A DNA stretch of 64,000 nt from an uncultured Owenweeksia sp. (GCA_964504345.1 CAZDDX010000006.1:14754-78753), one strand, 5' to 3'. Positions 1 to 64,000 are shown, numbered from the stretch's first letter. The notes: generated by a model not told the origin, from the sequence alone. Numbers and translations: made by a program.

Positions 1-528
1 CAGGGGCACGTTCAGGTGTACCGGACCGCGGTGCTGGTGAGCGGCCGCCCAAGCCGCCGTCCAGCGCGCGGCGTTGCGCGCCAAAAGCGCTTGCTGCTCT
101 TCTGGAGGGGCGTTTGAATCGTCCTCTTCTAAGGTAAACTGCGCCACCACGTGGTCGCCAAAGATGCTTCCCTGCCGGATGCTTTGTCCCTGGCCTTGAT
201 CAATGTGTGCGGACGGTCGGTCTGCGGTCAAAACCACCAAAGGAAGTTCTCGGTAGAAGGCTTCCACCACCGCAGGAGCCAAGTTCAACGAGGCGGAGCC
301 GGACGTGCAGACCACCACCACGGGCTTTCCCTGAGCCTCCGCGGCACCCAACGCAAAGTGGGCCGCGGCGCGTTCGTCCAGCAAAACGGCATGGTGCGGG
401 AAGGCACAGCCGTGAAAGGCTTCCACGAGGGGAGCGTGCCGGGAGCCGGGGGACGAAATCCACGCGTCCACCCCTTCGGAACGAAGAAATCGGGCCAGAG
501 CCCAAGCGGACGGATGGAATGCGCTCAC
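1..528 (-). CDS. menD: SEPHCHC synthase MenD, N-terminal part; the gene continues past the window start
   Basis: Hand translation of the minus strand from GTG at 528 gives VSAFHPSAWALARFLRSEGVDAWISSPGSRHAPLVEAF...GKPVVVVCTSGSASLNLAPAVVEAFYRELPLVVLTADRP...GPVHLNVP, a typical ThDP-dependent MenD N-terminus. The frame stays open to position 1. The GTG overlaps the menF stop (GTGA). It is absent from the ORF track because it is partial. Confidence 0.85.
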   Translation of the reverse strand, partial: MSAFHPSAWALARFLRSEGVDAWISSPGSRHAPLVEAFHGCAFPHHAVLLDERAAAHFALGAAEAQGKPVVVVCTSGSASLNLAPAVVEAFYRELPLVVLTADRPSAHIDQGQGQSIRQGSIFGDHVVAQFTLEEDDSNAPPEEQQALLARNAARWTAAWAAAHQHRGPVHLNVPL

Positions 529-1535
529 CGCGCGAAGATAGCGCTGCGGAGGGTTTGGAGTTTGGCCTCGGTCTCCTCCCATTCCCGCTGCGGATCAGAC
601 TGCGCTGTGATGCCGCCTCCGGCGTAGAGGGCTACGGCTTGTGCCCCCACCTCCATGCACCGCAAGTTGACGTAAAAACGGGCCGTCGTTCCGGTGGACC
701 AGCCCATGTAGCCAGCGTACAAACCGCGCGGATAGCCTTCGTGGGCTTTTAAAAATGCGGAAGCGCGGGCGCGAGGCAAACCGCCCACGGCGGGCGTGGG
801 ATGCAACGATTGCGCTAAGGACCAACTGGACGCCTGCGGCGGCAACGTCCCTTCAATCCACGTACACAGGTGCTCCACAGGGCCTGCAGACCGAACATGG
901 GGACCGTCAACGGTTAAATCCGTGGCACCCAAGGCGCGGAGCATGTAGGCGATGTCTTGCGTCACCAAGTCTTGTTCTTCCTTTTCCTTAGCCCCCCAAT
1001 GGCCCAGTGCTCCGGCCGGACGCGTTCCCGCCAAACTCATGGTGCGGAGGTGGGAGCCGTCCCGATGCAGCAGCCATTCCGGCGAAGCGCCCATCCACGT
1101 AGTTTGTCCTTCGCGGTACAGCAAATAAACCATGGCCTCCGGATACCGATCGCACAAGGCGGCAAATGCATCGACGGAGTCGTACGCGCTTTCCGGGGTG
1201 TGCACCACGCGTCGGGAAGTGACCACCTTGGTCAGTGCTCCGTCCCGGCAGGCGTCCACGGCGCGCTGAACCAAAAATTTGTAAGAAGATTCGTCGTGGG
1301 AAGTACCGCCCTCCAACGGAGGCAATTCGCGGTGCGCCGATCGCGCCCGGGTCAGTGCTTCCACGCCCTCCACCCGTTGGCCCAAGGCATAAACAGCACC
1401 CGGACCGTTGAACGGATGAACATGGAATAGAGAACCACTGCCGTTTCCCTCTACCGCACCTGAAACGGGAGCCTCCAGCGGCGCACCCCACAGCGGTTGA
1501 CCGGGTTCCCGAAGCAAGACAAAGGAGGTTTTCAT
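525..1535 (-). CDS. menF: isochorismate synthase (chorismate-binding enzyme)
   Basis: 336-aa ORF. The C-terminal GLYAGYMGW...FYVNLRCM...ALYAGGGIT...SDPQREWEETEAK is the chorismate-binding signature. It sits between a hotdog thioesterase and menD. Confidence 0.85.
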   Translation of the reverse strand: MKTSFVLLREPGQPLWGAPLEAPVSGAVEGNGSGSLFHVHPFNGPGAVYALGQRVEGVEALTRARSAHRELPPLEGGTSHDESSYKFLVQRAVDACRDGALTKVVTSRRVVHTPESAYDSVDAFAALCDRYPEAMVYLLYREGQTTWMGASPEWLLHRDGSHLRTMSLAGTRPAGALGHWGAKEKEEQDLVTQDIAYMLRALGATDLTVDGPHVRSAGPVEHLCTWIEGTLPPQASSWSLAQSLHPTPAVGGLPRARASAFLKAHEGYPRGLYAGYMGWSTGTTARFYVNLRCMEVGAQAVALYAGGGITAQSDPQREWEETEAKLQTLRSAIFAR

Positions 1536-1561
1536 GGGGATGTAACGCGGTTCACTGCGGA

Positions 1562-1999
1562 TTACTTCGTCGGGTCCGATGCTGCCAGCTCCAAGATGGC
1601 ATTGGTCAGGGTTGCGGTGGACACCAGCCGGCCGTGTTCGTCTTCAATGCGGATTTCTACTACGTGCGAACGCTTGCCTTGGTGCAAAAAGCGCGCCGTG
1701 CCCCGCACCGTACCGTCTTTCACGCTGCGAACGTGGTGCGCTACCAGGGTCTGGCCCACCACGGCCTGGCGGTCCGGATGCGGCAAGGAAACAAAGGAAT
1801 ACGCGGAACCTAACGTTTCCGCCAAGGCGGCCGTAGCTCCTCCGTGCAAGAGCCCCATGGGCTGATGTACCTGCGGTCCAACCGGCATTTCCGCGTGCAA
1901 TCCGGCCTCGTCCAGGCCCGTGTAGCGAATGCCCAAGGTCTCCATGAGGGTCCCCGCGCGCCGTGCGTTCAGTAGTGCCAGTTTTTCTGGTTGCTCCAT
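1562..1999 (-). CDS. PaaI/hotdog-fold thioesterase, probable 1,4-dihydroxy-2-naphthoyl-CoA hydrolase
   Basis: The ORF contains MPVGPQVHQPMGLLHGGATAALAETLGS, the PaaI-type motif. It lies first in a men operon. I chose the internal ATG at 1999 (MEQPEKL) because a TATCTTTG -7 box sits at 2005-2012 inside the longer ORF. Confidence 0.75.
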   Translation of the reverse strand: MEQPEKLALLNARRAGTLMETLGIRYTGLDEAGLHAEMPVGPQVHQPMGLLHGGATAALAETLGSAYSFVSLPHPDRQAVVGQTLVAHHVRSVKDGTVRGTARFLHQGKRSHVVEIRIEDEHGRLVSTATLTNAILELAASDPTK

Positions 2000-2004
2000 G
2001 TCCG

Positions 2005-2012
2005 CAAAGATA
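2005..2012 (-). promoter_or_regulatory. -7 promoter box TATCTTTG for the thioesterase-menF-menD operon
   Basis: Exact match to the Bacteroidota sigma-A -7 consensus TAnnTTTG, 5 nt from ATG 1999. Confidence 0.5.
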
Positions 2013-2022
2013 ACCGATTCCG

Positions 2023-2030
2023 TACCTTTG
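2023..2030 (+). promoter_or_regulatory. -7 promoter box TACCTTTG for thrS
   Basis: TAnnTTTG match 37 nt upstream of thrS ATG 2068. Confidence 0.5.
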
Positions 2031-2067
2031 CCCCTTCGCAAACTTCCTTTGTACCGAAGCATTTTTT

Positions 2068-4002
2068 ATGATCCAAATTACCCTTCCCGACGGTGCCCAG
2101 CGCACGTACGAACCCGGAACTTCTGCTTTTCAAGTAGCGGAGAGCATTTCCCGGGGATTGTCCCAAAATGCGTTGTCTGCTCGTTGGAACGACCGCACGG
2201 TTGAATTGCACGACCCGTTGCCCGGCGACGGCACTTTGCGCTTCTTCACCTGGGAAGACGCAGAAGGCAAAGCCGCCTTCTGGCACTCGTCGGCCCACGT
2301 CATGGCCCAAGCCATTACGGACCTCTACCCCGCCGTACACCTGACCATTGGCCCGGCCATTGAAAGCGGATTTTACTACGATATTGACTTCCGCGGCATC
2401 CACTTTGGCGAGGCCGATTGGACCAACGTTGAAAAGCGTTTTCTGGAGCGCGCCCGCGAAAAGGCAACCTTTCAGATGCGTTCCGTCACCAAGCAACAAG
2501 CGCTTGAGACCTACGCCCACAATCCATTCAAAACGGAACTGATTGAGAACCTGGAGGACGGCACCATCACCTTTTGCGACCACAGCGACTTCACGGACCT
2601 GTGCCGCGGGGGCCACATCCCCAACACGGGCTTGATCAAGGCCTTTAAAGTTACCAAAATGTCCGGTGCCTACTGGCGCGGCTTAGAAACGAACCCGCAA
2701 CTCACCCGCGTCTACGGCATCTCGTTTCCCAAGGCTTCTATGCTGGAGGAGTACCTGCACTTGCTGGAGGAGGCCAAGAAACGGGACCACCGCAAACTGG
2801 GGAAGGAACTGGAGCTGTTTACCTTCTCCCAGCGCGTGGGTCAAGGCTTGCCGTTGTGGCTGCCCAAAGGTGCTGCCCTGCGCGAACGCCTGGAGCAGTT
2901 TTTGAAACGGGCACAAAAGAAAGCTGGCTACTTGCCGGTTATTACGCCGCACATTGGCAATAAGGAACTGTACGTGTGCTCCGGCCACTACGAGAAGTAC
3001 GGAAAAGATTCCTTCCAACCCATCCGCACGCCGGAAGAAGGGGAAGAGTACTTGTTGAAGCCGATGAATTGCCCGCACCACTGCGAAATTTTCAAGTCCC
3101 AACCGCGTTCCTACCGGGATCTGCCCCTGCGTTTGGCTGAATTTGGTACGGTGTACCGCTACGAACAATCCGGCGAATTGCACGGACTCACCCGCGTTCG
3201 CGGCTTCACCCAAGACGACGCCCACTTGTTTTGCACGCCGGACCAGCTTTTGGAAGAATTCCAAAAGGTAATCGACCTGGTTTTGTACATATTCAAAACC
3301 CTGGATTTCAAAGACTACAAAGCACAAGTTTCCCTCCGTCACCAAACCGACCGCTCCAAGTACATTGGAACGGAAGAGAATTGGGAAAAGGCAGAGAACG
3401 CAATCCTGCAAGCCGCACAAGAGAAGGGATTGCCCTTTGTGGTGGAATACGGCGAGGCCGCTTTTTACGGACCTAAGCTGGACTTCATGGTGAAAGATGC
3501 TTTGGGCCGACAGTGGCAGCTGGGCACCATTCAGGTAGACTACAACCTGCCGGAGCGGTTTGAGCTGGAATACAAAGGTTCCGACAACGAGATGCACCGT
3601 CCGGTCATGATCCACCGTGCTCCTTTTGGTTCCATGGAACGATTTGTGGCCGTTTTATTGGAGCACTGCGGAGGAAATTTCCCTCTTTGGCTGACGCCCG
3701 AACAAGTGGTGGTACTTCCGGTCTCTGAAAAGTACGAAGCTTACGCCCAACAAGTTGCACAAGAGCTAGAAAATGCCGATATTCGCGCCCTCGTTGATGA
3801 CCGCAATGAAAAGGTCGGACGGAAAATTCGCGACGCCGAAGTCCGAAAGATCCCGTTCATGGTGGTGGTTGGCGAGACCGAACAAGAAGCCGTCAACGTG
3901 GCCGTAAGACGCCACGGGCAGGGAGATTTAGGATCTATGAGTGTGCTGGAATTCAGCAACTTAATCAAGTCCGAAGTTGAAGAGCGACTGGCAGCTTTTT
4001 GA
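2068..4002 (+). CDS. thrS: threonine--tRNA ligase
   Basis: 644-aa ORF with a TGS domain N-terminus (MIQITLPDG), the editing-domain motif [10 protein letters not shown], and class II core motifs ([34 protein letters not shown]). Confidence 0.97.
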
Positions 4003-4038
4003 TCAAAAACCTTTGTTTCATTTTAAAACCAACGTCCC

Positions 4039-4593
4039 CTGAGGCCCAATCGATCCAGAAACTACACCCCGCGCCGCGAACCGGAAGCGCTGCACAAAAT
4101 CAACGAATTAATCCGCGTTCCGGAGGTCCGTTTGGTTGGGGAGAACATTGAAGTGGGGGTTTACTCCACACGCGATGCACTGGCCAAAGCGCAAGCTTTG
4201 GAATTGGATTTGGTCATGATTACCGAAAAAGCCGATCCGCCCGTCTGCCGCATTGTGGACTACAAGAAGTTCTTGTACGACCAGAAGAAAAAGCAGAAGG
4301 AGATCGCCGCCAAAGCGGTAAAAGTGGTCATCAAGGAGATACGTTTTGGCCCCCAAACCGACGATCACGACTACGATTTTAAAAAGAAGCACGCCATCAA
4401 ATTCCTGGAAGACGGATTCAAGATCAAGGCCTATGTATTTTTCCGTGGCCGATCCATTGTGTACAAAGAACAAGGTGAAATATTGTTGTTGCGCTTGGCC
4501 CAAGATCTGGAACACCTCGGAAAGGTAGAAGCCCTTCCCCATTTGGAAGGCAAGCGGATGTTCATGATCATCCAACCCAAGAAGACGAAATAA
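4039..4593 (+). CDS. infC: translation initiation factor IF-3; non-canonical start, exact start uncertain
   Basis: The track ORF 4132..4593 begins at TTG. The same frame is open from 4027 and encodes [34 protein letters not shown], the conserved IF3 N-terminal segment (compare E. coli ARPNRINGEIRAQEVRL). The only near-cognate codon before it is CTG at 4039. Confidence 0.8.
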
Positions 4594-4628
4594 TTACCCA
4601 AATAGCTGCGAACCCTAATACTTATCTC

Positions 4629-4823
4629 ATGCCCAAAATGAAGACCAAGTCCAGCGCCAAGAAGCGATTCAAGCTGACGGGAACTGGCCAGATCAAGCGC
4701 AAGCATGCCTTCAAGAGCCACATCTTGACCAAGAAGGCTACAGACCGCAAGCGCCGTCTGACGCACTCCACGTTGGTGAGCCCCGTGGACATGCCGAGTG
4801 TGAAAATGCAGTTGTGCATCTGA
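4629..4823 (+). CDS. rpmI: 50S ribosomal protein L35
   Basis: 64 aa beginning [33 protein letters not shown]. Confidence 0.95.
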
Positions 4824-4922
4824 TCGTCGGAATAAAATCGAATTGTTCGGTACCCTTTAACCCTGTGCAAACGCCAACCCAAGTGTTCCTGGTGAACCGC
4901 GTTGCCAAAAAAGTGAATAGAA

Positions 4923-5267
4923 ATGCCTAGAAGTGTAAATCACGTAGCTTCCCGCGCCCGCCGGAAGCGCATTATGGAAATGGCCAAAGGTTACTACGGC
5001 CGCCGTAAAAATGTTTGGACGGTTGCTAAAAACGCCGTCGAGAAAGCCCTTGTTTATTCGTATCGCGACCGTCGTCAAAAGAAACGCAGCTTCCGCGCTT
5101 TGTGGATTCAGCGTATCAATGCCGGCGCACGCTTGCACGGTATGTCCTACAGTGTATTGATGGGCAAATTGCACGCCGCCAACATCGAATTGAACCGCAA
5201 GGTTCTGGCCGATTTGGCGATGAACCATCCGGAGGCTTTTACCGCCGTAATCAACAAGGTAAAGTAA
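4923..5267 (+). CDS. rplT: 50S ribosomal protein L20
   Basis: 114 aa beginning [30 protein letters not shown], in the infC-rpmI-rplT order. Confidence 0.95.
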
Positions 5268-5290
5268 ATCAAAATGCGTTCGCAGCGCTG

Positions 5291-5319
5291 AAAAGCCGCC
5301 CGTTTGGGCGGCTTTTTTT
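5291..5319. terminator. bidirectional intrinsic terminator between rplT and the convergent ABC ATPase gene
   Basis: The sequence aaaaGCCGCCCgtttGGGCGGCttttttt has an 8-bp GC stem, a 4-nt loop, a T-run downstream and an A-run upstream. Confidence 0.75.
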
Positions 5320-5344
5320 ATTCCATACCACGGCGAAAAAATCC

Positions 5345-6274
5345 TTATTCCTCCAAACCATAAAGCTGACCGTGCGGCGTATTCCAGACCGTCCAGGTGC
5401 GGTCTCCTTGGAAATCTCGTCGAACCACGGTTTGGGGCGCACGAAAATGCGCCGAACGAAGTTGTTCCGGGTAGAAACATCGGACACCGTCCAAGTTCCA
5501 GCCAGGCAATGGGGAGTGCAAAAGTTCTTGGGCCGCCGCCTCAGGAAGTTCGTTCAATCGGCCAAACAGCCGTGCGACGGACCGCGTGGGCGGGTTGCCG
5601 TACAAATTTTGGGGCGTATCCGACGCCACCAGGCTTCCGTCCATCAGCACGTCAATTCGGTCTGCCCATTCCAGAGCGTCTCGGATGTCGTGCACAACCA
5701 CCACCACCGCCCGCTTGCTCTGTACCTGCCAAGCACGCAAATCATCCAGCAAGCCGCGTTTTGTGTCCGGATCCAAGTGACTGAAGGGCTCGTCCAGTAA
5801 CAAAACCTGCGGTTTGCTCGCCCAGGTCTGGGCCAGAGCCAAGCGCTGCACCTGTCCGCCGGACAATTGACCCGTGGGAACGTCTTCTAGGCCAGTGAGT
5901 CCTACCGAACGAAGCCATTGGGAGGTCCATCGGGCTTCTTGGGAGTCGGAGTCTGTATGTACGAAGTGAAGCAGGTTTTCCCGAACCTTGCGGAAGGGCA
6001 TTTGGCCAAAGTCTTGCCGCACCAAGCCGATGCCCGGATGCCCGGGCAAAAGAGCGTCCGCCTGCGGCGGGATGCGGCGGGAACGAAAACGCACCTCCCC
6101 CTGTTCCGGGGTGAGGTGCGCTCCTAAAATTTTCAAAAAAGTACTTTTGCCGGAACCGGAAGGGCCCACCAGCGCCACCACCTGGCCGGGGTGAAGTGTC
6201 CAGTGCCCGGCGGTCAGGACAAAACGTTCGCCGTAGGCGTGGACCAGGTCACGAACTTCCAGCAGCGGCCGCAC
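5345..6274 (-). CDS. ABC transporter ATP-binding protein with a C-terminal TOBE-like extension; no adjacent permease
   Basis: Walker A GPSGSGKST, signature LSGGQVQR, Walker B LLLDEPFSHLD. Confidence 0.85.
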   Translation of the reverse strand: MRPLLEVRDLVHAYGERFVLTAGHWTLHPGQVVALVGPSGSGKSTFLKILGAHLTPEQGEVRFRSRRIPPQADALLPGHPGIGLVRQDFGQMPFRKVRENLLHFVHTDSDSQEARWTSQWLRSVGLTGLEDVPTGQLSGGQVQRLALAQTWASKPQVLLLDEPFSHLDPDTKRGLLDDLRAWQVQSKRAVVVVVHDIRDALEWADRIDVLMDGSLVASDTPQNLYGNPPTRSVARLFGRLNELPEAAAQELLHSPLPGWNLDGVRCFYPEQLRSAHFRAPQTVVRRDFQGDRTWTVWNTPHGQLYGLEE

Positions 6275-6280
6275 GCCTGC

Positions 6281-7669
6281 TTACAGGTGAATCACCTCTC
6301 CGTAGGCGGCGGCGGTGGCCTCCATAACGGCCTCGCTCATGGTGGGGTGCGGGTGCACGGCCTTGAGGATTTCGTGTCCGGTGGTTTCCAATTTGCGGGC
6401 GGTAACGATTTCCGCAATCATCTCGGTTACGTTGGCCCCAATCATGTGGGCGCCCAACAGCTCGCCGTACTTGGCGTCGTAGATCACCTTCACAAAACCG
6501 TCTTTGGCTCCCGCAGCACTGGCTTTACCGCTGGCAGAGAACGGGAACTTGCCCACCTTGATGTCAAAACCGGCTTCTTTGGCTTTCTTTTCGGTGTATC
6601 CGACGCTGGCGATCTCTGGAGAGCAGTACGTGCAACCGGGAATGTTGTTGTAGTCCAGTGGCTCCGGATGGTGTCCGGCAATCTTCTCCACGCACGTAAT
6701 GCCTTCCGCAGAAGCTACGTGCGCCAAGGCCTGTCCTTTCACTACGTCGCCAATGGCAAAGTAGCCCGGAATGTTCGTGGCGTAGAAATTGTCGGTCACG
6801 ATCAGACCGCGTTCCGTTTTGATGCCCACGGCCTCCAGGCCAATGTTCTCAATGTTGGGGGTAACGCCCACGGCAGAAAGCACTACGTCGCACTCCAACT
6901 TGTGTTCGCCTTTAGCGTTCTTGTAGGTAACCACGCAACCCGCACCCTTGGTGTCCACGTGAGTCACCTCGGCGCCGGTTTCAATGGCGATGCCGTTCTT
7001 TTTGAAGGTGCGCTCCAGTTGCTGCGAAATGTCTTCGTCTTCGTTGGGCACAATGCGCGGCAGGTACTCCACCACGGTTACCTTGGTGCCCATGGCGTTG
7101 TACACGTAGGCAAACTCCACACCGATGGCGCCGGAACCCACAATGACCATGGACTTGGGCTGCTGGGGCAACGTCATGGCTTCGCGGTAGCCAATGATTT
7201 TAACGCCGTCCTGTTTCAAAGCTGGTAATTCGCGCGAACGCCCACCGGTGGCGATGATGATATTCTTGGCCGTGTAGGTGGTTTCCTTGCCGTCGTCGCC
7301 CTTGACCACTACTTTCTTGCCGGGCGCAACTTTACCGTAGCCGTTGAGGACGGTGATCTTGTTTTTGCCCATGAGGAATTGAACCCCTTTGCTCATTCCG
7401 CCGGCTACGTCGCGGCTGCGCTGGATGACTTTTCCAAAATCGTGCGATGCCTCCTTGACGTTGATGCCGTAGTCGGCGGCGTGCTGAATGTATTCAAATA
7501 CTTGGGCGCTTTTGATCAAGGCCTTGGTGGGAATGCACCCCCAGTTGAGGCAAACTCCGCCCAAGCTTTCTTTTTCCACAACGGCTGTTTTCAAGCCCAG
7601 TTGGCTGGCGCGAATGGCGGCTACGTAGCCCCCGGGGCCCGAACCAAGAACGATGAGATCAAATTCCAT
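6281..7669 (-). CDS. lpdA: dihydrolipoyl dehydrogenase
   Basis: 462 aa with GSGPGGYVAAIRA and the redox-active GGVCLNWGCIPTK motif. Confidence 0.95.
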   Translation of the reverse strand: MEFDLIVLGSGPGGYVAAIRASQLGLKTAVVEKESLGGVCLNWGCIPTKALIKSAQVFEYIQHAADYGINVKEASHDFGKVIQRSRDVAGGMSKGVQFLMGKNKITVLNGYGKVAPGKKVVVKGDDGKETTYTAKNIIIATGGRSRELPALKQDGVKIIGYREAMTLPQQPKSMVIVGSGAIGVEFAYVYNAMGTKVTVVEYLPRIVPNEDEDISQQLERTFKKNGIAIETGAEVTHVDTKGAGCVVTYKNAKGEHKLECDVVLSAVGVTPNIENIGLEAVGIKTERGLIVTDNFYATNIPGYFAIGDVVKGQALAHVASAEGITCVEKIAGHHPEPLDYNNIPGCTYCSPEIASVGYTEKKAKEAGFDIKVGKFPFSASGKASAAGAKDGFVKVIYDAKYGELLGAHMIGANVTEMIAEIVTARKLETTGHEILKAVHPHPTMSEAVMEATAAAYGEVIHL

Positions 7670-7713
7670 GGGTAGTTGATAAGGGGTGAATCAAAACCGA
7701 ACGGATCGGTGTT

Positions 7714-8103
7714 TTATGCTGGTAAAGGTACGGAAACTACGGCGGAAATTTCCACGCGCGCTCCGCGCGGGAGACCCGCTACGGCCACGGTTTCCCGTGC
7801 CGGGGGTTCTTCGGAAAAAACGGCGCCGTACAGTCTGTTGACGGTTGCAAAGTCTGCCATGTCCAGCAAGAAAATCGTGCATTTGAGCACGTCTTTTGGG
7901 GAGGCTCCGGCAGCGGCCATTACCGCTTGAAGGTTGGTCAAAACGCGCCGCACTTCCGCTTCCAAGTTGGCGTTGTCCATTTCACCGGTCTCCGGAATCA
8001 AGGCAATTTGCCCGGAAACATAAAGGGTTTGCCCCCATTGAACGGCTTGGGAATAAGGACCGATGGCCGCCGGCGCTTGGTCCGTGTGGTGCACTTTTTT
8101 CAT
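7714..8103 (-). CDS. ridA: RidA family reactive-intermediate deaminase
   Basis: 129 aa beginning MKKVHHTDQAPAAIGPYSQAV, a YjgF/RidA N-terminus. Confidence 0.9.
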   Translation of the reverse strand: MKKVHHTDQAPAAIGPYSQAVQWGQTLYVSGQIALIPETGEMDNANLEAEVRRVLTNLQAVMAAAGASPKDVLKCTIFLLDMADFATVNRLYGAVFSEEPPARETVAVAGLPRGARVEISAVVSVPLPA

Positions 8104-8141
8104 GAATACGAAGGTACTTCACCGCGGAGTACCTTCGCAGC

Positions 8142-8717
8142 ATGCTCTTGGTTCTGGACAACTACGACTCGTTTACGTACAATTTGGTTGACGCCCTGCG
8201 GGAGGTGAATCCGGATTGGCGAGTGGTGCGGAACGACGAACCCACGGCCCTGGCGTGTGTGGCACAAGCGCATGCCTTAGTGCTCTCGCCCGGCCCCGGA
8301 TTGCCGGAAACTTCTGGGGTGTTGCTGGAGGCCATCCGCTGGGCGGACGGGCGCATCCCGGTTCTGGGCATTTGTTTGGGCATGCAGGCCTTGGCCGTAG
8401 CCAATGGAGGAACGCTGCGCCGGTTGGAGACCCCGCGGCACGGCATCCCTGGGGCCGTAGACCGAATGCTCCCCCATGCGCCCCTGCCCGCGCACGCTTT
8501 GCACGCACCGCTAGGGCTCTACCACAGCTGGGCGGTGGAACGCTTGCCGGAGGAGAGTCCGTGGGAGCTGTCGGCTTGGGACGCATCCGGAGTGCCCCTG
8601 GCGATGCACCGTCGGGACGGAAAGGGAATTGCCGTGCAATTTCACCCGGAAAGTATTCTTACTCCTTGGGGCCGGGAATGGCTGCAGGACTGGGCCCGCG
8701 CCCAAAATCAACGTTAA
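8142..8717 (+). CDS. pabA: anthranilate/aminodeoxychorismate synthase component II (glutamine amidotransferase)
   Basis: 191 aa with MLLVLDNYDSFTYNL, the catalytic GICLGMQ, and FHPESILT. Confidence 0.85.
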   Translation: MLLVLDNYDSFTYNLVDALREVNPDWRVVRNDEPTALACVAQAHALVLSPGPGLPETSGVLLEAIRWADGRIPVLGICLGMQALAVANGGTLRRLETPRHGIPGAVDRMLPHAPLPAHALHAPLGLYHSWAVERLPEESPWELSAWDASGVPLAMHRRDGKGIAVQFHPESILTPWGREWLQDWARAQNQR

Positions 8718-11209
8718 AAATCGCCGCGGCCGCGTCGGCGCTCCAATTTCAAGTCTTTGAGCAGCGGTGCTTTGACGCCCAGCCCAATGGAATAAGACCG
8801 TGCATAGCCCATGGGCACCCACCGAATGCGCATTTCCCAGCAGTGAATCAAGCGGTACACATCCACGGTGGTAAACGTGATGGAGCGCGCCATGAGGTCG
8901 TAGCCGGAGGAAACCCCCAACCGCCAATTCGCTGTGGGCTCTATGCTCGCGTCCAGACGGATGGACTGTTTGAATGGGGCGGACGGAGTGGCAGGGTCGT
9001 ACCGCAGCGAATAACCGCCTGAAAGGCTCCACGTAGCAGAAATAGGTTGCAGAAGCAAGTCGCCAAACGGATTGGCGTAGAGGTCTTGTTCCAAACCGTT
9101 CTCACCCACCGAAACTTGCGGCCGGCCGTTGACGGAACCGCCGGACAAGCGGAAATCCGCACTGAACTGCTGCACCTGGGGCCGCAGCAAAACGCCGTTG
9201 GTGCTCCAGGCAGAAGCCAAAATGCGTTTGCCGGTGGAATCCACACCGTACGGGTCAAATTGCCCCTGGTACACCAAACGCAAGCCGCCCTTAAAAAGCG
9301 ACGTTGACGCCCGGGCGCCCATCATCGTCCACGCAAAAGGCCCCGCTGCCGGGTTGTATCCTAAGTCCACCGTAGCATCTTCCAAAAGAGCGAATTTCTT
9401 GGGCTCCAGGGTATCGCGCTTCCTCCCTTTGGCCTCCAGCACGTTGCGCACTCGGAATTGAACGCCACTTCCTCCACCAATGCTGGGCGCTCCGTACAGA
9501 AAATCGCCTCCCGTAAACCGGCTCTTGAAGGAGGTTGTGCCCGCCGAATCCGTTTGGACTTGTTGAAAGGCGCCCCACTCCGGCCGGGTGAACTCCGGGG
9601 CAATGCGCGCGGAAACCGTAGGATATACCACGTGCCGCACGGCAGATAAGGGGCCCCATTTCAATTTGTACAAACCATAGACGGTGGTGGACAACGCGGC
9701 TTGCGCCCCGTAATCCCGAACCGCAAAAAAACCGCGGGCCGTATCCGTTTGCACGGCTTGACGCACCGAATCGTAGGAATAAGACAGTCGGTACGGATAC
9801 CACCGTTCGTTGTAACTGGCCGACGGACTTAAGGTGATGAATTTGAACAGTTTGGCATTGGTGGAGAACGATACGGCGTGCGATGCTCCTGCCTTGATTC
9901 GATCCCGGTCCAAGAGTGCTGCTGGGTCTTGGATTTCCGAAATCAGCCCGTTCCATTCGTTCCGCGCATTGAGGCCGTACTGTATGCCAAAATCCCGCAA
10001 CCACGCAGTGCCCTGCCCGTCCACGCGTCGGAAGGGCTGTATGCGCATCATGGCAAAGTTGACCTCCGGAGCGTTCAAAGTCATGGTCCCTTTTTGGTTG
10101 TTTTGCCGATGGCGCAGTGCCGCGCTCAAGGAAAACGGGGTGCCGCTCCAGATTTTGGTAGCGGAAATGGAGGACGACAAATCGTTTTTCAGGAATTGAT
10201 TGGGATCCGTGGTGGCGTTCTTGAAAAACGCACCGCTGGCGAGATCTACTTTGGCAGAGAACCGGAAGCCGGGGCGGGCCTTGGGGTCTTGGGTGTGGGT
10301 CCAGCCAATGCGAAAATCTGTGGAGTTTTGGTAGGCTCCGGTTCCGGCAAAACGCGGATCTCCAAAGCGAATTCGGTTGACGTTGAACGTGAAATTCCCG
10401 TTGAATTTGTACCGAACGCGGTAACCGGAGGTCGCCTGTACGGCCCAGGAACCTTGGCTGTAAAAATCTGCGGTCAAACGGAGGTCCTGGTAGTCGTTCA
10501 GCACAAAGTAGTAGCCCAGCCCCGTGAGGCCCAAACCCCACTCGCGTCGGTCGGAAAAATTGGGCAACAAAAAGCCAGAAGCTCGTTTTTCCGCCATCGG
10601 AAAGAAGGCAAACGGCAAGGCCAACGGCGTGGGAATGCCCGCAATTTGCAAATAAGCGGGCCCGGTTACGATGCGTTTGCCCACGTCCAACTTCGCGCGC
10701 TGGGTCACAATGGCAAAGTGGGGCGTTTCGTGGTTGCACGTGCTGAAGGTGTTGTTCGCCAAAAAATAACTGCTGTCGGAAATCATTTTGGCTTGGCCGC
10801 CGTGCAAATACCCCCCGCCTTCTTGCGTATTAGCGCTTTTGATCCATCCCTTTCCCGTACCCAAATGGTAGCGGATGGTGTCCGCGTACAGCGTTCGTTC
10901 TCCTTCTTTGAAGACGGGGTATTGCCCCATTTTGCCCGACGAGTCCCGCACCCCGTATGCCGTTAACAGGCTGTTGTTGAAGTCAATGAAAATCTCGCCG
11001 GCCCGCAAATCCAAACCCGAATACTGAACCCAGGCCTTTTGGGTCAGCAAAACGGTACGGTCTTTGGGATTCACTTCCGTGCGGCCGCGATCGGCTTCGG
11101 TTCCCCACTGCACCGGTCCGCTGAGGGACGCTCCGCCGGACTGGCCCCAAATCGGGGCGGTCACTGCCCATAATCCAAGCAAAAGCGTTATTTTTGTAGA
11201 GAACCGCAT
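8714..11209 (-). CDS. lptD: putative LPS-assembly outer-membrane protein (Bacteroidota LptD/OstA family)
   Basis: 831 aa with a signal peptide, an N-terminal OstA-like region and a long beta-rich body. Its stop overlaps the convergent pabA end by 4 nt. Confidence 0.75.
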   Translation of the reverse strand: MRFSTKITLLLGLWAVTAPIWGQSGGASLSGPVQWGTEADRGRTEVNPKDRTVLLTQKAWVQYSGLDLRAGEIFIDFNNSLLTAYGVRDSSGKMGQYPVFKEGERTLYADTIRYHLGTGKGWIKSANTQEGGGYLHGGQAKMISDSSYFLANNTFSTCNHETPHFAIVTQRAKLDVGKRIVTGPAYLQIAGIPTPLALPFAFFPMAEKRASGFLLPNFSDRREWGLGLTGLGYYFVLNDYQDLRLTADFYSQGSWAVQATSGYRVRYKFNGNFTFNVNRIRFGDPRFAGTGAYQNSTDFRIGWTHTQDPKARPGFRFSAKVDLASGAFFKNATTDPNQFLKNDLSSSISATKIWSGTPFSLSAALRHRQNNQKGTMTLNAPEVNFAMMRIQPFRRVDGQGTAWLRDFGIQYGLNARNEWNGLISEIQDPAALLDRDRIKAGASHAVSFSTNAKLFKFITLSPSASYNERWYPYRLSYSYDSVRQAVQTDTARGFFAVRDYGAQAALSTTVYGLYKLKWGPLSAVRHVVYPTVSARIAPEFTRPEWGAFQQVQTDSAGTTSFKSRFTGGDFLYGAPSIGGGSGVQFRVRNVLEAKGRKRDTLEPKKFALLEDATVDLGYNPAAGPFAWTMMGARASTSLFKGGLRLVYQGQFDPYGVDSTGKRILASAWSTNGVLLRPQVQQFSADFRLSGGSVNGRPQVSVGENGLEQDLYANPFGDLLLQPISATWSLSGGYSLRYDPATPSAPFKQSIRLDASIEPTANWRLGVSSGYDLMARSITFTTVDVYRLIHCWEMRIRWVPMGYARSYSIGLGVKAPLLKDLKLERRRGRGDF
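11189..11196 (+). promoter_or_regulatory. -7 box TATTTTTG for the amidase operon, located inside lptD codons 5-7
   Basis: TAnnTTTG match 34 nt upstream of ATG 11231. The lptD/amidase start codons are only 21 bp apart. Confidence 0.45.
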
Positions 11210-11216
11210 GAACCGT

Positions 11217-11224
11217 CAAAAGTA
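11217..11224 (-). promoter_or_regulatory. -7 box TACTTTTG for lptD
   Basis: TAnnTTTG match 7 nt from ATG 11209. Confidence 0.5.
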
Positions 11225-11230
11225 CCAAAA

Positions 11231-12520
11231 ATGAAAGGCTTTGTCCGCATGGCGGCGGTGACAAGCCTCGCCTTTTTTCTGCCCCTCGCCGGTTTTCGGC
11301 CGCCCGTTGCGCCAGACAACTTGGTGGACCGCGTCATTATTGATGCCGGTCACGGCGGAAAAGACCCCGGAAACCTGGGCACCGGGCGCTACAGCAAAAA
11401 AGAAAAAGACGTGGCGCTGATCGTAGCGCGCCAGGTAGGTCAATTGATTCAGCAGCGATTGCCGGGAGTAGAAGTGGTTTGGACCCGGTCCGACGACCGT
11501 TTTTTGGAGCTCTACGAGCGCACCGCCATTGCCAATCGAGAAAAAGGAGATCTCTTCATCTCCATCCACTGCGACGCTGCGGAGAACCATGCCGCGTATG
11601 GTGCGACGACCTATGTAATGGGTAAAAACCACGACGACGAAAATCAGGTTGCCCTGCGCGAGAATTCCGTAATTCTCATGGAGGATAATTTTGAAGACAA
11701 GTACGAGGGATTTGACCCCCGCAAGCCGGAAACATACATTGCACTCACGCTCTTTCAACGCGCTTATCAGGCGCAAAGTATTCAGTTCGCCCAAACGGTG
11801 CAAGACGACTTCCGCACCGTCATCGGCCGTAAGGACCGCGGCGTGCGCCAGCAGCCGCTCTACGTCACCAGCCGCACCTCCATGCCGTCTGCCTTGATCG
11901 AACTGGGTTTCACCACCAACAGCGCCGAAGAAGATTTTTTGATGAGCGCGGACGGTCAGCATACGATGGCAGAAGGAATCTACCGCGCGTTTGCCCAGTA
12001 CAAGGCACGTCGCGAAGGCGTAGCCGTCCCAACTCAGTCCCTTTTGGAGTCCCAACTCCCAAAACCGGGCAGAACACCAGCGTCCGGCGACGTGCCCGCT
12101 CTCCCCTATCCGTTGACCGCCAAACCATCGTCTATCGTTCCGGTATCTGAGGTTCCCGCGCCCAAGCCCGCGGCACCAACGACGTCGGCTCCCGCACCTG
12201 CATCAACTTTGGCGCCTGCTGAACCCGTCCCCGGGTTGGCTGAAGCAGAAAAGCCTGCAGTGATTTTCCGGGTTCAATTGTCCACCTCCGGAACCGCCAA
12301 ATCAGAGACCGATCCCTTGTTTGCAGCCGTACAACCGGTACATCGAGTTTTGGAAGGCAAGCTGTACAAGTTCTACTCCAAAGGATGTACCACCGAGGCG
12401 GAAGCGATCCAATTGTTGGGTGTTGCGAAGAAAAACGGTTTCCCAGATGCTTTTTTGGTAGCATTTCGCGGGACCCTCAAAATTTCTGTTGCCGAAGCGC
12501 GCGCCCAAACCACTCCCTAA
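11231..12520 (+). CDS. N-acetylmuramoyl-L-alanine amidase (Amidase_3) with Pro/Ala linker and C-terminal SPOR domain
   Basis: VIIDAGHGGKDPG and LFISIHCDA are zinc-site motifs. The C-terminal VIFRVQLSTS...KLYKFYSKGCTTEAEAIQLL...GFPDAFLVAF is SPOR-like. Confidence 0.85.
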   Translation: MKGFVRMAAVTSLAFFLPLAGFRPPVAPDNLVDRVIIDAGHGGKDPGNLGTGRYSKKEKDVALIVARQVGQLIQQRLPGVEVVWTRSDDRFLELYERTAIANREKGDLFISIHCDAAENHAAYGATTYVMGKNHDDENQVALRENSVILMEDNFEDKYEGFDPRKPETYIALTLFQRAYQAQSIQFAQTVQDDFRTVIGRKDRGVRQQPLYVTSRTSMPSALIELGFTTNSAEEDFLMSADGQHTMAEGIYRAFAQYKARREGVAVPTQSLLESQLPKPGRTPASGDVPALPYPLTAKPSSIVPVSEVPAPKPAAPTTSAPAPASTLAPAEPVPGLAEAEKPAVIFRVQLSTSGTAKSETDPLFAAVQPVHRVLEGKLYKFYSKGCTTEAEAIQLLGVAKKNGFPDAFLVAFRGTLKISVAEARAQTTP

Positions 12521-12529
12521 ACCTCAGCC

Positions 12530-13513
12530 ATGCTCAAAATTCGTCCCTCCAAAGAATTTGTTGCCGGCGCGTTGGTCGTGGTGGCTGTGGCCGGCCTCTA
12601 CTGGGGCATTTCATTTTTGAAAGGGAACGACGTATTCAAATCCGAACGGGTCTTTTACGCCGTTTACAACAATGCCCAGGGACTGATGAAGGCCAACCCG
12701 GTCACCATCAACGGTTTTCAAGTGGGTCAAGTGGGCGATTTGTACTTTCATCCGGACCTCAGCGGACGTCTGATCGCCAAAATAGTGGTTTCCAACGATT
12801 ACCCCGTGCCTACGAACACCGTGGCGCGTATTTCCTCGAATGGCCTATTGGGCGAGAAAATGGTGGTCCTCCTGCTGGGAAATGCCTCACAAAGTGCTGC
12901 GAGCGGCGACACTCTGTTGGGTTCCATTGAAGTTTCGATCACGGAAACCATCAACGCCGAAGTGGCCCCCATTAAGTTAAAAGCGGAAAAGCTCATGGGC
13001 TCTTTGGACACGGCCATCCAAGTGCTGACCGGATTCCTGGACCCCAAAACCGAACGCGCTTTCCGGACGTCCGTGGTGAGTTTGGAGAACAGCTTGGATC
13101 ACCTGGAGGGCATCACGAAAAATACCGACGGACTGTTGGCAGACAACCGTGCCAAGCTGGACCGACTGTTCTCCAACTTGGACAAACTGGGGCAAACGCT
13201 TGCCGCTAATTCCGGTGACTTGGATCGGGCTTTGTCCAACGCTGCATCCATTACAGACACCCTGGCTGCTGCCAATTTGACCCAAACGCTCGCACATCTG
13301 GAACAGACCAGCGCGCACTTGGCCGTCATCACAGATAAAATTGCCGCTGGAAAAGGAACTTTGGGTTTGTTGGTGCACGATGAAAAACTGTACCGCGATG
13401 TGGACGGAGCCCTCGTTTCGTTGGAAAAACTTCTCACGGATTTCCGAGCCCACCCGCGTCGTTATCTTGCGCCCTTTGGAAAACGCAACAACGACGAAAA
13501 ATCTGAAGAATAA
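12530..13513 (+). CDS. mlaD: MlaD/Mce family protein
   Basis: N-terminal TM helix followed by an MCE domain (YAVYNNAQGLMKANPVTINGFQVGQV) and a long coiled C-terminus. Confidence 0.8.
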   Translation: MLKIRPSKEFVAGALVVVAVAGLYWGISFLKGNDVFKSERVFYAVYNNAQGLMKANPVTINGFQVGQVGDLYFHPDLSGRLIAKIVVSNDYPVPTNTVARISSNGLLGEKMVVLLLGNASQSAASGDTLLGSIEVSITETINAEVAPIKLKAEKLMGSLDTAIQVLTGFLDPKTERAFRTSVVSLENSLDHLEGITKNTDGLLADNRAKLDRLFSNLDKLGQTLAANSGDLDRALSNAASITDTLAAANLTQTLAHLEQTSAHLAVITDKIAAGKGTLGLLVHDEKLYRDVDGALVSLEKLLTDFRAHPRRYLAPFGKRNNDEKSEE

Positions 13514-14772
13514 TGGGTATTTCTACACTTCTATTCCTGGCCCTAACGGGCTCTGCCGGTTGGGCTTTTTCACGGAAGGTGCGCCTCATTCGCGCCAAAA
13601 TCAACCTGGGACAACCCGTGGATCGGCAGGACCGCAGCGGAGAACGGTGGGCCACCATGGCGCGCGTGGCCTTGGGCCAAAGCAAAATGGGCGCCAAACC
13701 CTTGCCGGCCCTATTGCACCTTTTGGTGTATGTTGGCTTTGTGCTGATCAACATTGAAGTTTTGGAAATGCTGGTGGACGGCATTGCCGGCACGCACCGA
13801 TTTTTCCAACCGTATCTGGGTTCTGTCTACACCGCAGCCCTCAATTTCTTTGAGGTATTGGCGCTTTTGGTGTTGGTCGCTTGTGCGATCTTTTTGACCC
13901 GACGGTTCGTCTCGCGCGTACCCCGCTTGCAACACCCGGATTTGGCCGGATTCCCGCAAAAAGACGCCACCACCATTTTGGTGGTTGAAGTCGTTTTAAT
14001 GGCCGCACTCCTGCTGATGAATGCCGCGGAAGCGGCCTTGCCCGGCGGTACTGGCTACGTGATCTCTGGATACCTGGTCTCTTTGTTGTTTGGCCTCTCC
14101 GAATCTTCACTGCATGCCGTGGTTACGGGTGCCTGGTGGTTTCACTGGGTTGGGATTTTGGCCTTTTTGAACTACCTCCCCTACTCCAAGCACTTCCACA
14201 TCGTACTGGCCTTCCCCAACACTTACTACAGCAAATTAACCCCCAAGGGACAGCTGGACTCCATGCCCAGTGTCACGCACGAGGTCAAGGCCATGCTGGA
14301 TCCTTCCTACGCCCCCCCGGCCGGTGACGCTCCGGCGCGATTTGGCGCCAAGGACGTGGTGGATTTGCACTGGGTGAATCTGTTAAACGCCTACACGTGT
14401 ACGGAATGCGGTCGGTGTACGGAAGCCTGTCCGGCCAACCAAACCGGCAAAAAACTCAGCCCCCGTCGCATCATGATGGCCACCCGCGACCGGTTGGAAA
14501 ACTACCAACCCGAAGACGGCTTGTCTCTCCTGGACCACGGCATTTCACGCGAAGAACTTTGGGCCTGCACCACGTGCAATGCGTGCACGGAGGCCTGCCC
14601 CATTGGCATTGACCCCTTGGACATCATCGTGCAAATGCGGCAGTACATCGTTATGGAAGAATCCGGCGCTCCACACGGTTTGAACGCCATGATGACCAAT
14701 TTGGAAAACAACGGAGCACCGTGGCCGTTTGCACAAGCAGACAAGGGCCGCTGGGCGCAAGAACTGAACTGA
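13513..14772 (+). CDS. membrane-anchored (Fe-S)-binding protein: HdrE/NarI-like polytopic domain fused to a 2x[4Fe-4S] ferredoxin domain
   Basis: About 5 hydrophobic helices are followed by CTECGRCTEACP and CTTCNACTEACP. Confidence 0.85.
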   Translation: MGISTLLFLALTGSAGWAFSRKVRLIRAKINLGQPVDRQDRSGERWATMARVALGQSKMGAKPLPALLHLLVYVGFVLINIEVLEMLVDGIAGTHRFFQPYLGSVYTAALNFFEVLALLVLVACAIFLTRRFVSRVPRLQHPDLAGFPQKDATTILVVEVVLMAALLLMNAAEAALPGGTGYVISGYLVSLLFGLSESSLHAVVTGAWWFHWVGILAFLNYLPYSKHFHIVLAFPNTYYSKLTPKGQLDSMPSVTHEVKAMLDPSYAPPAGDAPARFGAKDVVDLHWVNLLNAYTCTECGRCTEACPANQTGKKLSPRRIMMATRDRLENYQPEDGLSLLDHGISREELWACTTCNACTEACPIGIDPLDIIVQMRQYIVMEESGAPHGLNAMMTNLENNGAPWPFAQADKGRWAQELN

Positions 14773-14773
14773 T

Positions 14774-15568
14774 ATGGGGGATACCTTAACCATTCGAACC
14801 GTCGCTGAGTTTGCGGCCGCCGGCGAACTGCCCGAAGTAGTCTTTTGGACCGGATGCGCTGGTAGTTTTGACGACCGCGCCAAGAAAATCACCAAGGCCT
14901 TTGCGCGCTTGCTGCACAAGTCCGGCGTGTCCTTTGCCATCCTGGGCTCCGAAGAGGGGTGCACCGGGGATCCCGCCAAACGCGCCGGCAACGAATTCCT
15001 TTTCCAGATGCAGGCCCTTCAAAACATTGAAGTTCTCAACGCGTACGGCATTCAATCGTTGGTCACCGCATGCCCCCACTGCTTCAATACCCTAAAGAAC
15101 GAATACCCGGCGCTGGGCGGGCAGTATTCGGTGAAGCACCACACCCAATTCCTGCAAGAACTGCTGCAGTCCGGCCGCTTGCGGGTGGAGGGTGGAAAAT
15201 TTGAGGGCAAGAAAATCGTGTACCACGACCCCTGTTATTTGGGGCGGGCCAACGGTGAATACGAAGCTCCGCGGGCCGTTCTTGCTGCGCTTGAGGGAGA
15301 AATGCTGGAAATGAAGCGCAGCCGGAAAAACGGACTGTGCTGCGGTGCCGGCGGTGCGCAAATGTTTAAAGAGCCCGAACCCGGTCGCCAAGACATCAAT
15401 GTGGCCCGAACCGAAGAAGCCCTCGCGCTGCAACCAGACATCATCGCCACCGGATGCCCGTTTTGCAACACCATGCTCACCGACGGAACCAAACACTTCC
15501 AACAGGAAGGAAAAGTAGAGGTTCTGGACGTCGCTGAATTAATCGCCCGTGCCGACGACCTCGTTTGA
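14774..15568 (+). CDS. (Fe-S)-binding protein with two CCG cysteine-rich domains (HdrD C-terminal half-like)
   Basis: TGCAGSF...ACPHC and GLCCGAGG...GCPFC motifs. The gene starts 2 nt after the preceding gene. Confidence 0.85.
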   Translation: MGDTLTIRTVAEFAAAGELPEVVFWTGCAGSFDDRAKKITKAFARLLHKSGVSFAILGSEEGCTGDPAKRAGNEFLFQMQALQNIEVLNAYGIQSLVTACPHCFNTLKNEYPALGGQYSVKHHTQFLQELLQSGRLRVEGGKFEGKKIVYHDPCYLGRANGEYEAPRAVLAALEGEMLEMKRSRKNGLCCGAGGAQMFKEPEPGRQDINVARTEEALALQPDIIATGCPFCNTMLTDGTKHFQQEGKVEVLDVAELIARADDLV

Positions 15569-16034
15569 TTCCTTGCCGAACGACGCCCGAATTTGGGTGT
15601 ACGCCGCCGACCGCGCCCTGACGGACGCCGAGGTAGGCCGCATTGAACACGAGCTCCAGACGTTCACAACGGACTGGACTTCCCACGGTGCCGCCTTGCG
15701 CGCAGCAGCCAGCGTATTTGATCACCGTTTTGCGGTAATTGCCCTGGACACCCAAGAATCATCGGCCTCCGGCTGCAGCATAGACAAGTCCTTGCGTGCC
15801 GTGCAGCAACTGGAACAAGGCCTTCAATTGAGCCTCACGAACCGACTTTTCGTTTGGGTTGTGGGGCCGAACGGTTGGGAGAAATGGTCCGTAGGAAGTG
15901 CCAAAAAGACATGGAAAAACAAGCTGTGGCCCGCAGAAACGTATTTGGCAGACACCACGGCCAGCACCAAGGGCGCGTGGTTGGATTCGCGAAGGGCGCT
16001 TCCGGAAAACAGTTGGTTGGCCAAAGTGCGCTGA
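15549..16034 (+). CDS. conserved Bacteroidota protein of unknown function (invariant ASGCSID motif; often mis-named ABC transporter ATPase)
   Basis: 161 aa with LPNDARIWVY...SSASGCSIDKS. The GTG start overlaps the CCG gene by 20 nt. Confidence 0.6.
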   Translation: MPTTSFDSLPNDARIWVYAADRALTDAEVGRIEHELQTFTTDWTSHGAALRAAASVFDHRFAVIALDTQESSASGCSIDKSLRAVQQLEQGLQLSLTNRLFVWVVGPNGWEKWSVGSAKKTWKNKLWPAETYLADTTASTKGAWLDSRRALPENSWLAKVR

Positions 16035-16059
16035 GGCGCAGCTTGCCCTTCCCAGGGCG

Positions 16060-17232
16060 CTATATTGAATCTTGGGAGGTCATCGCCCCAGGGGTCCAAC
16101 CGGATTTGAGCTGGCGTGCTACCGCTTGATCTGCGGCAAACGTAAAGTTATCGGGATTTAGGGCGTCCAACGCCACCCACGAACATTGTTCCACATCGTG
16201 GGAACCCTCCGGTAAGGGAGAACCCCAATTTTGGACGGGCACGTCGGAATACCGCTGATTCTGTGGCTTCACCGTATAAAAGTGCACCAAAACATCCGCA
16301 TCGGGATCGAAGGCGCTGGGAACCGGATGCGTTGCGGATCCCCAACGCACGCCAACGTTCACGGGGAAGTTTAATTCTTCAATCCACTCGCGTTTCAGGG
16401 CCGTTGGAGCATCCTCTCCCGGCTCCATCCCTCCACCCGGGAATTTGACCAATTCGCGCCCGCGAAATCGTTCGCGAGACACCAAAACGCACCCGTCCCA
16501 CAGCAGGAGTCCGTACACCCGCTCCACCCAACGCCTACCGAGACCGGGGGTCCACGCTCGAAGCATTTGTCTTTTTCCTGGAGGTCCAGGCAACCGCTCC
16601 GGATGCCAACCGGCAGATTTTAGGCCTTGAATTACATTGCTTTTGGCGCAGTACGAAACCCACAGCGCACGGGGTGCTGCACGTTGGTACAGCGCCTGCC
16701 AAACAAAAGGCGTCCACAACTCCGGTTGCGAGGCGGGGGCAAAGGCGTCGTAGAGAAACAAACGAAATTTTGGTGATTTTTGAGCATCGTCGGACGCCAA
16801 CCAGTCCAAGGCGTCGGCGTGCAGGATGCGAATGCGCTCGGTCTCGCGGGCACGGCGGAGAGCGTCGCGCAGCAGCAGCGCGGCCGGGCGGGCAGACACC
16901 AAGGCCTCCCAATAAGCCGCTTCTTCCTCCAGATGCAGCGGATGCTTCTCCAAAGACCAGTACACGTATGGGGATTCCGGAGCGTTTTCTTCCATCCAAT
17001 GCGCCACAAGTGCCGCATTTAAACCGGTTCCATAGCCCAGTTCCAAAGCAAAAAACGGAGCTGAATCCTGAGGATCCCGCTCCGCTTGGTACGCAGTCCA
17101 GGCGGTTTCCCAGCCCCGCGTTAGGTAAACGTGTTGGCTTTCGGTCCACGCGCCACGTCGGCTGTGGTATGGAACTCCAAAGCGCTCATCGATCCACGAA
17201 AACGATTGATCATTCGTTTCCAGTAGCGGCAT
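16060..17232 (-). CDS. fusion protein: MnmD-type tRNA mnm5s2U34 SAM methyltransferase domain plus C-terminal NUDIX hydrolase domain
   Basis: The N-terminal half has ELGYGTGLN, YDAFAPASQPELWT and GKRQMLRA (MnmC methyltransferase-domain motifs). The C-terminal half has the NUDIX box GGGMEPGEDAPTALKREWIEELN. Confidence 0.75.
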   Translation of the reverse strand: MPLLETNDQSFSWIDERFGVPYHSRRGAWTESQHVYLTRGWETAWTAYQAERDPQDSAPFFALELGYGTGLNAALVAHWMEENAPESPYVYWSLEKHPLHLEEEAAYWEALVSARPAALLLRDALRRARETERIRILHADALDWLASDDAQKSPKFRLFLYDAFAPASQPELWTPFVWQALYQRAAPRALWVSYCAKSNVIQGLKSAGWHPERLPGPPGKRQMLRAWTPGLGRRWVERVYGLLLWDGCVLVSRERFRGRELVKFPGGGMEPGEDAPTALKREWIEELNFPVNVGVRWGSATHPVPSAFDPDADVLVHFYTVKPQNQRYSDVPVQNWGSPLPEGSHDVEQCSWVALDALNPDNFTFAADQAVARQLKSGWTPGAMTSQDSI

Positions 17233-17713
17233 CGGCGGGCAACTTCATTTTTTGGATGCGCGGAATGGGTCCCTGACAGTGCTGCTGGTGGCACGCCACG
17301 CAGGTTTCAATCAAGGCATTGTACGCATCGCGTTTTTCCGCTTGGGGCGCATTGGCTTCCACCAAACCAATCACCGCGTCCATTCGCTCCAAATACTCGG
17401 AGGATTTTTCGCGGAACACCTCCCCTAGCTCGTTGGGTTTGGTGGCTTGCGCAGACTGCATGTTGGCGTGTACTTCGCGCCAATTGCGCAATACGTCTGC
17501 GTCCCATTCGCCTGCGGCAAACTTGGCCTTATTGGCTTCGTGACCGGAGGCCATGGCACGCATCAGCGCCGCCAATTCACTGGCTTGGTACATCGTACCG
17601 GCTTCGGTTGCGGATACGGCTTCCTGCTTGGCCTGATCCGCCTTGTTGGAACAGGCGGCCAACAAACCAAATAGGCCCAATGCGGCCAGGCTCGCAATCG
17701 CGCGTGGACTCAT
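17210..17713 (-). CDS. lipoprotein, putative class II (c-prime/c556-like) c-type cytochrome
   Basis: Lipobox LLAAC. The protein is predicted all-helical with a single CVACH haem-binding motif close to the C-terminus. Confidence 0.6.
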   Translation of the reverse strand: MSPRAIASLAALGLFGLLAACSNKADQAKQEAVSATEAGTMYQASELAALMRAMASGHEANKAKFAAGEWDADVLRNWREVHANMQSAQATKPNELGEVFREKSSEYLERMDAVIGLVEANAPQAEKRDAYNALIETCVACHQQHCQGPIPRIQKMKLPADAATGNE

Positions 17714-18201
17714 TTTTTAGCCGCTTCGGCCTCAATGGCTACGCCGTTGGCCAAGAAACTGTACTCCACGCGTGGCTCGGTAATGCTGTCGATGTGGGCC
17801 TGCGACTTTCCAGCATCCGATGCTTTGTGCTTCAGCCAATCCACGCTCAAGGTGTCCACTTTCACGTAGCCAGAGACCACTGCTTTCTTGCCCGTGGCGT
17901 CCATGGGAACGAAGAATGCGTAGTCTTTGAAGCGAACGGTCATCGTTTGTCCGTTGCCCATGTTCAAATCCATCCAGCAACCCTTTGCTTGGCAAACCCC
18001 GTCGATGGACGCCTCAACGGTGGCCGCAATCGAGTCCGACGTCTTCAACTGTTCCAGCAACGCCTCTGGAGACAAGGCTCCCGCAGTTTCAATGGTGTCC
18101 CCAAAGTAGGCGAACGAACGGTTGTCAGCAGCTTCGCCCGAGGGCTGGCAGGCCGCCAACAGCAAAGCCGTTGCGCCCGCAAAAAGAAGGGAATTTTTCA
18201 T
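17710..18201 (-). CDS. DUF4920 domain-containing lipoprotein
   Basis: MKNSLLFAGATALLLAAC lipobox and the GVCQAKGCWMDL motif. I chose ATG 18201 because a -7 box lies at 18206-18213 inside the longer ORF. Confidence 0.7.
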   Translation of the reverse strand: MKNSLLFAGATALLLAACQPSGEAADNRSFAYFGDTIETAGALSPEALLEQLKTSDSIAATVEASIDGVCQAKGCWMDLNMGNGQTMTVRFKDYAFFVPMDATGKKAVVSGYVKVDTLSVDWLKHKASDAGKSQAHIDSITEPRVEYSFLANGVAIEAEAAKK

Positions 18202-18205
18202 CCAA

Positions 18206-18213
18206 CAAAGATA
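18206..18213 (-). promoter_or_regulatory. -7 box TATCTTTG for the DUF4920/cytochrome/MnmD-NUDIX genes
   Basis: TAnnTTTG match 4 nt from ATG 18201. Confidence 0.5.
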
Positions 18214-18231
18214 CAAAAGTTCCGAATGAAG

Positions 18232-18239
18232 TACCTTTG
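18232..18239 (+). promoter_or_regulatory. -7 box TACCTTTG for ilvE
   Basis: TAnnTTTG match 49 nt upstream of ATG 18289. Confidence 0.45.
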
Positions 18240-18288
18240 CGCTTCTTGGGGAGGCTCAGAACCCCGCATACGCTTAGAACAAGGTACC

Positions 18289-19332
18289 ATGAACATCCAA
18301 CGCGTCGCAGAATCTCGAATCAATACTATTGATTTTCAGAATATTGGCTTTGGTCAACACATCTCTGACCACACCTTTGATGTCGTTTTCAGCAACGGTT
18401 CCTGGGGTGACGGCCGGATCAAACCTTATGGTGCCATGCACCACGGTTTGGGTCTGCACGCCTTGCACTACGGCCAGGCCGTCTTTGAAGGAATGAAGGC
18501 GTACCGCCAAGACGACGGGCACGTGGCCGTGTTTCGTCCGGAAGCCAACTGGGCTCGATTGAATCGTTCCGGATCTCGCCTCCTCATCCCGGAAATTCCC
18601 AAGGAAATCTTCATGGAAGGCCTCTTGGAGTTACTTCGCGTGGACGAAGCTTGGGTGCCCGCCGGGGAGGACATGAGTTTGTACATCCGTCCCTTCTTGT
18701 TCGGCTCGTCGGAATTCATCACGGCCCGACCGTCCGAGGAATACACTTTTGCGATTTTGACCGGCCCCGTAGGGGCTTACTACGCGCAACCGGTTAAGGT
18801 TAAAATTGAGGACCACTACACCCGCGCTGCCTCCGGCGGTGTGGGTTATACCAAAGCCGCGGGCAACTACGGCGGTGCGTTCTACGCCACCGCACAGGCC
18901 CAAAAGGAGGGTTTCAACCAGGTTTTGTGGACGGACCACGTGGAGCACGCCTACTTGGAGGAAGCGGGGACCATGAACGTTGCGTTTATACTGGACGGTG
19001 TTCTGGTGACTCCTGCGCTGACGGACCGCATTTTGGCGGGCATTACCCGCGATTCCATCTTGACGGTTGCCCGTTCGTGGGGCATGCCGGTTGAGGAGCG
19101 CAAAGTTTCCGTGCACGAGTTGCAGGAGCACGCCCAAAAAGGCACCTTGCAAGAGGCTTTTGGCATGGGAACCGCAGCTGTGGTAAGCCCCATCGACGGC
19201 ATTGGGTACCAAGGCAAGATGATTGACGTGCCGGCTCCTCAAGACGGAGTGGCCCAGCGCGTAAAAAAGGCATTGGCAGACATTCGCCACGGTCGTGCGG
19301 AAGACGTGCACGGCTGGATGGTGCGCATTTGA
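18289..19332 (+). CDS. ilvE: branched-chain amino acid aminotransferase
   Basis: The family starts at the internal ATG of the 574-aa track ORF: MNIQRVAESRINTIDFQNIGFG...HYGQAVFEGMKAY...EAGTMNV...GITR. The upstream part of the ORF overlaps two minus-strand genes. Confidence 0.93.
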   Translation: MNIQRVAESRINTIDFQNIGFGQHISDHTFDVVFSNGSWGDGRIKPYGAMHHGLGLHALHYGQAVFEGMKAYRQDDGHVAVFRPEANWARLNRSGSRLLIPEIPKEIFMEGLLELLRVDEAWVPAGEDMSLYIRPFLFGSSEFITARPSEEYTFAILTGPVGAYYAQPVKVKIEDHYTRAASGGVGYTKAAGNYGGAFYATAQAQKEGFNQVLWTDHVEHAYLEEAGTMNVAFILDGVLVTPALTDRILAGITRDSILTVARSWGMPVEERKVSVHELQEHAQKGTLQEAFGMGTAAVVSPIDGIGYQGKMIDVPAPQDGVAQRVKKALADIRHGRAEDVHGWMVRI

Positions 19333-19436
19333 TCCTGCGCGCGGTAAACCTTTCCTGGAATCGACGGACCAACTGCTGCATTGGGCGGGAACTTTTGTGC
19401 TTGCCTTTTGTTTCCATTGGGTAAATAACCCATACC

Positions 19437-20348
19437 ATGTCGATTCATTTGGTCACCGGCGCCACCGGAATGGTGGGGATCGAACTTGTAGCACAGTTGC
19501 GATCAGCAGGCCACGAAGTCCGCACCCTAACAACCCGCATCGGACAATCCCATGACGCCAACATCCAGTACTGGAGCCCGGATACCGGTGTGCTGGATCC
19601 CGCGGTTCTGCGCGGCGTTTCTGTGGTACACCACCTGGCCGGAGCCTCGGTCTCTGAGAAATGGACCGCGGCACACCGTCGGGATATTCTCACTAGCCGC
19701 CAAAAAGGGACGGATTTATTGGTGGACCGACTGCGCTCCCTTTCCGCTGAAGAGCGTCCGCACACCGTTGTTTGCGCTTCAGCGGTGGGTATATACTCAG
19801 ACCAAGCGGCGGACACTCCCCAACTCACGGAAAACGACGGACACGGCACGGGGTTCCTGGCGGAGGTGGTTCGCCACTGGGAGTTGGCAACGGATCAATT
19901 CCGCACATTAGGCATTCGAACGGTTCAACTGCGTATTGGCATTGTGCTGGGCCAAGGCGGGGCGCTGAGCGCCATGCTGCCGCTGTTCCGGGCGGGATTG
20001 GGCTCTCCCTTGGGATCTGGGCACCAGTGGATGCCTTGGATTCACGTAGAGGATTTGGCCGCTGCCTTTGTGCACGCAGCAAATCTGGAAAGCATGGACG
20101 GAGTGTACAACGCCGTAGGGGTTGCGCCCGCCACCAACCGCGATTTCAGTGCCGCACTGGCACGGGTTCTCAACAAACCGTTTTGGGCTCCTGCTCCGCC
20201 TGCGTTTTTGCTGCGGCTGGTATTGGGCGATCGCTCCATCTTGGTGTTGGGAAGCACACCGGCTTCGTCCGAAAAGTTACGCGCAACGGGCTTTGTGCAC
20301 CGCTTTACCGATTTGGATGCGGCATTGGCCTCTGTGGTTAAGCGGTAA
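19437..20348 (+). CDS. TIGR01777-family NAD-dependent epimerase/dehydratase-like protein (DUF1731 C-terminus)
   Basis: MSIHLVTGATGMVG Rossmann N-terminus, 303 aa. Confidence 0.85.
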   Translation: MSIHLVTGATGMVGIELVAQLRSAGHEVRTLTTRIGQSHDANIQYWSPDTGVLDPAVLRGVSVVHHLAGASVSEKWTAAHRRDILTSRQKGTDLLVDRLRSLSAEERPHTVVCASAVGIYSDQAADTPQLTENDGHGTGFLAEVVRHWELATDQFRTLGIRTVQLRIGIVLGQGGALSAMLPLFRAGLGSPLGSGHQWMPWIHVEDLAAAFVHAANLESMDGVYNAVGVAPATNRDFSAALARVLNKPFWAPAPPAFLLRLVLGDRSILVLGSTPASSEKLRATGFVHRFTDLDAALASVVKR

Positions 20349-20404
20349 GACCAAGCATTCCAATACGAGCATCAGCATCCGCAAGGATCCCCGTTACAGT
20401 GCGC

Positions 20405-20448
20405 AAAAAAAATGGGGCTGCCTCGTCATGAGACAGCCCCTTTTTTTT
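20405..20448. terminator. bidirectional intrinsic terminator
   Basis: A8 run, then an 11-bp stem GGGGCTGCCTC/GAGACAGCCCC (1 mismatch) with a 5-nt loop, then a T8 run. It lies between convergent genes. Confidence 0.8.
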
Positions 20449-20506
20449 GGATTTCCAGTTCGCTCATCCCGCACAACACGCGAGAGCCCAGAGAAAGGTT
20501 ATGAGC

Positions 20507-21145
20507 TTACTTGGCGCGGTTGGCCTTCACCTCAAAAGACAAGGTAATTTCGTCGTTGATCAACTGGTCTTTGGCCAAGCCAACAATACCGGTAGAGCCA
20601 AAAGAAACGCCCCACTTCTTGCGGTCAATCTTGAATTCAGGAGCGCTCAAGGTTACGGTAGAATCTGCTACCACTACAGTTGCAGGAAAGGATACGGCAA
20701 CGGCGCTGTCCTTGATGGTCAGGTTGCCAAACAAGGTACCTGCTTCGTACTTGGTTACGTCGAAGGAAGCGGTTGCGTAGGTAGCTGCGTCAAAGAAATC
20801 GGCGCCCTTCAGGTGGCCCACCAACTTGTCTTTGTACTCCTGCTCCATGGCCGCGTCGGTGCACACAATGGAGTTCATGTTGAACACAAACGAACCCGAT
20901 GCCAATTGATCGGCAGTGTCCAAGGTCAACGTACCAGAAACCAAACGCACGGTACCGGCGTGGCCGTAGTCTTTTACAAAAGGCTTGTTGCCTTTCCAAT
21001 TGAGAACGGATGCGGTGGTGTCTACGGTGTAGGTAGCGTCTGCGGCGGCAGCAACATCGCCGGCAGCGTCTGCGCTGTTGTTGGAGCAAGAGGTTCCCAG
21101 GATACCTGCGCTGGCGAGTGCCAAGAGGGCAAATTTGTAGTTCAT
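20507..21145 (-). CDS. YceI family lipoprotein
   Basis: 212 aa with lipobox GTSC and a YceI-like body (LNWKGNKP...GTVRLVSGTLTLD). Confidence 0.8.
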   Translation of the reverse strand: MNYKFALLALASAGILGTSCSNNSADAAGDVAAAADATYTVDTTASVLNWKGNKPFVKDYGHAGTVRLVSGTLTLDTADQLASGSFVFNMNSIVCTDAAMEQEYKDKLVGHLKGADFFDAATYATASFDVTKYEAGTLFGNLTIKDSAVAVSFPATVVVADSTVTLSAPEFKIDRKKWGVSFGSTGIVGLAKDQLINDEITLSFEVKANRAK

Positions 21146-21172
21146 AAAGGTTTGTTTTAGTTGTTACAACAG

Positions 21173-21180
21173 CAAAGGTA
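21173..21180 (-). promoter_or_regulatory. -7 box TACCTTTG for the YceI gene
   Basis: TAnnTTTG match 27 nt from ATG 21145. Confidence 0.45.
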
Positions 21181-21294
21181 CGTCGAATGTTTTATTCAAT
21201 GTTAAAACATCAATAAATGAATTGAAAATATTTTTGATACTAATTTGATATTATTACAATTATATTTTGATATTTGTGACTCTTCTTAAAGTAC
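21181..21294. promoter_or_regulatory. AT-rich island with an inverted repeat and three phased TTTGATA repeats (putative operator/promoter)
   Basis: My count is about 21 G+C in 110 nt (21181-21290), against a GC-rich background. ATGTTTTA (21187-21194) and TAAAACAT (21203-21210) form an inverted repeat. TTTGATA occurs at 21233, 21244 and 21266 (11- and 22-bp spacing). A TATTTTTG -7 match lies at 21229-21236. Confidence 0.5.
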
Positions 21295-21882
21295 ATGCCC
21301 TTCGTCCCTTCCACCTCCCAAGTCCAAACCATTGGTGAAACCTACCGCATGCCCGCATGGATCTTGTGGTTGATGGGGATTTCCTACACCACGGTTACGC
21401 TGTTGGTGCTTGGCTTGGAATACAAAAACGTTTGGGCCTGGCTCCTCGGCGCGCCCAACCAAGACGGCGCCACTGCCTTCTTTGTTTGGTTGGGCATCAC
21501 GGCGCTGGAAGGCTTTCTGGTGCAGTTTCTCTTGCGCGCGCCTTTTACGTGGTCTGTGGGACCGGAGGGCATCCGGCTCCGGTTCGGGATTTGGCGCAAC
21601 CGACGCTTTGCGTGGAGCGATCTCAAACGCGTGGAAGTCGTTTACGTCGAGCCCTGGGATGCCGGCGGATACGGCGTCAAACTTGGTCCACACGGTTGGA
21701 CCTACGCCTTTTTTGAAGGGCCCGGAGTGCGCTTGGATTGGGCAACATCGGATAAAAAGTCCATTTGTTTTGCTTTTCAAGATTCGGAAAAAGGCCGCAA
21801 CGCACTGGATCTGGCTTCCCAATACACGGAAGTGACCAATCCCAAGAATTTGTTGAATGCCTGGACCCCTCCTGCCGCATGA
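21295..21882 (+). CDS. hypothetical membrane protein (2 predicted TM helices plus soluble C-terminal domain)
   Basis: 195-aa ORF with hydrophobic segments WILWLMGISYTTVTLLVLGL and AFFVWLGITALEGFLVQFLL. I recognise no family. Confidence 0.55.
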   Translation: MPFVPSTSQVQTIGETYRMPAWILWLMGISYTTVTLLVLGLEYKNVWAWLLGAPNQDGATAFFVWLGITALEGFLVQFLLRAPFTWSVGPEGIRLRFGIWRNRRFAWSDLKRVEVVYVEPWDAGGYGVKLGPHGWTYAFFEGPGVRLDWATSDKKSICFAFQDSEKGRNALDLASQYTEVTNPKNLLNAWTPPAA

Positions 21883-22148
21883 GTGCGCCCGCCAAGAAAT
21901 CCTTTGTGGTACGGCTGGACCCCTCCACCCTGGAAGCTTATGCTTCCTGGGCCTCCGACGAGTTCCGGAGCGTCAACGGCCAAATGGAGTACGTACTAAC
22001 TCAGGCATTGCGCCAAAGTAGATCCAACGCATCCGCACCGAGCGGCTTGCTTCCCACTAAACCCTCAAAACCCTCCAAAAATGGTCCTGAAAAGAACCCT
22101 TTGGGCGTTTCTGACGCTGCTCTTCCTGACGGCGTTGGCCCTATTTAA
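21879..22148 (+). CDS. putative Arc/MetJ-type ribbon-helix-helix DNA-binding protein with a disordered tail
   Basis: ATG 21879 overlaps the preceding stop (ATGA). KKSFVVRLDPSTLEAYASWASDEFRSVNGQMEYVLTQALRQ resembles Arc-family RHH proteins. Confidence 0.5.
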   Translation: MSAPAKKSFVVRLDPSTLEAYASWASDEFRSVNGQMEYVLTQALRQSRSNASAPSGLLPTKPSKPSKNGPEKNPLGVSDAALPDGVGPI

Positions 22149-23899
22149 TGTGCATTTGTAAAACTGGCGCGAACCAATTCCGCGTACCGGCCGTTTAGGG
22201 CTTGGAGTTCTGCATGCGTACCGCATTCGGCCAGGCCGCCGTCGGCAATTACTGCGATGCGGTCTGCGTGCGAAATGGTGGCCAATCGGTGGGCCACCAC
22301 GATCGAAGTGCGTCCGCGCGTGAGGGCCACGGTGGCGGACTGCACCCAGCGCTCCGTCTCGGAGTCTATGTTGCTGGTAGCCTCGTCCAGCACCAACACC
22401 GGCGGGTTCAATAGAAATGCCCGCAGGAAGGACAGCAATTGGCGCTGACCGGTACTCAAGGTGTTGCCGCGCTCCTGTACTTGAAAGTCCAGCCCACCCG
22501 GTAATTTCTGCAGGAAGTCCGCCAGTCCCATGGAGGTTGCGGCCTTCCAAATAACGTCGTCGAGCAGGGGCTCAAACAACGTAACGTTGTCCCGTACGGT
22601 GCCGGAAAACAGGAAAACATCCTGCATGACCAAGGCCGCCTGGGAACGAAGCGATGCCTTGTCCCAATCTCGCAACGGAATTCCGTCCACCCGAATTTCT
22701 CCTTCCTGCGGCTCGTAGTGACCCAAAAGCAGCCCAATGAGGGTGCTTTTTCCTGCGCCAGTGGGACCTACCACAGCAAGTGTTTCCCCTGGCAAAATGG
22801 TTAAGTTAAAACCACGCAGCACGGGTTCGTCCGGACGGTATCCGAAGGTAATGTTGCGGAACTCTATGCCCCCGCGAAGCGGCGCGGCGTGCGTGCCGTT
22901 GGGCTCCAATTCCTCCTTTTGGTCAATCAGTTTCAGGACCCGGTCCGACGCCACCATGCCCATTTGCAAGGTGTTGAAGCGGTCCGCCAATTGACGCAGT
23001 GGGCGGTAGAGCATGTTGATGAACAAGATCATGGCGGTCAAATCTCCTACGGTAACCCCATCGCCGGCGGCCGCACGGTAACCTCCATACCAAACGGCCA
23101 AGCCAATGCTCACGGCACTCAGCAGTTCGATGATGGGCAAAAAAAGGCTAAACGACCAAATGCTTCGAATGTTGGCGTCTCGGTGTTTGGCGTTGATGGC
23201 CTCAAAACGGGCGGCCTCTGCCTTTTCGCGCCCAAAAAGGTGCACCAGAGCCATTCCCGTGATGCGCTCTTGCACAAACGCGTTCAGGGCAGCTACTTGG
23301 TTCCGGACGTCCGTGAAGCTGGCCTGGATGGATTTTTGGAACCAACGAGTGGCCACAAAAAGGATGGGGATGACGCTCAGTGAAATCAGGACCAAGGTGG
23401 GGTCAAACGTGAGAAACAAGGCCAACAGCAGGACGGCAATTTTGAAAAAATCACCAAAAATCACCAACAATCCCTCCGCAAAAATGTCCGCAATCGTTTC
23501 GGCGTCGGACACGGTACGGGTGACCAAGGTGCCTACGGGAGTGCGGTCGAAATAACTCATTTTGAAGCGGAGTAGGCGGTCAAAAAGTTGCACCCGCAGG
23601 TCGCGAATGACCCACTGACCCAAGCGATTGGTCATGCGGTAAAACGACCACTGCAGAAGTCCTTCCACCAGGAGTAGGCCGAATAAAACCAAGAGAATTC
23701 GGTGCACATCACCGGCGGATTCAGCGGCTACGGCGGTGTCTACGGCGTCGCGAATCAATAGAGGGCGCGCGGTGGACAGAAGTCCCAGAACCACGGTTAA
23801 GGCTCCTGCGAGCGCAAACGTCTTCCAGTAAGGTTTTGCGTACCGCAAAATACCGCGAAGAATTTGGGCGTCGAAGGCCTTACCGCTCACTGGAGCCAT
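22145..23899 (-). CDS. ABC transporter permease/ATP-binding fusion (MsbA-like exporter)
   Basis: 584 aa. A six-helix TMD is followed by Walker A GPTGAGKST, signature LSTGQRQ and Walker B LVLDEATS. Confidence 0.92.
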   Translation of the reverse strand: MAPVSGKAFDAQILRGILRYAKPYWKTFALAGALTVVLGLLSTARPLLIRDAVDTAVAAESAGDVHRILLVLFGLLLVEGLLQWSFYRMTNRLGQWVIRDLRVQLFDRLLRFKMSYFDRTPVGTLVTRTVSDAETIADIFAEGLLVIFGDFFKIAVLLLALFLTFDPTLVLISLSVIPILFVATRWFQKSIQASFTDVRNQVAALNAFVQERITGMALVHLFGREKAEAARFEAINAKHRDANIRSIWSFSLFLPIIELLSAVSIGLAVWYGGYRAAAGDGVTVGDLTAMILFINMLYRPLRQLADRFNTLQMGMVASDRVLKLIDQKEELEPNGTHAAPLRGGIEFRNITFGYRPDEPVLRGFNLTILPGETLAVVGPTGAGKSTLIGLLLGHYEPQEGEIRVDGIPLRDWDKASLRSQAALVMQDVFLFSGTVRDNVTLFEPLLDDVIWKAATSMGLADFLQKLPGGLDFQVQERGNTLSTGQRQLLSFLRAFLLNPPVLVLDEATSNIDSETERWVQSATVALTRGRTSIVVAHRLATISHADRIAVIADGGLAECGTHAELQALNGRYAELVRASFTNAH

Positions 23900-24653
23900 T
23901 GCTGTAACACGTTGTGGGGTATTCCGCCCCGTTAAAAAAAAGTCCGTGAGCCGGGGCGCTGACGCCTGCGTCGCTGCGACTCCCCCCCTGCAGCAAATCC
24001 GAAAATTCCGAACGGGTGGAGCGCCCCAAGGCCAATTCCACTTGCGTGCCTACCAAGGCGCGCACCATGTTGCGCAAAAAACGATTGGCCCGTATACGGA
24101 AGTGCCATTCCTCGTCCTGAAATTCCCAGTAGGCCTCGTGGACCGTGCACAGGGGCGTGGTGTGGTCTGCATCGGCTTTTGCAAAGGCAGAAAAATCGTG
24201 TTCGCCCACGAGTTGTTCCGCAGCCCAGCGGAGGTTGTCTTCGTTTAAGGACCGATCCACCAACCAAGCAACGTCCCGGTTAAACGGGCTTTTGGTGCGC
24301 GCCAATCGGTACCAGTAGGCCCGCCCCGTACAGGAAAACCGCGCGTGGGCATTGGGCTCCACCGGTTGCAGGGCATGCACCATGACGGAGGGCGGAAGCA
24401 TGCGGTTGAGCTTAAACAAGGCTTGCTCCAGGTCTTCTGGCGCATTGGGTACATCCACATGGGCCACATAGTTCCGTCCGTGCACGCCGGCATCGGTGCG
24501 TCCGGCTCCAACCACCCCACCGGAAGCACCCAAAATACGGTAAAAGGCTTCGTTCAAAACCCCCTGTACGGTGTTCTGGCCGGGCTGAACTTGCCAACCG
24601 GCGAAGTCTGCCCCGTGGTAGGAGAGCGTTGCGAAGTACCTTTGAAAACTCAT
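23880..24653 (-). CDS. truA: tRNA pseudouridine(38-40) synthase
   Basis: The internal ATG of the 405-aa track ORF gives MSFQRYFATLSYHGADFAGWQVQPG...GAGRTDAGVHG (catalytic Asp motif). Confidence 0.9.
   Translation of the reverse strand: MSFQRYFATLSYHGADFAGWQVQPGQNTVQGVLNEAFYRILGASGGVVGAGRTDAGVHGRNYVAHVDVPNAPEDLEQALFKLNRMLPPSVMVHALQPVEPNAHARFSCTGRAYWYRLARTKSPFNRDVAWLVDRSLNEDNLRWAAEQLVGEHDFSAFAKADADHTTPLCTVHEAYWEFQDEEWHFRIRANRFLRNMVRALVGTQVELALGRSTRSEFSDLLQGGSRSDAGVSAPAHGLFFNGAEYPTTCYSNGSSER
24637..24644 (+). promoter_or_regulatory. -7 box TACCTTTG for the phosphoesterase gene, inside truA codons
   Basis: TAnnTTTG match 7 nt upstream of ATG 24652. Confidence 0.5.
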
Positions 24654-25230
24654 GGAGCTTACAAAAGTACGACACCTGCGGGTGGCCCTGATCTCGGACA
24701 CGCACGGAACTTGGGACGAACCCTTGAAACGAGCTGTTTCTGAGGCCGACGAGTTGTGGCACGCCGGCGATTTGGGGCCCATTACCGAACATTTGCGGGC
24801 GTGGGAAGCCGAAGTGCCGGGCCGACGTTTGCGGGTGGTGACGGGCAACATTGACGGTGTACCGCTGACGCTGGAGTTTCCAAAAGAATTGGATTTTACT
24901 GCGGAAGGTGTGCGGGTTTGGATGATCCACATTGGCGGATATCCCGGTCGATACGCCCCATCGGTTCGCGCGGGCTGGCCCGCCAAAGTCGCATCCGGCC
25001 CTGTGGATTTATTCGTTTGCGGCCACTCGCATGTGCTTCGCGTACTGCGGGACAGCCAATACGGTGCGCTGTGCCTCAATCCCGGGGCCTGCGGCACCCA
25101 CGGTTTTCACTCCATTCGAACCCTACTTCGGTTCTCCTTATTTGAGGGAAAAGTTGTGGACCTGGAGGCGGTTGAATTGGGTCCGCGCGGCAAACTACCA
25201 CCAGACCACAATCTGCCGGACCCCTACTGA
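24652..25230 (+). CDS. YfcE/MJ0936-family metallophosphoesterase
   Basis: LRVALISDTHG, HAGD, GNID and VCGHSH motifs. Confidence 0.8.
   Translation: MELTKVRHLRVALISDTHGTWDEPLKRAVSEADELWHAGDLGPITEHLRAWEAEVPGRRLRVVTGNIDGVPLTLEFPKELDFTAEGVRVWMIHIGGYPGRYAPSVRAGWPAKVASGPVDLFVCGHSHVLRVLRDSQYGALCLNPGACGTHGFHSIRTLLRFSLFEGKVVDLEAVELGPRGKLPPDHNLPDPY
24662..24669 (-). promoter_or_regulatory. -7 box TACTTTTG for truA, inside phosphoesterase codons
   Basis: TAnnTTTG match 8 nt from truA ATG 24653. Confidence 0.5.
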
Positions 25231-25259
25231 AATCGGTACGTCTTAAAAGAAACCCGGAA

Positions 25260-25628
25260 TTAGCGGATTCGGTCAGAAGACTTGATCAGTTCTTCGTCGC
25301 GTTGGATGGCGCGGTTGGCCAGTGACGCAAAAACCACGGCGCACAAAGGAGCCAGGGTCACCCAAACCGACTGATCCAACACACTGGAGTCACCGGCTTT
25401 TAACACCGGATACAAGTAAACGGCCTCCAGAGCAAAAGCCACCAGCATGGCCAGCCGGTTGACCACAAACTGCCGCTTTCGGTTTTTGTAGTAGGTACAA
25501 TTGGCCAGAAAAAGCCCCACGCCCAAACCGCCCAAAACGGTTTCTAGGACGCTGGGATTCCCCATTCCGACGGAAAAAAGCATCAAGGCCCCCAGGACCA
25601 TGTGCACGGTTTGAATGCGCTGCCACAT
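25260..25628 (-). CDS. DUF4293 family membrane protein
   Basis: MWQRIQTVHMVLGALMLF matches the family N-terminus MIQRIQ. There are four hydrophobic helices. Confidence 0.7.
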   Translation of the reverse strand: MWQRIQTVHMVLGALMLFSVGMGNPSVLETVLGGLGVGLFLANCTYYKNRKRQFVVNRLAMLVAFALEAVYLYPVLKAGDSSVLDQSVWVTLAPLCAVVFASLANRAIQRDEELIKSSDRIR

Positions 25629-25754
25629 GGTGCAAAGCTGCAAAAAAAATCAATCAATCAGCGGTCGTATTGAGATTTGTTGTACTATTGCGGCGCAAAT
25701 CCGCCTTAGTGCGGTGGGCCTGAGGCCCTTGACTTTCTCTCCTTATTCCTATTT

Positions 25755-27566
25755 ATGCTTCCGGATCTGCAAGGCATGAAATTGCCGGAGCTCAAGCAGC
25801 TCGGCGAAAATTTGGGTATTCCCAAAGCCAAATATTTAAGCAAGCCCCAACTCATTGAAGCCATTGGCGGATTGGGGGCGGCGTCCTCTTCCAACGCATC
25901 CAGCAATGCTGCTTCTGGTGATGCAGTAGCTGCTCCTAATCCTACGAAGGGAAAACGCGGTCGTCCCAGTAAATCAAGCGTTGCAGCGGAATTGCCGCTG
26001 GAGGTTTCCGTTTCATCCGTGCCGACCTATTCGGAAGACGCGTCGATTAATGCGTTACCTAAGGCGGACGATGGTGCCACCGGAGAACGGACCGAACGAG
26101 TCATCAGGGAAGAGCGTTGGGAGCGTCGGGACCGACGTGATCGCCCCGCGCGAACGGAACGCGGAACCGATGAAGGCCCTGCAGAATACAACGGATCGCC
26201 CCGTGAGGAACGCGCTCCGCGCGAAGACCGCGGACCACGTGAAGATCGCGGCCCGAGAAACGACCGCGCCCCGCGCGAAGACCGCGGACCACGTGAAGAG
26301 CGTGGCCCACGCGAAGAGCGTGCGCCCCGCGAAGACCGCTGGGAACGTCGGGACCGCAACGATCGCGGACCGCGCGACGATCGCGGACCTCGGGAGGAAC
26401 GCGCTCCGCGCGAAGACCGTGCGCCGCGTGAAGAACGCAAACGCTTTGAATTCGAGGCCAACATCCCCACCGAAGGTGTGTTTGAGCAAATGCCCGAAGG
26501 ATTTGGTTTTCTGCGCTCGTCGGACTACAACTACCTGAACTCCCCGGACGACGTTTACGTTACGTCGCAGCAAATCAAGCAGTACGGCCTGAAGACGGGC
26601 GACACCGTCCGCGGTGAAGTGCGCGCACCCCGCGAGGGAGACAAGTACTTCCCGCTGATCAAAGTCCTGTTGATCAACGGCCGGGACCCAGACTTCATTC
26701 GGGACCGCGTAGCCTTTGAACACCTTACGCCTTTATTCCCCGAGGAAAAATTCAATTTAACCGGGCGTCGGAGCACCTTGAGCACCCGCGTGATCGACTT
26801 ATTCTCCCCCATTGGCAAAGGGCAGCGCGGCTTAATTGTGGCGCAACCGAAAACGGGTAAAACCACTTTGCTCAAGGAAGTGGCGAATGCCATCGCCGCC
26901 AACCACCCAGAAGCCTACATGATCATCCTCTTGGTGGACGAACGGCCGGAAGAAGTGACAGACATGGCCCGCTCGGTCAACGCGGAAGTGGTGGCCTCCA
27001 CTTTTGACGAACCTGCGGAACGCCACGTTCGGGTGGCCAACATCGTCTTGGAAAAAGCCAAGCGTTTGGTGGAATGCGGGCACGACGTCATCATTCTTTT
27101 GGACTCTATAACGCGTTTGGCGCGGGCCTACAACACCGTGGTTCCTGCCTCCGGAAAGGTACTCTCCGGCGGTGTGGACGCGAATGCCTTGCACAAGCCC
27201 AAACGCTTTTTTGGCGCCGCGAGAAATATTGAAAACGGCGGATCGTTGACCATCTTGGCCACCGCCTTGATCGACACCGGCTCCAAAATGGACGAGGTTA
27301 TTTTTGAAGAATTCAAGGGAACCGGCAACATGGAAATGCAGTTGGACCGCAAGATTGCCAACCGCCGCATTTGGCCGGCCATTGACCTCATTGCGTCGGG
27401 CACCCGGAAGGAAGACATGCTGTTGTCCAAAGAGGTGCTGAGCCGGATGTACATTCTGCGCCGCCACCTGTCGGACATGACGCCGGTTGAGGCCATGGAA
27501 TTTTTGCACGATCAACTGAGCAAAACCCAAAGCAACGAAGAGTTTTTGGTCTCCATGAATCGTTGA
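25755..27566 (+). CDS. rho: transcription termination factor Rho with a roughly 190-aa N-terminal insertion
   Basis: N-terminal [15 protein letters not shown], then a low-complexity insert, then the OB/CSD region [12 protein letters not shown], then the RecA core [15 protein letters not shown] and C-terminal [14 protein letters not shown]. Confidence 0.95.
26199..26442 (+). repeat. 18-nt (hexapeptide) tandem repeat inside rho
   Basis: Eight in-register P-R-(E/N)-(E/D)-R-(A/G/W) units are followed by about five degenerate R/D/E/P/G units. The 29-nt exact duplicate ccgcgcgaagaccgcggaccacgtgaaga occurs at 26217-26245 and 26271-26299. Confidence 0.9.
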
Positions 27567-27612
27567 CCCGACGGTTTCAACGAACGGCGCTTTCGGAAGA
27601 AATCGCTCACAT

Positions 27613-27647
27613 TACGCCGCTTTGCTCCGCAAAGCGGCGTATTTTTT
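27613..27647 (+). terminator. intrinsic terminator after rho
   Basis: 13-bp perfect stem TACGCCGCTTTGC/GCAAAGCGGCGTA, loop tcc, then TTTTTT. Confidence 0.8.
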
Positions 27648-27658
27648 GGGCCCCAAAA

Positions 27659-28582
27659 CTACTTTTTCCGCATCCAGCGGTACGTCTTCCCCTCTTCCGC
27701 CAAAAGCGTTTGCCCAAAGACGGGCAATGCTTCCTGGAGCAGTACCCCGCGGTCCCGGTAGCGAATGGAGAAATGCCCCAGCAAGAGTTGCCCTACTCCT
27801 GCTTCAGCGGCAATTTTTGCCGCATCCGCGGCCGTTGAATGCAGGGTTTTTTGGGCCAAAACTCGATGCTCTTCCGCAAACGTGCTTTCGTGGTACAAGG
27901 CGTCAACCCCTTGGATCCATGCGGGCAATTCCGGCAAGTACGCAGTATCGCTGGCGTAGGCATAAGACAGCGGACGTACCGGTTCCCGCGTCAATTCCGC
28001 ATTGGGCACCACCACACCCTCCTCGTTCGTCCAATCACGTCCCAACTGCAAGGTTCGGTAATCGCACGTCGGCACGTTCCAAGCGGCGAGGGCGTCGGAC
28101 CGCAAACCGCGCAAGCCCACCTGAGCCTCAATTTTGAACCCCGTGGTGGGCAGCGAGTGGCGGAGTGGGAAGGTGAAGATGGAGAGCTGCTCGTCCGAAA
28201 AAACCCGTCGTAAAGGCTCTGAATCCGTAGACACAAAGTGCAGTGGATAGCAGGTCCACGTGCCGCTGGTTTTGAGTGTGGCACGCACCCACTCCTCCAG
28301 TGCGGGCGGGCCTACCAATACCAAGGGTTCTCTCCGGCCCAGCAAGTGGAAGGTGCTCAACAAACCCGGCAGGCCAAACACGTGATCGCCGTGCATGTGG
28401 CTGATGCACACCACCTGAATGCGCGTGAATTTGATCTTGTTCCGGCGCAGCTGCACTTGGGTTCCCTCCCCGCAATCGATCAACACCAATCGACCGTTGA
28501 CCTCCACCACTTGGGCAGACGGATTGACGGTAGCCGCCGGTGTGGCCGCACCGCAGCCCAGGATGGTAACGGATAGTGACAT
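27659..28582 (-). CDS. rnz: ribonuclease Z
   Basis: The internal ATG gives MSLSVTILGCGAATP...LIDCGEGTQ...ISHMHGDHVFGLPGLL (metallo-beta-lactamase HxHxDH). Confidence 0.9.
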   Translation of the reverse strand: MSLSVTILGCGAATPAATVNPSAQVVEVNGRLVLIDCGEGTQVQLRRNKIKFTRIQVVCISHMHGDHVFGLPGLLSTFHLLGRREPLVLVGPPALEEWVRATLKTSGTWTCYPLHFVSTDSEPLRRVFSDEQLSIFTFPLRHSLPTTGFKIEAQVGLRGLRSDALAAWNVPTCDYRTLQLGRDWTNEEGVVVPNAELTREPVRPLSYAYASDTAYLPELPAWIQGVDALYHESTFAEEHRVLAQKTLHSTAADAAKIAAEAGVGQLLLGHFSIRYRDRGVLLQEALPVFGQTLLAEEGKTYRWMRKK

Positions 28583-28622
28583 GCGGTAAAGGTCGGAATT
28601 CGGCAGAGTCCCCGCAAAGCCG

Positions 28623-28630
28623 TATCTTTG
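28623..28630 (+). promoter_or_regulatory. -7 box TATCTTTG for pyrR-pyrB
   Basis: TAnnTTTG match 9 nt upstream of ATG 28640. It overlaps the TTG start used by the ORF track. Confidence 0.5.
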
Positions 28631-28639
28631 ATTCTTGAA

Positions 28640-29191
28640 ATGACGCAGAAACGCTTGTTCGGCCCCGAAGAATTGGGAATCATCCTGCACCGACTGGCGT
28701 GCCAATTGCGAGAATCCCACAGCGATTTCTCCTCCACCGTATTGATTGGACTCCAGCCCCGCGGCATGGCTTTGGCCCGTGCCCTGAGCCAGATTTTGGC
28801 GCAAGACTACGGCCTGAAATCTGTAGCCACGGGCGCTTTAGACGCTACTTTTTTTCGCGATGATTTCCGACGTCGAGAAGAGCCCATCCGCGCCAACCGA
28901 ACGGAAATTGAACATTCCATTGAGGGCAAGCGCGTGGTCTTGATTGACGACGTACTGTACACCGGCCGCACTTTGCGTGCGGCTCTGGACGCCCTCCATG
29001 CCTTTGGACGTCCGCAACGCACCGAACTGCTCGTGTTGATTGACCGTCGGTTCCGACGCGAATTGCCCATCCAACCGGACTACGTGGGCCGCCACGTGGA
29101 TGCCCTGGACACGGAAAAAGTTCGTTTGGAATGGGCTGAAGACGGCAAACTGGAATCTGTTTTTTTGGTATCCGAAACCCCGGCCCCATGA
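28640..29191 (+). CDS. pyrR: PyrR (pyr regulatory protein/uracil phosphoribosyltransferase)
   Basis: GLQPRGMALA, the PRPP motif VVLIDDVLYTGRTLRAA, and PDYVG. Confidence 0.88.
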   Translation: MTQKRLFGPEELGIILHRLACQLRESHSDFSSTVLIGLQPRGMALARALSQILAQDYGLKSVATGALDATFFRDDFRRREEPIRANRTEIEHSIEGKRVVLIDDVLYTGRTLRAALDALHAFGRPQRTELLVLIDRRFRRELPIQPDYVGRHVDALDTEKVRLEWAEDGKLESVFLVSETPAP

Positions 29192-30135
29192 GTACCCTCA
29201 GCGTTCCCCATTTGTTGGGCATCAAAGACCTCACCTCGGAGGATTTGGACCTCATTTTCAAAACGGCGGAGCAGTTCAAAGAGGTGATCAACCGCCCCAT
29301 CAAAAAAGTACCCTCGCTGCGGGACATTACCGTAGCCAACCTGTTTTTTGAAAATTCTACCCGCACGCGCCTATCCTTTGAGCTGGCCGAGAAACGGTTA
29401 TCTGCAGACGTCGTCAACTTCTCTGCAGCACAATCCAGCGTTAAAAAAGGGGAAACTTTGGTGGACACCGTCAACAACATTTTGGCCATGAAGGTGGACC
29501 TGGTGGTGTTGCGACACAGTGCGCCGGGTGCCGCTTATTTTTTGAGCCAGCACGTGGACGCGAGCATCGTGAATGCCGGTGATGGCGCGCACGAACACCC
29601 CACCCAGGCGCTGTTGGATGCCTTTTCCATGCGGGAAGCCTTGGGACGAACGGACCTGAAGGGCGTCAAAGTGGCCATTGTGGGCGACATCCTACATAGC
29701 CGCGTGGCCTTGAGCAACATTTTTTGCTTGCAGAAATTGGGCGCAGAAGTGCTGGTTTGCGGGCCGAATACCCTAATTCCCAAACACCTGCACGAACTTG
29801 GCGTAAACGTGGAGTCGAACCTGAATACCGCATTGGAGTGGGCCGACGTAGCCAACATGCTCCGCGTGCAGCACGAGCGCATGGACCTCCCCTACTTCCC
29901 CAGTTTGCCGGAGTACATTGCGCAATACGGGGTGGACCGAAAGCGCCTGGAGCAATTGTCCCGGATCCCCGTCATCATGCACCCCGGCCCCATCAACCGC
30001 GGCGTGGAACTGTCCTCAGATGTTGCAGATTCCGAACATTCCATTATCTTGCAGCAGGTTGAGAACGGCGTAGCCATCCGAATGGCGGTACTGTACCTCT
30101 TGGCCGCACAACGAACACCGCATTATACCTCCTGA
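29188..30135 (+). CDS. pyrB: aspartate carbamoyltransferase catalytic subunit
   Basis: FFENSTRTRLSFE, HPTQALLD and HPGPINRG motifs. The start overlaps the pyrR stop (ATGA). Confidence 0.95.
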   Translation: MSTLSVPHLLGIKDLTSEDLDLIFKTAEQFKEVINRPIKKVPSLRDITVANLFFENSTRTRLSFELAEKRLSADVVNFSAAQSSVKKGETLVDTVNNILAMKVDLVVLRHSAPGAAYFLSQHVDASIVNAGDGAHEHPTQALLDAFSMREALGRTDLKGVKVAIVGDILHSRVALSNIFCLQKLGAEVLVCGPNTLIPKHLHELGVNVESNLNTALEWADVANMLRVQHERMDLPYFPSLPEYIAQYGVDRKRLEQLSRIPVIMHPGPINRGVELSSDVADSEHSIILQQVENGVAIRMAVLYLLAAQRTPHYTS

Positions 30136-30473
30136 TGTCTTACAAAATCGAATCGAAAGATCGGTTTCTCCACGTGAAATACCTGGGCGATCTGTTCGAC
30201 GCAGCCGCGCTTAAAGAATTGGGCACGCTTTTGGATGGTAAACCGCAGGCACACGTGGTGGTGAATCTTCTTTCTGTGGAAGAATTCGACAGCACCGAGC
30301 CGTTGCAAGACTTTCAAGCCGACCGAATGGAACAGAACCTCACCTGCGTCTTGGTGGTGCGTGAGGCCATGCTTTATTTGTTCGACGAAGAAGCTCCGGT
30401 GGTACCCACGTACCAAGAAGGTGTGGATTTCTTCGAGATGGAAGACCTGCAACGAACGTTGTTAGAAGAATAA
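30135..30473 (+). CDS. hypothetical acidic protein (possibly STAS-like)
   Basis: 112-aa ORF whose start overlaps the pyrB stop by 1 nt. I recognise no motif. Confidence 0.5.
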   Translation: MSYKIESKDRFLHVKYLGDLFDAAALKELGTLLDGKPQAHVVVNLLSVEEFDSTEPLQDFQADRMEQNLTCVLVVREAMLYLFDEEAPVVPTYQEGVDFFEMEDLQRTLLEE

Positions 30474-30476
30474 GCA

Positions 30477-31028
30477 ATGAAAAAATGGACGGTTGCGGCT
30501 TTGCTGGTGTGCACGGCCGCTATGCCTGCATGGGCTCAAGCAATTAAAAAACATGCCTTTGGCGTTCAATTGGGGGCCTACGATTTCACCACCGACTTGT
30601 CCGGCTGGGGGATCGGCAACGGCATCGGCTATACGTACCAACTGAATCCACACATCGGGACTTCTGTTTTCGTGCAGAACGCCTACGGCGAGCGCAACGG
30701 CGACAGCATCATCCCTTCGGATTACGACAGCCGGGTTGCCGGGGGTTGGACGCTCAACGGTTCCCTGTACGGGCAGCAAAGCCCCTTTGATCTCACGTTC
30801 CAAGCGGGCTTGCTCTACGGTCGCACCGTTCGCATGCAGTACAATAGAGAGTGCCCCACTCCTCCCTACTCCGTGTATTCCTCCCATGGTCTTGGACTGG
30901 TACTCGGTGCCGGTGGGGTCTATCGCTTTGGCGATTGGGGACTGGGAATCCAAAACCAGACTACGGTGGACTGGAAAACCCAAGACGTGCGCGCGGGTTG
31001 GTACCTGCACGTGGAGCATCGATTTTAA
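30477..31028 (+). CDS. small outer-membrane beta-barrel protein (signal peptide)
   Basis: MKKWTVAALLVCTAAMPAWAQA signal, alternating aromatic/glycine-rich strands, C-terminal HVEHRF. Confidence 0.6.
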   Translation: MKKWTVAALLVCTAAMPAWAQAIKKHAFGVQLGAYDFTTDLSGWGIGNGIGYTYQLNPHIGTSVFVQNAYGERNGDSIIPSDYDSRVAGGWTLNGSLYGQQSPFDLTFQAGLLYGRTVRMQYNRECPTPPYSVYSSHGLGLVLGAGGVYRFGDWGLGIQNQTTVDWKTQDVRAGWYLHVEHRF

Positions 31029-31079
31029 CTCCCGATAAACAGGGTGTTCAAGGGTCCGGCCTGACGAGCGATTGGCTCG

Positions 31080-32447
31080 TTAAGCCCAAACGCGCGTCCA
31101 TTCGGACACGTCGTTGCCGTCAAAATTTCCCGACGACATCAAGGCTACCACGGTAGGTACGCCGTCCTTTCCCACGGCGTGATCTAGCGCCGTGCGAACA
31201 TCCATGCTGTTGGTGTATACTTCCGGCGACGGAGAACCAAACGCGGCTCCCACTTGCTCGGCGTTCAGTTCGGGCAACTTTTTGTGGGCTACAGCCTGCG
31301 GATTAAAGTACACCAAAGGGACGTCCGCACCGTCCAACGAACCGGCGTACAGCGGCAGAAAATTGGGATTCAAACTGCTAAACGTGTGCAGCTCTAAGCA
31401 CGCCACCACACGACGGTTGGGAAATTGCTCTCGGAGCGCGGCAACGGTTGCTTTTACCTTACTTGGGGCGTGTGCAAAATCTTTGAACGCCAGAACGCGT
31501 GCGTTGCCGGTGGGTAGGGTTTCCAAACGCTTGGATGCGCCTTTGAAGGTGGTGATGGCCTCGTAAAACGTTTCGTCGTCCACGCCCATTTCTTGGGCCA
31601 GCCACCGTGCGGCTTCCACGTTACTGGCGTTGTGGGCCCCAAAAACTTGGAGCGGAACGTCGCCAAGCGGTGTTTCAAGAACCGTCCGTTCGTTTTCCAC
31701 TCGGTAGACCGGGGTTCGGTAAGGTATTTTTTTCAATGGTGAGGAGTCCGACTCCACCACCTCAACCACCACGGGGTCGTCTGCGTTGTAGATCACGGCG
31801 CCGCCTGGCTCCATAGTTCGCAGAAATTGTCGGAACTGCTCCACATACACCTCCAAAGTAGGGAACACGTTGATGTGGTCCCATGCAATACCGGTGATGA
31901 GCGCAATGTTGGCGCGGTACAAATGAAACTTGGGAAGGGGCTCCAACGCTGAACTGAGGTACTCATCGCCTTCCAAAACCATAAACTCAGCCTCGGAGGA
32001 AAGGCGCACCATGGTACTGTACCCTTCCAGAAGGGCACCCACCATAAAATCTTCGCGCCGGCCCGCTCCTTTCAGGGCGTGCAAGAGCATGGACGTTACC
32101 GTGGTTTTGCCGTGGCTTCCGGCTACTACCACCCGTGTTTTGTCTTTGGAAGCCTCGTACAAAAAGGCCGGATAGGAATGAATGGGAAGTCCCAAGGCTT
32201 GGGCGGCCAACAGTTCCGGATTGTCTCCGCGGGCGTGCATGCCCAAGACCACCGCGTCCAAATCAGATGTGATCCGAGTTGGGTCCCAACCTAAGGTAGC
32301 CGGCAGCAATCCGGCGGCCTTCAGGCGACTGGCGGAAGGTTCGAAAATTTCGTCGTCCGAACCCGTAACGCGATCCCCGCGTTCGTGCAAGGCGAGGGCC
32401 AAATTGTGCATGGCGCTGCCCCCAATGGCAATGAAGTGTACGCGCAC
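31080..32447 (-). CDS. mpl: UDP-N-acetylmuramate:L-alanyl-gamma-D-glutamyl-meso-diaminopimelate ligase
   Basis: MRVHFIAIGGSAMHNLALAL, GSHGKTT and GDEY are Mur-ligase motifs. 455 aa. Confidence 0.9.
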   Translation of the reverse strand: MRVHFIAIGGSAMHNLALALHERGDRVTGSDDEIFEPSASRLKAAGLLPATLGWDPTRITSDLDAVVLGMHARGDNPELLAAQALGLPIHSYPAFLYEASKDKTRVVVAGSHGKTTVTSMLLHALKGAGRREDFMVGALLEGYSTMVRLSSEAEFMVLEGDEYLSSALEPLPKFHLYRANIALITGIAWDHINVFPTLEVYVEQFRQFLRTMEPGGAVIYNADDPVVVEVVESDSSPLKKIPYRTPVYRVENERTVLETPLGDVPLQVFGAHNASNVEAARWLAQEMGVDDETFYEAITTFKGASKRLETLPTGNARVLAFKDFAHAPSKVKATVAALREQFPNRRVVACLELHTFSSLNPNFLPLYAGSLDGADVPLVYFNPQAVAHKKLPELNAEQVGAAFGSPSPEVYTNSMDVRTALDHAVGKDGVPTVVALMSSGNFDGNDVSEWTRVWA

Positions 32448-32449
32448 GG

Positions 32450-33202
32450 TTAAATCTGAATAACGAAGGCGGGTACTAAATTCTGCTTGATTTTAACCGC
32501 TTCGGCAAAATCACCCGGCTTGGTGGGATCCGATTCAATTACAGGCGTTTGCCAAGGGTCAATTCCTTGCAATAGACGATCAATGTTCAGAACGACGTTG
32601 ATGTTGCAGGTGCGGTTTCCACCGATGGAAAAGCCCATCTTGCGCTCAAATTTGGTATTCAAGGCAGGGGTAGCCACCACCAAAGTGAAAGGTTTGGTGG
32701 GCGCCAAGGTATCTCCCGTTTTCCGCATGACCCCAGTGAAGTACATGTGGTTGTAGCCTTTGCCGGCACCGCGGTAGAGCACGCCGTCGCGCAATGGGTG
32801 ATCCTCAGGAAACTGCCCCGGTGCGATTTTAGCGTTGTTGGTGTCTACACCCAAGGTGAAAAAGTGGGTGCCGTTGTAGGCGCCTGCCGGCATTTTCGCC
32901 AAGTAGGCTTCGTTCGTACCAAAAGCGTGCATCGTTACGGTCGTATCTGCGTGCAGAGTGTCCCCGGAGGTACTTACGAAGGTGTAGCCGGAATACAAAA
33001 AGCGTATGTCGGTAAACTTAACTTCCGCCTGGCCGATCGTGTACAGCGAATCAGACGAAAGGAGCTCATTCTCAAAATAGGAGAAAACCTTCAACACAAT
33101 ATTGCGGTCTTCCATCTTTTCGTTTGGATCCACGATGGTGTCCACACAGCCCGCGGACAGTACCGCTGCTGTAACTAAGGTCAGTAAGGAACGTAATTTC
33201 AT
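32450..33202 (-). CDS. hypothetical lipoprotein (weak resemblance to MbnP-like beta-sandwich proteins)
   Basis: Lipobox LSAGC, 250 aa. The family assignment is not secure. Confidence 0.55.
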   Translation of the reverse strand: MKLRSLLTLVTAAVLSAGCVDTIVDPNEKMEDRNIVLKVFSYFENELLSSDSLYTIGQAEVKFTDIRFLYSGYTFVSTSGDTLHADTTVTMHAFGTNEAYLAKMPAGAYNGTHFFTLGVDTNNAKIAPGQFPEDHPLRDGVLYRGAGKGYNHMYFTGVMRKTGDTLAPTKPFTLVVATPALNTKFERKMGFSIGGNRTCNINVVLNIDRLLQGIDPWQTPVIESDPTKPGDFAEAVKIKQNLVPAFVIQI

Positions 33203-33954
33203 TCGGCAATTTGGTTTTTGGGACGGTACGCTGGGCTTTGTTCGATGGCATCCATGATGCGGTCCAACAGGGTCTGAACGTCTTCGTCCGGATGGAGTTC
33301 CAACGGCTTTTTGAACGTTAAAGATAACGTGGTATTTCGTTTTTTCAGGTACAACCCTTTCTTGTCAAATGCTCGGCGAAAACCGTCGAGCACCACCGGG
33401 ACCACAATGGGTTGCGTGTCTTTGATGATGTGCGCCGTGCCGCGCCGCCCGGGGGCAAACGGTTTGGTGGTTCCTTGAGGAAAAGTGATGACCCAGCCGT
33501 ACTGGATGGCCTTGCGGATGTTCTCAATGTCCCGGGGATCCACGCCGCGGTCCACGGTTTTACCGGCCGCCCGCCACGTACGTTTGATACTGATGGAGCC
33601 CGCCAGTGCCAACAAACGCGGCAAAAGTCCGGCTTTCATGGTTTCCTTGGCCGCCACGAAAAAAAGATTGGTTTTTGGAAAACACATCCGCCACCAAGCG
33701 TGTGTTTTTCCGGGCATTCCCCAATACACATGGTTAAAAACCAGGAATAGGGCACTTGCGTCCATGAAGTAAGTCTGGTGGTTGCAGACGAACAACACGT
33801 TGCGGTCCGGCAATCCCGCCAAATGTTCTACGCCGTGTACTTCTGTTTTGTTGACCTTGTTGAGGCGGTACCAAACGACCATTCCGAAGGTGAAAATCAC
33901 CAATCGCTTCAGGAACAACGGGGTGCCAAAGGGGTCGCGTTTGAGTAGTTTCAA
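33199..33954 (-). CDS. plsC: 1-acyl-sn-glycerol-3-phosphate acyltransferase family protein
   Basis: FVCNHQTYFMD (HX4D box) and FPQGTT. The TTG start at 33954 overlaps the upstream stop (TTGA). The longer track ORF extends into the NUDIX gene. Confidence 0.78.
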   Translation of the reverse strand: MKLLKRDPFGTPLFLKRLVIFTFGMVVWYRLNKVNKTEVHGVEHLAGLPDRNVLFVCNHQTYFMDASALFLVFNHVYWGMPGKTHAWWRMCFPKTNLFFVAAKETMKAGLLPRLLALAGSISIKRTWRAAGKTVDRGVDPRDIENIRKAIQYGWVITFPQGTTKPFAPGRRGTAHIIKDTQPIVVPVVLDGFRRAFDKKGLYLKKRNTTLSLTFKKPLELHPDEDVQTLLDRIMDAIEQSPAYRPKNQIAE

Positions 33955-34595
33955 TCGAATTCGTTTGGGAATGCGAAGGTACGTAATTCCCGCAGAGCAA
34001 GGACCTCCGCCAGAATCATGGCCGAGGCGCCCCAGATGGGTTGTGGCCCACCGCCCCAAGCCGGCACAACTCCAGCACGAGGCAAGTCCACCAGTTCTTT
34101 GCGAAATCCCTGCAGCGGCAAAACATGAACACTCGCCACTTCCGACGCGTCCGGCTGCCAGGCCCAAGGAGCGGACAACGCTGCCAAAATCGGCTGTACA
34201 AAGTAACCGGAGGGCGGGATGTACAGCGGGGTCAACGGTCCCAGCACAACAGGTTCCGCAGGCGGAACCCCGAGTTCTTCGTGCGTTTCACGCAGTGCAG
34301 CAGCCACCCAGTCCGCATCCTGTGCCTCCAAACCACCCCCCGGAAAGGCCATTTGCCCGGAATGCACTCCGTCGTACGCGGGTCGTTCAATCAACACCGT
34401 GTGCAGCTGGTTGTTTTGGGGAAACAGCAAGACCAAAACGGCGGCGTGTTTGCTTGCATGCTCCGGTTGCGGTACGGCCGTCATTTGCGGGGCGCGTAAC
34501 GGGGGCGCCAACGCCTTTTGCGCATGAATACCAGGGAGGTCAACGGATTGAGGCCAACGTTTGGCCCAGTTGTGTGCATATTCCCACCAAATCAT
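33951..34595 (-). CDS. NUDIX hydrolase (CoA pyrophosphatase-like)
   Basis: The internal ATG gives MIWWEYAHNW. NUDIX box GGGLEAQDADWVAAALRETHEELG. Confidence 0.8.
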   Translation of the reverse strand: MIWWEYAHNWAKRWPQSVDLPGIHAQKALAPPLRAPQMTAVPQPEHASKHAAVLVLLFPQNNQLHTVLIERPAYDGVHSGQMAFPGGGLEAQDADWVAAALRETHEELGVPPAEPVVLGPLTPLYIPPSGYFVQPILAALSAPWAWQPDASEVASVHVLPLQGFRKELVDLPRAGVVPAWGGGPQPIWGASAMILAEVLALRELRTFAFPNEFD

Positions 34596-34652
34596 GCCCA
34601 AATTTCGGAATAATTGTACGGCTTGGCCGCGTTTTTTTGCGTGCTTTGTAGG

Positions 34653-35042
34653 GTGGAACCGATTTGGGATGATTTGCGCAAGCAATGGGTGCCGAACACC
34701 CCGGAAGAGCGCGTTCGCCAACAAGTGATCGGCTGGTTGCTGGAACGCGGCATCCCGGCGTCGGCCATAGGGATTGAGAAAAAAGTTAGCGTTTACGGAC
34801 GTTTGAAACGATTTGACATATTGGTGTTTCAGAGCGGTTTGCCCTGGCTGGTGGTGGAATGCAAGGCGCCGAACGTACGGCTGAACCAAAAAGTATACGA
34901 CCAAGTGTTCTCCTACCGCCACGCGCTGAACTGTCCTTTGGCACTGGCCACCAACGGGGTGCAGTGGATTTTGTTCCGGCATCGGCCGGATTTACCCGCG
35001 GGAATGGAGGCCCTGCAGGAACTCCCTACCTTTGCCCCATGA
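34653..35042 (+). CDS. type I restriction enzyme HsdR N-terminal domain-containing protein (stand-alone PD-(D/E)xK-like)
   Basis: WVPNTPEERVRQQVIGWL...RFDILVF...WLVVECKAP. The start is uncertain (GTG 34653, or TTG 34614 as in the track). Confidence 0.7.
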   Translation: MEPIWDDLRKQWVPNTPEERVRQQVIGWLLERGIPASAIGIEKKVSVYGRLKRFDILVFQSGLPWLVVECKAPNVRLNQKVYDQVFSYRHALNCPLALATNGVQWILFRHRPDLPAGMEALQELPTFAP

Positions 35043-36193
35043 AAATTGCTTCCGTTCGCTTAGCGCCGGGCCGCGATCAGGCTTTGAGCCGACGCCACCC
35101 GTGGATTTTTTCCGGTGCCTTGCACCGCGCTACTCCCTTGCCCTTGGAGGGGTCTTGGGTGCACGTTTTTTCGTCCGACGGAACGCAACCTTTGGCTACG
35201 GCACATGCTCAAGCTACCGGAGCCAACATTGCCCTGAAGGTTTTGGCTTTTGGCGAACACGTGACCGACCCCGGCTCGTTTTACGAAGAACGCATTCGTC
35301 GGGCCGTGGCCTACCGACGGTCCTGGGGCTTGGGGGTGGCGGCAGACACCACCGGCTTTCGGTTGGTTTTTGGCGAGGGTGACGGCCTACCCGGCTTGAT
35401 CGTGGACCAATACGGTTCCGCCGTGGTGGTTCAGTGCCACACGGAAGGCATGCGCAAAGACGTTCCGCTCGTGGTTGCGGCGCTGCGCGCTGCGCTGGAA
35501 AATCCGGACCTGTCGGTTTTTGTTCAAGATCAAGGTTGGGACGGCACGCCGCAGTCCAGCGTGCACTTTTTGGAGAACGGCATTTCCTACACCTCAGACG
35601 TGGAAGCAGGCCAAAAGACCGGCTTCTTTTTGGACCAACGGGACCACCGAGCGCACGTAGGCCGTTTGTCTGCGGGCAAAAAGGTTGTCAACTTGTTTTC
35701 GTACACCGGTGGTTTTTCCTTGGCTGCGCTTCAAGGAGGGGCCCGAGAGGTCCTTTCTGTGGATTCTTCCGCACGCGCTTGTGCGCTGGCAGATGCACAC
35801 GCGGCACAAAATGGTTGGGCAGACCGACACCGCTCCGTGGTGAGCGATGCCTTTGACTACCTCAAAGAACTGCCCACCGATGCAGAATTGGTGGTGCTGG
35901 ACCCGCCCGCTTTTGCCAAACGCAAGTCCAGCAGCCACAATGCCATGATGGCCTACAAACGTTTGAACGCCATGGCCCTGGAGCGCATGCCGTCCGGCGG
36001 ACTGCTGTTCACCTTCAGTTGCTCCCAAAATGTGCCCGTTTCGCAGTTCACGGACGCCGTCCGGGCCGCGGCCTACGAGGTGGGTCGGGAAATCCGACTG
36101 GTGGAAACTCTGGGTCAACCTGTGGACCATCCGGTGGTGGCTGGTTTTCCGGAAGGGGCCTATCTGAAAGGCCTTTTGGTGTCTGTGGACTGA
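35039..36193 (+). CDS. rlmI: class I SAM-dependent rRNA (m5C) methyltransferase, RlmI-like
   Basis: The internal ATG overlaps the preceding stop (ATGA). HPWIFSGAL (PUA-like), QKTGFFLDQRD, and VVLDPPAFAK. Confidence 0.85.
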   Translation: MKIASVRLAPGRDQALSRRHPWIFSGALHRATPLPLEGSWVHVFSSDGTQPLATAHAQATGANIALKVLAFGEHVTDPGSFYEERIRRAVAYRRSWGLGVAADTTGFRLVFGEGDGLPGLIVDQYGSAVVVQCHTEGMRKDVPLVVAALRAALENPDLSVFVQDQGWDGTPQSSVHFLENGISYTSDVEAGQKTGFFLDQRDHRAHVGRLSAGKKVVNLFSYTGGFSLAALQGGAREVLSVDSSARACALADAHAAQNGWADRHRSVVSDAFDYLKELPTDAELVVLDPPAFAKRKSSSHNAMMAYKRLNAMALERMPSGGLLFTFSCSQNVPVSQFTDAVRAAAYEVGREIRLVETLGQPVDHPVVAGFPEGAYLKGLLVSVD

Positions 36194-36216
36194 TTTTCCA
36201 ACCCGCGGGAAAGCCG

Positions 36217-36224
36217 TACCTTTG
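36217..36224 (+). promoter_or_regulatory. -7 box TACCTTTG for purB
   Basis: TAnnTTTG match 16 nt upstream of ATG 36241. Confidence 0.5.
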
Positions 36225-36240
36225 CGCTTTGAAGCCCACT

Positions 36241-37581
36241 ATGGACGCAGCGCTGCACGCATTATCTCCTCTGGACGGCCGGTATTCCTCCGTTGCCCAA
36301 TCCCTTTCGCCTTATTTTTCTGAATTTGCTTTGATTCGGTACCGACTCCACGTGGAGGTGGAGTACCTCCTGGCATTGAAGGATTTGGGCCTGCCGGCGC
36401 TGGTTGGCTTGACCCCGGAAAAGGCCGAAAAACTGCGGCATGCCGTAGAGCACTTTTCGGAAGAGGATGCGCTCCACATCAAGTCGGTAGAACGCGTCAC
36501 CAACCACGATGTCAAGGCCGTGGAGTACTTTTTGAAGGACAAACTCACGGCTTTGGGCTTGGACGACGCTTTGGAGTTCGTGCACTTTGGCTTGACTTCT
36601 CAAGACATCAACAACACGGCATTTCCTATATCGCTGAAGGATTTCCACCAGCAGGTCTACCTACCGTTGTTGGACGAAGTCGTGAATCTTTTAGCCGATG
36701 CCGCCGCTGACTGGAGCTCCATTCCGTTGTTGGCGCGCACGCACGGACAGCCCGCCTCCCCTACCCGTTTGGGCAAGGAAATTGGCGTGTTTGAGGCCCG
36801 GATTCACCAGCAACGCGTACTCTTGGCAAGCATTCCTTTTGGCGCCAAATTCGGCGGCGCAACAGGAAATTTTAACGCCCACTACGCCGCTTACCCGCAG
36901 CAGGATTGGCATGCGTTTGCGGATCAATTCGTCGCGGAAACCCTGGGGCTGCACCGCTCCTTCCCCACCACGCAAATTGAACACTACGATCACCTGGCGG
37001 CCTACTTCGACAACTTGAAACGCATCAACACCATCTTGATCGATCTGTGCCGAGACATTTGGACCTACGTATCCATGGATTATTTCAAGCAAAAAATCCA
37101 GCCGGGTGAAGTGGGATCCAGTGCCATGCCGCACAAAGTCAACCCCATTGATTTTGAAAATGCCGAAGGCAACCTGGGCTTGGCCAACGCCCTTTTGGAG
37201 CATTTGAGCGCCAAATTGCCCATCAGCCGTTTGCAGCGCGACTTGACGGACTCCACGGTACTCCGCAACGTTGGAGTTCCTTTGGGCCATACCGTTTTGG
37301 CGATGCGCAACCTGCAGCGCGGCTGGAAGAAGCTGGTGGTGAACGAAGAGCAAATCCGCCGCGACTTGGATCAGCAGTGGGCCGTGGTGGCAGAAGGCAT
37401 CCAAACGATCCTGCGCCGCGAAGGGTACCCCAAGCCGTACGAAGCTTTGAAAGCACTCACGCGCACCCACGCAGCCATCACGGAAGCCTCCATTTCAGAA
37501 TTCATCCGAGATTTGGCCGTTTCCGACGACGTAAAATCCGAACTGAGGGCCTTGCGGCCGGATACCTATTTGGGCCGATGA
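36241..37581 (+). CDS. purB: adenylosuccinate lyase
   Basis: MDAALHALSPLDGRYS..., the GSSAMPHKVNP signature, 446 aa. Confidence 0.95.
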   Translation: MDAALHALSPLDGRYSSVAQSLSPYFSEFALIRYRLHVEVEYLLALKDLGLPALVGLTPEKAEKLRHAVEHFSEEDALHIKSVERVTNHDVKAVEYFLKDKLTALGLDDALEFVHFGLTSQDINNTAFPISLKDFHQQVYLPLLDEVVNLLADAAADWSSIPLLARTHGQPASPTRLGKEIGVFEARIHQQRVLLASIPFGAKFGGATGNFNAHYAAYPQQDWHAFADQFVAETLGLHRSFPTTQIEHYDHLAAYFDNLKRINTILIDLCRDIWTYVSMDYFKQKIQPGEVGSSAMPHKVNPIDFENAEGNLGLANALLEHLSAKLPISRLQRDLTDSTVLRNVGVPLGHTVLAMRNLQRGWKKLVVNEEQIRRDLDQQWAVVAEGIQTILRREGYPKPYEALKALTRTHAAITEASISEFIRDLAVSDDVKSELRALRPDTYLGR

Positions 37582-38585
37582 TCGAACGAAAACCCTTGGT
37601 ATTGGACCAAGTGGTGGTCCCTGCGGGCACGTACAAGGTAGTGCACCTGCCCATTGCCCGTTTAACCTCTGGGGTTGAAATCCCCTTGCCCGTTCACGTT
37701 TTTCACAGTGCCAAAGAAGGTCCTACCGTCCTTTTGAGTGGCGGTTTACACGGGGATGAAGTCAATGGCGTAGAAATCGTTCGACGGGCCTTGGCCGGAA
37801 AAATGTTGTCCAATTTGGAGTGCGGAACTGTTCTGGCCATCCCCATCATCAACGTATACGGCTTCCTGTTCTTTTCCCGGGACGTGCCCGACGGAAAAGA
37901 CGTGAACCGAAGCTTCCCCGGTACGCCCGACGGTTCGTTGGCCTCCTTGGTGGCATACACCTTGAACACCAAGATTTTGCCGCTGGTTGATTTTGGCATC
38001 GACTTCCACACGGGGGGAGCCAGCAGAACCAACTACCCCCAAATCCGCTACGCCAAAGACGACCCGCAAGCACTGGAGTTGGCACGTGCCTTTGGCGCCC
38101 CCATGAGCATGCCCAGCAGTTTAATACACGGTTCGTTGCGGGAAGCTGCACACAAATTGGGAGTACCGATTGTCGTGTACGAGGGCGGCGAATCCATGCG
38201 CTTTGATTCCTTTGCCATCGACGAAGGCATTCGCGGCATCAAGCGCGTCCTGAGCCGATGGGGCATGCGCACAAAAGCCCCCAAAGCCCGCGGACTAGCG
38301 GACCGTCATGGAAAGCAAAGCAAGCGCGTTCGTTGGCTGGCAGACAATTCTTGGGTTCGCGCAGAAGCCAGCGGTCTGTTTTTGCCGCTCCGCACCAGCG
38401 GGCAGGCGGTGGAAGAAGGGGAACTCATAGGACGCATCCACAACCCCAACGACTCCTTCACCGTCAAAATTTACAGCCCCATGACCGGCTACCTCATCGG
38501 GCACAACAACATGCCTTTGGTGCATCGGGGCGACGCCCTGTTTCACGTGGCTGCGGAGGCACCTGAGGCACCACAGATCGACTGA
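37578..38585 (+). CDS. succinylglutamate desuccinylase/aspartoacylase family zinc hydrolase
   Basis: The ATG overlaps the purB stop (ATGA). GGLHGDEVNG zinc motif. Confidence 0.8.
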   Translation: MIERKPLVLDQVVVPAGTYKVVHLPIARLTSGVEIPLPVHVFHSAKEGPTVLLSGGLHGDEVNGVEIVRRALAGKMLSNLECGTVLAIPIINVYGFLFFSRDVPDGKDVNRSFPGTPDGSLASLVAYTLNTKILPLVDFGIDFHTGGASRTNYPQIRYAKDDPQALELARAFGAPMSMPSSLIHGSLREAAHKLGVPIVVYEGGESMRFDSFAIDEGIRGIKRVLSRWGMRTKAPKARGLADRHGKQSKRVRWLADNSWVRAEASGLFLPLRTSGQAVEEGELIGRIHNPNDSFTVKIYSPMTGYLIGHNNMPLVHRGDALFHVAAEAPEAPQID

Positions 38586-38606
38586 TTCAGTCGTCCAGGT
38601 CCTCGT

Positions 38607-39818
38607 TCAGCCCATTTCTTCCAAACGCTCCACAATGCGGTCTGCAATGGAAAGCGAGGCCGTCGCCGCAGGCGACGGGGCATTGATGACGTGAATGCCG
38701 GAAGCACCCCGAACCAATACAAAATCGTCCACCAAGGAACCGTCGGGCTGCAACGCCTGCGCACGAACCCCAGACCGCCCGGGCACCAAATCACGATCTT
38801 CCAAATCCGGCATCAAGGCCTGCAATGCCCTTAAAAATGCTGCACGGGAAAAGGCGCGATGGTATTCGCCCAAACCGTATCTCCAGTGCTTTTGGAACAA
38901 CCTCCAGGTCCCTGAGTAGCTCAAAGCATCCGCCGTATCGCTCCAATTGAAGGACGTTTTGGTGTATCCCTCCCGTTTGAAGGCAAATACGGCGTTGGGG
39001 CCGCACTCCACGCTGCCGTCGTGCATGCGCGTAAAATGGACGCCCAAAAAAGGGAAATTGGGATCAGGAACGGGGTAAACCAAGTGGCGCACTTTGTGGC
39101 GCGCCGCTGGGGAAAGTTCGTAGTAGTCGCCGCGGAAGGGCACAATGCGCACGTCCGTTTCCGCCCCGTCAAGACGGGCCAGTCGGTCTGATTGAAGACC
39201 ACCGCAAAAAACTGCCTTGTGCGCCCAAACGGCTTGATGACCGTCCGCGCCAGTAATTTGAACGCCCCTTTCTGTCTGTGCGGTTTGCACCGCCTGAAAA
39301 CCGTAAAGCACTTTGGACTTCGGTTGCAACGCCAATGCCGCTTGCAGCAGCGCACGAGTAGTACCCCGATAATCCACAATGCCCGTTTGAGGTACCCGAA
39401 GACCCGCAACACCGGCAATGTGCGGTTCCAGCTCCCGAATTCCCGCGGCGTCCAAGTTTTCTAAACCGTCGAGACCGTTGGCCTTACCGCGTTCGGCCAA
39501 ACCCTTCAAACGCTCCGCTTGCTCCACCGTTGTGGCCACCACCACTTTGCCGCACACTTCGTGCGCCACTCCGTGTTCTGCACAAAAATCCAGCAATTGC
39601 AGGTAACCGTCCCGGCACGTGGTTGCTTTTAAACTGCCCGGCTTGTAGTATAGACCCGAATGGATGACGCCTGAGTTTCTGCCGGTTTGGTGGAGGGCCC
39701 ATTCGGACTCCTTCTCCAACAATACAAGGCGTGAATCGGGGAACTTGCGCTGCAACTTATACAAAGTAGCCGCGCCCACAATTCCCCCACCAACAACAGC
39801 AAAATCAAATCGGTCCAT
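38607..39818 (-). CDS. lhgO: L-2-hydroxyglutarate oxidase
   Basis: MDRFDFAVVGGGIVG FAD motif at the extreme N-terminus. 403 aa, LhgO-like throughout. Confidence 0.85.
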   Translation of the reverse strand: MDRFDFAVVGGGIVGAATLYKLQRKFPDSRLVLLEKESEWALHQTGRNSGVIHSGLYYKPGSLKATTCRDGYLQLLDFCAEHGVAHEVCGKVVVATTVEQAERLKGLAERGKANGLDGLENLDAAGIRELEPHIAGVAGLRVPQTGIVDYRGTTRALLQAALALQPKSKVLYGFQAVQTAQTERGVQITGADGHQAVWAHKAVFCGGLQSDRLARLDGAETDVRIVPFRGDYYELSPAARHKVRHLVYPVPDPNFPFLGVHFTRMHDGSVECGPNAVFAFKREGYTKTSFNWSDTADALSYSGTWRLFQKHWRYGLGEYHRAFSRAAFLRALQALMPDLEDRDLVPGRSGVRAQALQPDGSLVDDFVLVRGASGIHVINAPSPAATASLSIADRIVERLEEMG

Positions 39819-39822
39819 GCCG

Positions 39823-39830
39823 CAAAGGTA
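39823..39830 (-). promoter_or_regulatory. -7 box TACCTTTG for lhgO
   Basis: TAnnTTTG match 4 nt from ATG 39818. Confidence 0.5.
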
Positions 39831-39885
39831 CGAACGCCTTTTGGGGATGGACCGATTGACAAAACGCCTGTGGGCGCCTTAAGAC

Positions 39886-40587
39886 TTACTGCGGCATGCC
39901 GGCCGCAACCCAACGCGCAATTTTTCGCTGGTTGCACGCATTCATGGCCCCTGCTGGCGGCATCTGTGTTGAGCCAATTCCTTTCAAAGCACCCAATAGA
40001 TTGTTGTTTTCCACGGCATCTTTGATGCCCACGTAGGAGTCCAATTGTACGTTGCCGCTCACGTTGGGATAGGCATGGCATCCCACGCATTGGGCTTGGA
40101 TGATGGCATTGGCCTCAGCAAAAGACGGCGTGGCGGCTGTGTCGCAGGTATTTCCGGCACAATCGGTCTCTTTTGCCCCTTGTTGAATCCATTTCTTGAT
40201 CAACTCTTTTTCTGCTGGAGTCAATTGCGGGTATCCCGGGGGAGGCATCATTTTGTCCGGATCCGTTTCCGTGATGGCCTCCCACAACTCGCTGTTGTTG
40301 GGACTGCCCGGACTAACTTCACGACGGATTTTGGCGTAGGAGTCCAAAACCACCCCATCTTCCCCGTTGGGTGAATTGTGGCAGCCGGGCATGGCGCACT
40401 TGCTGGTGATCAACGGCAATACCTCATTCTTAAAGTCAACGGTACCGGGATCGCAGGGTGAGGTCGTATCCGTGGGATTGGGGTCCACGGGGTTTATGGG
40501 ATCGTGTTCGCATCCGGTGGATGCAAACCAACCCAAGGAAGCAATGATTGCTACCGACAAAATGCGTGTTGCAGGTGTTGATTTCAT
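39886..40587 (-). CDS. lipoprotein with two c-type haem-binding modules
   Basis: MKSTPATRIL...STGC lipobox. Module 1 is LPLITSKCAMPGCH...LDSY...MPPP...KKWIQQGA. Module 2 is IIQAQCVGCH...LDSY...MPPAG...ARWVAAGMP. The ATG overlaps the upstream stop (ATGA). Confidence 0.7.
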   Translation of the reverse strand: MKSTPATRILSVAIIASLGWFASTGCEHDPINPVDPNPTDTTSPCDPGTVDFKNEVLPLITSKCAMPGCHNSPNGEDGVVLDSYAKIRREVSPGSPNNSELWEAITETDPDKMMPPPGYPQLTPAEKELIKKWIQQGAKETDCAGNTCDTAATPSFAEANAIIQAQCVGCHAYPNVSGNVQLDSYVGIKDAVENNNLLGALKGIGSTQMPPAGAMNACNQRKIARWVAAGMPQ

Positions 40588-41477
40588 AGGACGTCGATTT
40601 CTTTCGCCATTTTTGGGGCGCGGTGGGTAAAAACGCGGGAAAGGTTGAATCCAAAATACAAGTCGCCTTTGCCCCAACTACCCGGGGTCAGCATCATCCA
40701 CGAGGGATCGTTCATGTAGCGTGCGTTGCTCACGTGGAACTGAAAAACGTGTCCGCCGGTCTCCAAGTCCAATCCCACACTCAGTGGATCGTACAAGCCA
40801 TCCGGTCGGTGCATGCGGGCAAAGTACTCTGCCGTCAATGCCATGCGGTCCGTCAACTTGTAGCGGCCGCCCAACCCAACGCCGTATTGGTCGTTGGGGT
40901 CGTTGGGAGTAGCCACCAAATTGAAGTGCACCACCGTTGGGGCCACCTCAAAAGAGAGTTCGTCGGACCATTTGCGGGCCAGAATCAATTGGTGTGTAAA
41001 TGCCAGACGGTCCGTGAAGTAGTGATTCACTCCGTCGTTGAAATCCGTGGTGTTGAGGTTGGTGGAGTGGTAATACACCGCGCTCAAGGGCATCCCGTCC
41101 TCCTTTTGGCGCAAAAAGCGCACCTTGGCAAAGGCGTCGTACGTTTTATTGCCCGACGACCGTCCCAATCCCAAATTCAACCAATGCGCGGGAGAATAGC
41201 TGTATTCCAAACGCATTTGTGCGACGTCCAGACCCAAAAAATTGTACAACGGGCGGTCGTTGATGGTGCCAAAACGGTGGCTGATGATCAACTGACCAAC
41301 TCCGGACGCGGGCAATTCATTGGTCTGTAAATTGACTACACGCGTTCCTTTGAAGGTTGCCGCCACGGGTGCCTTTTTTACGGGGCCCTGAGCAGCGTCC
41401 AACATGCTGAACAAGTCGTCCTGCGCCAGTAGAGAACCGCTGGACGTCAAAATGAGTGCTAGAATAATTGCGCGCAT
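40584..41477 (-). CDS. DUF5777 family outer-membrane beta-barrel protein
   Basis: Signal peptide MRAIILALILTSSGSLLAQ. FKGTRVVNLQT...ISHRFG and GHVFQFHVSN are family-like motifs. Confidence 0.7.
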   Translation of the reverse strand: MRAIILALILTSSGSLLAQDDLFSMLDAAQGPVKKAPVAATFKGTRVVNLQTNELPASGVGQLIISHRFGTINDRPLYNFLGLDVAQMRLEYSYSPAHWLNLGLGRSSGNKTYDAFAKVRFLRQKEDGMPLSAVYYHSTNLNTTDFNDGVNHYFTDRLAFTHQLILARKWSDELSFEVAPTVVHFNLVATPNDPNDQYGVGLGGRYKLTDRMALTAEYFARMHRPDGLYDPLSVGLDLETGGHVFQFHVSNARYMNDPSWMMLTPGSWGKGDLYFGFNLSRVFTHRAPKMAKEIDVL

Positions 41478-42028
41478 CAGGACTTCACTAATTCAAATTT
41501 GGCCTTCACCGTAACTTCAATTTCTTCGGCAATTTTTGCAAAGACCACGGTGGGGATTTCAATGTTGTAGTCCACGCACTTTACTTTGAATTTACTGGAC
41601 AACGAGGGCGCCTTGTCTTTGATCACCACGGTTGCTGGCACCACGATGACCTTGTCTACACCGTGGATGTTCATGGTGCCCTTGAGCTGAGCTGGGTACG
41701 TTCCGTCCTTATCCCAATTCACGGCAGCAGCATCCGTCAACTTGCCTTTGAACGTGGCTTTGGGGTACTTGTCCGAATGGAGGTAATTTTCGTTGAAATG
41801 CTCCTGCATCAGGGCCTTTTCGAAGGTGAACGACTTGATGTTCACCTGAAAAGCCACTTCACCCGTAGCTCGGTCCCATACCGCAACCGCCGTATTGGTA
41901 GTAGCTTCAATGTCTTCAACCGGTGTAGAAGAAAAGAATCGGATGTAGGTTTCTTTGGCCAAATACCGCTGTGCGGTGGCGCTGAGCGCGGATATCGCTA
42001 TCAACGCGGTGAACAAGACTTTTTTCAT
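41477..42028 (-). CDS. YceI family periplasmic protein
   Basis: Signal peptide, then IRFFSSTPVEDIEATT...KSFTFEKALMQEHFNENYL...YPKATFKGKL. Confidence 0.8.
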   Translation of the reverse strand: MKKVLFTALIAISALSATAQRYLAKETYIRFFSSTPVEDIEATTNTAVAVWDRATGEVAFQVNIKSFTFEKALMQEHFNENYLHSDKYPKATFKGKLTDAAAVNWDKDGTYPAQLKGTMNIHGVDKVIVVPATVVIKDKAPSLSSKFKVKCVDYNIEIPTVVFAKIAEEIEVTVKAKFELVKS

Positions 42029-42041
42029 GGGTTCGGGTGTA

Positions 42042-42422
42042 TTAATTGTTTAAGGCACCTTGGCGCTTCCAGGTGCGTAATTTGGCCTTCTGACACGACG
42101 ACATCGGACCCGACGGCGGCATGGCCAAGGGGTTGCCCGCCGGCAAATGAACCCGATTGAGTAGGGAGCCGGACAATGTAGCCGCAGCAATTTGCGCGTG
42201 GTTGGTCAGAGACAAGCCGCCGTTGGGCGAAGTTGCTCCGTGGCATCCCGTGCATTGGGCACTTATAATGGGTTGTATGTCCGCAGCAAACGAAACCGCC
42301 GCCGTATCGCAGGTACCGCCCGTGCCGTACAAGGTTTGGTAATCGTCGTAGTAGCAGGAAGTTGCTAACGTGGCCGCCGCCCAAAGGGACAATACGGCAG
42401 CTATGCTCCAAAAAACCTTCAT
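42042..42422 (-). CDS. small secreted protein with one c-type haem-binding module
   Basis: The internal ATG overlaps the MFS stop (ATGA). MKVFWSIAAVLSLWAAA signal, IQPIISAQCTGCH...MPPSG...LRTWKRQGA. Confidence 0.65.
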   Translation of the reverse strand: MKVFWSIAAVLSLWAAATLATSCYYDDYQTLYGTGGTCDTAAVSFAADIQPIISAQCTGCHGATSPNGGLSLTNHAQIAAATLSGSLLNRVHLPAGNPLAMPPSGPMSSCQKAKLRTWKRQGALNN

Positions 42423-43723
42423 GATGCGATGGGTTGATGTTCTACAAAGGTATAACGTCGGATCAGAGACCAGAAGTATAGGGCCAACAAAAAGTAGACC
42501 ACCAGCACCAAAGCGGCCAAACGAAGGTCTCCCGTGGCGTTCTCCAGCCAACCAATGGAAGCCATTCCCAAAACCGTCGCCAACTTTTCCGCGATGTCGT
42601 AAAAGGAAAAATAGGTAACGTGGTCTTCCGCCTCCGGAAGCATTTTTGAATACGTACTTCGCGAAAGACTTTGGAGGCCGCCCATGACCAAGCCGACGGC
42701 CGCTCCCAGGGCGTAAAATTGGGCTTCGTGTTTCACAAAGTAGGCGCCCACGCAAACCAGAGACCAGCCGATTGCCCCCACAATCAAGGTAGGTATGTTG
42801 CCCCACTTGCGGGACATTTTGGAGAACAGCCAGGCACCGGCCATGGCTACGTACTGAATCATTAAAATGGTGGTGATCAGCGCGGAGGTGGGTAAGCCCA
42901 GGACTTGACTCCCAAACAAAGACGCAATCAAAATGACCGTTTGGACCCCGGCGCTGGCGAAGAAAAAAGCCAAGACAAAACGTCGCAGCGAACGGTCCGT
43001 CAGCAATTCAGCAACCGAACGGTACAAGGCGCGGTAGGCCGTAGCCGGTTTAGCGGGAGCCTTGGGTGCATCCGAGCGGTGCGCAGCTCCGCGGGGCAAA
43101 CGCATGAGGGCGTACTCCCCAAAACCCAACCACCATAGTGCCACCAAAACAAAACTCCACCGAGTAATCAAGGCCGTGGTGGCCTCTGCCCCAAACCATT
43201 GTGGATTCTGAACGGCTACCAATACGGCGATGAGCAAGAAACTGCTGCCAAAATACCCCATGGCAAAACCGCGGGCACTCAGGGCGTCTTGCTCGTCTGG
43301 GGCCGCAATTTCCGGCAAGTAGCTGTTGTAGAACACCAAGGAGCCCGCAAAGGAGAAGGAAGCCAGGAACGGCGCAAACAGCCCCAACCACAGGGCGTTG
43401 GTGGTGAAGAAAAACATGGAGGCACAGGCCGCTACCCCGGTGTAAACAAAGGTGCGCATGTAGGTTCGCTTGTTCCCGGCCACCTCAGCCAACGCCGCGA
43501 GGTAGGGCGCCAACAGGCTGATGCACAGATAAGCGGCGGCTATGGCAAAGGTGTAAGCGGCGGTCGGGCTGACGGTTCCTAAAAAAGTGGACACCTCGGC
43601 AGAGTCCATCACGGCTCCGTAGTAAATCGGATAAACCGCGGTGCCCACCACCAAGGTGTACGCCGAATTGGCCCAGTCGTAAAAAATCCATCCGCGTTTG
43701 ACGCGCTCGTCCGTGCTGTTCAT
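42419..43723 (-). CDS. MFS transporter (UMF1/Atg22-like family)
   Basis: 434 aa with about 12 hydrophobic helices and the N-terminal WIFYDWANSAY motif. Confidence 0.85.
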   Translation of the reverse strand: MNSTDERVKRGWIFYDWANSAYTLVVGTAVYPIYYGAVMDSAEVSTFLGTVSPTAAYTFAIAAAYLCISLLAPYLAALAEVAGNKRTYMRTFVYTGVAACASMFFFTTNALWLGLFAPFLASFSFAGSLVFYNSYLPEIAAPDEQDALSARGFAMGYFGSSFLLIAVLVAVQNPQWFGAEATTALITRWSFVLVALWWLGFGEYALMRLPRGAAHRSDAPKAPAKPATAYRALYRSVAELLTDRSLRRFVLAFFFASAGVQTVILIASLFGSQVLGLPTSALITTILMIQYVAMAGAWLFSKMSRKWGNIPTLIVGAIGWSLVCVGAYFVKHEAQFYALGAAVGLVMGGLQSLSRSTYSKMLPEAEDHVTYFSFYDIAEKLATVLGMASIGWLENATGDLRLAALVLVVYFLLALYFWSLIRRYTFVEHQPIAS

Positions 43724-43740
43724 GGACGAAAGGTAGGATT

Positions 43741-46011
43741 TTAGGCCTGCTCCTGCAATTTAATCAGGTTCAACGCACTGCCTGCGCGGAACCAGCCGAT
43801 TTGCTGGTCGTTGTACGTGTGGTTGGCAAGGACGGTATCCTGGGAACCGTCGGCATGCTTCAAAACCAGCGTGAGGGGCTTGCCCGGCGCAAAATCCACC
43901 AAATCCGTAAAGTCAATGGCGTCGTCCTCCCGGAACAGATTGTAGTCTGCCTCGTTTCGGAAGGTCAGTGCCAACATGCCCTGTTTTTTGAGGTTGGTCT
44001 CGTGAATGCGGGCAAAACTCTTCACCAAGATGGCCTTGACGCCTAAGTGGCGCGGCTGCATGGCGGCGTGTTCGCGCGAAGATCCCTCCCCGTAGTTCTG
44101 GTCGCCCACCACCAAGGTTGGAACCCCAGCGGCCTTGTAGGCGCGTTGGACGGCGGGAACCTCTCCGTAGGTACCGGTGAGTACGTTCTTCACGGAATTG
44201 GTTTCGCCGTTGAACGCATTCACAGCACCCGTCAGGGTGTTGTTTGCGATGTTGTCCAGGTGACCGCGGAAGCGCAACCAAGGGCCGGCCATGGAAATGT
44301 GGTCTGTGGTGCACTTGCCTTGTGCCTTGATGAGCAGGCGGGCGTCGTGGATGTTCTTACCGTCCCAAGCAGGGAATTCGTCCAACAATTGCAGGCGTTC
44401 GGAACCGGGATTGACGGCAACGGAGATGGCGCTGCCGTCCGCTGCTGGGGCTTGGTAGCCGGCGTCCTCAACGGCGTAGCCGCGGGCGGGCAATTCCTCG
44501 CCGGTGGGCGGATCCAACAGCACGGCTTCGCCGTTTTTGTTGATCAATCGGTCCTTCAAGGGATTGAAATCCAATCGGCCCGCAATCGCCAAGGCGGTTA
44601 CAATTTCCGGAGAAGCTACAAAAGCGTGCGTATTGGGGTTGCCATCCGCGCGCTTGGAGAAGTTGCGGTTGAAGGAGTGAACAATTGTGTTCTTCTCTCC
44701 TTTTTCCGCTCCCGGACGGTTCCACTGACCGATGCAGGGTCCGCAGGCGTTCGCAAACACTTTGCCCCCGATGGCCTCAAACTCCGCCAACAAACCGTCG
44801 CGCTCCGCGGTGAAGCGAACCTGCTCGGACCCCGGGGTCACGGAGTATTCTGACTTGACCTCCAGGTTTTTGGTGGCTGCTTGGTGCGCCACGGAGGCCG
44901 CACGCGTCAAATCTTCGTAGGACGAGTTGGTGCAGGAACCGATCAAACCAACCTCCACCTCCATGGGCCATCCGTTTTGTTGGGCCAACGCGCCCAACTG
45001 CGAAATGGGCGTAGCCAAATCCGGCGTGAATGGGCCGTTGACGTGCGGTTCCAGGGTGGACAAATCGATTTCAATGACCTGATCAAAGTAGTGTTCTGGG
45101 TTGGCGTACACTTCTGCATCGCCGGTCAAGTCTGCCGCTACGGCATTCGCAAGGTCGGCAACCTCCGCACGTCCGGTGGCGCGCAGGTAGCGCTCCATGG
45201 AGGCGTCGTACCCAAAGGTTGAGGTGGTCGCTCCTACTTCAGCCCCCATGTTGCAGATGGTTCCCTTGCCGGTGCAGCTCAAGGATACCGCGCCGTCGCC
45301 AAAATATTCCACAATGGCACCCGTTCCGCCTTTTACGGTCAGAATGCCGGCAACTTTCAAAATAACGTCCTTGGCAGAGGCCCAACCGCTGAGTTTGCCG
45401 GTGAGCTTTACGCCGATCAACTTGGGAAACTTCAATTCCCACGCCATTCCGGCCATAACATCTACCGCGTCCGCACCGCCTACGCCAATCGCTACCATTC
45501 CCAGACCTCCGGCATTGACCGTGTGCGAGTCTGTACCGATCATCATACCGCCGGGGAAGGCGTAATTTTCCAATACCACCTGGTGAATGATGCCTGCGCC
45601 TGGCTTCCAAAAGCCAATGCCGTACTTGTTGGAGACCGACGCCAAGAAGTTGAACACTTCGTTGGACTTGTTGACGGCCTCTTGCAAATCCGGCGTTGCA
45701 CTGACGTGTGCTTGGATCAAGTGGTCGCAGTGAACCGTGGAGGGAACCGCCACCTTTTTGCGTCCGGCTTGCATGAACTGAAGCAAGGCCATCTGAGCGG
45801 TAGCATCTTGCATGGCCACGCGATCCGGAGCAAAGTCTACGTACGACTGGCCGCGGGTGAAGACTTCGGTAGCGTTGGTTTGCCACAAGTGGGCATACAA
45901 AATTTTCTCACTGAGGGTCAGTGGCTTGCCCAAGGTTTGGCGAGCTGCTTGTACTTTTTCCGGGAAGGCCGCGTAAAAGGCGCGGATCATTTCGATATCG
46001 AACACGTTCAT
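43741..46011 (-). CDS. acnA: aconitate hydratase (mitochondrial-type)
   Basis: About 756 aa with IGTDSHT and GSCTNSS, and [10 protein letters not shown] cluster ligands. I chose ATG 46011 because the -7 box at 46036-46043 overlaps the longer ORF start. Confidence 0.93.
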
Positions 46012-46035
46012 GGTCAGAAGTTGCTGTGTGTACAG

Positions 46036-46043
46036 CAAAATTA
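46036..46043 (-). promoter_or_regulatory. -7 box TAATTTTG for acnA
   Basis: TAnnTTTG match 24 nt from ATG 46011. Confidence 0.45.
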
Positions 46044-46250
46044 CAAATGAAATCGCGTTTTTACTTGTTGATTTCTAACGAAAGTGGTGTTTTTCTGAGA
46101 ATTTTTTATCGTGTTGATTTTGAAATAGATGACTGTGCTCTGTAACCGCGGATACTCGCTCCATTGCACCCACAGCATCCTCTGCATCAAATACCTTTTT
46201 ACGGCTGCAGTCGGACGTAATGCGGCCTGCGTGCACGTCTACAATTTCGG

Positions 46251-46258
46251 TACCTTTG
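46251..46258 (+). promoter_or_regulatory. -7 box TACCTTTG for the permease-PBP1A-wzm-wzt chain
   Basis: TAnnTTTG match 13 nt upstream of ATG 46272. Confidence 0.5.
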
Positions 46259-46271
46259 TTTCTATAAATCC

Positions 46272-47531
46272 ATGGGTACTCGACTGATTTCACCTTTGTT
46301 TGCAGAAGGCGTAGGAATGGCCTTAGCGGCCCTGCGCGGAAATTTGTTGCGTGCAGTACTCACGGCATTGATCATCGCCATTGGAATCATGGCCTTGGTG
46401 GGCATGCTCACCAGCACTACCGCCATGGAAAGCGCCATCACCGGGCAGTTTTCCACAATGGGCGCAACGACTTTTACCCTGCAGTCCGGCGGCATGAATA
46501 TTCGGCTGGGGGGCGGCCGTCGCGTGGAGGAAAAACCCCAACCGCAAATCCCCCTGTACCAAGCCCTGGCCTTCCAGCAACGATTTACCTATCCGGGAGC
46601 CACCGTCAGCGTCTCCGATGTGCTGAGCGGGACCGCCACGGTATCCCTAGGGTCGCTAAAAACCAACCCAAACGTTCAGGTAGTGGGGGTGGACAACGGG
46701 TACTTAACCACGACGGGCTTAACCATCAACGAGGGACGACTGTTCAGCGCAACGGAGCGCAACGAAGGCAAATCCGTGGCTTGGCTTGGCTTTGACGTGG
46801 CCACCAAGTTATTCCCAGAGGGCGGTGCTTTGGGACAAACCATTCGTGTTCAAGGCCGCCCTTTTTTGGTGGTTGGTGTTTTGGCCCCCAAGGGCAACAG
46901 TGCGTTCATGGCACAGGACCAAGCCGTTTTGGTACCGGTTCGGGCGGGTCATCGCTTGTTTGGGACGCCGTCGAGCAGCTACGCAGTTCAGGTTATGGCG
47001 CCCAGTCCCGATGAATTGGACGCTTGTCTTCAGGCTTCGATGGCCCAGTTCCGAGCCTTGCGCGGCCTTCGCCCGGGTGAGGAAAACAACTTTAACGTGC
47101 GGCGCAGCGACGCCATTTCTGCAATCCTTATTGAACAGCTATCCAGCGTGTCCGTGGCCGCCGCGGTGATCGGAGCCATTACGCTCTTGGGGGCCAGTAT
47201 TTCCCTAATGAACATCATGCTGGTGTCCGTAACGGAGCGAACCCGCGAAATCGGCACGCGCAAAGCCTTGGGCGCCACGCGATCCGCCATCGCCCTTCAG
47301 TTTTTGTTGGAAGCCATCCTGGTCAGCCTGATGGGAGGATTGGTGGGTACCGTTTTGGGAATCATGGTAGGCAATGGACTGAGCTCCGCCATGGGCGGGG
47401 TTTTCATTTTGCCTTGGAATTGGATTGGATTGGCCTTTGGTGTTTGTTTGGTGGTGGGTGTTGTAGCGGGCTTTTACCCCGCACGGAAAGCCGCCGCACT
47501 AGATCCTATTGAAGCATTGCGTTATGAATAG
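46272..47531 (+). CDS. ABC transporter permease, MacB/FtsX-like (no adjacent ATPase)
   Basis: [26 protein letters not shown]-terminal helix, a large periplasmic domain, and a C-terminal FtsX domain ([12 protein letters not shown]). Confidence 0.85.
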
Positions 47532-49899
47532 TCGATTGGAAAAAATGAAAGCGACGGTCCTCCAATGGGTTACCACCTTGGTCGCCGGATACCGAAAATT
47601 GGACGCCAAAATGGCGAAATGGCCGGGCATGCAGCGGGCATGGTTGCGCAAAGGCATTCAACTGGCCGTAAGCGGAACGGTGGTCCTATTGCTCCTGATT
47701 TGGTCCATTGCTTTGGGGGCCTTTGGCATCATCCCCACCCGGGACGACATTCGGTCGGTCCGCAACGATTTGGCCACCGAAGTTTATTCGGAAGACGGGG
47801 TTTTGATTGGGAAATACTTCTTGCAAAACAGAACGGGCGCCGATTTGGAAGAAATACCGCAGTACTTGATCGATGCCTTGGTCTCAACGGAGGACGTGCG
47901 CTTTTTTGAGCACGACGGCGTAGACAGTCGATCCCTCGCGCGGGTAGTTATCAAAACCTTGGTGCTCCGAAACGAGTCATCCGGTGGCGGATCCACCATT
48001 ACGCAGCAATTGGCCAAAAATTTATTCGGCCGGGAAAACTACGGACCGTTGTCCTTGGTTCTGGCCAAGGTCAAGGAATTTATTGTGGCTCGACGCTTGG
48101 AGGAATTATACACCAAGGAACAAATTTTGGAGCTCTACCTGAATACCGTCAGCTTTGGCGAAAACGTGTACGGAATTGAAACGGCGAGCTTGCGTTACTT
48201 CAACAAGAAGCCGGTAGACTTGAACCTGGAGGAAGCTGCCGTTTTGGTGGGCTTGTTGAAAGCCAATTCCAAGTACAACCCGCGCAAGAATCCAGAAAAC
48301 GCCCGGGAACGGCGCAATGTTGTGTTGGGGCAGATGCTGAAGTACGAGTACTTGACGCAGGAGGAATACGAACAAATGTGTGCCAAACCACTGGAGATCA
48401 ACTACTATAACCTGGAAGACGAAAAGCCAGCTCCGTACTTTTTGGCGGCTATTCGCCCAGAGTTAGAAGAAATATTGACCGACTTGCGAAAACCCGACGG
48501 CTCGGAATACGATTTGGACCGGGACGGACTGGTGGTGGAAACAACACTGTCGTCCTCGTTGCAACGGTATGCCAACCAGGCAGTTTGGCGTCAAATGCAG
48601 CGCATTCAACGCAATTTCAACGCCCATTGGGGGGAGTCTGCCTGGAAGAAACTTCCTGATTTTTTGAAGCGCGAGGTGCAGAACACGGTGCTGTACAAGC
48701 GGATGAAGGCGGATGGCGCCAGCGAAGAGGAAATTGAATCGGAACTGAATAAAGAGAAGTCCATGGTGGTCTTTGCCTACACGGAAGAGGGCGACGAGCG
48801 CAAAACCATGAGCACGCTGGATTCCGTTAAATACGCGCAAGCGCTGATGTCTTGCGGCTTGGTGGCTTTGGACCCGGTACGCGGAACAGTGAAGGCCTGG
48901 GTGGGCGGCCCCAGCTTCCAGTACTTACCGTACGACCACGTTTTGTCTCGTCGGCAAACGGCCTCTGCCTTCAAACCGGTGGTGTACGCGGCGGCCTTGG
49001 AAAAAGGAATTTCGCCGTGCACCTACTTTGAAAACGAATTGAAAACGTATCCGGAATTTGTCAATTGGACTCCGGAAAACCACGACCGGATGTACGGGGG
49101 TGAATACACCATGCGCGGTGCCCTGAAGCGTTCCATCAACGTGGCTACCGTAGAGGCCCTGATGAAAACCGGCCGAGGCAACGTGGTGCGCATGGCCCGT
49201 AAGTTGGGATTCAAAGGCGAAATGGACGACCGGCCAGCAATGGCCCTGGGCGCCAACACCGCGTCTTTATTGGAGTTGGTTGCGGCGTACGGCGCATTTG
49301 CCAACGGCGGCAAGGCCTTTACCCCGGTGGCGGTGACGCGCATTACGGATCAAATGGGCAATGTCTTGTACGAACGGAAACCAACCGGCATGCGCGCGGT
49401 GATGGATACTGCCAACGTTTCCATGCTGACGGACATGCTGCGCGCGGTGATCAACGAAGGAACGGGAAACAGCGTCCGCTCCTACGGTCTCTCCGGTGAT
49501 TATGCGGGCAAAACGGGGACCGCACAGAATTACTCCGACGGTTGGTTTGTGGGCTACACACCGAAAATTGTGGCCGGCGTGTGGGTAGGTGCTTCTTCGC
49601 CTTTGGTTCACTTCCGCGATGCACGCGGCGCGGGCAACGCCACGGCCCTGCCCATTTGGGCCAATTTCATGGGCTCCGTGGAGCGTTCTGGATTGAGCCG
49701 TCGGTACGTGGTGCCCTTCAAACCGTTGTCTGCGGCCTTGGAAGAAAAAATGCGCTGTCCGGACTACAAGCCCGGCTTGATGGACGAGATCAATCAGATG
49801 TTCTTGGACGACGAAGGAACCGTGGACGATGTGCCGGTCTCTGCGCCGGAAACCAGCACGCCGGAGGCGGCTGGTGGTTTGGAACCCAAGCCCTTCTGA
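47524..49899 (+). CDS. mrcA: penicillin-binding protein 1A (bifunctional glycosyltransferase/transpeptidase)
   Basis: GT51 motifs [22 protein letters not shown] and RKxxE. Transpeptidase motifs SAFKP and KTGT. Confidence 0.9.
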
Positions 49900-50618
49900 T
49901 GCAAACCCTTCGGTTGGGCTGGACTTTGGCCGAACGCGACCTGCGCACCCGGTACGCACAAAGTGTACTCGGGAGTTTGTGGAGTTTGGCTCAGCCGCTG
50001 GCGATGGCAACCGCGCTCTTCTTCGTGGGAAAGGCCTGGAACCGGACGGTATCCGCAGACCTGTGGCTTTTGGGTTGGGTGGTTTGGAATGTCTTTTCGT
50101 CCAGCGCGTTTGCGGGCGCCTTGGCATTGGCACACAACCGGGAATTGGTGACCAAAACAGCCATCCCTCCTTTTTCGTATCCGCTTTCTAAAGCCATCGT
50201 TGCGGCGGTGGATGGAGCCGTTGGGTTGGTTCTGTGGGGAATTTTTGCGGCGACATCCGGCGCGCATGCGAATGCCTCTCTGGCGGCTGATGCATTGGTT
50301 GCCTTTGCGGCATCGCTGGCGGGAGGTCTTGGACTGGGGGCTCTTTTGGCGCTCCCTGCCGCTCGGGTTCGGGATGTGGCGGTAGCATTGCCGTTTCTTG
50401 GGCAACTGGGATTGCTCCTCTCCCCGCTCCTGCTGGGCACCAGTACTTCTTTTTCCGAATACCTGCCTTGGATTCCCGGTTGGGGCCCGGTGCAAGCAGT
50501 ATTGAGCCAATCTTTGAGTTCCGACGTCGGGTACCAGTGGGTAGCGGCCTTGCTCCTCTTTGCAGCGGGTTATGGCGTGCTCAAGCGCTGGGGTAAACAT
50601 GCAGCGGACTGGGTATGA
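49899..50618 (+). CDS. wzm: ABC-2 type polysaccharide exporter permease (Wzm/TagG-like)
   Basis: The internal ATG overlaps the PBP1A stop (TGATG). ERDLRTRYAQSVLGSLWSLAQPL signature and 6 hydrophobic helices. Confidence 0.8.
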   Translation: MQTLRLGWTLAERDLRTRYAQSVLGSLWSLAQPLAMATALFFVGKAWNRTVSADLWLLGWVVWNVFSSSAFAGALALAHNRELVTKTAIPPFSYPLSKAIVAAVDGAVGLVLWGIFAATSGAHANASLAADALVAFAASLAGGLGLGALLALPAARVRDVAVALPFLGQLGLLLSPLLLGTSTSFSEYLPWIPGWGPVQAVLSQSLSSDVGYQWVAALLLFAAGYGVLKRWGKHAADWV

Positions 50619-51730
50619 AACCGTTCATCCACTTTGATCAACTGACCAAGAAATTCGGGGCACACACGGCCTTGGACTGTTTGTCTGGACGCTGGGAGGC
50701 CGGCTCTTCTGTGGGGATTGTGGGCGCTAACGGCGCCGGCAAGTCCACCTTGTTGCGGTTGATTTCAGGAATCTCAGCTCCATCGTCCGGGTCGCTTAAA
50801 ATATCCGGCCGGTTGGCAAGTCTCTTGGAGGTGGGGACCGGCTTTCACCCGGAGCTCACCGGTAGGGAGAACATCTTTTTGTACGGTCAAATCTTGGGGC
50901 TGCGCCGCGCTGAAATTCGCACACAACTGGATGCCATTGCCGATTTCTCTGGGGTCTCTGCGCAGTTGGATCTTCCGCTCAAACACTTTTCGTCGGGCCA
51001 GAAAATTCGGCTCGGATTTTCCGTAGCAGCACAACTGCGTTCGGACATCATTCTTCTGGACGAGATTTTGGGCGTGGGCGACGCCGCCTTCCAGCAGCAA
51101 TCTTTTGAACGCATGCAGTCCCTTTTGTCCGAAGAAGGACGCATGGTCGTTGTGGTGTCGCATCATTTGGGCACCATCCGCCGGATGTGTACCCAAGCCC
51201 TTTGGATCGACGCCGGACGCGAGCGCCTGTCTGGGTCCGTTGCCAACGTCTTGGAGGCGTATATGAATGTTCATGCGGCTCCGGAGAACTCCGGAACCCT
51301 GCCTACCAATCCGTGGGTGGCGTCCTTGCGCTGGGCAAGTTCCTTGGTAGCCGGACAACCCGCGCGGCTGGAGGTGGCGTTGAACAACAACAACCCTTTG
51401 CAGCGGCCAAACCTCCGTCTGACCCTCTTCAACCAACACGGTGAATTCTTGGCGCCGCTGAGTCCCGTAACGTCTGGACTGGGGTCCGATTGGTGGCCCG
51501 AACGCGCGCAAATCGTGTTGGAATTTGACCGTTTGCCGCTCATGCGCGGCACGTACCACTTGGGACTCCGCCTGACGGAAAACGATTTGGAGCTGGCGCA
51601 CCTGCCCATTGCGTTGCCCTTTGCCGTTGAAGAAGGACTTTATTTTCCCAACGGGGACACCTTTGCGCCGCGCTTCAACGGCCTGTGGCTGGATCCCCAT
51701 TGGACCGTAGCCTCGTCGGACCCGGCTTAA
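50615..51730 (+). CDS. wzt: polysaccharide ABC exporter ATP-binding protein (Wzt/TagH-like) with a roughly 130-aa C-terminal extension
   Basis: GANGAGKSTLL, LLEVGTGFHPELTGRENI, FSSGQKIRL and ILLDEILGVGD. The ATG overlaps the wzm stop (ATGA). Confidence 0.88.
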   Translation: MKPFIHFDQLTKKFGAHTALDCLSGRWEAGSSVGIVGANGAGKSTLLRLISGISAPSSGSLKISGRLASLLEVGTGFHPELTGRENIFLYGQILGLRRAEIRTQLDAIADFSGVSAQLDLPLKHFSSGQKIRLGFSVAAQLRSDIILLDEILGVGDAAFQQQSFERMQSLLSEEGRMVVVVSHHLGTIRRMCTQALWIDAGRERLSGSVANVLEAYMNVHAAPENSGTLPTNPWVASLRWASSLVAGQPARLEVALNNNNPLQRPNLRLTLFNQHGEFLAPLSPVTSGLGSDWWPERAQIVLEFDRLPLMRGTYHLGLRLTENDLELAHLPIALPFAVEEGLYFPNGDTFAPRFNGLWLDPHWTVASSDPA

Positions 51731-52632
51731 CGCCCTAAAAAGCCTTTGACGGACCGCTTGGTACGCATCCAGCGTTGCGCCCAGGACGCGTGCGGACCGT
51801 TTTCGTGGTGGAACAGCCCCTTCATGTACTCGGATCCCTCCGTCGGATTTAAGAGCGACTGGGGGTCAAACTCCCATGCCCCACCGGATTCGTACCCCCA
51901 CGCTTCCAAATGCGGTTGCCACAGGGGGCGAAACAAAGCTTCGTCTTCCGGCAACCACCAGCGGCGCCAATTTCCGTCTCCCCGCGTTCGGGCGATGTGG
52001 CTGAAATTTCGGGCTTGCTCCCCCTCCGCAGTTAATACCCAATCCGTCGGAATTCTGCCGGCCAAAGCGTCAAAATTCCCGCGACGGAAGTCTTCGTACC
52101 GGAGGACGGCCCATCCGGCGGCCCGTGCCTGCTTCTCAAAAGAGCGCAATCGATCCATACGAGCAGCTAAGTCCGCGAGCCAATCTTCTTGCAGCAAACC
52201 GCGAGGCCTCGCCAGCTCAGCAAACGACAGCTCACTGGGGAAGGCTTCCTTGTGCTGTACCAAGCGAAGGGCTCGCTGAAAATCGCGCGGATCCGGTTCG
52301 TGCACGTACAGCCAGCGGTAAAAAAAAGCAGACAGCCAACGGTCTCGGGGGTCGCGAAGCAGCAAAATAGGCAGGTCAAAGGATTGCCCCTGCTCCAGTG
52401 CTTGCTCCACCGTCCATCCGCGAAACGGCTCCGGCACCCGGCTTCCCCATCCGCCGGCGGGATCCACCAACAGCGCTTTCGCCGTTGCTAATTCTGGCCA
52501 GAATGGGTGCGGCTCCGGTTCAAAAAAGGCAGTCGGCCCCGGTTGATTGGGGTCCAAACCACGCGCCTGTGCCAGGCGCGCGTACACCAACGTCGTCCCG
52601 CTTTTGGGCATTCCCAGTACCAAAACCCGCAT
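51727..52632 (-). CDS. sulfotransferase family protein
   Basis: 5-prime-PSB motif GMPKSGTT at the N-terminus and 3-prime-PB motif LLRDPRDRWLSAF. Confidence 0.8.
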   Translation of the reverse strand: MRVLVLGMPKSGTTLVYARLAQARGLDPNQPGPTAFFEPEPHPFWPELATAKALLVDPAGGWGSRVPEPFRGWTVEQALEQGQSFDLPILLLRDPRDRWLSAFFYRWLYVHEPDPRDFQRALRLVQHKEAFPSELSFAELARPRGLLQEDWLADLAARMDRLRSFEKQARAAGWAVLRYEDFRRGNFDALAGRIPTDWVLTAEGEQARNFSHIARTRGDGNWRRWWLPEDEALFRPLWQPHLEAWGYESGGAWEFDPQSLLNPTEGSEYMKGLFHHENGPHASWAQRWMRTKRSVKGFLGR

Positions 52633-52649
52633 ACCGCCAAGGTAATGCG

Positions 52650-52657
52650 TATTTTTG
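52650..52657 (+). promoter_or_regulatory. -7 box TATTTTTG for the GT2 gene pair
   Basis: TAnnTTTG match 4 nt upstream of ATG 52662. Confidence 0.5.
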
Positions 52658-52661
52658 GGAG

Positions 52662-53717
52662 ATGCTTCCCTCCGTTACCGTCTTGGTGCCCAATTACCGG
52701 CACGCCCGCTACCTCCCCGAGCGGTTGGACAGCATTTTGGCCCAAACGGTGGTCCCCAATGAAGTTTTGTTGCTGGACGACTGCTCTCCAGACGACTCGT
52801 TGTCCATCTTAACGACCTACGCCGCGGAGCGACCCACCTGGCGCGTGGTGGCCAACGAGCAGAATTCCGGGAGTCCTTTTGCGCAGTGGAACAAGGGGGT
52901 TGACATGGCTACCTCCCAATACGTTTGGATTGCGGAGAGCGACGACGCCGCGGACCCGCTCCTGTTGGAGACCTTACTTCAAACCGCACAAGCGCATCCC
53001 ACCGCGGCTTTGGTGTATGCCCAAACCCTCTTGATGGACGAGGAGAGCCGCACCCTGAACTCTTTTCAGCTAAACTACGATTACCTGTTTGGTGCGCGGG
53101 CCGCCCGTTGGAAAGAACCCTATTTCGCCCGAGGGATCGACGAACTGCGCGAGTACTTCATCCTGCACAACGTCGTTCCCAATGCCAGCGGAGCGTTGAT
53201 CCGACGCGACGCCTATTTGGCTGCCGGGGGAGCAAATCCCTGGTACCGCTTGAACGGCGACTGGGCTTTTTACACGCGCTTGTTGGAGCACGGAGACATT
53301 GCCTACGTTTCGGCGCCGCTGAACCGCTTTCGGGTGCACGCGCAAACCCAACGCCAGGCCGCCAATGCCAGCGGCGCGGTGTATGAGGAGCTTTTAACGC
53401 TTGCGGATGACCTGGTGGCCCGGCATTCCCCTCCGAGCGCAATCCAAAAAAAGGCGTACCGCAATTTTGCCGCCTGGTGGGCACATTCGCTGTACCGGCA
53501 AGAATGGACAGGCCCCAAAGCATCGGAAAATGGGCGCATCAACCTGCGATTGCTCCTTCGTTTTGCCCGCATTCACCCACTGGTTCTTCTGCATATCCCG
53601 TACGAAGGCGCTGTGCGTTTGGCTGTTTTCGCGTTGGAATGCGTACATTTAAAGAAGCCGTTGCGGCGGCTGCTGCACCGTTGGTTTCCGCGCGTTTTTT
53701 TTGACCCCATTCCGTGA
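52662..53717 (+). CDS. family 2 glycosyltransferase
   Basis: The internal ATG gives MLPSVTVLVPNYRHARYLPERLDSILAQT...LLLDDCSPDDS...ESDD. Confidence 0.85.
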   Translation: MLPSVTVLVPNYRHARYLPERLDSILAQTVVPNEVLLLDDCSPDDSLSILTTYAAERPTWRVVANEQNSGSPFAQWNKGVDMATSQYVWIAESDDAADPLLLETLLQTAQAHPTAALVYAQTLLMDEESRTLNSFQLNYDYLFGARAARWKEPYFARGIDELREYFILHNVVPNASGALIRRDAYLAAGGANPWYRLNGDWAFYTRLLEHGDIAYVSAPLNRFRVHAQTQRQAANASGAVYEELLTLADDLVARHSPPSAIQKKAYRNFAAWWAHSLYRQEWTGPKASENGRINLRLLLRFARIHPLVLLHIPYEGAVRLAVFALECVHLKKPLRRLLHRWFPRVFFDPIP

Positions 53718-54586
53718 GCCTCACCGTTGTCATTCCCTGCTACAATGCCGCCGCTACGGTTGAAGCGGCAGTGGCCTCCGCGCGCGGAGCCGCACAAATT
53801 GTGGTGGTGGACGACGGTTCCCACACGGAAACCGCGATCTTCTTGGATTCTCTGTTGGCCACCAATACCTACCCCAACCTGGAAGTGGTCCGACTGCCCC
53901 AAAACGCTGGATTGGGTGCGGCGCGCAACGCCGGAGTGGCCCGCGCCACCCAGCCCTGGGTTGCGTTTTTGGATGCAGACGACGTCTACCTGTCCCATAA
54001 CGCCCAGTCCTTTCCGGAAGCGTGGGGCGTATTTGCCGCCACCCAGCCCCGCGGCCACTGGTTTTTCCATGCCGTTCGGGAGTGGTCGCCGCCGGCACCT
54101 CCCGGCCGAGTCCGTGCCGGAGATCCCGTGCGCCAACCGTCTGATTTACTGTTGAAACGTTCCCCGCTGGCCCCCAGCGCCACCGTTTTGAGTACTTCCT
54201 TGGCCCAAAAGTTTCCTTTTCAAACAGATCGACGCGTCCAAGGCACCGAAGATTTGGACCTGTGGATTCGCCTGCTCTACGCAGACTTTCGTCCCCGTCT
54301 CTGGTCCGGCCTCCCCTGGACCGCCTATCGAATCGGCACCGGAATGTCTTCCGCCCTGGGCAGCCATGCGGCTAAAATCCGCATGCAATGGGCTCGGTTT
54401 GTGCGAAACGGTTGGATTCAATCGGCGGACTTGGAGGCAGCTGAATCAGAACTGCAACGCCAACTGGCCCGCAGCTACCACAAAGCCGGCCGCTTCCTTA
54501 AAGCGCAAAAAGCCTACCAAAAGGCAGGCTTTTCGCTGAAAAATAGGCTTCTTTCCGCCGCCGCCGCCCTGGGCATCCGCCTGTAG
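53714..54586 (+). CDS. family 2 glycosyltransferase
   Basis: The GTG start overlaps the preceding stop (GTGA). LTVVIPCYNAAATV...VVVDDGS...FLDADD. Confidence 0.85.
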   Translation: MSLTVVIPCYNAAATVEAAVASARGAAQIVVVDDGSHTETAIFLDSLLATNTYPNLEVVRLPQNAGLGAARNAGVARATQPWVAFLDADDVYLSHNAQSFPEAWGVFAATQPRGHWFFHAVREWSPPAPPGRVRAGDPVRQPSDLLLKRSPLAPSATVLSTSLAQKFPFQTDRRVQGTEDLDLWIRLLYADFRPRLWSGLPWTAYRIGTGMSSALGSHAAKIRMQWARFVRNGWIQSADLEAAESELQRQLARSYHKAGRFLKAQKAYQKAGFSLKNRLLSAAAALGIRL

Positions 54587-54617
54587 TACGGCGGCCGGGC
54601 AGCCAGATAATTGGGTA

Positions 54618-55844
54618 TTACAAACGAGCGCGCAGCTCGGTGTCCAACGCGTCCAAAAACTCTTCCGTGTACAAGAAGTGCTCTCCGTGGCGAACGTCGT
54701 TGCCGTGCACGCAAACGGCCAAATCTTTGGTCATTTTGCCGGACTCCACAACATCCACGCACACCTGCTCCAACGTTTCGCAGAAGTGGATCAATTCGGC
54801 ATTGCCATCCAACTTGCCGCGGTGGGCCAAGCCTCGGGTCCACGCAAAAATGGACGCAATGGGATTGGTGCTGGTGGGCTTGCCTTGTTGGTGCATGCGG
54901 AAGTGGCGAGTTACGGTTCCGTGCGCAGCCTCAGACTCCAGCGTTTTGCCGTCGGGGGTCACCAAAACAGACGTCATCAAACCGAGCGAGCCAAAACCCT
55001 GTGCCACGGTGTCGGACTGAACGTCGCCGTCGTAGTTCTTGCATGCCCAGATGAAGCCTCCCTCCCACTTGAGGGCGGAAGCCACCATGTCGTCGATCAA
55101 TCGGTGCTCGTATACAATTCCGGCAGCCTCAAAGCGGGCCTTAAATTCCGCTTCGTACAATTCTTGAAAGATGTCTTTGAACCGACCGTCGTACTTTTTA
55201 AGGATGGTGTTCTTCGTGCTCAAGTACAGCGGCCAATTCTTTTGCAGCGCCAAGTTGAAGCAGCTGCGGGCAAAACCCGCAATGCTCTCGTCCGTATTGT
55301 ACATGCTCAGGGCAACACCGTCGCCCTTGAAGTTGTACACCTCCCAAGACTGCGGCTCGCCGCCGTCCTCAGGGGTAAACGTCATCGTGAGTTTGCCTTT
55401 GCCCTTGATTACGGCATCCGTCGCGCGGTACTGATCGCCAAAGGCGTGGCGTCCAATGACAATGGGCTTGTTCCAAGTGGTGACCAAACGGGGAACGTTG
55501 GCACAAATGATGGGCTCGCGGAAGACCGTACCGTCCAAAATGTTGCGAATGGTGCCGTTGGGGGACTTCCACATTTGCTTCAGGCTGAACTCCTTCACGC
55601 GGTTTTCGTCCGGCGTGATGGTGGCGCACTTGATGCCCACGTTGTAGTGTTTGATTGCCTCCGCAGCGTCCACCGTCACTTGGTCGTTGGTGGCATCGCG
55701 GTTTTCCATGCCCAAATCGTAGTACTTTATGTCTAGATCGACGTACGGCAGAATAAGTTTATTTTTGATGAAAGACCAGATGATGCGGGTCATTTCATCG
55801 CCGTCGAGCTCGACGACCGGGTTGGCTACAGCAATTTTTTTCAT
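54618..55844 (-). CDS. icd: NADP-dependent isocitrate dehydrogenase (eukaryote-like homodimeric type)
   Basis: [23 protein letters not shown]... 408 aa. Confidence 0.95.
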
Positions 55845-55851
55845 GATTGTG

Positions 55852-55859
55852 CAAAATTA
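55852..55859 (-). promoter_or_regulatory. -7 box TAATTTTG for icd
   Basis: TAnnTTTG match 7 nt from ATG 55844. It lies in the last 3 nt of the dnaX tau segment and the 5 nt downstream of it. Confidence 0.5.
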
Positions 55860-56677
55860 CTCGATATCGAGCTGGAATGTTTGACGAAAATCGTGGAGAA
55901 GTGGATTTTTTTCAGCTAAATAGGCAAATCGCTCGTCCGGTGTATAAACCACCTTGGCAGCAGCTTCCCGCGACACATCCACCACGATGTCGATGCTGTC
56001 GTTCTGCAAACCTTCGCGCAAGAATTGAAGCATGGAATCGCGTTGCTCGGCCGTATACTTCTCTTGAATGGCATTGCTCACCGTAAGCTGAACGCGGTGT
56101 TCCGGGTCCACCTCCACCACCATAGACTCCAGCAAGGCCTGCACGGCGGGCTGATGGGCTAAGCTGGCCACGTATTCGGCCCATACCCGGCGTAAATCAC
56201 CCAGGTGGTAGGCGTTGTCACGTTTCGCCGGGCGAACCTCCACCGGAGCGTTTGGAACGGCCCCTCCCTCAAGAGCTTTCGGATTTTCCAGGGCATCGGA
56301 TGCGCCCGAAACCGCATTGGACCCTCGTTCCGGAGTTTGCAATTGCGCCAAGGAGAAGGCACTGGTGCGGCGAATGGAGGGTACCCCACCCGAAACTACC
56401 GCTGGTGCGGCCGATTCTGGGGCAGGGGGTGCAACGAAAGCGATAGCTTCAGGAGCCGACGGTGCCGCAACTGGATTGTTTTCAACGGACAACTGATGGT
56501 CTGGAGACAATGCCTCAGCGGATGCGCGGGCTGCTGGGGCTTCGGCTGGTGAGGTTGCTACGGACGCAACCAAGACATCGGCTTGCACTGGGCCTACCGC
56601 CGATGCAGCTAGAGATGGGGCATTTTGCGGGGCAGTTTCAACGACCTCCGCTGGCGACGCTACCGATTTTTTTTTTC
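55857..56677 (-). CDS. dnaX: dnaX -1 frame segment encoding the tau-specific C-terminal domains
   Basis: My translation of the -1 frame from the A-run is [38 protein letters not shown]..., continuous with track ORF 55857..56588. That ORF ends with a tau-type C-terminus (VWAEYVASLAHQPAVQALLESM...ERFAYLAEKNPLLHDFRQTFQLDIE). Confidence 0.75.
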
Positions 56678-57748
56678 GGCGTCCCCGCCGTCGTACTCCG
56701 GCGATTCCGCCATGTCCAGAAGGGCCACCTCCGTGAGGAGCCTCGGATTACTGGAGGTTTTGTACTTGGACTCGGCCTCGGTGATCCGACGGAGCGCACG
56801 TGCAAAGAAGGCCAAAGATGCCGCACCGGACTGTACCTTGAATTTCTCTTTGATGGAGGCTGGCCATTCCATCAAGCCCACCGTCTGGGGATGCACCGCC
56901 AGCATCACGTCCCGAAGATGGGACGCCAATCCAATGACAAATTGATGACCGTCGAACCCGCGCTCCAAAACCTGATGGAAACGCACCAAAACGCCGGGCA
57001 CATCGTGGGCAATCAACGAATCAACGACGGAAAAATAAACGTCGTGGTCCAATATTTGGAGGTTGTCCACCACGGAGGTATACGTGATGTTGCCCTGGGC
57101 AAAACTCGCCACACGGTCAAAAATAGAAAGCGAGTCGCGCAAAGCACCGTCGGCCTTGATGGCGATGGCGTGCAAGGCTTCTGGTTCTGCGGAAATGCCT
57201 TCTTTGGACGCCACAAAAGCCAAGTGGGATGCGATGTCCTCAACCCCTATGCGTTTGAAATCAAATATTTGACAACGCGATAGAATCGTGGGAAGCACCT
57301 TGTGTTTTTCCGTGGTTGCCAGGATAAAAATGGCGTGACGCGGAGGTTCTTCCAACGTTTTCAAAAAGGCATTAAAGGCCGCCTGGGACAACATGTGTAC
57401 CTCGTCGATGATGTACACCTTGTATTGGCCCACGGCCGGCGCTATGCGCACGCTGTCCGTGATGGATCGAATTTCCTCCACACTGTTGTTGGAGGCTGCG
57501 TCCAGCTCAAAGATGTTCAATCCTACATCCGCACCCGGCTCGACGGTGGATTCGTTGATGATTTTGGCCAAAATTCGAGCGCAGGTAGTTTTGCCAACGC
57601 CTCGTGGCCCACAAAACAACATTGCCTGCGGAATCCGCCCGGACTGCACCGCGTGCTCCAAAGTTTCGGTAATGTGGGACTGCCCCACCACCGACTCAAA
57701 TCGCTGCGGCCGATACTTTCGAGCCGATACCGTATATCCCGTTTCCAC
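56660..57748 (-). CDS. dnaX: DNA polymerase III subunit gamma/tau, 0-frame product (gamma-like, 362 aa)
   Basis: GTG start, [13 protein letters not shown], Walker [19 protein letters not shown]. The 0-frame ends ...GGDAEKKNR-stop, immediately after an A10 run. Confidence 0.9.
56667..56676 (-). other. dnaX: A10 homopolymer (A AAA AAA slippery heptamer) at the dnaX gamma/tau junction
   Basis: The plus strand shows T10 at 56667-56676. The 0-frame codons are GAA AAA AAA AAU CGG UAG. The -1 frame is open from here to 55857. Confidence 0.85.
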
Positions 57749-57752
57749 ATTC

Positions 57753-57760
57753 CAAAGATA
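57753..57760 (-). promoter_or_regulatory. -7 box TATCTTTG for dnaX
   Basis: TAnnTTTG match 4 nt from the GTG start at 57748. Confidence 0.45.
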
Positions 57761-57765
57761 AGTCG

Positions 57766-57773
57766 TATATTTG
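57766..57773 (+). promoter_or_regulatory. -7 box TATATTTG for rpsF-rpsR-rplI
   Basis: TAnnTTTG match 23 nt upstream of ATG 57797. Confidence 0.5.
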
Positions 57774-57796
57774 CAGCCCTAAAAAATTCATTTCAA

Positions 57797-58132
57797 ATGA
57801 ATCAGTACGAAACCGTTTTCATTTTGAATCCCGTCTTATCTGATGATCAGGTAAGGGAAACGGTTGATAAATTCACAGGCCTACTAAAGGGCGCTGGTGC
57901 TGAAATTATCAACGTTGAAAAGTGGGGCTTGAAAAAGCTCGCTTACCTTATCGACAAGAAGAAAAGCGGATTCTACCAGCTGGTGGAATTCAAAGCACCG
58001 GCCACAGCCATCGCACCGATGGAAGTAGAAATGCGTCGCGACGAGCGCGTTATGAGATTCCTGACTGTCCGCCTGGACAAGCACGGAGTGGAGTACGCCG
58101 CTAAACGTCGGAGCAAAGTTGCCAACAAATAA
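57797..58132 (+). CDS. rpsF: 30S ribosomal protein S6
   Basis: The internal ATG gives [19 protein letters not shown]... Confidence 0.93.
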
Positions 58133-58143
58133 TCCCGTTGAAA

Positions 58144-58440
58144 ATGAGCACGATTGAAAGCACCAACGCGGCGGCTCCCAGCGGAGAAGTTCGCTACTTG
58201 CAGCCGATTGCGATCGACACAAACAACAAAAAGAAGTATTGCCGCTTCAAGAAGTACGGCATCAAGCACATCGACCACAAAGACCCTGAGTTTTTGTTGC
58301 GTTTTTTGAACGAGCAAGGAAAAATCCTTCCCCGTCGCTTGACCGGAACCTCTTTGAAGTACCAGCGCAAACTTTCTCAAGCCGTGAAGCGCGCCCGTCA
58401 CTTGGGTCTGATGCCGTACGTGGCCGATAACTTGAAATAA
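58144..58440 (+). CDS. rpsR: 30S ribosomal protein S18
   Basis: [39 protein letters not shown]. The start is ATG 58144, or TTG 58138 as in the track. Confidence 0.92.
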
Positions 58441-58449
58441 GCCCGTCCC

Positions 58450-58902
58450 ATGGAAGTAATTTTGAAACAAGACGTCGAGAACCTTGGGTTTAAAGACGAT
58501 ATGGTAGTGGTGAAGCCCGGTTACGGCCGCAACTTCCTGCTCCCTACTGGACAGGCCATTTTGGCTACTCCTTCTGCTAAGAAAATGTTGGCCGAAGATT
58601 TGAAGCAGCGTGCGCACAAAGAAGCCAAGGTTATTGCTGATGCAACCGCTATGGCTGAAAACCTCAAGCGCATTGAATTGAAGTTAACTTCTTCTTCCGG
58701 TAAGGGCGGCAAGCTGTTTGGTGCCGTAACTAACCACCACATGGCAGAAGAGTTGAGCAAACTGGGCTACGCAATCGATAAGAAATTCATCACCATCATT
58801 GGCGGCACCGTGAAGACGGCCGGCAAGTATTCGTCCAAAATTCGCTTGCACCGCACGGTGACAATTGACTTTGGTTTTGAAGTGATTGGTCAAGAATCTT
58901 GA
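58450..58902 (+). CDS. rplI: 50S ribosomal protein L9
   Basis: MEVILKQDVENLGFKDDMVVVKPGYGRNFLLP. Confidence 0.95.
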   Translation: MEVILKQDVENLGFKDDMVVVKPGYGRNFLLPTGQAILATPSAKKMLAEDLKQRAHKEAKVIADATAMAENLKRIELKLTSSSGKGGKLFGAVTNHHMAEELSKLGYAIDKKFITIIGGTVKTAGKYSSKIRLHRTVTIDFGFEVIGQES

Positions 58903-58926
58903 TTGAAGCGAATCCAATGAATAATC

Positions 58927-58955
58927 AAAACCGCCCCACTGGGGCGGTTTTTTTT
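58927..58955 (+). terminator. intrinsic terminator after rplI
   Basis: The sequence aaaaCCGCCCCactGGGGCGGtttttttt has a 7-bp GC stem, a 3-nt loop and a T-run. Confidence 0.8.
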
Positions 58956-59075
58956 GCACCCTACTTTTCACCCCCACACGCCTGGGACGGAAGCCATGGT
59001 CGCACATTCCGTGCACTTCTGCAAATCACCCCTGCTCTGTTGCGTACGCTCCCAAGGCGCTGTACCTTCGGGCTT

Positions 59076-61112
59076 ATGGCCAAGAAGTCATCTCCTTTCC
59101 CAAAGTCAGCACCCACACCCCAACCGCAAAAGGAGTCGGCAGGTTTGCCTCTCGGTAAATCGTTTGAGGATGGTTCGGTTTGGATTGCAGCCATCGTGGG
59201 AATGTTGTTTCTGTACCCTGCTGCGTGGAACTCCAGCCAAACCTTGGGAGACGCGTCCCTATGGCCCTTACTGCTCTCCGGGGCAGGTTTGGGGGTCGTC
59301 GGGGCTCTGTGGAGCTTTCGTGGCGCTGCAGCCCCGTGCACGAATGCAGCGGGAGCTTCCCTGGCACTGACGCTGTTGGTGTCCTTGTCGGTACTGGGAT
59401 TGCCGCGTGCCTATGCCGTCTCCGAGTGGTGGGGCAGTGTGGCCCGATTGTCGGTGTATGCCGGAATCGTGTGGGCCGCGGGGCGTTTGTTTGCTCAAGG
59501 TAAAATAACCTATGCGCACTTAGCCGCGTTTGGGACTGGGTCTGCTTTGGTGTTGGCCTGCAGTGTTTTTCTGGACTGGAAGGAAGTCGGTGTTCTGAAT
59601 GCCTGGAAGGATCCCTACGGAGCACCGGGCCTTTTGGGGCACAAAAACTTTACGGCCTCCGCCCTACTGCTCGGTTTCTGGGGGGCACTTTACGCGATTC
59701 AAGTACAGACCTCCTCGCGCAATTGGCGGATTTTTGCCGGGATTGTCGCCGTTTTGGCGGCCTTGGCCCTGGCCCTTTTGCGCACCCGAAGCGTCTGGGT
59801 GGGTTTGGCGTTGGGAGGTTTGTTCTGGCTGTGGAACAGCAACACCAGCTGGAAGGCCACCCTGAGACGCGCGGCTTGGCCGATGGGTATTTTTTTGATC
59901 GTTGTGGTGGGAGCCGTGCTCCAACCGTCGATTCAGAAAGCGGTGTTCAACCCCCAGAATTTGCGCATTCGCGCGGTTTTTTGGGACCACAGTTTGCAAA
60001 TGGTGGCGGAAAACCCGTGGACCGGGGTGGGTGCTGGCCAGTGGGGAATTCATTTCCCAGGGTACGGTTTGGACGGGATGGATCCTCTGGTGTCTGAGGG
60101 CATCACGGCTGAAGTGCGTCCCCACAACGATTTTTTGTGGATTGCGAGCGAGTTTGGCTGGCCCGGATTGGGGGCGTTTTTGGCGCTTTGGCTCTTTGTA
60201 CTTTACTACGCCTACCGCGCGCCCCGGGGAACCGAAAAAGCCTATCTGGTTGCGCTTTTGACTGGTGTTTTTGTCTACAGTCTTTTTGAATTTCCCTTGG
60301 AACGAGCCGCCGTCTCCATCCCTTGGGTTCTTGGGATTGCCGCCTTGGGACAACTTTCCGGCCCCGAGATGAAAATTTCCTGGATGCCAAAATGGGCTAC
60401 CGGAATTTTGGCCTTGGCCCTGCTCCTTCCTGCTGCGTACGTAGTGGAGCAGCGTCGTGCTGGCACCGAGCAAAATGCAGCCGTATTGGCTGCCAATGCG
60501 CGTCAAAACGCGGAAGAATTATTGCAGACCTCGTCGGTCGCATTTACCCCTTGGAACGAAATCGATCGGTTTGGAAATCCTTTGCCCTATTTCCAAGGGA
60601 TGGGCGCCCTTTTTGTGGAGGCACAACAGACAAACGACCCAACCTTTGCGCAAGCTGAGGCCTATTTCCGGACGGCACTGGCACTCCACCCCAATCATTT
60701 GTTGAGCTACAATCAGCTTGGGAACTTGAGTAAGTACCGCGGAAAGCCGGCCGAGGCACTGCCGCATTATTTAGAAGCACTCAAACGTTCTCACGATTTC
60801 GGTTCCGCCCGTTTGGGCCTAGCTGAGTGTTTGTTGGACTTGAATAGGACGGATTCCGCCGGACGCGTACTGTTTGAGTCCTTTGGGGTTTCTACCAACG
60901 GTACCACCCAAGAGATTCGGAAGGACCCGCGGTACCGAGTGGCCGTGGAACGATGGGTGGTACAAGCCGCAACAGCCCCTATTCGCTATCGCCCTTTGGT
61001 TCCGATTGCCGGCCGGAAGTACGAAACTCCAGAATCCGGTTTTGCCGCGTTTGAAGCTGCGAAAGACGCCGCCTTAGTAAGGGATCAAGCAAAAAGGAAC
61101 GCCCCGCGCTGA
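59076..61112 (+). CDS. O-antigen ligase/Wzy_C family membrane protein with C-terminal TPR domain
   Basis: The internal ATG lies downstream of the rplI terminator. There are about 10-12 helices, the RPHNDFLWIASEFGWPG loop motif, and a TPR-like tail (ALHPNHLLSYNQLGNLSKYRGKPAEALPHYLEALK). Confidence 0.8.
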   Translation: MAKKSSPFPKSAPTPQPQKESAGLPLGKSFEDGSVWIAAIVGMLFLYPAAWNSSQTLGDASLWPLLLSGAGLGVVGALWSFRGAAAPCTNAAGASLALTLLVSLSVLGLPRAYAVSEWWGSVARLSVYAGIVWAAGRLFAQGKITYAHLAAFGTGSALVLACSVFLDWKEVGVLNAWKDPYGAPGLLGHKNFTASALLLGFWGALYAIQVQTSSRNWRIFAGIVAVLAALALALLRTRSVWVGLALGGLFWLWNSNTSWKATLRRAAWPMGIFLIVVVGAVLQPSIQKAVFNPQNLRIRAVFWDHSLQMVAENPWTGVGAGQWGIHFPGYGLDGMDPLVSEGITAEVRPHNDFLWIASEFGWPGLGAFLALWLFVLYYAYRAPRGTEKAYLVALLTGVFVYSLFEFPLERAAVSIPWVLGIAALGQLSGPEMKISWMPKWATGILALALLLPAAYVVEQRRAGTEQNAAVLAANARQNAEELLQTSSVAFTPWNEIDRFGNPLPYFQGMGALFVEAQQTNDPTFAQAEAYFRTALALHPNHLLSYNQLGNLSKYRGKPAEALPHYLEALKRSHDFGSARLGLAECLLDLNRTDSAGRVLFESFGVSTNGTTQEIRKDPRYRVAVERWVVQAATAPIRYRPLVPIAGRKYETPESGFAAFEAAKDAALVRDQAKRNAPR

Positions 61113-61144
61113 ACGCTTTCCCATAATTCCATTCAATCGCCTAC

Positions 61145-61912
61145 TTACTTCCAATCAACGGATACTGGGACGTGGTCTGATCCGCTAACCTCCGGGTGAA
61201 TGCGCGAAGCCTCCAGTCGGTGGGCCATGCGTTCGCTGACCACCCAATAATCCAAGCGCCAGCCGATATTGTTCTCGCGCGCTCCGCCGCGGTAGCTCCA
61301 CCAGGAATACTCCACACGATCCGGATGCAAATGCCGGAATGAGTCCAAAAATCCAGCCTGCAACAAATTCGTGAAGCCGTCGATTTCCACTTGGGTGTAG
61401 CCAGGGGTCTTGTTGTAGTTCGCCTTGGGCCGTGCCAAGTCCATCGGCTGGTGCGCCACGTTTAAATCTCCGCCAAAAAAGACGGGTTTTTCGCGGTCCA
61501 AATCAGACAAAAACGCGGTTAGGTCGCGGTCCCAAGTGCTTCGGTAGGGCAATCGGGCCAATTCTCCGCCGCTGTTGGGCACGTACGAGATAACCACCCA
61601 AAAATCCGGAAATTCGGCCGCGAGTAAGCGTCCTTCAGTGTTGTGCTCTGCTTGCGGAAGATCCCGAATCACGCGCAGCGGGGCGGTTCGGGAAAGCAGT
61701 GCCGTCCCGGAGTACCCTTTTCGTTCGGCCGAAGAAGCTTCGACGTGCCAACCGTCGGCCAAAAAGGGCTGTAGCACCTCGGCCACCTGATCTTCGGTTG
61801 CCTTTGTCTCTTGCAGTCCAATGACGTCCGCACCCAAGGTGTTCAATTGCTGCAAAAGTCCTTTACCGGCGACGGCTCGAATGCCGTTTACGTTCCACGA
61901 AACAAAGCGCAT
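61145..61912 (-). CDS. xth: exodeoxyribonuclease III
   Basis: MRFVSWNVNGIRA...GLQETK...SDHVPV. Confidence 0.93.
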   Translation of the reverse strand: MRFVSWNVNGIRAVAGKGLLQQLNTLGADVIGLQETKATEDQVAEVLQPFLADGWHVEASSAERKGYSGTALLSRTAPLRVIRDLPQAEHNTEGRLLAAEFPDFWVVISYVPNSGGELARLPYRSTWDRDLTAFLSDLDREKPVFFGGDLNVAHQPMDLARPKANYNKTPGYTQVEIDGFTNLLQAGFLDSFRHLHPDRVEYSWWSYRGGARENNIGWRLDYWVVSERMAHRLEASRIHPEVSGSDHVPVSVDWK

Positions 61913-61945
61913 GTTGAAAAATTTCTCGTTAATGACTCAACTGAA

Positions 61946-64000
61946 TTACATATTGCGTCGGTACTGACCGCCTACCCCAAAGAGCGAATGGGTCATTTGG
62001 CCCAGCGAGCATACTTTGCCGGCTTCCATCAACGCATCAAAAATATTCTGATTGCGGATGGCGGCGTCTTGCATGGTGCGCAACAAGGCCTCGCTGCGCT
62101 CGGCCTGCACCCGTTGCAGGGTCTCTACCGTCGCAATTTGATCCTCCTTCTCGGCCTCCGTGGCACGGATGACCTCGCCCGGAACCACCGTGGGGGATCC
62201 CTTGCTGCTGAGGAAGGTGTTCACGCCAATGATGGGGTACTCTCCGGTGTGCTTCAAGGTTTCGTAGTAAAGCGATTCCTCCTGAATTTTGCCACGCTGG
62301 TACATGGTTTCCATGGCGCCCAACACGCCGCCGCGCTCTGTCAGTCGGTCAAATTCCAACAGGACAGCCTCCTCTACTAAATTCGTCAATTCGTCGATGA
62401 TGAACGATCCCTGCAGCGGGTTTTCGTTCTTGGCCAATCCCAACTCGCGGTTGATGATGAGCTGAATGGCCATGGCCCGGCGCACGCTTTCTTCTGTGGG
62501 CGTGGTGATGGCCTCATCGTAGGCGTTGGTGTGGAGGGAATTGCAGTTGTCGTAGATGGCGTAGAGGGCCTGCAGTGTGGTGCGGATGTCGTTGAAGTCA
62601 ATTTCCTGGGCGTGGAGCGAGCGTCCCGACGTTTGGATGTGGTACTTCAGCATTTGCGCGCGAGGATCTGCCCCGTACTTCCGCTTGAGGGCCTTGGCCC
62701 AGATCCGTCGGGCCACCCGACCAATCACGGCGTATTCTGGATCCACCCCGTTGCTGAAGAAGAAACTCAAGTTGGGCCCAAACGCGTTGATGTCCATGCC
62801 GCGGCTCAAGTAGTACTCCACATAGGTGAAGCCGTTGGCCAGGGTGAAGGCCAATTGGGTGATGGGGTTGGCACCGGCTTCCGCAATGTGGTAACCAGAA
62901 ATGGACACCGAATAAAAGTTGCGAACGTTGTGGCGAATGAAATACTCCTGCACGTCGCCCATCAACCGCAAGGCAAACTCTGTGGAGAAAATGCAGGTGT
63001 TTTGGGCCTGGTCTTCTTTCAATATGTCTGCTTGTACGGTTCCACGCACGGTGGAGAGGGCTTCCGCTTTCAGGCGTCCGTATACCTCTGCTGGCAGGAC
63101 TTCATCGCCGGTAACGCCCAAGAGCAGCAAGCCCAAGCCGTTGTTTCCTTCGGGAAGGGTTCCGTGGTAGCGGGGGCGTTCCAGGCCTTTGTCGTCGTAT
63201 TTGGCCTTCAGTACGCGTTCCACTTCTGCTTCTAAGCCTTCCGCTCGGATGTACTTTTCGCACGCTTGGTCCACCGCCGCATTCAAGAAGAAGCTCAACA
63301 GCATGGGCGCTGGGCCGTTGATGGTCATGGAAACGGACGTGGACGGATTGCACAAGTCAAATCCGCTGTACAACTTTTTGGCGTCGTCCAAACAACAAAT
63401 GCTCACCCCCGCGTTGCCAATTTTACCGTAGATGTCCGGTCTGCGTCCGGGGTCGTTGCCGTACAGGGTTACGGAGTCAAAGGCCGTGGAGAGACGCTTG
63501 GCGGGAAGTCCCAGCGATACGTAGTGGAACCGCTTGTTGGTGCGCTCGGGGCCACCTTCGCCCGCAAACATGCGCGTGGGGTCCTCTCCGTCGCGCTTGA
63601 AGGGGTAAATGCCCGCGGTGTATGGAAATTCACCGGGAACGTTTTCTTGAAGCATCCACTTCAGCAAATCGCCCCACGCTTTGAAGGACGGAGTCACAAC
63701 GCGCGGAATGCGCTGCTGGGCCAAAGAGACGGTGTGCGTAGGGACTTGGATGGCTTTGCCGCGCACGTGGTACACGTATTCGTCTGCCTTGTACTTCTCG
63801 CGTACCTGCGGCCACGCCTGAAGCGCATCCCACAAGTGAGGATCCAAGTCCCGCTTGCGGCGTTCCATTTCTTCTTGAACACCTTTGATCAGACGATCGG
63901 CGTCTTCCATTTTGGAGGAACGAAGTACCTCCAGTGTTCCATTCAAGGCATAAAGTTGATCCGCCACGCGGGCTTGATCTTCTACCCAATGGTCGTAAGC
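61946..64000 (-). CDS. icmF: methylmalonyl-CoA mutase family large protein, IcmF-like (substrate-binding barrel portion); the N-terminus lies beyond the window end
   Basis: [39 protein letters not shown] and following mutase motifs. The frame remains open upstream of the track start to position 64000 ([12 protein letters not shown]...). Confidence 0.85.

Follow-up and report, generated by a model that had tools for sequence, protein, structure and literature searches.

A dnaX gene split at a conserved A10 run in a flavobacterial genome is probably read through to tau by transcriptional slippage

How does a bacterium obtain full-length tau when its dnaX gene, which is essential, breaks off at a run of ten adenines and continues in another reading frame? 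This question is raised by a 64-kb stretch of DNA (64,000 nucleotides, hereafter the window) whose host is a Schleiferiaceae-like freshwater Flavobacteriales bacterium. The dnaX gene lies between rplI-rpsR-rpsF and icd, both in the window and in the other loci of its lineage. A first-pass annotation, made from the sequence of the window alone, had described the gene as split at the A10 run, with the 0 frame giving gamma and the -1 frame giving tau, and we reproduced its coordinates and translations base for base. The features concerned are the following, in the order in which they are transcribed.

56660..57748, minus strand: dnaX ORF1 in the 0 frame, from GTG 57748 to TAG 56660-56662, 362 aa (from the ORF list)
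56677..56690, minus strand: predicted nascent-RNA hairpin CGGCG-GGGA-CGCCG, whose last base is the G directly 5' of the A10 run
56667..56676, minus strand: the A10 run in the mRNA sense (T10 on the plus strand), beginning at codon position 2
56638..56640, minus strand: TGA that shuts the +1 frame, 26 nt past the A10 run (from the translation)
55857..56675, minus strand: tau-specific continuation in the -1 frame, comprising the linker and the C-terminal domain and ending at TAA 55857-55859
55860..56204, minus strand: conserved tau C-terminal domain (LGDLRRVW...FQLDIE), corresponding to PF28557/DUF8439 in relatives

At the frame break the mRNA reads GAC GCC GAA AAA AAA AAU CGG UAG, and the 0-frame TAG follows 4 nt past the run. 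The product of ORF1 is gamma-like, with the clamp-loader ATPase domains I-III; it matches DNA_pol3_delta2, DNAX_ATPase_lid and DNA_pol3_gamma3 in Pfam, and scores 380 bits against TIGR02397 dnaX_nterm (cutoff 250). Read in the -1 frame from 56675, the first stop is TAA 55857-55859, which leaves 270 codons after the shift. This open stretch begins with an Ala/Pro/Ser-rich tau linker and contains the 243-aa ORF 55857..56588. A Pfam search of the -1 ORF gave no match, and its identity came from NCBIfam and from the precomputed PF28557 assignments on homologous ORFs. Along NF011531, the NCBIfam model of the Bacteroidota-type DnaX (614 positions), ORF1 covers profile positions 3-364 and the -1 ORF positions 377-613 (E 1.4e-21), which bears out the earlier statement that the -1 frame joins the 243-aa ORF and carries a tau C-terminus. 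The conceptual fusion of gamma with the -1 frame is 630 aa long and fits the same model in one stretch (residues 4-629 against positions 3-613), with 620 bits, slightly below the equivalog cutoff of 685; the cutoffs of NF004046 and TIGR02397 are passed.

The A10 run is the sole homopolymer of at least nine within the window. We considered whether it is compositionally improbable and dropped this argument, as dinucleotide shuffles of the window yield a mean of 4 A9 matches each. Because composition alone permits such a run, its significance lies in its position and conservation.

Both were followed within the lineage of the window. The nearest proteins in the database are DnaX sequences of 362 aa, P0001 with 95% and P0002 with 89% identity, whose clusters hold 104 and 44 members, respectively. 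Among the cluster members listed for these two proteins none is longer than 362 aa, and the listed members that represent the N-terminal ORF all end in EKKNR or EKKKP; the listing of the first cluster also holds 243-aa products of the C-terminal ORF. The comparison with close relatives that the first-pass annotation had proposed gave the same picture at the DNA level, since the same A10 run and frame split occur in at least 17 loci of the lineage (L001, L081-L085 and L087-L096 among them). These loci come from NCBI metagenome-assembled genomes (MAGs) and from ENA, JGI and Logan assemblies, that is, from different projects, samples and assemblers. Hairpin sequence and synteny are identical across L001, L081-L085 and L087-L096, and the collection contains 122 indexed blocks that carry a near-identical allele, P0121. 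Two sub-lineages that share the A10 run are separated by a dS above 1.8. In the relatives no stop interrupts the -1 frame for 270-337 codons past the run, although the linker is rich in indels. In pairwise comparisons with relatives at dS from 0.5 to more than 1.8 (Nei-Gojobori, NG86), dN/dS was 0.049-0.078 for the C-terminal domain, comparable to the 0.046-0.062 of the N-terminal ATPase part. With purifying constraint acting both upstream and downstream of the conserved break, an essential gene such as dnaX must be decoded across it. These comparisons suggest that dnaX in the window is, in all likelihood, a functional gene whose tau product would be made only by recoding.

To see how far the arrangement extends, we surveyed the best 80 species-level dnaX loci in the GTDB genome collection, all labelled Bacteroidota save one MAG labelled 'uncultured Rhizobium sp.' (L053), and assigned the tau frame by a test of frame openness after the run. 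A run of at least A8 was found at the junction of domain III and the linker in 72 of the 80 species, and in 66 it is exactly A10; a few loci have other lengths, namely A9, A11 or A12. Tau continues in the 0 frame in 41 of the A10 species, in the -1 frame, like the window, in 23 (including cultured Flavobacterium and Chryseobacterium), and in the +1 frame in two. Depending on the species, the first A of the run falls at codon position 1, 2 or 3, and in every case both non-tau frames are shut 0-41 nt past it. The nearest in-frame relative, L086, which represents a sister lineage, illustrates the pattern: with 56% protein identity and the same synteny, it has the A10 run in the same codon phase as the window, with tau in the 0 frame and a stop after three codons in the -1 frame. 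Comparison of this locus with the window indicates that the polarity of tau and gamma has changed between fairly close relatives without any change in the ten A's.

The sequence immediately upstream of the run holds a second shared feature. In the window, a hairpin with a 5-bp GC stem and a GGGA loop is predicted at -8.9 kcal/mol, with a z of -3.9; a single shuffle out of 200 was as stable. Only the minimal 16-nt element gives a clear signal, and the 32-nt segment upstream of the A10 run is ordinary when compared with GC-matched dinucleotide shuffles (z -1.06). Across 44 non-redundant sites, the 30-nt window ending at the run has a mean z of -1.19, against -0.12 when it is moved 6 nt upstream and values between -0.49 and +0.44 at the other offsets from -240 to +240 nt. 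Over all 74 sites, the stability at the run corresponds to p = 6e-9, and the last paired base lies within 3 nt of the run in 56 of them. The hairpin is enriched but not universal, with approximately one-third of the sites in the lowest 5% of the controls. The sequences upstream of the run are wholly different between lineages, and the position of the hairpin is kept. On the 3' side, the 60 nt downstream of the run in the window showed no stimulatory structure (z +0.11), and no dip in stability was seen at downstream offsets up to +240 nt across the 44 lineages. The G-rich GGCGGGG element to which the first-pass annotation drew attention does lie directly 5' of the run, but it overlaps the predicted CGGCG-GGGA-CGCCG hairpin and is better taken as a part of it. 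We rejected a Shine-Dalgarno-like stimulator as the main reading of this element, because its sequence is unconserved outside the lineage, whereas the presence of a hairpin in this position is conserved. From this position-specific enrichment, the hairpin probably promotes realignment of the RNA:DNA hybrid at the A10 run.

Taken with the frame survey, these observations make programmed transcriptional slippage at the A10 run the likely mode of expression of this dnaX gene, where slippage at the RNA level, its efficiency and the part played by the hairpin are inferred from comparison of sequences. RNA polymerase transcribing the T10 template tract would generate mRNAs of mixed run length. Faithful A10 transcripts would be translated into the 362-aa gamma-like subunit, terminating at the UAG two codons past the run, whereas A11 transcripts (and also A8 or A14) would bring the downstream 270 codons into frame and give the 630-aa tau. 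Transcripts with A9 or A12 would lead to the UGA 26 nt downstream and would again give a gamma-like short form, of approximately 369-370 aa. The GC hairpin would form immediately behind the run in the RNA being made and would probably promote realignment once the RNA:DNA hybrid consists of rA:dT pairs only, as in the IS630 element of Roseiflexus. Tau would be the less abundant product in the event that slippage chiefly inserts a single A and does so at modest frequency. The first-pass annotation had left the choice between a -1 ribosomal frameshift and insertion of an A by RNA polymerase undecided, and the comparative evidence favours the latter. Slippage is favoured by the retention, whichever codon phase the run takes, of ten A's where seven would serve a ribosomal site; by the occurrence of tau in the 0, -1 or +1 frame with respect to the ORF upstream; by the simultaneous closure of both alternative frames, which is the Thermus arrangement; and by the presence of structure 5' of the run, on the polymerase side, with none 3' of it, on the ribosomal side.

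The alternative that survives best is -1 programmed ribosomal frameshifting, in which all mRNAs would carry A10 and some ribosomes would slip back by one base on A_AAA_AAA. As had been claimed at the outset, a perfect X_XXY_YYZ heptamer is present in the correct register within GAA AAA AAA AAU; moreover, the tau frame in the lineage of the window is -1, and the dnaX gene of E. coli uses just such a frameshift, on the heptamer A_AAA_AAG. However, a structure of the kind that would stimulate frameshifting is missing downstream, in the window as in the 44 lineages, and seven A's would suffice for a ribosome where all ten are conserved in three codon phases. In addition, three loci (L023, L071 and L030) have tau in the +1 frame and would require a different ribosomal event. 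Shine-Dalgarno pairing is little used in Bacteroidota, and GGCGGGG is therefore unlikely to act as a 5' stimulator in the manner of E. coli. In E. coli, moreover, A_AAA_AAA is reported to be far less shift-prone than A_AAA_AAG (PMC5009743). We thus regard ribosomal frameshifting as unlikely, although it may make some contribution on A_AAA_AAA, with transcriptional slippage as the preferred reading.

Two further alternatives both appear highly improbable. In the first, the gene would be truly split into two polypeptides, with the C-terminal ORF started internally, for example at GTG 56588; gene callers indeed annotate a separate downstream ORF. Yet in every lineage the open part of the -1 frame begins precisely at the run, 27 to approximately 200 codons before any called start, and the called starts are themselves inconsistent, giving products of 131, 141, 180, 218 and 243 aa. 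Linker indels among the relatives are all multiples of three, and the fused sequence fits the DnaX model in one stretch, neither of which suits an independent downstream gene. In E. coli, tau joins the polymerase and the helicase to the clamp loader, and an untethered C-terminal piece would be unable to make this link. In the second, the run would flip between A10 and A11 at the DNA level within the population, and only the A11 cells would make tau. Long homopolymers are hypermutable in replication, which would provide for such phase variation, but dnaX is essential, so that A10 cells would be dead without recoding, and yet every assembly consensus has A10; moreover, 66 of the 80 surveyed species are fixed at exactly ten, whatever the tau frame. 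Finally, a homopolymer miscounted in assembly (a true A11), a possibility raised by the first-pass annotation, or a recently inactivated pseudogene is scarcely credible, for although some sequencing chemistries are error-prone at homopolymers, the same A10 recurs in at least 17 loci, for which samples and assemblers were independent, and is shared by both of the divergent sub-lineages (dS above 1.8), the downstream domain evolves at a dN/dS of approximately 0.05, and 23 other species have the same architecture, so the break, as judged from these comparisons, is neither an assembly error nor a sign of decay.

Genes of this type have been described before. Using the dnaX cluster of GeneTack, Antonov et al. 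(2013; NAR 41:6514, PMC3711429) reported dnaX genes in 12 genera, 17 in all, whose DNA carries a -1 frameshift. Nine of the 17 have 10 A's; this A10 set includes Flavobacterium johnsoniae, F. psychrophilum, Cytophaga hutchinsonii and Capnocytophaga ochracea (these four in their Supplementary Figure S3), as well as Chlorobium spp. and Coraliomargarita. Transcriptional realignment was inferred for the A10 genes by analogy with Thermus (PMC3711429). A two-ORF dnaX with an A10 run and tau made by recoding was thus already published in 2013 for Bacteroidetes and Chlorobi, and the window is a further member. Its gene shares every sequence-level property of that type, with an A10 run at the end of the gamma ORF, the tau part in the -1 frame and a stop just past the run. 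The polarity described by the first-pass annotation as inverted is therefore real in the window, but it is not new, in view of the nine A10 genes of that study. The four species of Supplementary Figure S3 belong to the taxonomic neighbourhood of the host, and the Schleiferiaceae-like freshwater family is absent from the earlier set. The 2013 study covered split genes only, without the 5' hairpin and without the A10 run of in-frame relatives. Within the searchable literature, outside which most subscription journals lie, we found no experimental work on recoding of Bacteroidota dnaX beyond that study and a 2016 review, and no description of a 5' hairpin in dnaX or of a near-universal A10 run in in-frame relatives. 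An invariant A10 run with interchangeable polarity and an abutting hairpin is, accordingly, modestly new.

Comparison with systems that have been studied experimentally shows both parallels and departures. In Thermus thermophilus, slippage at an A9 run in dnaX has been demonstrated (Larsen et al., 2000, as summarized in PMC1088944 and PMC5009743), and slipped transcripts of several lengths all yield the short product, according to the same summaries. As they describe it, the Thermus gene resembles that of the window in having a poly-A run at the same junction and close stops in the alternative frames, and the window accordingly combines a homopolymer of at least nine A's with stops in the non-tau frames at 4 nt and 26 nt. 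On the accounts given there, two products arise in Thermus from a heterogeneous mRNA population, whereas in the window slippage is deduced from the sequence; furthermore, the templated frame encodes tau and the slipped one gamma in Thermus, in contrast to the window, where gamma is templated and tau would come from slipped transcripts, so that tau in the templated 0 frame, which is part of the Thermus type, is lacking here. In E. coli, too, dnaX gives two products with a common N-terminus, and the A-rich slippery heptamer responsible lies at the boundary of domain III. However, the E. coli gene relies on A_AAA_AAG, with a Shine-Dalgarno-like element upstream, a stem-loop downstream and tau in the 0 frame, whereas the window has A10 and tau in the -1 frame, without a downstream structure.

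The closest parallel to the hairpin is found in the IS630 element of Roseiflexus, where a 5'-adjacent GC hairpin was shown to act on the RNA:DNA hybrid at its upstream end and thereby to stimulate slippage (Penno et al., 2015, as summarized in section 43 of PMC5009743). To judge from that summary, the Roseiflexus hairpin (GCGGGCgcaaGCCCGC) and that of the window (CGGCGgggaCGCCG) are both GC-rich and placed directly 5' of the slip motif, which gives the window the stable hairpin immediately upstream that characterizes this type. In the same account, the slipped transcript encodes the full-length protein, as we propose for the window, while the motif is U5C5, the change is the loss of one C and the gene is that of a transposase, compared with A10 in a housekeeping gene here. 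Slippage at poly-A/T tracts is also known to rescue interrupted genes, such as mxiE of Shigella, tssM of Citrobacter rodentium (PMC4256274) and genes with poly(A) tracts in endosymbionts. Similarly to the window, the longer functional product in these cases requires a non-templated base at a homopolymer, but they are mostly lineage-specific, whereas the dnaX site is conserved across the phylum and presumably has two useful products.

Drawing the survey, the hairpin and these parallels together, we tentatively suggest that the A10 run and its abutting 5' hairpin may constitute a phylum-wide slippage cassette of Bacteroidota dnaX, stimulated by nascent RNA, in which a fixed mix of transcript lengths would let tau move freely among the 0, -1 and +1 frames in evolution while the cassette itself stays unaltered; the evidence leaves this broader proposal slightly short of an even chance. 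If it is true, it would be the first case of hairpin-stimulated slippage of RNA polymerase in a housekeeping gene, and it would explain why exactly ten A's, approximately one RNA:DNA hybrid length, are kept. Should the 5' hairpin be functional, dnaX expression would be tied to a terminator-like mechanism of stimulated slippage, and organisms such as Flavobacterium johnsoniae would offer a tractable system for how the tau:gamma ratio is set. Whatever the standing of the cassette, the window provides one more well-supported instance of non-standard decoding on which an essential replication protein depends, and the polarity of tau and gamma flips repeatedly around an invariant A10 run.

The split also affects how these genomes are annotated. 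Standard gene callers cut the essential dnaX in two, a 'short DnaX' plus an orphan ORF that is by now recognized as DUF8439, and they assign inconsistent starts; both annotated ORFs belong joined as one recoded gene.

Across the 80 best species-level dnaX loci of Bacteroidota in the GTDB genome collection, a run of exactly ten A residues was found at the junction of domain III and the linker in 66 species, irrespective of the frame in which tau is encoded. Among these 66, tau lies in the 0 frame in 41, in the -1 frame in 23 and in the +1 frame in two (L023 and L071). The run starts at codon position 1, 2 or 3, depending on the species, and frames without tau are always closed by a stop no more than 41 nt past the run. 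There is also a sister lineage (L086), with 56% protein identity to the window's lineage and identical synteny, in which an A10 run (2573-2582) occupies the same codon phase as that of the window, tau continues in the 0 frame, and the -1 frame meets a TAA three codons in. This is a flip of tau polarity between relatives.

In addition, the 30 nt preceding the run at the same 80 loci showed a strong, position-specific enrichment, across lineages, of hairpins whose 3' end touches the run, and the sequences of these hairpins are unrelated from lineage to lineage. Examples are as follows.

Window hairpin: 56677-56690, minus strand, CGGCG-GGGA-CGCCG
Flavobacterium hairpin: 5' of the A run, CUCUAUCA-ACUU-UGAUGGAG
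Hymenobacter hairpin: 5' of the A run, GGCCACGCCG...CGGCGAGGCU

The genes flanking dnaX are kept in all relatives, and seven A8 or T8 runs occur in the rest of the window.

54618-55844, minus strand: NADP isocitrate dehydrogenase, directly downstream of dnaX
57884-58902, plus strand: rpsF-rpsR-rplI, upstream of dnaX and divergent
20405-20412, 20441-20448, 23934-23941, 25642-25649, 52320-52327, 53695-53702, 58948-58955: A8 or T8 runs

Linker length differs between strains (270-337 codons). In one locus of the window's lineage (L083), a scaffold gap of N's follows soon after 3573, in the low-complexity linker directly past the A10 run; this linker is evidently difficult to assemble. Called starts of the tau C-terminal ORF were inconsistent among the further loci (L081-L096), giving products of 131, 141, 180, 218 or 243 aa, and the sole label on these ORFs was PF28557/DUF8439, a family that seems, at least in part, to be the orphaned tau C-terminus. 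Clustering at 90% identity placed the 362-aa N-terminal protein (P0001) in a cluster with no fused DnaX among the members listed; this cluster also contained 243-aa C-terminal products (P0123 and others), which have zero sequence in common with the cluster representative.

Several loci deviated in run length or frame. The run is A12 in L026 and L069, and in Flavobacterium sp. YO12 (L030), where tau is in the +1 frame, it is A9, one A fewer than the A10 of other Flavobacterium; this difference may be true variation or may stem from a homopolymer error. Two Bacteroidales MAGs lack an A run although their 0 frame stops near the same junction (L061, about 2788; L063, about 4144), and in L063 the +1 frame is open for 266 codons further; an assembly indel or another recoding site could account for these cases. 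Chryseobacterium ginsenosidimutans THG 15 (L073) carries an extra frame break upstream of 4063, about 130 nt 5' of its A10 run; L036, the species' other strain, lacks this break.
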